A DNA stretch of 54,618 nucleotides from an uncultured Clostridia bacterium (GCA_947630145.1 CANRGL010000004.1:1-54618); one strand, 5' to 3'. Numbered from the stretch's first letter, positions 1-54,618 are shown. The notes: a model not told the origin generated them from the sequence alone. Made by a program: numbers and translations.

Positions 1-10351: not shown

Positions 10352-11422
10352 GTGAAGGAAGATAAAGCATATAGAATAAGGAAAACATTTGTAATAATAA
10401 CTCTTATATTGTTATTTGCTACAGCAGGCCTATTTGTTATATCTACACAGGTAAAAACTGTAACACTAGATTATTATGGTCAAATCACAAGTGTAAAAAC
10501 TTTATCTGGAACAATAGATAGTTTTTTATTACAAAATAAGATATATATTAATAAAGATTCAGAAATTGAACCTAGTAGAGATAATAAAATTGAAGATGGT
10601 ACTGAGATAAAAATATACTCAAATAAAGAGCTTGCAAAATTTGATGAAAAAATGGTAAGACAAGATTATTCTCCAATGGTTGCAAAACTAGAAAGTGTTG
10701 AAGAAACTATACCTTTTGCTGAACAAAAAAATAACAACTCAAATATTGATGTTGGAACAGAAAATGTTATTCAAGAAGGTCAAGATGGGAAAAAAGTTAC
10801 ACAATATTTGGTAAGATATGATAATAATAATTCTGAAGTATATAGAGCAACTCTTAGTAGTGATGTTATTACTGAAGCAAAAAATAAAGTAGTAGAAGTT
10901 GGAACTAGAGAAAATCTTGCATCTAGAAGTTCAAGTGTAAATATTCCAAGATCTATTATTACAGATGAAGGATTTAAACAATATAATATTGCTCTACCTG
11001 TAGAACAGCAAAAATATGCATATAATTTATGTATGCAATATGGTATACAATATGAATTATTTTTAGCTGTAATGTATAAAGAAAGTGGATTTAATCCTAA
11101 TGCTGTAGGTGGAGGAAATTCATATGGACTTTGTCAAATACATGTATCTAATCATGCAAGTTTAAGAAGTAAGTTAGGTGTAAGTAATTTTCTAGATCCA
11201 TATGATAACATGACAGCTGGTGCTTATCTTTTAGCTCATTATATGAATGCAGCAAGATCAAAAGTTTCAGGAGATGCAGTAGAAGTTTATGGATTAAATG
11301 CGTATAATATGGGTGAAAGCATATATTATAATTCATGTTATAGTCAAGGTATATTAAATAGAGCATATAGTAATTCTGTTATAGCAATAAAAAATAGCTT
11401 AATAAGTAATGGTGGATTATAG
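10352..11422 (+). CDS. YabE-like cell-wall enzyme: TM, DUF348, G5 and SLT lytic transglycosylase domains
   Basis: GTG after AGGAGG. G5-like QEGQDG..VVEVGT, SLT motifs ESGFNPNA and GLCQI, and AYNMG. Lies upstream of rsmA. Confidence 0.8.
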   Translation: MKEDKAYRIRKTFVIITLILLFATAGLFVISTQVKTVTLDYYGQITSVKTLSGTIDSFLLQNKIYINKDSEIEPSRDNKIEDGTEIKIYSNKELAKFDEKMVRQDYSPMVAKLESVEETIPFAEQKNNNSNIDVGTENVIQEGQDGKKVTQYLVRYDNNNSEVYRATLSSDVITEAKNKVVEVGTRENLASRSSSVNIPRSIITDEGFKQYNIALPVEQQKYAYNLCMQYGIQYELFLAVMYKESGFNPNAVGGGNSYGLCQIHVSNHASLRSKLGVSNFLDPYDNMTAGAYLLAHYMNAARSKVSGDAVEVYGLNAYNMGESIYYNSCYSQGILNRAYSNSVIAIKNSLISNGGL

Positions 11423-11477
11423 ATATAAAAAATGATTGTCGGTATACTGGCAATCATTTTTTAAAGGAAGGAAAAAT

Positions 11478-12332
11478 ATGAATACTTTAAACAAAACTAA
11501 ATCAATATTAAAAAAATTTAATATAAAAGCTAACAAAAGATTTGGACAAAATTTTTTGGTTGATGACAACATTCTTGATAATATAACTAATGTATCTAAT
11601 ATAACTAAAAATGATTTTGTAATAGAAATAGGACCTGGACTTGGCAATTTAACTAATTATATATTAGAAAATGCTGGATATGTATTATTAATAGAAATAG
11701 ATGAAAAAATGATAGATATATTAAATGATAGATTTAATGGATATAATAATTATACTTTAATTAATAACGATATTTTAAAAATAAATATAGATGATCAAAT
11801 AGCTATAATTGAAGATAAAATAAATAGAAAATTTAATAGTGTAAAAGTAGTAGCAAATTTACCATATTATATTACTACTCCAATTATTTTTAAGTTATTA
11901 CAAGATGAAAATAGAATAGATAAAATAACAATAATGGTTCAAAAAGAAGTAGCAGAGAGAATGATTGCAAAAAGTAATACTAAAGATTATGGAATATTAA
12001 CTTTAATGGTAAAATATTTATCTGATGCTAAAATAGAATTTTTAGTTCCAAAGGAAGCTTTTATTCCATCACCTAATGTTACATCAGCAGTAATAACGCT
12101 AGAAAAAAAGAAAAAATATGTAGTTAATAATGAAAAGATGTTTTTCGATCTAATACATTGTAGTTTTGCTCAAAGGAGAAAAACAATGATTAACTCACTT
12201 TTTTCTACTAAGTTCAATAACTTAGATAAACAGAGTATAAATTATTTATTTGATAAATTAGATATAAATAAAAATACTAGAGCTGAACAATTAGAAATAG
12301 AAGATTTTATACAAATTGCAAATAATATTTAA
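11478..12332 (+). CDS. rsmA: 16S rRNA dimethyladenosine transferase
   Basis: FGQNFL, EIGPGLG, VVANLPYYITTP, MVQKEVAER and QRRKT. Confidence 0.97.
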   Translation: MNTLNKTKSILKKFNIKANKRFGQNFLVDDNILDNITNVSNITKNDFVIEIGPGLGNLTNYILENAGYVLLIEIDEKMIDILNDRFNGYNNYTLINNDILKINIDDQIAIIEDKINRKFNSVKVVANLPYYITTPIIFKLLQDENRIDKITIMVQKEVAERMIAKSNTKDYGILTLMVKYLSDAKIEFLVPKEAFIPSPNVTSAVITLEKKKKYVVNNEKMFFDLIHCSFAQRRKTMINSLFSTKFNNLDKQSINYLFDKLDINKNTRAEQLEIEDFIQIANNI

Positions 12333-12524
12333 AAATATAGTATTTTGATAGATTATAAAAATGGGTAGCGTAAAAATAGAAAAATTATATAAAAAGCGGA
12401 CACTTAATATTGATTTTTTATGTAAATTATGCTATAATGTGTATGGTAAGTTTTGTAATCCAAAAAGTTTTTAATTAAATCTTGGAAGATTACCATCTAA
12501 GATGAATATCAAGGAGGAATTAGA

Positions 12525-13061
12525 ATGGCAGAAAGTGCTATGAAAACAATTTCAGTGGATCCCCAACAACTACTTTCAAAAAGTGCAATAAATTTACCAC
12601 CTAAAGAGCGGTTAGAATTATTGCTAAAATGCAAAAGATACCCAATAGTAAAAAAGAGAACTTCAGCTGAAAAACAGTTAAAAGAAATGCTTGACTTTTA
12701 TAATCTATGTAGTATTATATTAGCAAAATATTTTCCTACTGAACAGGCTGAAAGCAATTTTATGTTACTATCTGTTCTCGCCTCGCAAGAGGAAATACAG
12801 GCAAATGCAGATGAACAACTATCGGAATCTTTTAGATTATTAGACAGTTATGAAGAATTTGAAAACAGAATAACTGCTATCCAAATATTATTCGATCAGT
12901 ATCATGGAAGCTTTCCAGATTTATATGAAAGATATAATTTGGAAGATATTTCTATACAGAGTATTCATGATATGATTGAATTTGGAAGAGATCTATTAAG
13001 CGTAAACGAAAATGCATCATTTGTTCAAAAATTGTTGAAACGTTGGGGAATAATATCTTAA
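12525..13061 (+). CDS. Hypothetical protein
   Basis: 178-aa ORF with RBS AGGAGG, an upstream promoter-like sequence and a downstream terminator. Confidence 0.7.
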   Translation: MAESAMKTISVDPQQLLSKSAINLPPKERLELLLKCKRYPIVKKRTSAEKQLKEMLDFYNLCSIILAKYFPTEQAESNFMLLSVLASQEEIQANADEQLSESFRLLDSYEEFENRITAIQILFDQYHGSFPDLYERYNLEDISIQSIHDMIEFGRDLLSVNENASFVQKLLKRWGIIS

Positions 13062-13065
13062 CATG

Positions 13066-13097
13066 TAAGAAGATGGAAATAAAAATCCATCTTCTTA
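13066..13097 (+). terminator. Rho-independent terminator
   Basis: TAAGAAGATGGA ... TCCATCTTCTTA inverted repeat after the stop codon. Confidence 0.75.
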
Positions 13098-13375
13098 TAC
13101 TTAATACAGGCATGTTGTTTGACTAATCGGTCAAATTCTATAGTGGAGGTATATATCGAACCACATAGAGAAATACAAGCTATTTATTGTGATATCTTGA
13201 GGACACTAGTGATAGTGGTGGAAAAGATTAATCACAAGATATAAATGATAAAATAAAGGTAATCAATATTGGTAGTTTTTATTTTCCCTTTTTTGGTTAT
13301 TTTTATTTTATCATTTTTATTTATTTTCTACTCGATATTTAAAACGAGTATATTATTCTTCTGAATAGATAAAAT

Positions 13376-13397
13376 TTTTGGGGAAATTTTGGGGAAA
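13376..13397. repeat. Tandem 11-mer TTTTGGGGAAA x2
   Basis: Seen directly, about 100 bp beyond the tRNA-Thr 3' end. Confidence 0.85.
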
Positions 13398-13499
13398 TTT
13401 TTAAGAAAAAACTATCAAAAAATAAGAAAAAATAGTAAAAAATAATATATAAAAATATCAAGCCAATCTGTATGAAGGCTTGATATCAATGTTTTTTAC

Positions 13500-13575
13500 T
13501 GGAGCTTGAAGTCAGAGTCGAACTGACGACCTACGGTTTACAAGACCGTTGCTCTACCAACTGAGCTATTCAAGC
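13500..13575 (-). tRNA. tRNA-Thr(UGU)
   Basis: Cloverleaf with anticodon arm ACGGT-CTTGTAA-ACCGT, a TTCGA loop and encoded CCA. Confidence 0.96.
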
Positions 13576-13593
13576 ATATAATGAATATGTCTA

Positions 13594-13668
13594 TGGTGAC
13601 CCGTAGGAGAGTCGAACTCCTCACTCCGCCGTGAAAGGGCGATGTCTTAACCGATTGACCAACGGGCC
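13594..13668 (-). tRNA. tRNA-Glu(UUC)
   Basis: GGCCCGT acceptor, anticodon loop CTTTCAC and encoded CCA. Confidence 0.96.
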
Positions 13669-13676
13669 CAAAAAAA

Positions 13677-13752
13677 TGGTGAGCCATCGCAGATTCGAAC
13701 TGCGGACAACTTGATTAAAAGTCAAGTGCTCTGCCAACTGAGCTAATGGCCC
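13677..13752 (-). tRNA. tRNA-Lys(UUU)
   Basis: Anticodon arm CTTGA-CTTTTAA-TCAAG and encoded CCA. Confidence 0.96.
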
Positions 13753-13773
13753 TCAAAAACATATTGCTTATAT

Positions 13774-13802
13774 ATCATACAATATTTTTAACAAAAAGTC
13801 AA
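13774..13802 (-). promoter_or_regulatory. Promoter of the tRNA operon
   Basis: TTGACT-17bp-TATGAT on the minus strand. Confidence 0.7.
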
Positions 13803-13969
13803 TATATTTTTTAAAAAAGTTTTAAATTCATGATAAAATAATTAAAAAAATGGTTATTTTATCATATAATGTAAATAAAAAATGTCGAAAATGCACAAGT
13901 TTTATCTAACTATGTAGAAAATATTGACTTTAAGTCATTACAATGCTAAAATTTTTTTTGGTGAGTAAT

Positions 13970-15808
13970 ATGATTATTTTAATTCAATTTATTTTTTATC
14001 TTTTATTTTTTATCTATAAGTTATATTCTCTTTTAGTAAATCACGTTATTTTGATAGGTATTGGAGGTAAACTTGATAAATATATTGAAAATCTAAAAAG
14101 TATAACTTACAATTTAAGAAAGACAAAAAAGAAAAAATTTTTTAATCTTAGATTTTACTTATGTAATCTACTCACTTGGTGCAAACAGAAAATATTTTTT
14201 CTGTTTGTATCAATAATTATTTTAATATTAAATATTAGTTTAACTTTCGATTTTTTTAATTCTAATGTACTATTTATAACAATATTTAATAAAAATATAG
14301 AACTTTCATATTTATTTGGAGATAAATATATATTTTTTAAAATATTGTATTATTTATTATTTTTCTTTTTTATTTTTTCTTTAATTAACAAATTTTATTC
14401 ATTTTTTTCAGTTAATAAAAAATCCAAAGAAAATATAAATCATGAAATTAAAAATGATAATTTAAGAATAAATATAAAGACTGATAATGATAAAGATTTT
14501 ACTATTTATGAAAATGGTTTATACCAAAATATATTAATAACTGGAAGTATAGGATCAGGAAAAACAAGTTGTGCTATATCAAATGTTTTAGATGGCCTTG
14601 TAATGAATAATATAGGTGGATTAATTATAGATATAAAAGGTAACTATATAAATACAGTAAAAAAGATTTTGAAAAAGTATAACAGGATAGAAGATCTAGA
14701 AGAAATATCATTAACAAATAGATATGTATATAATCCTTTAGATAATATACAATTTTCGAGTATTGAAATAGCAAATATTATAAAAAAGGTTTTAACAATT
14801 TTATCTGAAGAAAATAAAAATACAGATCCATTCTTTTTAGATAAAGCAGAGGAGTATATTAGAGACTTTATAACTTTGATTAGAATATATAATAATGGAA
14901 ATTTAAATTTTAAAGAATTGCATAATTTAGTTATTAATAAAGAATATTTAGAAGAAAAATTAAAATATATAAAGGATAAAATACTAAATAATGAATTTAA
15001 TGACGAAGAGCTATTTGAAATAAATAATGCCATAATAAATATTAATAATGATTTTTTTAATTTAGATCAAAGGACATTTGGAATTATAAGATCGGAAATA
15101 ACTAGGATGACATCAATATTTTTATCAAATAATATGGTTTGTAATAAATTTTGTGGAAGAAGTAATACTATTAATTTTTTATCTAAGAAAATATATGTGT
15201 TATCTTTAGATATATCAAATAATGAAAAATTATCTAAGATAATAGCCACATATATGAAATTGCAATTTCAAAAGCAAGTATTAACAAACACAGCTAGGGA
15301 TAGTCCAGTATTTTTTATTTGTGATGAATATCAAGAAATTTGTAATAAACAAGATGCTAACTTTTTTTCACTGTCAAGAGAATATAAATGTATAAATGTC
15401 GTAAGTATGCAAAGTTATTCTTCTCTTATAAATACTTTAAATAATGAATATGTAGCTAATACAATTCTTCAAAATTTTATAAATAAGATATGGTTTAGAA
15501 ATGATGATGATTATACAATAAAAAAAATAATATCACAAATAGGAAAACAAAAAATTACAAACAAAAGTAAATCATATAGTGAGAATGGTAAAAATAGTAG
15601 ATATAACAAAATATTAAAAAAGATAACATCTTTTAAATCTGATTTTTCTACTAGTTATTCTGAGACTGAAAACATACAAAATAGATATAACGAAGAAGTT
15701 TTTACTCAGAAATTAAAAACGTTTGAAACTATTTGCTTGATATCAGATGGTGATAAAATTAATTTATATGAAATGGTAAAAATAAAAAGATGGGAGGAAG
15801 ATATATGA
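13970..15808 (+). CDS. VirD4/TraD-family type IV coupling ATPase (start uncertain)
   Basis: N-terminal TM helices, Walker A GSIGSGKT, DIKG, YNPL, DPFF, Walker B FICDEYQ and SREYKCINVVSMQS. Confidence 0.8.
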   Translation: MIILIQFIFYLLFFIYKLYSLLVNHVILIGIGGKLDKYIENLKSITYNLRKTKKKKFFNLRFYLCNLLTWCKQKIFFLFVSIIILILNISLTFDFFNSNVLFITIFNKNIELSYLFGDKYIFFKILYYLLFFFFIFSLINKFYSFFSVNKKSKENINHEIKNDNLRINIKTDNDKDFTIYENGLYQNILITGSIGSGKTSCAISNVLDGLVMNNIGGLIIDIKGNYINTVKKILKKYNRIEDLEEISLTNRYVYNPLDNIQFSSIEIANIIKKVLTILSEENKNTDPFFLDKAEEYIRDFITLIRIYNNGNLNFKELHNLVINKEYLEEKLKYIKDKILNNEFNDEELFEINNAIININNDFFNLDQRTFGIIRSEITRMTSIFLSNNMVCNKFCGRSNTINFLSKKIYVLSLDISNNEKLSKIIATYMKLQFQKQVLTNTARDSPVFFICDEYQEICNKQDANFFSLSREYKCINVVSMQSYSSLINTLNNEYVANTILQNFINKIWFRNDDDYTIKKIISQIGKQKITNKSKSYSENGKNSRYNKILKKITSFKSDFSTSYSETENIQNRYNEEVFTQKLKTFETICLISDGDKINLYEMVKIKRWEEDI

Positions 15809-16140
15809 AAATAAAATATAAAAAAATAATACTATTTAGTTTTACTCTGATTTGCTGTTTTATGATTTTTTCTAGTATATATGGTGCTTCTGCTACTACA
15901 CCAACACTTGTTAATAAGTTAAATTCTGCTTTAAAAAAGATTCAGTCATATTTAGTAAAAATAGCTGCTCCAACAGCAGGTGTTGCTATTGCAACAGGTG
16001 TTTTGATGAGGAAACTTAGTTTTGGTGATGAAGAAAAAATGATAAAAGGTAAAAAAATAATTACAAATGCTATAATTTGTTACGGTATTATAATTTCAAT
16101 AGACCTTATTATAAAATTTGTGGATTCAGTATTAAAATAA
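15805..16140 (+). CDS. VirB2/TrbC-like pilin
   Basis: Signal-like N-terminus, then two hydrophobic helices separated by GDEEKMIKGKK. ATGA overlap with the ATPase stop codon. Confidence 0.7.
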   Translation: MKIKYKKIILFSFTLICCFMIFSSIYGASATTPTLVNKLNSALKKIQSYLVKIAAPTAGVAIATGVLMRKLSFGDEEKMIKGKKIITNAIICYGIIISIDLIIKFVDSVLK

Positions 16141-16982
16141 TGGATGCACAAAATATAATAAACTCATTAAATACCGTATCAGAGAAATTATTTAAATCTA
16201 TTGAAGGGGAAGTATATGAACATATTGATAAATTAATTAATATAACACCGAAAATATTTAAAGAGCAACCATTAAAAAATATTTTTTTTCAAGATAAAGT
16301 TAATTCACTTATAATAATTGCAAATTCATTAATTTTATTCTATATAATATATTTTGTTATTCAAAAAATTATTTCTTTATATAATGGCAATAAATCCCAA
16401 GGAGTATATATTTTTATAATTAAACTTGTTATTGTATCATGTTTGGTAACTTGTAGTTACAATATATGTGAACAGATAATAAATTTAAATAGTTTGTTTA
16501 CTAATTGTATAGATGGATTTGTAGAAGAAGTAACTGGTAAAGAGCCTAGTTTTGAAAATTTAAAAGAAAGCATATTAAGTATAGATGAATTAGTAAAAAG
16601 TGATACTTTAAGTTTAGATGGAATTATAAAAGGTGTAATATCATTTGGAAGTATTTCAATATTAATTAACTTTGCAATAAGATATGTAACAATAATTTTT
16701 TCAATAATCATTTCCCCGTTTGCTTTTGCATCTCTTAGTAGTGAACTTACCGTAGGGATATTTAGAACATGGATAAAAACTTTATTTGTTCTACTTATAA
16801 GTCAAGTAGTAATAAAGTTTGTTATTTTAATTCCACTTTTATATAAAGATATAAATAGTTTTACATATAAGATTATATTAGTTGGAAGTGTATATATAAT
16901 ATATAAAATAAATACTTTTACTAAAGAAATATTTTTAAAAATTACTTCAGATATACCAAAAGTTAATATTTTTAATAGTTAG
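16140..16982 (+). CDS. VirB6/TrbL-like polytopic membrane protein
   Basis: ATG overlaps the pilin stop codon. Multiple TM helices and the pattern RYVTIIFSIIISPFAF...FRTW. Confidence 0.65.
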   Translation: MDAQNIINSLNTVSEKLFKSIEGEVYEHIDKLINITPKIFKEQPLKNIFFQDKVNSLIIIANSLILFYIIYFVIQKIISLYNGNKSQGVYIFIIKLVIVSCLVTCSYNICEQIINLNSLFTNCIDGFVEEVTGKEPSFENLKESILSIDELVKSDTLSLDGIIKGVISFGSISILINFAIRYVTIIFSIIISPFAFASLSSELTVGIFRTWIKTLFVLLISQVVIKFVILIPLLYKDINSFTYKIILVGSVYIIYKINTFTKEIFLKITSDIPKVNIFNS

Positions 16983-16989
16983 GAGAAAA

Positions 16990-17325
16990 ATGAAAGAGTA
17001 CAATAAACAATATATATATAAAAATTTTAATAGAAATAATAAATGGCTTGGCATTATAGATTATAAATCACTTATGTTTTTAGTAGTGTATGTAATTGTA
17101 GTAGTTACAATATTAAGGATTGTTAAATTAAATATAGAATATTCTATATATATTTTTTTATTCTTAACAGTACCTGTTGTTTCTGTAATATTTATAAATA
17201 TTAATAACGAAGTAGCAATTGATGTTATATTCATTATTATAAAATATTATACAAGAAAAATGATTTATACTAATTTAGGATATTTAAAAGAATATAAAAA
17301 GATAATATATAAAAAGCTAAATTAA
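16990..17325 (+). CDS. PrgI/VirB3-like small membrane protein
   Basis: KWLGIIDY followed by two TM helices and a basic tail. RBS AGGAG. Lies in the T4SS cluster. Confidence 0.55.
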   Translation: MKEYNKQYIYKNFNRNNKWLGIIDYKSLMFLVVYVIVVVTILRIVKLNIEYSIYIFLFLTVPVVSVIFININNEVAIDVIFIIIKYYTRKMIYTNLGYLKEYKKIIYKKLN

Positions 17326-17339
17326 CTTTTTGTTTAGTA

Positions 17340-17368
17340 TTGTAAAAAGTTTTAACTGATGATATAAT
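17340..17368 (+). promoter_or_regulatory. Promoter of the dnaD-like gene
   Basis: TTGTAA-17bp-TATAAT with a TG extension. Confidence 0.6.
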
Positions 17369-17403
17369 ATACTCACGAAATATATCATTAGGAGAGAATA
17401 GTT

Positions 17404-18366
17404 ATGAAGTTTGTACAAAAAAGTTCATTAGAATTAGGAGAAATTGTCTTACCCGATTTGTTTATATTAAATTACATGCCACAATTAGAACAAATTGATG
17501 TAAAAATATATTTGTACATTATATTTTTATCAAAAAAACAAATTGAAATAGATAAAGCGGATTTGGCAAAAAAATTAGGAATAAGCGAACAAGAGTTATC
17601 TTTTGGATTTGAAAGATTACAAGCTGAAGAGCTAATAACAAGAACAACACATGGATATACTATAACAGATATAAGAGAAAATGAGATAAATAAAACGCAT
17701 ATTCAAAAAGTAGAACCTAGAAGGACTAAAGAGCAGACTGAAAAAGATAGAAAGAGAATAGCTGCTGCAAGTGCTATAAATGAAAGCTTTTTCCAAGGGG
17801 TTATGTCTCTTGGATGGTATACTGATATAAGTGCAATGTTTGAAAATTACTCTTTTTCTGAAGAAGTTATGATTGCTTTATTTCATTATTGTCAAGAAAG
17901 AAAAGCTTTAAATAAAAAATATGTTCATGCCGTAGCAGAAAGTTGGTATAATGGAGGAGTAAAGACTTTTGAACAATTGGAAGAATTTTTAGAAAATTAT
18001 GATAATATTCAAAAAATAAAACAAAAAATATCTAAAGCTTTAAGATTGAATCGTAATCTAACTAAGTATGAAGAACAATATATAGATACATGGATAAAGG
18101 ATTATAAATACGATTTTGATATTATTGAAGAAGCTTTAAAAAGAACAGTAAACAAAGCTAATCCAACTATTAGCTATGTTAATGGAATACTAGTAAACTG
18201 GCATAAAAAAGGGTATAAAACTGTAAGCGATATTGATAAAGAAATGATACAAACTAATTCTGCTAATAAAAGAAATTATAAAAATGCAAGTATGTCAAAA
18301 ACAAAATATCAAGATATAGATCAAAGGGAATATACTAATTTAGAATCATTTTATGATAATATGTAA
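17404..18366 (+). CDS. DnaD/DnaB_C domain replication protein
   Basis: N-terminal winged-helix-like region and two DnaB_2 repeats (YVHAVAESWYNGGVKT, YVNGILVNWHKKGYKT). Confidence 0.88.
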   Translation: MKFVQKSSLELGEIVLPDLFILNYMPQLEQIDVKIYLYIIFLSKKQIEIDKADLAKKLGISEQELSFGFERLQAEELITRTTHGYTITDIRENEINKTHIQKVEPRRTKEQTEKDRKRIAAASAINESFFQGVMSLGWYTDISAMFENYSFSEEVMIALFHYCQERKALNKKYVHAVAESWYNGGVKTFEQLEEFLENYDNIQKIKQKISKALRLNRNLTKYEEQYIDTWIKDYKYDFDIIEEALKRTVNKANPTISYVNGILVNWHKKGYKTVSDIDKEMIQTNSANKRNYKNASMSKTKYQDIDQREYTNLESFYDNM

Positions 18367-18378
18367 TGGAGGTATCTT

Positions 18379-19392
18379 ATGGATAATCAAATATACAAAG
18401 AGATACTAAAAAAAAGAGATTCAAAAAGGCAAAAGAAAATTGATGAGGCCATAATTAAAAAAAATAAAATTTATCAAGATTATCCAGAACTTGAGAATAT
18501 AGATAAACAAATTAATATGGTAGCGCTTAATATAGCTAGAAATATAGTATCAAGTGATGAGATTACAAGGCAAATAGAAAAAGAAAATATGAAATTAAAA
18601 CTAGATAAACTTGAAAATGAAAAAAATAAGATTTTAAAGAAAATTAATATTACAAGACAAGATTTAGAGCCTGATTTTGATTGTAAAATTTGTAATGATA
18701 CTGGAATAATAACAGAAGGTAAGATAACTAGTTTTTGCAATTGTTTTAAACAAGATATTCTAAATTATACATATAAACAATCAAATATATTAAAATTAGA
18801 TGAAGAAAATTTTAAAACTTTTGATAGTGGATATTATTCAAACAAACCAAATAAAGAAAAGTATGGTATTGAAAAATCACCACTTGAAAACATAGAAATA
18901 ATAAAAAAGATATCATTAGATTTTTGCAAAAATATAAAATCTGAAAATAGTAAAAATTTACTTTTTACTGGGAACACTGGACTTGGTAAAACTTTTCTTT
19001 CTAATTGTATTGCAAGAGAAGTTATACAAAAGGGCTTTAACGTTGTATATCAAACATCACCTATACTTATGGATCAAATTTTAGAATATAAATTTTCATA
19101 TGATAAAACTGATGAACAAAAAGAAAAGTACAATAAGATTTTTAATGTAGATTTACTAATTATTGATGATTTAGGTACAGAAACTATGAATAATAATAAA
19201 TTTACGGAACTGTTTAATATAATAAACACTAGATTATTAAATAATAAAAAAATGGTAATATCAACTAATCTTACACTAAATGATTTGTATAATAGATACG
19301 ATGAAAGAATACTTTCAAGACTTATTGGTAATTTTACAATATGTAAATTTATTGGTGATGATATAAGATTAAAAAAGAAAAAAATAAAATAA
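18379..19392 (+). CDS. DnaC/DnaI-like helicase loader ATPase
   Basis: CKICNDTG..CNC zinc site, GNTGLGKT, LLIIDDLGTE, ISTNL and RILSRL. Confidence 0.9.
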   Translation: MDNQIYKEILKKRDSKRQKKIDEAIIKKNKIYQDYPELENIDKQINMVALNIARNIVSSDEITRQIEKENMKLKLDKLENEKNKILKKINITRQDLEPDFDCKICNDTGIITEGKITSFCNCFKQDILNYTYKQSNILKLDEENFKTFDSGYYSNKPNKEKYGIEKSPLENIEIIKKISLDFCKNIKSENSKNLLFTGNTGLGKTFLSNCIAREVIQKGFNVVYQTSPILMDQILEYKFSYDKTDEQKEKYNKIFNVDLLIIDDLGTETMNNNKFTELFNIINTRLLNNKKMVISTNLTLNDLYNRYDERILSRLIGNFTICKFIGDDIRLKKKKIK

Positions 19393-19419
19393 AAATCCCA
19401 TTTAACTGGGATTTTTTTT
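19391..19419 (+). terminator. Rho-independent terminator
   Basis: AAAAATCCCA-TTTAAC-TGGGATTTTT plus a T run. Confidence 0.8.
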
Positions 19420-19509
19420 AGGAATATATTGACAAGTGTTCAAATACAATATATAATAGCATAAGAAACAAAAAATACTTAATTGAAAATTCAAGAAAGG
19501 AGAGTAAAT

Positions 19510-30101: not shown

Positions 30102-30824
30102 ATGAAAAAAAATAACAAAGTTTTACTTATGATTTTAATAATATTAGTATCGGTTGCTATTATTGCGTGTTTATTTTATATCTTATTAAATAATAATGGA
30201 AAGATAAATCAAGGTGTTTTTAGAACCAATGATGCTTTAATTACTTCTTTAGTAACAGTTGAAGAAAAGCAAGAAAACAAAGAGCAAAGTATGATTTCTG
30301 ATTTATTACTTGATCTATCTCAGAAAAATACTCTTTCTCTTCTTGTAACTAAAGATTCAAAAATTAATGATATATATTTAGACAATATTAAAATTAATTT
30401 TCCTGAAAAGTTTGGTAAAATGTATATAACACAACCTAATAGAGATGATAAGATAGAATTAAATAATGGTAATAATGATAGTAAAGTAAATATATATACT
30501 GAGGATAAAGGAGATCAATATTTAATAGAAATAGAAATAAATAATGCTGATTTTGCAAAAGATGTTAAAGTCCCAGAAAACACCAAAGTAGTGAGATTTG
30601 ATGGTACTTTGATAAGTCTTACTGGTATGAAAATTGAAGACATTATGTTTAAAATTAAATTTGATCTAAATATAGTAGATGAATCAAATAAAGTAAATGT
30701 ATGTAATATAAATTTAAAATTGCCAGGATATGAGTTAGCAAATACTGGAATAGGAGTTACAAATTGTGATTTACATGAATATAACTTTGTTGTAAAAGAT
30801 AAATTTAGTTTTAACTTATTTTAA
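30102..30824 (+). CDS. Hypothetical membrane-anchored protein
   Basis: N-terminal TM helix and RBS GGAGG. Confidence 0.75.
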   Translation: MKKNNKVLLMILIILVSVAIIACLFYILLNNNGKINQGVFRTNDALITSLVTVEEKQENKEQSMISDLLLDLSQKNTLSLLVTKDSKINDIYLDNIKINFPEKFGKMYITQPNRDDKIELNNGNNDSKVNIYTEDKGDQYLIEIEINNADFAKDVKVPENTKVVRFDGTLISLTGMKIEDIMFKIKFDLNIVDESNKVNVCNINLKLPGYELANTGIGVTNCDLHEYNFVVKDKFSFNLF

Positions 30825-30867
30825 AAATTACTTGAAGTTTTAGACATTTTAGTGTATAATGTATATA

Positions 30868-30949
30868 CCATCAAATGATAGAGTTACTGTGAACCTTGTC
30901 AGGTCCGGAAGGAAGCAGCAATAAGCATTATACTCTATGTGTTTGATGG
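30868..30949 (+). ncRNA. ffs: Signal recognition particle RNA, short form
   Basis: Conserved TCAGGTCCGGAAGGAAGCAGC domain and terminal stem CCATCAAA/TTTGATGG. Lies upstream of dnaX. Promoter TTGAAG-17-TATAAT at 30832-30860. Confidence 0.93.
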
Positions 30950-30973
30950 CTTTTTTATGGGAGTGATTAGTAT

Positions 30974-32554
30974 ATGGCATATATAGCTTTATATAGAAAA
31001 TATAGACCTCAGACTTTTAGTGATATAGTAGGACAAGAGAGTATTACTAAAATATTAAAAAAACAAATAGAATCTGGAAAAATATCTCATGCATATATAT
31101 TCAGTGGAACTAGAGGAACTGGTAAAACTTCTGCTGCAAAGGTATTTGCTAGAGCAATAAATTGTTTAAATCCTAAAGATGGCGAACCTTGTAATGAATG
31201 TGAAATATGTAAAAGTATTTTAGAAGGAAATACTACGGATGTTGTTGAAATGGACGCAGCTTCAAATAATAGTGTTGAAAATATACGACAAATCCGTCAA
31301 GAAGTAATATACGCAACTGTTGATGTAAAATATAGGGTGTATATAATAGATGAAGCTCATATGCTTACAACTAGTGCTTTTAATGCTCTTTTAAAGACTT
31401 TAGAAGAACCACCTGAAAATGTAATATTTATACTTGCAACAACAGAAAAACATAAAATACCTGTAACTATACTTTCAAGATGTTTAAGATTTGATTTTGA
31501 TAGGTTATCTGAGCAGGTAATTTCTAATAGATTAAAATATATATGCAATAGTGAAGGCATAAAATATGAAGACAAAGCATGTGACTATATAGCAAAATTA
31601 GCAGATGGTGCTTTAAGAGATGGTATAAGTATATTAGATAGATGCATATCTGAGATGAGTGATATTCTTACTTTAAACGAGGTAAAAAAACTAGTTGGAA
31701 CTATAGATGATGAAATATTAGATGAATTAGTAAATGATATATATAGTTTAAATGTTTCTGATGTTATATCAAAAATCGATGTTTTAATAACAAAAGGAAA
31801 GGACTTAAGACAGCTTGTATCCAATTTAAATGAAAAATTTTTAGCTAAACTAATATCTACAAATGATGATGTTCAAAAATCAAGAACTATAAATATAATA
31901 GATAGATTATCTAAACTTGATAGTCAATTAAAAAGCTCTATTAAGCCAGAGATATTGTTGAAATCTACTATAGTTGAAATTTGTAATGTAGATAATAAAT
32001 CAAGTAACTCTTACGATAATGTAAATAAATCTTCAAATGTTGATTTTAGTGACATTGATATTTTAAAACAAAAAATAGAAAACTTAGAACATGAGATAAT
32101 TAAGCTAAAAAGTGTAAATACAAAAATTGATAATGTAAATAAACTTGAAAATAAAAATAACGATAATATAGATAGGAAAAAGATTAGTGATAAAAATGAA
32201 GAATTAAGGAAAAATATTCCAAAAATACAAATTGAAAATATGAGTGAATTTGAAAATTCTGATGATTTTAAAAAATTCATTTTAAAAAAAGGTAATATAA
32301 AAATATATTCTTCTATTGCAAGTGCAAATATATATTTAAAAAATAATATACTTGTAATTATTACTTCTAATTCTTTTGCATATAATTTATTAAATACCAC
32401 AGAAAATATTAAAGTAATAAAGGAAAATTTTAAAGAAAAATTTAATGAAGTAGTTGAAGTAAAAATAATATTAAATGAAGGGAAAAATAACCAGAAATTA
32501 AAAATTGAAGAATTATTTGAGCAAAATAATGTAAATTACACAAGTATTGATTGA
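30974..32554 (+). CDS. dnaX: DNA polymerase III gamma/tau
   Basis: LYRKYRP, GTRGTGKT, DAASN, IIDEAHML, LKTLEEPP and TILSRC. Confidence 0.97.
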   Translation: MAYIALYRKYRPQTFSDIVGQESITKILKKQIESGKISHAYIFSGTRGTGKTSAAKVFARAINCLNPKDGEPCNECEICKSILEGNTTDVVEMDAASNNSVENIRQIRQEVIYATVDVKYRVYIIDEAHMLTTSAFNALLKTLEEPPENVIFILATTEKHKIPVTILSRCLRFDFDRLSEQVISNRLKYICNSEGIKYEDKACDYIAKLADGALRDGISILDRCISEMSDILTLNEVKKLVGTIDDEILDELVNDIYSLNVSDVISKIDVLITKGKDLRQLVSNLNEKFLAKLISTNDDVQKSRTINIIDRLSKLDSQLKSSIKPEILLKSTIVEICNVDNKSSNSYDNVNKSSNVDFSDIDILKQKIENLEHEIIKLKSVNTKIDNVNKLENKNNDNIDRKKISDKNEELRKNIPKIQIENMSEFENSDDFKKFILKKGNIKIYSSIASANIYLKNNILVIITSNSFAYNLLNTTENIKVIKENFKEKFNEVVEVKIILNEGKNNQKLKIEELFEQNNVNYTSID

Positions 32555-32607
32555 AAAAATAAAATAATTATATTATAATATATAAAGTTAAAGAAAGGAT
32601 GATAAAA

Positions 32608-32940
32608 ATGGCAAAATTTGGAGGCTTTCCAGGCGGTGGATTTGGTAATATGCAAAATATGATAAAACAGGCACAAAAAATGCAATCTGAAATGCAAACA
32701 AAACAAGAAGAAGTTGCAAAAAAAGAAATTGAAACTTCTGCTGGTGGCGGTGCAGTAGTAGTAAAAGCTACTGGAGATAAAAAAATAAAAGAAATAATAA
32801 TAAAAAAAGAAGTAGTAGATCCTGATGATGTAGAAATGTTACAAGATTTAGTATTAACAGCTGTAAATGAAGCTTTGAATAAAGCTGATAGTATGATGCA
32901 ATCAGAACTTGGCTCTTTAAATATTCCTGGACTATTTTAA
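32608..32940 (+). CDS. ybaB: YbaB/EbfC nucleoid-associated protein
   Basis: KQAQKMQ, AGGGAV and DVEMLQDLV. Lies between dnaX and recR. Confidence 0.95.
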
Positions 32941-32949
32941 AGGATGTAT

Positions 32950-33543
32950 ATGTATTCAGATACCGTAAATAAACTTATAAATCAATTTGAAAGACTGCCA
33001 GGAATAGGTCATAAAACTGCTGTAAGGCTAGCTTTTTATATTTTAGAATCAGATCAAAATGTAGCAAATGAATTTGCAGAAACTTTAGTTAAAGCAAAAC
33101 AAAATGTACGATTTTGTTCTGTATGTTATAACATTACAGAAAAAGATCCTTGTGATATTTGCTCAAATAATAAAAGGGATGAATCTACTATTTGTGTAGT
33201 TGAAAATGTTAAAGATGTTATAGCGATGGAAAAAACACATGAATATAAAGGGAAATATCATGTTTTACATGGTTCTATATCACCTATGAATAACATATCT
33301 GCAGGAGATATAAAAATAAAAGAACTATTAGAAAGATTAAAAGATGATGTTATAAAAGAAGTTATTCTTGCTACTAATCCTACTGTTGAAGGTGAAGCTA
33401 CTGCTATGTATATTTCAAGACTTATAAAACCTCTTGGTATTAAAGTAACAAGGATTGCTCATGGTATTCCAGTAGGTGGAGACCTTGAGTATACAGATGA
33501 AATTACTTTAATAAAAGCTTTAGAAGGTAGGACGCAAATGTAA
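32950..33543 (+). CDS. recR: Recombination mediator RecR
   Basis: [10 protein letters not shown]4 zinc finger, YHVLHG and [12 protein letters not shown]. Confidence 0.97.
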
Positions 33544-33548
33544 GATAA

Positions 33549-33578
33549 AAATAGGTGGTACTAAAAAACCACCTATTT
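33549..33578 (+). terminator. Terminator after recR
   Basis: AAATAGGTGGT / ACCACCTATTT. Confidence 0.8.
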
Positions 33579-33713
33579 TAACTTATATTCCCTAATATAT
33601 AGACCCAATATAAGTTAATAAATATAGTATATAATATATTTAAACTATGAAACATAGTTATATAAATATTATTAATATAAAAATAAAAAATATACCAAAA
33701 AGAGGGAAAAATT

Positions 33714-34481
33714 ATGAAAATTGGAGTTTTTGATTCAGGAATTGGAGGAACAACTGTTTTTAAAGAAATTTTAAAGCAAGATATTAATGCACAATTTTAT
33801 TATTTTGCAGATAATAAAAACACTCCATATGGAATAAAGAATAAAGAAGAAGTAAAAAATTATATAATAAAAAACATTGAATATTTAGTAAATGTTGGTT
33901 GTGAAATTATAGTTATAGCATGTAATACTGCTACAATTCTTTGTATTGAAAATTTAAGAAAAAAACTCCCTAATATATGCTTTATTGGAATTGAACCTGC
34001 AATAAAAAAAGCTATAGAAAATGATAATAAGAAAAAAATTTTAGTTACAGCCACAACTATTACTTTAAAAGAAGAAAAAATAAATAATTTAATTAAAAAT
34101 TTAGAAATTACTGATAAAGTCGAATTATTACCTCTTGATAGATTAGTTATATATGCAGAAAAGAATTCTAGTAAAATAGAAGTAAAAAAATATTTAAAAG
34201 AAAAATTAAATAAATATAAATTTAATGAATATGGTCAGATTGTGCTTGGTTGTACACACTTTCCAATTTTTAAAGAAGAATTTAAGGAAATTTTGCCTAA
34301 TATTAAAATAGTAGATGGTAGTAAAGAGGTAGTAAAAAATTTGAAAAATAAAATTAATGATATGAATTTAAAAAAGACAAATACATGTACGACATTAATA
34401 TTAACTAAAGAAGATTCAGAATTTATAGATAATTTTAATAGATTATTAAATATTAATATTGATACTGCACTTTATATTTAA
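33714..34481 (+). CDS. murI: Glutamate racemase
   Basis: IGVFDSGIGG, PYG, IACNTAT and LGCTHFP. Confidence 0.95.
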   Translation: MKIGVFDSGIGGTTVFKEILKQDINAQFYYFADNKNTPYGIKNKEEVKNYIIKNIEYLVNVGCEIIVIACNTATILCIENLRKKLPNICFIGIEPAIKKAIENDNKKKILVTATTITLKEEKINNLIKNLEITDKVELLPLDRLVIYAEKNSSKIEVKKYLKEKLNKYKFNEYGQIVLGCTHFPIFKEEFKEILPNIKIVDGSKEVVKNLKNKINDMNLKKTNTCTTLILTKEDSEFIDNFNRLLNINIDTALYI

Positions 34482-34485
34482 AAAA
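34431..34485 (+). repeat. Direct repeat A, copy 1 (3' end of murI)
   Basis: AATTTTAATAGATTATTAAATATTAATATTGATACTGCACTTTATATTTAAAAAA recurs with a few substitutions at 35627-35681. Confidence 0.88.
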
Positions 34486-34537
34486 TATTAATTAGTTAAA
34501 ACTAGGTTTTTTAATACTAAGAAAAAGGGGTTATTTT

Positions 34538-35626
34538 ATGGGAAGATTAAGGCAATTTTTTAATAGAATATTTGGAAAAAAGCAAAAAAAATTACCTGAA
34601 CAACAATATCAAGTAATGAACAATAATAACTTTAAAAATGATTTACAGAAAAATATTATACCAAAAGATGAAATTAGCTTTAATGAAGTTTCAGATTATT
34701 TTAATCAAAGTCCAAAAAAAATATCAAAACAAACGGTAAATGATGTATTGCACAATGAACAGCATGATAAATATGAAGATAAAATTAGAATAATTACTAA
34801 TGAATATTCAAAAAAATTACAAAATTTTGATAGAAAAACAATATATAATGCTTTAGAATTTTTAAATAAAAGACGTCAAAATCATGGAAAAAACAATGAT
34901 GATATTAAATTAAATACTGAAGCAAAGAAAGTATTTGAGTTAATGAAAGAATATGAACAGTCAATAAAAAAGTTTTTTGTTGATAATAATATTGATATTA
35001 CGCATATAACTAGCATTGCTCCAGATAAGCTAGAAAATGGAGTATTAAGAAAGTCTATTGATAGAGCTAATAATTATGAAACTGAAAGAGTAGATGGAGT
35101 TTTTGCTTCTTCTATCCCAGTTGATGGGCATAATCCTTATATTGCTCGTAGTAGCTCATCAGGGATGATTATGTTAGGAAAATCAATATGTATTTATGAA
35201 AATGACAATATTAAAGTAACCCAAGATTTAGAAGGAAAAAATCACGCTATTTTAAAACATCCAAATTATATTTATTATATAAATCCTAATAAATTTAATC
35301 CAGTATGTAACTTAACTATGGATTTAGAAAGTAATAAACCTATTTTTGAATTTTCAGAAGAATGGATTTCAGATTCAGAAATTGATATATCAGACTCTAA
35401 TCAAGTTAGAAGTATTGAACAGGTTAGAGATGTAACAAATTTATTAGAAAATTATACAATTTTATGTGATACGCAAAGTCAAGGAATTGGTATGAAAGCC
35501 AGACAGTTAAAAACTAAGGCTGATGCATTGGAATTCATTGAGATGAAAATAAAAGATGGTAGTGTTAGAAATATAAATGAAGAAGTAGGAATAAATAATA
35601 GAAATTTAACAAGTATTGAAAGATAG
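34538..35626 (+). CDS. Hypothetical protein, 'MGR..FFNRIFG..LPEQ' family member 1
   Basis: N-terminus shared with 39274..40341; unrelated central region. Confidence 0.85.
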   Translation: MGRLRQFFNRIFGKKQKKLPEQQYQVMNNNNFKNDLQKNIIPKDEISFNEVSDYFNQSPKKISKQTVNDVLHNEQHDKYEDKIRIITNEYSKKLQNFDRKTIYNALEFLNKRRQNHGKNNDDIKLNTEAKKVFELMKEYEQSIKKFFVDNNIDITHITSIAPDKLENGVLRKSIDRANNYETERVDGVFASSIPVDGHNPYIARSSSSGMIMLGKSICIYENDNIKVTQDLEGKNHAILKHPNYIYYINPNKFNPVCNLTMDLESNKPIFEFSEEWISDSEIDISDSNQVRSIEQVRDVTNLLENYTILCDTQSQGIGMKARQLKTKADALEFIEMKIKDGSVRNINEEVGINNRNLTSIER

Positions 35627-35681
35627 AATTTTAATACATTATTAAACACTAATATTGATACTGTACTTTATATTCAAAAAA
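35627..35681 (+). repeat. Direct repeat A, copy 2
   Basis: Diverged copy of the murI 3' end, starting right after the stop codon of 34538..35626. Confidence 0.88.
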
Positions 35682-35688
35682 AAACAAA

Positions 35689-35998
35689 ATGACATCATAT
35701 TGTAACAAAAATTTAATAATAAATTTGTTATGAAAACTTGCGTTTTTTTAGTGTATACTATAAAAGTAGTGGTAAATTTATATTTTTAAAGCTATATAAA
35801 TAAGAGGGTTGATTAATTTATGGGAAGAATAAGAAATTTTTTTAATAGGATATTTGGAAGGAAACAAAAAAGTTTACCTGAACAATAAGAGACATATAAA
35901 ATATCTGAAGATGATTTAAATAGTGTTCCAGAAGTAAGTGAAGAAAAAGAAAATTTAGTAGATAACAATTTTAAAGATGATTTACAGAAAAGTACTAT
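35689..35998 (+). repeat. Direct repeat B, copy 1 (promoter plus 5' gene portion)
   Basis: Near-identical to 39137-39452. The 6-bp length difference lies in a poly-T tract. Confidence 0.95.
35820..35998 (+). pseudogene. Truncated copy of the 39274 gene
   Basis: MGRIRNFFNRIFGRKQKSLPEQ then TAA at 35886, where the intact copy has CAA. Similarity ends near 35998. Confidence 0.9.
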
Positions 35999-36237
35999 GT
36001 CGTCTCTGCTTTCTCTGCAATAGATTACTCTCTTTTTTCTTCGTTAGACTTTTTTATAGATTACCTCCGTTTTTATATGTATCAACAACATTTTTATTTT
36101 TGTATTTTAACACCTTCCCGACGTCTAGAAGATGTATCCTATCAAGATTATAAACCTTTACTGTTTTTTTGAATTAATAACGTCGGTTTTTTTGACGGTG
36201 TTTTCTTCTCTTAATTCTTCACTTTTTAATTTATTGT

Positions 36238-36723
36238 TTATGTATCTAATGAATAAATATAAAGTATATTAGATTCTTTATCAAATATAGCAATAGAATA
36301 ATTTGAAGATGCTCTATTGAACATGTCATTATAATTATATTTATTTATTGTCTTGCTATGTCTATCTAAAAAGAACCAATATCCATTTTCTACAAATGGT
36401 ATAGACATATCTTCTATACTATTATTGGTTATACAAGTTTGTAACATTTCATCAATTGGTAATTTATTCCAATGCATATTGTTTTCTATTTTGCTTATAA
36501 ATTTCTCTGCTTGCTTGTCCGAAAAATATATTTTTACAAGTGCTTCCCCATCTCCATGAAAGCCACCATGTGTATCTTTTTCTTCCATCTTTGCAAACAT
36601 TGGGATAGGTATCTCAATTAGCGACGAGTAAAAATTATAATCATAAAGCGTATGTAAGTATACTATATATATAATTATCAAAAGTAATATAATAAAAAAA
36701 ACTATTTCAAAAAATTTTTTCAT
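36238..36723 (-). CDS. Membrane-anchored hypothetical protein, candidate immunity protein
   Basis: N-terminal TM helix, DTHGGFHGDGE and a C-terminal YSIAIFD..LYIYSLDT. Its RBS abuts the stop codon of the upstream gene. Confidence 0.7.
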   Translation of the reverse strand: MKKFFEIVFFIILLLIIIYIVYLHTLYDYNFYSSLIEIPIPMFAKMEEKDTHGGFHGDGEALVKIYFSDKQAEKFISKIENNMHWNKLPIDEMLQTCITNNSIEDMSIPFVENGYWFFLDRHSKTINKYNYNDMFNRASSNYSIAIFDKESNILYIYSLDT

Positions 36724-36738
36724 TATTAACATCACCTC

Positions 36739-37801
36739 TTAAAACATTTCAATCTCTCCATTCTTTTGTATTTTTATTGTAAGTTTTGCAATAACATTAT
36801 ATTCTTTAATTACTCCTAATTTTTGTGAAATAAATGCTAAATTATATAATGTACTAGACAATATACTTTTCGGAATATTATTAGCATCAAAGTAATAATC
36901 TAAAGGTGTTTTAAATTTAGTAAAATCAAAAGTATCGCTTAAAGTAATGTCTGCTTTCCAATTTGAGTCTTCATTTTTTTCTGACTTCATTTCAATATTA
37001 GCCTTATGAATAGCAAAATATAAATCGCTATTTTTAAATGCCATAGACTCTTTTCCTTGTGATATATAAAAATTTTGTTGTTTATTATACTTATCTAGAA
37101 TTTCTTTTATTTTATTTTTAAAGTTTTCATCTCTAATTATTAAATTTATTATTTCTTCATCTTTTATAATAAAATCTTTTGGATTTTTCTCTAAAGAATG
37201 TTGTAATAATTCTGCTGCTAATTTATAGTTAAAATATCTTCCTCCAACTTCAATTACTGTTTGCCAAAATGCATATTGCATTGCTTTAAATGAATTTTTT
37301 TCATATTGATTTTTATTTTTATACATATTGAATATATAACTAAAACCAGTTATTAATAATTTTATATTTTCATCTTCTTTATATTGATTATTTTCTACTT
37401 TAGCAAGATTAGTTTTAAATTTTGTTTCTTTTTTGTATAAATCATATGCTTCTTTTAGTTTAATTTTTTTAGCTGTTATCATTTCTTCAAATTTTTCTAT
37501 CTTATCAACTTTTTCAATATCTTCGTTTATCTGTTTTTTTAATTTTTCAAAGTTTCCATACTTTAATTTATCTAAATATTGATATGTCAAATACCTATCA
37601 ACTAACCATATTTTCTGATCTTTATTAATTTTAGAAATATTTGTTCTTTGCATAATGTTTTTTATATAAAAATAATTCTTTATTCTTTCCTCTTGTAGGT
37701 TTTTCAATAGCTAAAAATTTATATATATTATTTATGCATCCATTACCAAACTCATTTTTTGATTTTTTCATATCTTTTTGACATAATAAACATTCGTGCA
37801 T
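36739..37801 (-). CDS. CxxC-N-terminal-domain protein with a +1 frameshift at an A6 run (possible pseudogene)
   Basis: ATG at 37801 gives MHECLLCQK..FGNGC..IEKP. Removing one A at 37658-37663 joins it to track ORF 36739..37707. The N-terminus is homologous to the ORF at 54322. Confidence 0.8.
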
Positions 37802-37878
37802 TTTGTATCATCTCTAATCTTGTTATAATTTTACTATATTTTTCCTATTATAACAATATATAATATTTATTGACTACC

Positions 37879-37917
37879 TAAATCCAACTGGTAACAATTT
37901 GTCACCAGTTGGATTTA
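37879..37917. repeat. 39-bp palindrome, also a plausible terminator
   Basis: TAAATCCAACTGGTAACAATTTGTCACCAGTTGGATTTA. Confidence 0.9.
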
Positions 37918-37924
37918 CAAGAAA

Positions 37925-38767
37925 TTATTGTTCTTCACCAGAATTTAGTTTTCTTATTTCTTTAGCATTTTTATCAGATACAACTTTTTTTCCTGTTTCT
38001 TTTTCTAATTGTTCTTTTGCAATTCTTGCAATATTTCCACCCTTTACAACAGAATCTTCTGCTTCCTTAAATCCTTTTTTGGTTTTACTTTTAGATATCT
38101 CTGTAGAAGATGTTTCTGCTAACATATTTAGAACTAATTCCATATTTGTCATATTATCTCTTAGATTTTCTTTTTTTAAACCTTTTAAATTCTTATATTC
38201 TTTTACAGAATAGCCACTCCAAGCTTGTGTTAAAATATTTGTTAATATTGCAAAATCTTTGCCTGAATTTATTCCTTTTGCTTTTAATTCATCTGTAAAA
38301 TCTTTTCTAATATCTATGGTTTTTAATCTTTGATTTATCCATTCTTCTGAATAGCCTTTTTTTCTGTATATATCTAATGATCTATTTATTGCAATTTCTG
38401 GATCATATACTTCATCTATTCGTTCTTTGCCAACTTGTGCTAACCACAATTTAAAAGGCTCTGCTTTCTTTGATGGTATGGACTGTATTAAACGTAAAAC
38501 TTGCTCTGTATTCATTACATCAGTATTATAATATTTTCCATCTGTTGATTTCATTTTCAGTTGGTTAGTCTTACTAACCAACTCACTTCCTTCTTCATTT
38601 AGTTTGCTTTTCAACCACTTCCAATAATTTCTTGATTTTTGATAATCATTATCTGTTAATACAGAAATAACATCAACAACTGAAAAATACCATTTTTCTT
38701 GTTGTTCATCCCATTTAACTCTAATCTTTTTATCTTCAAATAATTTTAATTCATTATCTTGTCCCAT
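37925..38767 (-). CDS. BRO-N / phage antirepressor-like DNA-binding protein
   Basis: IRVKWD..WYFSVVDV, YWKWLK, RLIQSIPSKKAEPFKLWLA and NLRDNMT. ATG 38767 follows GAGAGGT. Confidence 0.88.
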   Translation of the reverse strand: MGQDNELKLFEDKKIRVKWDEQQEKWYFSVVDVISVLTDNDYQKSRNYWKWLKSKLNEEGSELVSKTNQLKMKSTDGKYYNTDVMNTEQVLRLIQSIPSKKAEPFKLWLAQVGKERIDEVYDPEIAINRSLDIYRKKGYSEEWINQRLKTIDIRKDFTDELKAKGINSGKDFAILTNILTQAWSGYSVKEYKNLKGLKKENLRDNMTNMELVLNMLAETSSTEISKSKTKKGFKEAEDSVVKGGNIARIAKEQLEKETGKKVVSDKNAKEIRKLNSGEEQ

Positions 38768-38865
38768 TTTAATACCTCTCTTTCTCAAGTTATTCGGAAA
38801 TTCCGAACAACTCAAAATCTCTTTTATTTCTTATATTTATATTATATTTCTAAAATTTTTTCAAT

Positions 38866-39042
38866 ACTTTTTTCGAAATTCTGTTCTTTTTCTATTTATA
38901 TTTTTGTTTTATTCTATCAGAAATAATATCGGTGAATACCTGTTTATAATCTTGAATATCACCATCATTTGATTTTGGGCAAATAAATATTACAAATGGT
39001 AATTTATCTTTTATTTTTTTATTTTTATTATTCTCTTTAACA
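38866..39042 (-). pseudogene. Probable 3' fragment of a gene cut by repeat C
   Basis: Open stretch KDKLPFVIFICPKSNDGDIQDYKQVFTDIISDR.. with no convincing start or RBS. Confidence 0.35.
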
Positions 39043-39045
39043 AAA

Positions 39046-39136
39046 AAAGAAAAATGTGATTAACTTTCTATTAGAATAGTATAAATTCTAGTTATATATA
39101 TATTATAAGGTGTTATAATTAAATTATGTTATCATT
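39046..39136 (+). repeat. Direct repeat C, copy 1
   Basis: AAAGAAAAATGTGATTAACTTTCTATTA..TGTTATAATTAAATT..TTATCATT recurs at 40469-40557. Confidence 0.9.
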
Positions 39137-39452
39137 ATGACATCATATTGTAACAAAAATTTAACAATAAATTTGTTATGAAAACTTGCGTTTTTTTTTT
39201 TTTAGTGTATGCTATAGGGGTAGTGATAAATTTATATTTTTAAAGCTATATAAATAAGAGGAGTGATTAATTTATGGGAAGAATAAGAAATTTTTTTAAT
39301 AGGATATTTGGAAGAAAACAAAAAAGTTTACCAGAACAACAAGAGACATATAAAATATCTGAAGATGATTTAAATAGTGTGCCAGAAGTAAATGAAGAAA
39401 AAGAAAATTTAGTAGATAATAATTTTAAAGATGATTTACAGAAAAATACTAT
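39137..39452 (+). repeat. Direct repeat B, copy 2
   Basis: Matches 35689-35998. Confidence 0.95.
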
Positions 39453-40341
39453 ACAAAAAGAAGAAATGAGCTTCAATGAGACTTTGGATTATTTTATACA
39501 AAGTCAGAGACTAGAACCAATATGTAAAAGTCCAAGAGGAAGAGAAAGACTAGAAGAAATGTTAACTAAAGTTTTAGAAAAACATAAAGTAAGACAAGAA
39601 GATGGAGTATACAGTTTATGGCGTGTTGAAAATGCATTGGAAATGCATTTTGGTAAACCAACTGCTGATAGGACTAGTATAACTTTTGAAGATAGAGAAT
39701 TTTATGCTTCTGATTATGATAGAAATAATAGTGAAATAGCACCAGGATGTCAAAAAACAACAATAAGTGTTAATGAGTATGGTGAATTAAGTGAAGTAAC
39801 TGAAGGAAGAGGTAGCTATTTATATAATAGGAGAAACCCTGAAGATAAAAATAGACCTACACAATGTATATATAGTAGAAGAGAAAGGCATTATGAAAAG
39901 ACTGGAGTTGAAGATTTAAGAATATATGAGCAAGCTGATATACCAATACAAGGAAAAGATGGTTATCAAAAGAAACCTTCATTTGACTATGCTCTTTTTG
40001 ATGGTGGTGATAGAGGAAAAGGATATCCTAATTATTATAAAGAATTGGGAAGAAGGCAAGATGGAATTACAGCTGATGTGGCTATAACTGAACATGGTGA
40101 ATTAAAAATTTCAAGAGCATATATAAATTCTCAATATGGGGTTGATAACTTAAATATTTCTAATGGAGAATATACTAAAAAAGAATTACCATATTATAGA
40201 GATATGACAGAGGAACAAAAAGAAAAATTTAATGAGGTTGCAAAAGATGCAATTTCTAGATCAAAATATAAAGAAGCATTAGTTTCTCAAACACCAGGTA
40301 TTGAAATGGAAGATTTAGAACAAAATAAAAGTATTGAGTAG
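39274..40341 (+). CDS. Hypothetical protein, 'MGR..FFNRIFG..LPEQ' family member 2
   Basis: RBS GAGGAG, an N-terminus shared with 34538, and a terminator-like hairpin downstream. Confidence 0.88.
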   Translation: MGRIRNFFNRIFGRKQKSLPEQQETYKISEDDLNSVPEVNEEKENLVDNNFKDDLQKNTIQKEEMSFNETLDYFIQSQRLEPICKSPRGRERLEEMLTKVLEKHKVRQEDGVYSLWRVENALEMHFGKPTADRTSITFEDREFYASDYDRNNSEIAPGCQKTTISVNEYGELSEVTEGRGSYLYNRRNPEDKNRPTQCIYSRRERHYEKTGVEDLRIYEQADIPIQGKDGYQKKPSFDYALFDGGDRGKGYPNYYKELGRRQDGITADVAITEHGELKISRAYINSQYGVDNLNISNGEYTKKELPYYRDMTEEQKEKFNEVAKDAISRSKYKEALVSQTPGIEMEDLEQNKSIE

Positions 40342-40468
40342 TTATATAAATAAAGGGAAGTAAGTTTATTGTTTTTAATACTTACTTCTTTTTATTTATT
40401 ATAATATGAAGAAACGTATTAAAACGCAAATATTTTTTATAATTTTAAAAATGCATATTTTAACCAAT

Positions 40469-40557
40469 AAAGAAAAATGTGATTAACTTTCTATTAAAAT
40501 AGTATAAATTTTAGTTATATATATTATAATCTGTTATAATTAAATTCATTTATCATT
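40469..40557 (+). repeat. Direct repeat C, copy 2 (upstream of the walR-like gene)
   Basis: Matches 39046-39136. Confidence 0.9.
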
Positions 40558-40684
40558 CATATAACAAAAATATTACAAGATTACAAATAAATGTCAAAAA
40601 AATTAAAAATATTTCATTAAAATGTAGAAATATTTTTTTTAACATGATATAATATTTTCAAATGTGGATTACGAGGTGAAATAT

Positions 40685-41386
40685 ATGAATGATAAGAAAA
40701 TTTTAATCGTTGATGATGAAAGACCAATAGTAGACATATTAAAGTTTAATTTAGAAAAAGAAGGATTTTCTACTACTGTAGCATATGATGGGGAGGAAGC
40801 AATAAATACAGCTTTATCTGTAAAACCTGATCTTATTCTTCTTGATTTAATGTTACCTAAAGTAGATGGTTTTAACGTATGTAAAGAAATAAGGAAACAT
40901 CTTACTTGTCCTATTATAATGCTTACTGCAAAAGAAGAAGTAGTAGATAAAATTATTGGATTAGAATTAGGTGCTGATGATTATATGACTAAACCTTTTA
41001 GTATAAGAGAGGTTATTGCAAGAGTAAAGGCAAATCTAAGAAAACATGTATTACCTGAAGAAGATGATGATAAAAAATCATCAAAAAATAAAATAAAAAT
41101 AAAAGATATGGTTATAGATCCAGAAAGATATATAGCAATTATAGGAGATAAAACAATAGATCTTACAATAAAAGAATTTGAACTTTTAAAAATGCTTTCT
41201 TCTGCTCCAAATCAAGTATTTACAAGAGAGCAAATTTTAAGAGGAGTATGGGGATATGATTTTTATGGTGATGCTAGAACAGTAGACGTTACTATTAGAC
41301 GTTTAAGAGAAAAGATAGAAAAAAATTCTGCTGATCCTCAATATGTTCAAACTAAAAGAGGAATGGGCTACTATGTTTCAACTTAA
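40685..41386 (+). CDS. walR: OmpR-family response regulator, WalR/YycF-like
   Basis: ILIVDDERPIVDILKFNL, LLDLMLP, GLELGADDYMTKPF and RTVDVTIRRLREKIE. Confidence 0.8.
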   Translation: MNDKKILIVDDERPIVDILKFNLEKEGFSTTVAYDGEEAINTALSVKPDLILLDLMLPKVDGFNVCKEIRKHLTCPIIMLTAKEEVVDKIIGLELGADDYMTKPFSIREVIARVKANLRKHVLPEEDDDKKSSKNKIKIKDMVIDPERYIAIIGDKTIDLTIKEFELLKMLSSAPNQVFTREQILRGVWGYDFYGDARTVDVTIRRLREKIEKNSADPQYVQTKRGMGYYVST

Positions 41387-41408
41387 TATAGTTTTATAGG
41401 AGATAGTT

Positions 41409-42800
41409 ATGAAAGGTTCTATAAAGGCAAATTTTAGAATAGTAAATATATTGATGGTAGTTATAGTATATATAACTACTATCGCTTTATATGGTAAAGT
41501 TATAGATACAAATAATATTTTTTCAATTAAAAATATTATTTTACTCTTGATTTTTATATTTATTTCTTTTGTTCTTAATAGTATATTAATAAAAATGATA
41601 ACATTTCCACTTAAGAGAATAGAAAAAAATATGAGAATGGTATCCAATGGTAAGGTAAATGAACCAAAGCATATAGAAGAATATGGGAAACTTAAAGAAA
41701 TTAGAGACTTTGTAGACGCATATATGAGTATGTTTGAAGTAATACAAAAAAATAGTTTTGATCTTACAGGTCAACAAAGCAAAACAGAAATTATTCTTGA
41801 ACATATGGCAGACGGAGTTGTGGCGTTTAATGTTTCACATCAAGTCATACATATTAATAAATCAGCTTTAAGACTCCTTGCTTTAGATTCTACATATGAT
41901 ACTTTTGAAAAAATTACAAAGAGATTGAAAATAAGTCTTGATTTTGATAAAATAATGTATCTTCCAAATTACAAAACAATAGAAGCAAAAATAACTGTTG
42001 GTGGAAATTCTTTAAATATCGTATTTGTTCCATTTTTTAGTGATAAATTAACTCCAATGGGAGTTATAATGATGGTAAGAAATATAACTGAGAATGTTAA
42101 ACTTGATAATTTAAGAAAAGAATTTGTATCTAATGTGTCACATGAGCTAAAAACTCCTCTTACTTCAATCAAGGGATATTCTGAGACTATGATGAACGGT
42201 GATCTAACATATGCTGAAGTACAAAAATTTTCTAAAGTTATAAATCAAGAAGCAAATAGAATGGATAGATTAGTAGCTGATCTTTTGCAACTATCTAGGT
42301 TTGATTACAAAAAAGTAAGTTGGAAAAAAATGATGTTTTCATTAGATGATCTTGCACAAAGTGTTTGTGATAAAATGAAAATACAAGCTGATCAAAAAGG
42401 TCATAAACTTGAATGTATTGTTAGTAGTAAACCACCTCAAGTATATGCAGACAGAGATGCAATTGAACGTGTAATAATAAATATTGTAAGTAATAGTATA
42501 AAATATACACCTGATGGAGGAGTAATTACTGTATATGTTGGATACGTAAATTCTAACGCATATTTTAAAGTAGTAGATAATGGTATAGGTATTCCTGCAA
42601 AGGATTTAGATAGGATATTTGAAAGATTTTATAGAGTTGATAAGGCAAGAAGTAGAAAAGCTGGTGGTACAGGGCTTGGACTTTCAATTGTAAAAGAAAT
42701 GATAGAAGGAAATAATGGTACAATAGAAATTAAAAGTCAAGTAAATAAGGGAACAGAAGTAATAGTAACTTTGCCTACAAAAATTGATACTAAAAAATAA
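41409..42800 (+). CDS. walK: Sensor histidine kinase, WalK-like (HAMP, PAS, HisKA, HATPase)
   Basis: Two TM helices, FVSNVSHELKTPLT, NSIKY, DNGIGI and FYRVDKARSR..GGTGLGL. Confidence 0.75.
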   Translation: MKGSIKANFRIVNILMVVIVYITTIALYGKVIDTNNIFSIKNIILLLIFIFISFVLNSILIKMITFPLKRIEKNMRMVSNGKVNEPKHIEEYGKLKEIRDFVDAYMSMFEVIQKNSFDLTGQQSKTEIILEHMADGVVAFNVSHQVIHINKSALRLLALDSTYDTFEKITKRLKISLDFDKIMYLPNYKTIEAKITVGGNSLNIVFVPFFSDKLTPMGVIMMVRNITENVKLDNLRKEFVSNVSHELKTPLTSIKGYSETMMNGDLTYAEVQKFSKVINQEANRMDRLVADLLQLSRFDYKKVSWKKMMFSLDDLAQSVCDKMKIQADQKGHKLECIVSSKPPQVYADRDAIERVIINIVSNSIKYTPDGGVITVYVGYVNSNAYFKVVDNGIGIPAKDLDRIFERFYRVDKARSRKAGGTGLGLSIVKEMIEGNNGTIEIKSQVNKGTEVIVTLPTKIDTKK

Positions 42801-42809
42801 GGAGTTAAA

Positions 42810-43583
42810 ATGAAATATTTTGATACACATGCACATTATAACGATAAAGCTTTTGCTCAAAATAGAGAAGAAATTTTGGATAAATGTATAAAAGAAAATG
42901 TAAAATATATAGTAAATGTTGGAGCAAGTATAGGAGAGTCAAAAGAAAGTATTGATATTGCTAATACTCATGATTTTATATATTCATCAATCGGAATACA
43001 TCCATATTATGCCAAAGAGGAAAAAGTAAATGATTTGTATAATCTGTATAATAAGGAAAATAATAGTAAAGTCTTAGCAATAGGTGAAATAGGTTTAGAC
43101 TATCATACTACTAAGGAAGATAAGGATGATCAAATTAGGCGTTTTATTGAACAAATTGAACTTGCAAATAGTTTAAAACTTCCAATTCTTGTTCATACAA
43201 GAGATGCTTCACTTGATACATATAAAGTATTAAAAGATGAAAAAATAGCAGAATATGGAGTATTATTACACTGTTTTAATCCAACTGATGATTTAGTAAG
43301 ACTTGTTTTAGAAAGAGGATATACTGTTGCTTTTGGCGGAAATATAACATACAAAAGATCTCCTAGTTTTAAAGGTTATTTAGACAAAATTCCTTTATCA
43401 CAAATTGTTGTAGAAACGGATGCCCCATATCTTGCACCTGTTCCTTTTAGAGGAACAATAAATAATTCTACTAATTTAAAATATATTTGTGAAAAATTAG
43501 CAGAGTATAAAAATACTAGTATAGATGAAATTGTGGAAAATGTGTATAATAATGCAGTTAATTTTTATAAAATAAATGACTAA
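42810..43583 (+). CDS. tatD: TatD family deoxyribonuclease
   Basis: DTHAH, GIHP, IGEIGLDY, HTRDA and ETDAPYL. Confidence 0.93.
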   Translation: MKYFDTHAHYNDKAFAQNREEILDKCIKENVKYIVNVGASIGESKESIDIANTHDFIYSSIGIHPYYAKEEKVNDLYNLYNKENNSKVLAIGEIGLDYHTTKEDKDDQIRRFIEQIELANSLKLPILVHTRDASLDTYKVLKDEKIAEYGVLLHCFNPTDDLVRLVLERGYTVAFGGNITYKRSPSFKGYLDKIPLSQIVVETDAPYLAPVPFRGTINNSTNLKYICEKLAEYKNTSIDEIVENVYNNAVNFYKIND

Positions 43584-43602
43584 TGCTCTTGCATTAGTCA
43601 TT
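43575..43602. terminator. Hairpin overlapping two convergent stop codons
   Basis: AATGACTAATGC-TCTT-GCATTAGTCATT. Confidence 0.7.
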
Positions 43603-43926
43603 AAAATTATCATTTATCATATTAACTACTTTTTTTAAAACATTAAGTTGCTTATCTGTATAATAAATATCACCTAAATCTTCTAAAGTATTATTTAAAG
43701 AATCACAAAACATACTATCTAGACTTAATTTTAAAGTATTAGAAAGAAGTATAAGTTTTGGTAAACTTGGAAGCTTTATTCCTCTTTCAATATCTCCTAA
43801 GAAATTTTGTGATACATTTATTTTTTCTGCAAGTTCAAATTGTGTAAGTCCTAATTTTTTCCTTGCAGTACATATCTTTCTACCAAATGATTTTTGATCT
43901 ATGATTCCTGTTTCATTCTTTTTCAT
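43594..43926 (-). CDS. XRE-family helix-turn-helix regulator
   Basis: ARKKLGLTQFELAEKINVSQNFLGDIERG..PS. Confidence 0.9.
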   Translation of the reverse strand: MKKNETGIIDQKSFGRKICTARKKLGLTQFELAEKINVSQNFLGDIERGIKLPSLPKLILLSNTLKLSLDSMFCDSLNNTLEDLGDIYYTDKQLNVLKKVVNMINDNFND

Positions 43927-44109
43927 TTAATCACCTTAAAAATACATATATATGATATAACAAAAATATATAAATATAAACAATCAATAAATGTTTAAAC
44001 AAACACATACAGTGTTAGTTTGAGCAAATTTTAAATATAATATTCATTAATATTTAATTGATTATGAATATATATTATGATATAATATATCCTATAAAAG
44101 GTGATTCTT

Positions 44110-45051
44110 ATGAAAAAGTTTGTACAAAATTTTTTATTATTTATAAAAGTTATTATCTTATTAGGAATAATATCTTTGTTTATAGCATTATGCATTTTTA
44201 CTGTAGGCAATAAAGATAAAGATGAGGTAAAAGACCAAAAAAGTGATAAAAAAATAGAGGAAAGTAAAGATGAAAAAAGAGAATATAGCTATACTATAGA
44301 AAATGACAAATTATTTATTACTTTAAATAATAAAATATTAAATGAAGTACCTATAAAGTTAAATAATATTCTAGGTTTAGATAAGTCTACAAATGAAATA
44401 GATAAAAAACTATATCAAATAGACGATAATAAAATAATATTTATAGCTAAAGAAAATTCAGATGTTTCTCTTATTATATCTGATGATTTTGGTTATACTT
44501 GGCATAGTGAAAAACTTAACTTAGAGGATAGTGATATAGCAGTACCTATGTATTTACATTTCTTTTCAAAGGATAGTGCAATACTAGTTCTTAGCTGTGA
44601 TGTAGCAATGAGGAAAACTATGGCTAAAATAGCTTTAACAAATAATGGTGCAAAATCTTGGCAAACAAGCAATTTGGGTAATGATGGATATATTACCATT
44701 AGTATAGATAGTGATATTGAATTTTTTAGTATTGATTTAGGATTTATTTCTAATCCTTTAAATGGTGGGGATTCTGCTGAATTATATATGATAGAAAATC
44801 AAGCTACTAGTTTTACTAAAGTAAATCTTGAGGAGCAATTTGTAAAATCAGGAAATGAAAATGTTTATTTAAATTGGAAAGATATATATGATTACATACA
44901 ATTACCTAAATTGGAGGATGGAAAACTAAAATTAACTGTTACTCAAGGAAATGATGGAGATTATATGGGAGGAAAAATATCTGCTAAATATGAATCAACT
45001 GATATGGGAAAAACTTGGCAATTTGTAGAAGAGTATATTCCAAATAATTAA
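44110..45051 (+). CDS. Membrane-anchored Asp-box (BNR repeat) beta-propeller protein
   Basis: N-terminal TM helix, with SDDFGYTW, TNNGAKSW and STDMGKTW repeats. Confidence 0.7.
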   Translation: MKKFVQNFLLFIKVIILLGIISLFIALCIFTVGNKDKDEVKDQKSDKKIEESKDEKREYSYTIENDKLFITLNNKILNEVPIKLNNILGLDKSTNEIDKKLYQIDDNKIIFIAKENSDVSLIISDDFGYTWHSEKLNLEDSDIAVPMYLHFFSKDSAILVLSCDVAMRKTMAKIALTNNGAKSWQTSNLGNDGYITISIDSDIEFFSIDLGFISNPLNGGDSAELYMIENQATSFTKVNLEEQFVKSGNENVYLNWKDIYDYIQLPKLEDGKLKLTVTQGNDGDYMGGKISAKYESTDMGKTWQFVEEYIPNN

Positions 45052-45077
45052 TATTATTAAGTATATAAGAAAGGATA

Positions 45078-45935
45078 ATGTTTATGTGGAAAAGAAAAGA
45101 ACTAAAATCTAAAGCAAAAAAATCTTTAAAAAAGAATTATTTTGCTGCTGTTTTAATATGTTTTATACTTGCTTTTATTGGAGTAGAGTATTCAGATTCT
45201 GTAACTTTAATACACAAAACGTCTGATAATAAAGATAATATTACTATAATAAAAGAAATAACTGATACTTCAGATTATAGCCAATCAGAGCAAATAAATT
45301 ATGATGAAAATATAGCTGATGACATATTTCAAGTAATGACTGAAAATGCTAGTTGGATATTTAAACTTTTTGCAGGTGATTATTATATATTAGCATCTAT
45401 AGTTATGCTGTTATTTACTTTTTTTGTATGTTATCCACTATCGGTTGGAGCAAAAAGGTTTTTTATAAAAAATCAGGATACTAAGCCTTCATTTGTAGAA
45501 TTATTTTCTGTATTTAAAACAAAAAAATATTTTAATATTGTTTATGTTATGTTCTGTAGATACATTTTAAATTTATTATGGACTTTGTTATTTATAGTGC
45601 CTGGAATTATAAAATATTATCAGTATAGAATGATTCCATATATATTAGCAGAAAACCCTAATATTACAAGAAAAAGGGCTTTTGAAATTAGTAAAGAAAT
45701 GATGAAAAAAAACAAGTGGAAGACTTTTGTGCTTGGAATATCTTTTATACTTTGGAATATGTTGACAGCACTCACTTTTGGAATTGTAGGAATTTTCTTT
45801 GTTAATCCATATAATGCAGCTACTTTTGCACAACTTTATACAACTTTAAAAGAAAATACGATAAAAAGTGGATTTATAAAATCAAAAGAATTATCTAAGT
45901 CTCCTTATAGAAAGGAGGAAGAAGAAAATGCTTAA
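45078..45935 (+). CDS. DUF975-family integral membrane protein
   Basis: RKELKSKAK, LWTLLFIVPGIIKYYQY..PYILAENP, and PY..ATFAQLY. Confidence 0.85.
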   Translation: MFMWKRKELKSKAKKSLKKNYFAAVLICFILAFIGVEYSDSVTLIHKTSDNKDNITIIKEITDTSDYSQSEQINYDENIADDIFQVMTENASWIFKLFAGDYYILASIVMLLFTFFVCYPLSVGAKRFFIKNQDTKPSFVELFSVFKTKKYFNIVYVMFCRYILNLLWTLLFIVPGIIKYYQYRMIPYILAENPNITRKRAFEISKEMMKKNKWKTFVLGISFILWNMLTALTFGIVGIFFVNPYNAATFAQLYTTLKENTIKSGFIKSKELSKSPYRKEEEENA

Positions 45936-46581
45936 AGAAAAAATAATTAAACATAAAAATAAAATAATTGAACATAAAAATAGAATAATGAAAAATAAAG
46001 ACAACTATGGTAAGTGGTATAAAATAACAGATTATATTTTGTTTTTCTTTGTGTTTGCATTTATTGGCTGGGTATGGGAAGTGTGTTTAATCCTTGTACA
46101 GACTGGAAAATTGGTAAATAGAGGTGTACTTTTAGGTCCATGGTTACCAATATATGGAACAGGCGGAGTACTTATATTATTAATTTTAAGAAAAATATTT
46201 AATAAACCAGTACTTACTTTCGTATTAACTACTGTATTATGTACAGTAGTTGAATACTTCACTAGTTGGTATTTAGAGATAACAAAAGGAGTTCGTTGGT
46301 GGGATTATAGTGGTTACTTTCTTAATATAAATGGTAGAGTATGTTTAGAAGGCGCTCTTGTATTTGGACTTGGTGGTTGTGCAGTAATATATTTAATTGC
46401 ACCAAAGTTAAGTAAATTATTTTCCAAAATACCAAATAAAGTAATAGTACCTTTATGTATAGTACTTGTTTGTGGATTTATCGTTGATTTAATTCATTCA
46501 AAAAATCATCCTAATATGGGAGAAGGTATAACTGCAAGTAGGACAAGCATTGAAATTTGTTATAATGAGTTAAAAAGATAA
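45928..46581 (+). CDS. Putative ABC-transporter permease-like (CmpB-type) membrane protein
   Basis: GWVWE, NRGVLLGPWLPIYG, EY and WWDYS..NINGRVCL. Confidence 0.8.
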   Translation: MLKEKIIKHKNKIIEHKNRIMKNKDNYGKWYKITDYILFFFVFAFIGWVWEVCLILVQTGKLVNRGVLLGPWLPIYGTGGVLILLILRKIFNKPVLTFVLTTVLCTVVEYFTSWYLEITKGVRWWDYSGYFLNINGRVCLEGALVFGLGGCAVIYLIAPKLSKLFSKIPNKVIVPLCIVLVCGFIVDLIHSKNHPNMGEGITASRTSIEICYNELKR

Positions 46582-46766
46582 TAATTTTATATAATTTTTA
46601 TTGATAAAAGAGATTTGTATAATTAATTTTAATACAAATCTTTTTTTGTATTAAAATTATGTATAAATATAAAAGTAAAATTAATAAATATTAACAAATA
46701 GTAACAAATTATTAATTATTTAAATAAAATGTATTATACAGTATATAAAGAAAGAAGGTAAAAAAT

Positions 46767-46853
46767 ATGAATGATGAAAATAAAAATATTGAAGAAATTG
46801 ATAATGAATTTAAAGGAGAAACATATAGAATAGAAGAAAGTGATGAAAAATGA
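46767..46853 (+). CDS. 28-aa acidic small ORF coupled to the CHAP gene
   Basis: RBS GAAGGT, peptide MNDENKNIEEIDNEFKGETYRIEESDEK and an ATGA overlap with 46850. Confidence 0.55.
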   Translation: MNDENKNIEEIDNEFKGETYRIEESDEK

Positions 46854-47485
46854 ATTTAAAAGAGTTTGAAAATTGGGGACTAGCTCAAGGAAGTGTAGCA
46901 AATCCTGCTCCTAATTATAAATATAAAGGTCAATGTGTATCTTTAATACAACAATATTTATATCAGGTATTTGGTATGCCTTTCAAGGCACATGGAAACG
47001 CAAAAGATTGGGCAAATAATGTTCCAGATGGATTTACAAAACTTTCTGCAGGTGTTTCTTTACAAAAAGGTGATATATTAGTTTATGGTGCAAATTACGG
47101 TGGAGGATATGGGCATATTGGACTAATAGATTCAAATGGAAAATTTTATGATCAAAATGGCGTTAAGAGTTTAGCTATTGGATATAGAGACAATCCTTTT
47201 TCTGGGTATATATGCGTTCTAAGACCAAATAATCAGTCAAGACTTGGAATAGAAAATAGTAGTAGCACATCTGAAAGCTTTACAGTAAGAGTAGACAAAA
47301 AAGAAGCAGCAGTAAGAAGTGAAGCTAATTCTAAATCTGCACAAGCAGGAAGTATGATATTATATAGAGGTGATACTTTTAAGGCAATAGGTACAGTAGT
47401 AGGAGAAAATGTAAGTGGAAATAATATTTGGTATAAATCTTGGAAAGGTAATTATGTATGGTCAGGAGGATTAACAAGAATATAG
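46850..47485 (+). CDS. CHAP-domain peptidoglycan hydrolase with an SH3b-like binding domain
   Basis: GQCVSL, GNAKDW, GDILVY, GHIG and DQN motifs, with a C-terminal GENVSGNNIWY..YVWSG. Confidence 0.85.
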   Translation: MNLKEFENWGLAQGSVANPAPNYKYKGQCVSLIQQYLYQVFGMPFKAHGNAKDWANNVPDGFTKLSAGVSLQKGDILVYGANYGGGYGHIGLIDSNGKFYDQNGVKSLAIGYRDNPFSGYICVLRPNNQSRLGIENSSSTSESFTVRVDKKEAAVRSEANSKSAQAGSMILYRGDTFKAIGTVVGENVSGNNIWYKSWKGNYVWSGGLTRI

Positions 47486-47657
47486 TTAATAAATAAAATT
47501 GACTATAAAAATTATTATTAAAAATGGGTGAGAAATTCACTCATTTTTTCTTTATATAAATTATAAATAGTAAAATAACAAAAATAATATTATATGTTAT
47601 TTGCTAATTATGAACTTTTATGATAATATTAATAAAGAATTAAAGGAGGAGGTTTTT

Positions 47658-48224
47658 GTGAGAAAAAATATAAAAACTACAGAAGCAATATTTCCAATGC
47701 CAGTATTAATGGTAGCAACATATAATGATGATGATAGTGTTGATGTAATGAATGCAGCATGGGGAACAATGTTATCTAGAAATCAAGTTATATTAAATTT
47801 AACAGAGACTCATAAAACTGTAAAAAATATTAAAAAAAGAAAAGCATTTACAGTAAGTATTGCAGATAGTAAACATGTTGTACAAGCAGATTATTTTGGA
47901 GTAGTATCAGCAAATAATATATCAAATAAGTTTGAAAATAGTGGATTATCAGTAATAAAATCAGAAAATGTTGATGCACCAATTATAAATGAATTTCCTA
48001 TTTGTTTAGAATGTGAATTTATAGAATATCAAAATGGTGAGTACGGAGCAGGAGTTATTGGAAAAGTAATTAATGTTACTGCTGATGAAAGTGTAATGAA
48101 TAATGATAAAATTGATATTTCAAGAGTAAATGCAATAGCGTTTGATCCATACACTCATGGATATTATGAGGTTACAAAAAGAGTTGGAGAAGCATTTAAA
48201 GATGGATTTAAGTTGAAAAAATAA
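47658..48224 (+). CDS. Flavin reductase family protein
   Basis: GTG after GGAGGAGG. PMPVL, MNAAWG, ADYFG and APIINEFPICLEC. Confidence 0.9.
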   Translation: MRKNIKTTEAIFPMPVLMVATYNDDDSVDVMNAAWGTMLSRNQVILNLTETHKTVKNIKKRKAFTVSIADSKHVVQADYFGVVSANNISNKFENSGLSVIKSENVDAPIINEFPICLECEFIEYQNGEYGAGVIGKVINVTADESVMNNDKIDISRVNAIAFDPYTHGYYEVTKRVGEAFKDGFKLKK

Positions 48225-48272
48225 TGTTATATATTTTAATAATATAGTTTATATAAATGCGGGGGTGTGTGT

Positions 48273-48671
48273 ATGAAGATATCAACAAAAGGAAGATATG
48301 CTTTAAGAGTTATGGTAGACTTAGCATTAAATAGTAATGGGGAATATATAACATTAAAAGAGATAGCAACAAGGCAAGGAATATCAAATAAATATTTAGA
48401 ACAAATTATATCATTGTTAAATAAAGCAGGATATTTGGAAACGGCAAGAGGAACTTCTGGAGGATATAAATTAGCTAAAAAACCAAATGAGTGTATAATA
48501 GGAGATATATTGAAAGCAACTGAAGGAGATTTAACTTTAATAGATTGTTTAACACAAGAAGGAAAGTGTATAAGGCAAAAATACTGTAAAACCTATTCTT
48601 TTTGGAAAGGCTTAGATGATGTAATTAATGAATATGTAAATAGTAAAACGCTTGATGATTTAATAAAATAA
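48273..48671 (+). CDS. Rrf2-family regulator (IscR/CymR-like, three C-terminal Cys)
   Basis: STKGRYALR, YLEQI, RGTSGGY and C-x6-C-x5-C..W. Confidence 0.92.
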   Translation: MKISTKGRYALRVMVDLALNSNGEYITLKEIATRQGISNKYLEQIISLLNKAGYLETARGTSGGYKLAKKPNECIIGDILKATEGDLTLIDCLTQEGKCIRQKYCKTYSFWKGLDDVINEYVNSKTLDDLIK

Positions 48672-48698
48672 ATCATTAAGCTTTCTAATTTATCTTAA

Positions 48699-48753
48699 TT
48701 CCTATTGACTTACTAGGAAATAAGTGATATAATTCCTACTGTAACGGTAGGAG
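48699..48753 (+). promoter_or_regulatory. iscS promoter with two palindromic operator-like sites
   Basis: TTGACT-17-TATAAT (48705-48733), overlapped by TTCCTA-N9-TAGGAA and TTCCTA-N9-TAGGAG. Confidence 0.7.
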
Positions 48754-48766
48754 ATGAGAATTTAAA

Positions 48767-54618: not shown

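What the first reader, a model, noticed from the sequence alone, without database searches (positions are those of the whole stretch)
34538..40341. Polymorphic protein family with a constant N-terminal leader and swapped bodies
34538 and 39274 share MGR(L/I)R.FFNRIFG.KQK.LPEQQ...NNFK.DLQKN.I.K.E.SFNE..DYF.QS and then diverge completely. Both end in SIE(R). A third, truncated copy lies at 35820. The leader is amphipathic and basic and is not a Sec signal. Inference: a targeting or secretion tag on interchangeable effector domains, possibly substrates of the dispersed T4SS.
Basis: partly seen in the sequence, partly recalled or inferred. Interest (0 to 1): 0.75.

Follow-up and report, generated by a model that had tools for sequence, protein, structure and literature searches.

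The report
Recombinant orphan genes sharing one head
Two unnamed accessory genes in an insertion hotspot of a small gut Clostridium share their first 60 residues because one is a recombinant of the other with an unrelated gene family, and only a 15-residue basic helix at the very start, probably a membrane anchor, is a tag common to both families.

Summary
Gene 1 (34538-35626) and gene 2 (39274-40341) share about 60 N-terminal residues (52% identity, E 2e-19), their bodies are unrelated, and a truncated third copy lies at 35820.

The wider reading mostly fails. The 60-residue leader was found only on family-B bodies (gene 2 type) in every database searched. Gene 1 is the single exception: 175 nt of a B-type 5' end fused to the C-terminal domain of family A. 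Family A is usually 603 aa with a weak nucleotidyltransferase-like domain, and occurs in 23 Clostridia species records.

The back half of the leader belongs to B's folded domain. The third copy is a dead remnant: a 310-bp duplication flanks a 3.1-kb insertion.

The whole 6.2-kb segment sits in a murI-walR insertion hotspot that is empty in 14 of 18 relatives.

T4SS coupling proteins occur in 79 of 79 related genomes, against B in 2 and A in 4, so there is no co-occurrence signal.

One shared element remains: a roughly 15-residue basic helix (..FFNRIFG+) heads both unrelated families. I read it as a reversible membrane anchor; this is inferred, not shown.

Neither body matches a known family or fold.

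Gene 2's promoter-like element recurs 37 times in the genome, mostly before pilin-like genes.

The parts
33714..34481 (+). murI (glutamate racemase), the left border of the insertion hotspot
   Evidence: Pfam Asp_Glu_race, E 7e-17. In 14 of 18 genus relatives walR starts no more than 283 nt after murI.
34431..34485 (+). 55-nt direct repeat (the 3' end of murI). Its second copy at 35627-35681 starts right after the gene 1 stop codon, so the two copies bracket the gene 1 cassette.
   Evidence: Repeat D7, 91% identical; blastn 86.6% over 67 nt.
34538..34712 (+). Gene 1, B-derived head (codons 1-58): N-terminal motif MGRLRQFFNRIFGKK, a shortened spacer, then NNFKNDLQKN..SFNE..DYFNQS
   Evidence: 80-84% nt identity to the gene 2 5' end (D2 and D4). 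BLASTP E 2e-19.
34713..35626 (+). Gene 1, family-A C-terminal body: a three-helix bundle plus a beta-rich domain with invariant residues including H156, E181, S191, E271 and D311
   Evidence: 276 relatives at E <= 1e-3. From about nt 200-240 on, 84-88% nt identity to the three closest of five A genes of other species compared, 76-82% to the other two. Alignment A1. AF2 model pLDDT 62.5.
35689..35998 (+). 310-bp duplicate of 39137-39452: a promoter-like element plus a dead 5' stub of a B gene (ATG 35820, TAA at 35886-35888, likeness ends at 35998)
   Evidence: In a six-frame search it scores as a B leader containing 1 TAA.
35999..39136 (-). 3138-bp inserted segment between the two 310-bp repeats. 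It carries a 165-aa membrane protein (36238-36735), a frameshifted gene (36739-37801) and a Bro-N / PADLOC PDC-S13 gene (37925-38815). Its last 100 nt (39036-39136) repeat the walR upstream region (40459-40557).
   Evidence: ORFs. PDC-S13, E 6.8e-122. phrog_15286, E 3e-113. Repeats D5 and D12. In runs X6 and X9 the segment is held without genes 1 and 2, and a contig or loose end breaks exactly at 35999.
39137..39273 (+). Promoter/operator-like element in front of gene 2: inverted repeat, then TTGCG, a T-run, then AGTGTATGCTATA. It is a dispersed repeat of this genome.
   Evidence: 37 blastn hits in the genome. 17 precede pilin-like genes and 14 lie at contig ends. It also precedes the B gene of G048 (83% over 82 nt).
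39274..40341 (+). Gene 2, a full-length family-B protein: helix 2-12, disordered linker 13-48, then a folded alpha/beta domain from about residue 50
   Evidence: 14 relatives at 49-56% identity over 99-100% of the length. Alignment A2. AF2 pLDDT 77.4, pTM 0.73.
40664..41386 (+). walR-like response regulator, the right border of the hotspot
   Evidence: Pfam Response_reg and Trans_reg_C. 83-94% identical in 17 of the 18 relatives fetched, none found within 7 kb in the eighteenth.

Best explanation
The locus is a 6.2-kb patch of accessory DNA lodged in an insertion hotspot between murI and walR. Recombination has reshuffled two orphan protein families there.

Family B (gene 2) is rare. It has a short basic N-terminal helix, a disordered linker and a novel alpha/beta domain. 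Family A is more widespread among small-genome gut Clostridia. It is usually 603 aa: the same kind of N-terminal helix, a weak ANT/Lnu-like nucleotidyltransferase domain, and a conserved C-terminal domain. Many natural in-frame deletion forms keep only the helix and the C-terminal domain.

Gene 1 is a one-off chimera. The first 175 nt of a B gene were joined to an A C-terminal domain, which is why the two genes share 60 residues and then diverge completely.

The third copy is a by-product, not a gene. A 3.1-kb segment carrying a candidate defence gene entered by recombination that duplicated 310 bp (promoter plus the first 60 codons). The upstream copy was left as a stub with a stop codon.

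The only module that truly rides on unrelated bodies is the first roughly 15 residues (M-x-[RK]-I-[RK]..[FIL][FL]-N-[RK]-[IL]-F-[GR]-[RK]). I infer that it is an in-plane amphipathic helix. On this reading it tethers the proteins reversibly to the inner face of the cytoplasmic membrane through a flexible linker, as the terminal helices of SepF, SftA, FtsA and MinD do.

Shown: the anatomy, the chimera, the duplication, the hotspot, and the distribution. Inferred: membrane tethering. Unknown: what the bodies do. Their company (mobilisable-transposon genes, candidate defence genes, variable islands) suggests conflict or mobile-element functions.
For: Chimera:
- Gene 1 residues 1-60 match gene 2.
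- Gene 1 residues from about 59 to 362 align with family A. There are 276 relatives; 82 of the 119 listed are 603 aa.
- At the DNA level, nt 1-175 resemble gene 2 at 80-84%. From about nt 200-240 on, gene 1 resembles the A genes of other species: 84-88% for three of the five compared (L016, L018, L023), 82% for L020 and 76% for L029.

The B-type leader stays on B bodies elsewhere.

The back half of the leader is part of the B fold: pLDDT 86-96 from residue 60; P0136 and P0140 lack residues 1-48 but keep this part.

Duplication: 310 bp at 95-98% flank 3138 bp. The insert occurs on its own in other runs and breaks at 35999.

Hotspot: walR lies no more than 283 nt after murI in 14 of 18 relatives. 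Extra DNA of 0.75, 1.1, 3.0 and more than 7 kb lies there in 4 of 18. G048 has 5.8 kb holding a B gene, an AAA_14/DUF4143 ATPase and a broken TnpV.

Mobile context of family A:
- Its neighbours differ at nearly every one of the 23 loci.
- In L031 and L023 the A gene lies between a Bro-N gene of the same cluster as window 37925-38815 and TnpV.
- L031 also has DUF4368 and Mob_Pre nearby.

N-terminal motif:
- The strict motif is present in 79 of 119 A and 15 of 19 B relatives.
- Variants with B-like spacing or a B-like glycine occur within family A (L026, L027).
- It is absent from all other N-termini of this genome.
- A helix is predicted at 2-12 and 5-11, followed by a linker with pLDDT below 50.
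- The hydrophobic moment of the A motif is 0.97-1.14 in three of the four A heads scored (P0073, P0004, P0100), reached by only 0-11 of 2000 shuffles. The fourth, P0116, is reported in the Against line.

Precedent: the first 14 aa of SftA suffice to bring GFP to the membrane, and SepF, FtsA, MinD and Noc use such helices (passages of PMC9320952).
Against: - Membrane binding is not tested by anything here.
- The B-type helix has only a moderate hydrophobic moment (0.66-0.71; 310-556 of 2000 shuffles reach it), and so does the fourth A head scored, P0116 (0.75; 279 of 2000 shuffles).
- The helix is modelled at low confidence (pLDDT about 30-50).
- Profile-profile comparison of families A and B did not report the N-terminal likeness at all. 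Common descent of the motif rests on a 7-residue pattern and its position.
- Some A relatives in this bacterial family (G003, G013, G014) lack the motif altogether, so the body works without it.
- Gene 2 shares its promoter-like element with genes for exported surface proteins. That would also fit an envelope or export role.
- The order of events at the locus (tandem duplication or Campbell-type entry) is not resolved.
Confidence: 0.55

Rival explanations
1. One reading: the N-terminus is a secretion or translocation tag that delivers interchangeable effector domains out of the cell, through the chromosomal T4SS or another envelope machine such as the pilus system.
For: - The same short motif heads two unrelated bodies in many species.
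- The window holds T4SS coupling proteins and a T4SS pilin.
- Gene 2 and its G048 orthologue carry the promoter-like element that precedes 17 pilin-like genes and other surface-protein genes.
- One domain swap did occur.
Against: - No hydrophobic signal region is present.
- From established knowledge (recalled), known T4SS signals are C-terminal, and the shared 'SIE' end is not conserved in family B.
- The T4SS coupling protein is in 79 of 79 genomes, against B in 2 and A in 4 of 79, so co-occurrence gives no signal.
- No other tagged protein exists in this genome.
- No immunity-like gene follows either gene in the window.
- Neither body matches a toxin or effector fold.
Confidence: 0.1
2. The short motif is a docking peptide or regulatory element rather than a lipid anchor. 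It could be a handle for a host or mobile-element protein (chaperone, protease, partner such as the 149-151-aa protein encoded downstream of A and B genes in relatives), or a degron.
For: - In G048 a B gene, and in G003 and G013 an A gene, are followed by homologous small genes (30% identity, E 1e-12). The two families therefore share a partner in some genomes.
- The B-type helix is only moderately amphipathic.
Against: - The A proteins of G003 and G013 that have this partner lack the motif.
- The partner gene was not found in this genome, which is 88% complete.
- No binding test was run.
Confidence: 0.15
3. There is no common function. The motif in A and B is convergence or chance in lysine/asparagine/phenylalanine-rich proteomes, and the shared leader in the window reflects only local recombination between neighbouring genes.
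For: - hhalign finds no N-terminal relation between the families.
- The genome is 25% G+C.
- The long leader is confined to this locus.
Against: - The 7-residue pattern occurs in only 4 of 3781 open frames of at least 60 aa in this genome. Only genes 1 and 2 have it at the N-terminus.
- Yet it sits at positions 8-12 in 79 of 119 A and 15 of 19 B relatives.
- It survives in A forms that have deleted up to 270 internal residues.
Confidence: 0.2

Closest known systems
Terminal amphipathic-helix membrane anchors of SepF, SftA (N-terminal), FtsA and MinD (C-terminal)
   Same: A helix of 10-15 residues at the extreme terminus, with a hydrophobic face of F/I/L and flanking K/R, followed by a flexible linker and a globular domain. 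In SftA 14 residues suffice for membrane binding (PMC9320952, passages read). The likeness of FFNRIFG to the MinD and SepF tail and head sequences is recalled from memory, not tested.
   Different: No sequence homology is claimed. The proteins here are accessory island genes, not division proteins. Membrane binding is untested, and the B-type helix has a weaker moment.
Polymorphic toxin systems (LXG, Rhs, CdiA, MafB) and the capsid-targeting leader of phage T4 internal proteins (both recalled)
   Same: A constant N-terminal part on unrelated C-terminal bodies. There are truncated orphan copies nearby, and recombination at the boundary.
   Different: Only one swap is seen. The head is 15 residues, not a trafficking domain. 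There is no immunity gene downstream in the window, no toxin fold was recognised, no array of cassettes exists, and no secretion system is linked.
Integration hotspots or defence islands, and cargo of Tn4451-type mobilisable transposons (TnpX, TnpV, Mob/Pre)
   Same: The site is variable between conserved core genes. Neighbours include TnpV, DUF4368, Mob_Pre, Bro-N/PDC-S13, an AAA_14-DUF4143 ATPase, MazF, NERD and Fic.
   Different: No recombinase or intact transposon is present in the window's island. Genes 1 and 2 match no PADLOC model.

Membership tests
Polymorphic toxin / effector family with a trafficking leader | One conserved N-terminal module on several different C-terminal domains, within or across genomes | tested here: not met
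   The 60-aa leader occurs on B bodies only, apart from gene 1. Only the 15-aa motif is shared by two families. This genome has no further copy.
Polymorphic toxin / effector family with a trafficking leader | A cognate immunity gene immediately downstream | tested here: not met
   No ORF of at least 50 aa lies between the gene 1 stop and the stub, or between gene 2 and walR. In G048 two genes (309 and 149 aa) follow the B gene.
Polymorphic toxin / effector family with a trafficking leader | The C-terminal domain is a recognisable toxin or enzyme fold | tested here: inconclusive
Type IV secretion substrates | Dependence on, or co-occurrence with, a T4SS coupling protein | tested here: inconclusive
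   PF02534 is in 79 of 79 genomes of the family. B is in 2 of 79 and A in 4 of 79. This gives no discrimination either way. Translocation is not testable here.
Sec / lipoprotein / prepilin signal peptides | A hydrophobic core of at least 10 residues after a basic N-region | tested here: not met
   The sequence MGRIRNFFNRIFGRKQKSLPEQQ has no such run. Mean hydrophobicity of the best window is -0.2. No signal-peptide predictor was available.
Terminal amphipathic-helix membrane anchor | A short terminal helix with a high hydrophobic moment and basic flanks, followed by a flexible linker | tested here: inconclusive
   A helix is predicted at 2-12 and 5-11, and the linker has pLDDT below 50. Three of the four A heads scored give 0.97-1.14 (0-11 of 2000 shuffles reach it); the fourth, P0116, gives 0.75 (279 of 2000). 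The B motif gives 0.66-0.71 (310-556 of 2000).
Terminal amphipathic-helix membrane anchor | The motif alone brings a reporter to the membrane | not testable with these tools
   This needs a GFP-fusion or liposome experiment.
ADP-ribosyltransferases (DarT / Arr / PARP-like), considered for body A | A sequence-profile or fold match to an ART family | tested here: inconclusive
   The lead came only from ESM Atlas neighbours at 0.80-0.88. There is no Pfam ART hit at E <= 10 in 26 members and no PDB profile hit. hhalign against 4 DarT sequences gave probability 0.4%. No ART appears among the fold matches.
ANT(2'')/Lnu-type nucleotidyltransferases (full-length family A only) | A Pfam or NCBIfam match above the curated cut-off | tested here: inconclusive
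   PF14907 and PF10706 match 12 of 26 members each, mostly below cut-off (best E 3.5e-5). Lnu(A) scores 15.8 bits against a cut-off of 300. Gene 1 lacks this domain.

The most novel reading that the evidence does not exclude
The 15-residue FNRIF helix is a portable address label. Mobile elements of small-genome gut Clostridia would use it to station unrelated conflict or effector domains (A, B, perhaps more) at the membrane next to the envelope machines these bacteria all carry (T4SS, pilus). Gene 2 would be switched on together with a family of about 20 pilin-like surface proteins through a shared promoter-operator element. New head-body combinations would arise by recombination, as caught in gene 1.
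Probability: 0.12. Interest if true: 0.7.

Novelty: new variant of a known kind. Interest (0 to 1): 0.35.

Why it matters
The result corrects an attractive reading. The locus does not show a large family of tagged effectors. It shows one recombination product in a busy insertion hotspot.

It still defines several things worth following up:
- Two protein families with no name and no fold match in the libraries searched here. Family A has 276 relatives at E <= 1e-3 in the metagenome protein clusters.
- A short N-terminal motif common to both families, which can be tested in a day with a GFP fusion.
- A clean natural example of how a new head-body combination and a dead stub arise.

If the motif is a membrane label used by mobile-element cargo, it would help to sort the many unannotated island genes of uncultured gut Clostridia by where they act.

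Tried and rejected
**Searches that found nothing for genes 1 and 2**
- Pfam, NCBIfam, PADLOC and PHROGs gave no hit.
- The PDB sequence profile for family A gave 0 hits at E <= 10.

**Fold searches**
- These show no match. They do not show a new fold. The beta domain of A was not folded alone.

**ADP-ribosyltransferase lead for body A**
- The lead came from the ESM Atlas at 0.80-0.88.
- Pfam at E <= 10 and hhalign against 4 DarT sequences did not back it.
- Other ART families were not compared.
- The ESM Atlas gave no usable hit for body B.

**Mobile-element collections**
- A and B were not found in IMG/VR.
- P0073 was not found by tblastn in the plasmid or phage collections.
- The metagenome contig scan for B returned a single 1.1-kb contig.

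**Other searches**
- No Rfam match at E <= 1 in 33500-41000.
- The promoter and terminator scan was no better than shuffles.
- Cluster look-up gave no source names for 7 proteins.
- 'PDC-S13' occurs in no held paper.
- Five sequence motifs of the two families occur in no held paper.
- Earlier notes of this scan hold nothing like gene 2 or the pilin-like protein.

**Sequencing runs**
- No RNA holder is listed, so nothing can be said on expression.
- The joints all have sides of 21-31 letters, and I do not rely on them.
- No contig spans the whole stretch.

**Weak hit discounted:** the G007 hit for B (E 4e-4, 27% identity, 2 stops) is treated as spurious.

**Not used:** Complex prediction.


Full report
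**Setting**

The window is 25% G+C chromosomal DNA from a 1.24-Mb genome that is 88% complete. It is a Clostridia-type genome. Relatives retrieved by name are uncultured gut Clostridia such as Clostridium sp. CAG:465.

Around the finding lie housekeeping genes:
- dnaX, ybaB, recR and murI on the left.
- A walRK-like two-component system and tatD on the right.

**Observation**

Gene 1 (34538-35626, 362 aa) and gene 2 (39274-40341, 355 aa) align only over residues 1-60 and 1-79. Identity is 41/79, with one 19-residue gap and E 2e-19. No other segment scores better than E 0.21. Profiles of the two families do not match either.

A third copy starts at 35820. The stretch 35689-35998 equals 39137-39452 at 95-98%. 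Codon 23 is TAA, and likeness stops sharply at 35998.

The shared 'SIE(R)' end is a coincidence. SIER ends 68 of 119 relatives of gene 1, while relatives of gene 2 end mostly in KSRD.

**What the two genes are**

Gene 2 belongs to a rare family, here called B.
- It has 14 relatives of 351-363 aa at 49-56% identity over the full length.
- It has six clusters among 1.84 billion representatives.
- It occurs in 2 of 401 genomes of the order, namely this one and G048.

The body of gene 1 belongs to a much larger family, here called A.
- It has 276 relatives at E <= 1e-3. Of the 119 listed, 82 are 603 aa.
- It occurs in 23 species records of uncultured Clostridia.
- Full-length A proteins have three parts: an N-terminal M.KIKDNII..FNRIFRRN motif, a weak ANT(2'')/Lnu-like nucleotidyltransferase region (mostly below cut-off), and a conserved C-terminal domain.
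- Many natural forms of 306-434 aa have lost internal parts in frame, and some have lost the N-terminus.

**Gene 1 is a chimera**

- Nucleotides 1-175 resemble gene 2 at 80-84%.
- From about nucleotide 200-240 on, it resembles the A genes of other species: 84-88% for three of the five compared (L016, L018, L023), 82% for L020 and 76% for L029.
- A leader-only search of 5.8 billion clusters returned 15 proteins among 28 candidates, all of family B.
- In this genome the leader occurs only at these three places.

**The leader is not one module**

In the model of gene 2 (pLDDT 77.4, pTM 0.73):
- Residues 2-12 form a helix.
- Residues 13-48 are disordered.
- From residue 60 confidence is 86-96.

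The conserved NFK.DLQKN..SF.E.LDYFIQ stretch therefore belongs to the fold. Distant B relatives (P0136, P0140) start just before it and lack the first 48 residues.

In the model of gene 1 (pLDDT 62.5), residues 1-77 are disordered.

**What is shared by both families**

The shared element is the first roughly 15 residues. The pattern [FILVMY]N[RK][IL]F[GRK][RK] occurs as follows:
- In the first 35 residues of 79 of 119 A relatives and 15 of 19 B relatives.
- In 4 of 3781 open frames of this genome, and at an N-terminus only in genes 1 and 2.

Family A includes variants with the B spacing (L026, MSIIRKFLNKLFRKS) and with the B glycine (L027, FNKIFGRN).

The hydrophobic moments are as follows:
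- Three of the four A heads scored (P0073, P0004, P0100) are strongly amphipathic: moment 0.97-1.14, reached by 0-11 of 2000 shuffles.
- The fourth, P0116, is not: 0.75, reached by 279 of 2000 shuffles.
- The B motif is moderately amphipathic: 0.66-0.71, the 92nd-95th percentile of N-termini in this genome, reached by 310-556 of 2000 shuffles.
- Net charge of the first 25 residues is +3 to +6.

Short terminal helices of this kind anchor SepF, SftA, FtsA, MinD and Noc to the membrane (passages of PMC9320952). I take this as the most likely role. It is an inference.

**How the locus arose**

The gap between murI and walR differs among genomes.
- In 14 of 18 relatives of the genus, walR starts no more than 283 nt after murI.
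- Four of the 18 relatives have 0.75, 1.1, 3.0 or more than 7 kb of other DNA there.
- The window has 6182 nt.
- G048 has 5768 nt, holding a B gene, two further genes, an AAA_14/DUF4143 ATPase and a broken TnpV.

Within the window's island:
- A 55-nt repeat of the murI end brackets gene 1 (D7).
- The 310-bp repeat brackets 3138 bp.
- The last 100 nt of that insert repeat the walR upstream region (D5 and D12).

The insert carries three genes:
- A Bro-N gene that matches the PADLOC candidate PDC-S13 (E 6.8e-122).
- A frameshifted gene.
- A 165-aa membrane protein.

Contigs of other runs hold the insert without genes 1 and 2 and break at 35999. Another run holds genes 1 and 2 at about 96-98%.

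**Context of family A**

- Neighbours differ at almost every locus and are mostly housekeeping genes.
- In L023 and L031 the A gene lies between a Bro-N gene of the same cluster as the window's and TnpV.
- L031 adds DUF4368 and Mob_Pre, the gene set of Tn4451-type mobilisable transposons (the family name is recalled).
- MazF, NERD, Fic and NUDIX genes are neighbours elsewhere.
- A and B were not found in IMG/VR, and A (P0073) was not found in the plasmid or phage collections.

**The T4SS idea**

The coupling protein family PF02534 is present in 79 of 79 genomes of the bacterial family. B is in 2 and A in 4. Co-occurrence therefore cannot support a link, and nothing else does.

**Function of the bodies**

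- Neither body matches a known family or fold.
- A weak language-model hint of ADP-ribosyltransferases for A was not backed by Pfam or by a DarT profile.
- In relatives both families can be followed by homologous genes of 149-151 aa. These are absent here.

**An unexpected link**

The 137 nt before gene 2 hold a promoter/operator-like element with 37 copies in this genome.
- Seventeen copies precede genes of a pilin-like family.
- Fourteen copies lie at contig ends.
- Other copies precede surface or membrane proteins.
- The B gene of G048 has the element too.

That pilin-like family has 20 ORFs. One N-terminal cluster is joined to three kinds of body. It is the real constant-head, swapped-body family of this genome.

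**Verdict**

The broad interpretation is mostly not supported, and a narrower, testable one remains. No paper in the held library prints the motifs of either family.

Noticed in passing
window 39137-39273 (second copy 35689-35819); 35 further copies on other contigs of G000: A dispersed promoter/operator-like element of about 80-100 nt: inverted repeat GTAACAAAAATTT..AAATTTGTTAT, then CTTGCG, a T-run of 12-13, then AGTGTATGCTATAAGGG. It has 37 blastn hits in the genome. 17 precede pilin-like genes, 14 lie at contig ends, and others precede a FIVAR surface protein and membrane proteins. It also precedes the B gene of G048.
   Followed up: partly
G000 contigs C6, C7, C8, C10, C12, C18, C20, C32, C34, C42, C52, C57 (e.g. 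L066:206-1420, L067:199-1665): A pilin-like multigene family of 20 ORFs, 18 of them full-length. The N-terminal 120 residues are constant (MKNNKRGISLIVLIV..., 57-100% identical) and are joined to three unrelated kinds of body (clusters of 10, 5 and 3), among them BspA-type leucine-rich repeats and an FGE-sulfatase-like domain. This is the clearest constant-head, swapped-body family in the genome.
   Followed up: partly
window 34482-40663; L048-L065: The murI-walR gap is a recurrent insertion site. It is empty (no more than 283 nt) in 14 of 18 genus relatives. It is filled with unrelated cargo in 4 of 18, in the window and in G048. In G016 the first of three cargo genes reads to me like a WYL-type regulator (judged by eye, no family search run).
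   Followed up: yes
window 36739-37801 (minus strand): The 322-aa ORF has its true N-terminus (a CxxC...GxGC motif) in the overlapping 56-aa ORF 37631-37801, so the gene is frameshifted here. Contigs of run X6 lack one base at 37658. The G044 homologue (342 aa) is followed by four tandem 116-120-aa membrane-protein genes, which looks like a toxin-immunity or bacteriocin-type layout.
   Followed up: partly
window 37925-38815 (minus strand): The Bro-N protein matches the PADLOC candidate defence family PDC-S13 (E 6.8e-122) and phrog_15286. Genes of the same cluster sit immediately upstream of family-A genes in L023 and L031.
   Followed up: partly
P0008, P0011, P0020, P0062, P0077, P0079, P0091, P0100, P0105; L012:316-2418: Family A shows many independent in-frame internal deletions that remove the nucleotidyltransferase-like region but keep the N-terminal motif and the C-terminal domain. 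One member (G013, 700 aa) has a 330-residue insertion near its C-terminus.
   Followed up: no
window 13943-16140 and 28570-29982: Two VirD4-like coupling protein genes and a T4SS pilin gene lie among core genes. The coupling protein family is present in all 79 genomes of this bacterial family, so it looks like a core chromosomal system. The copy at 28471-29697 is read through one TAG in the six-frame search.
   Followed up: no
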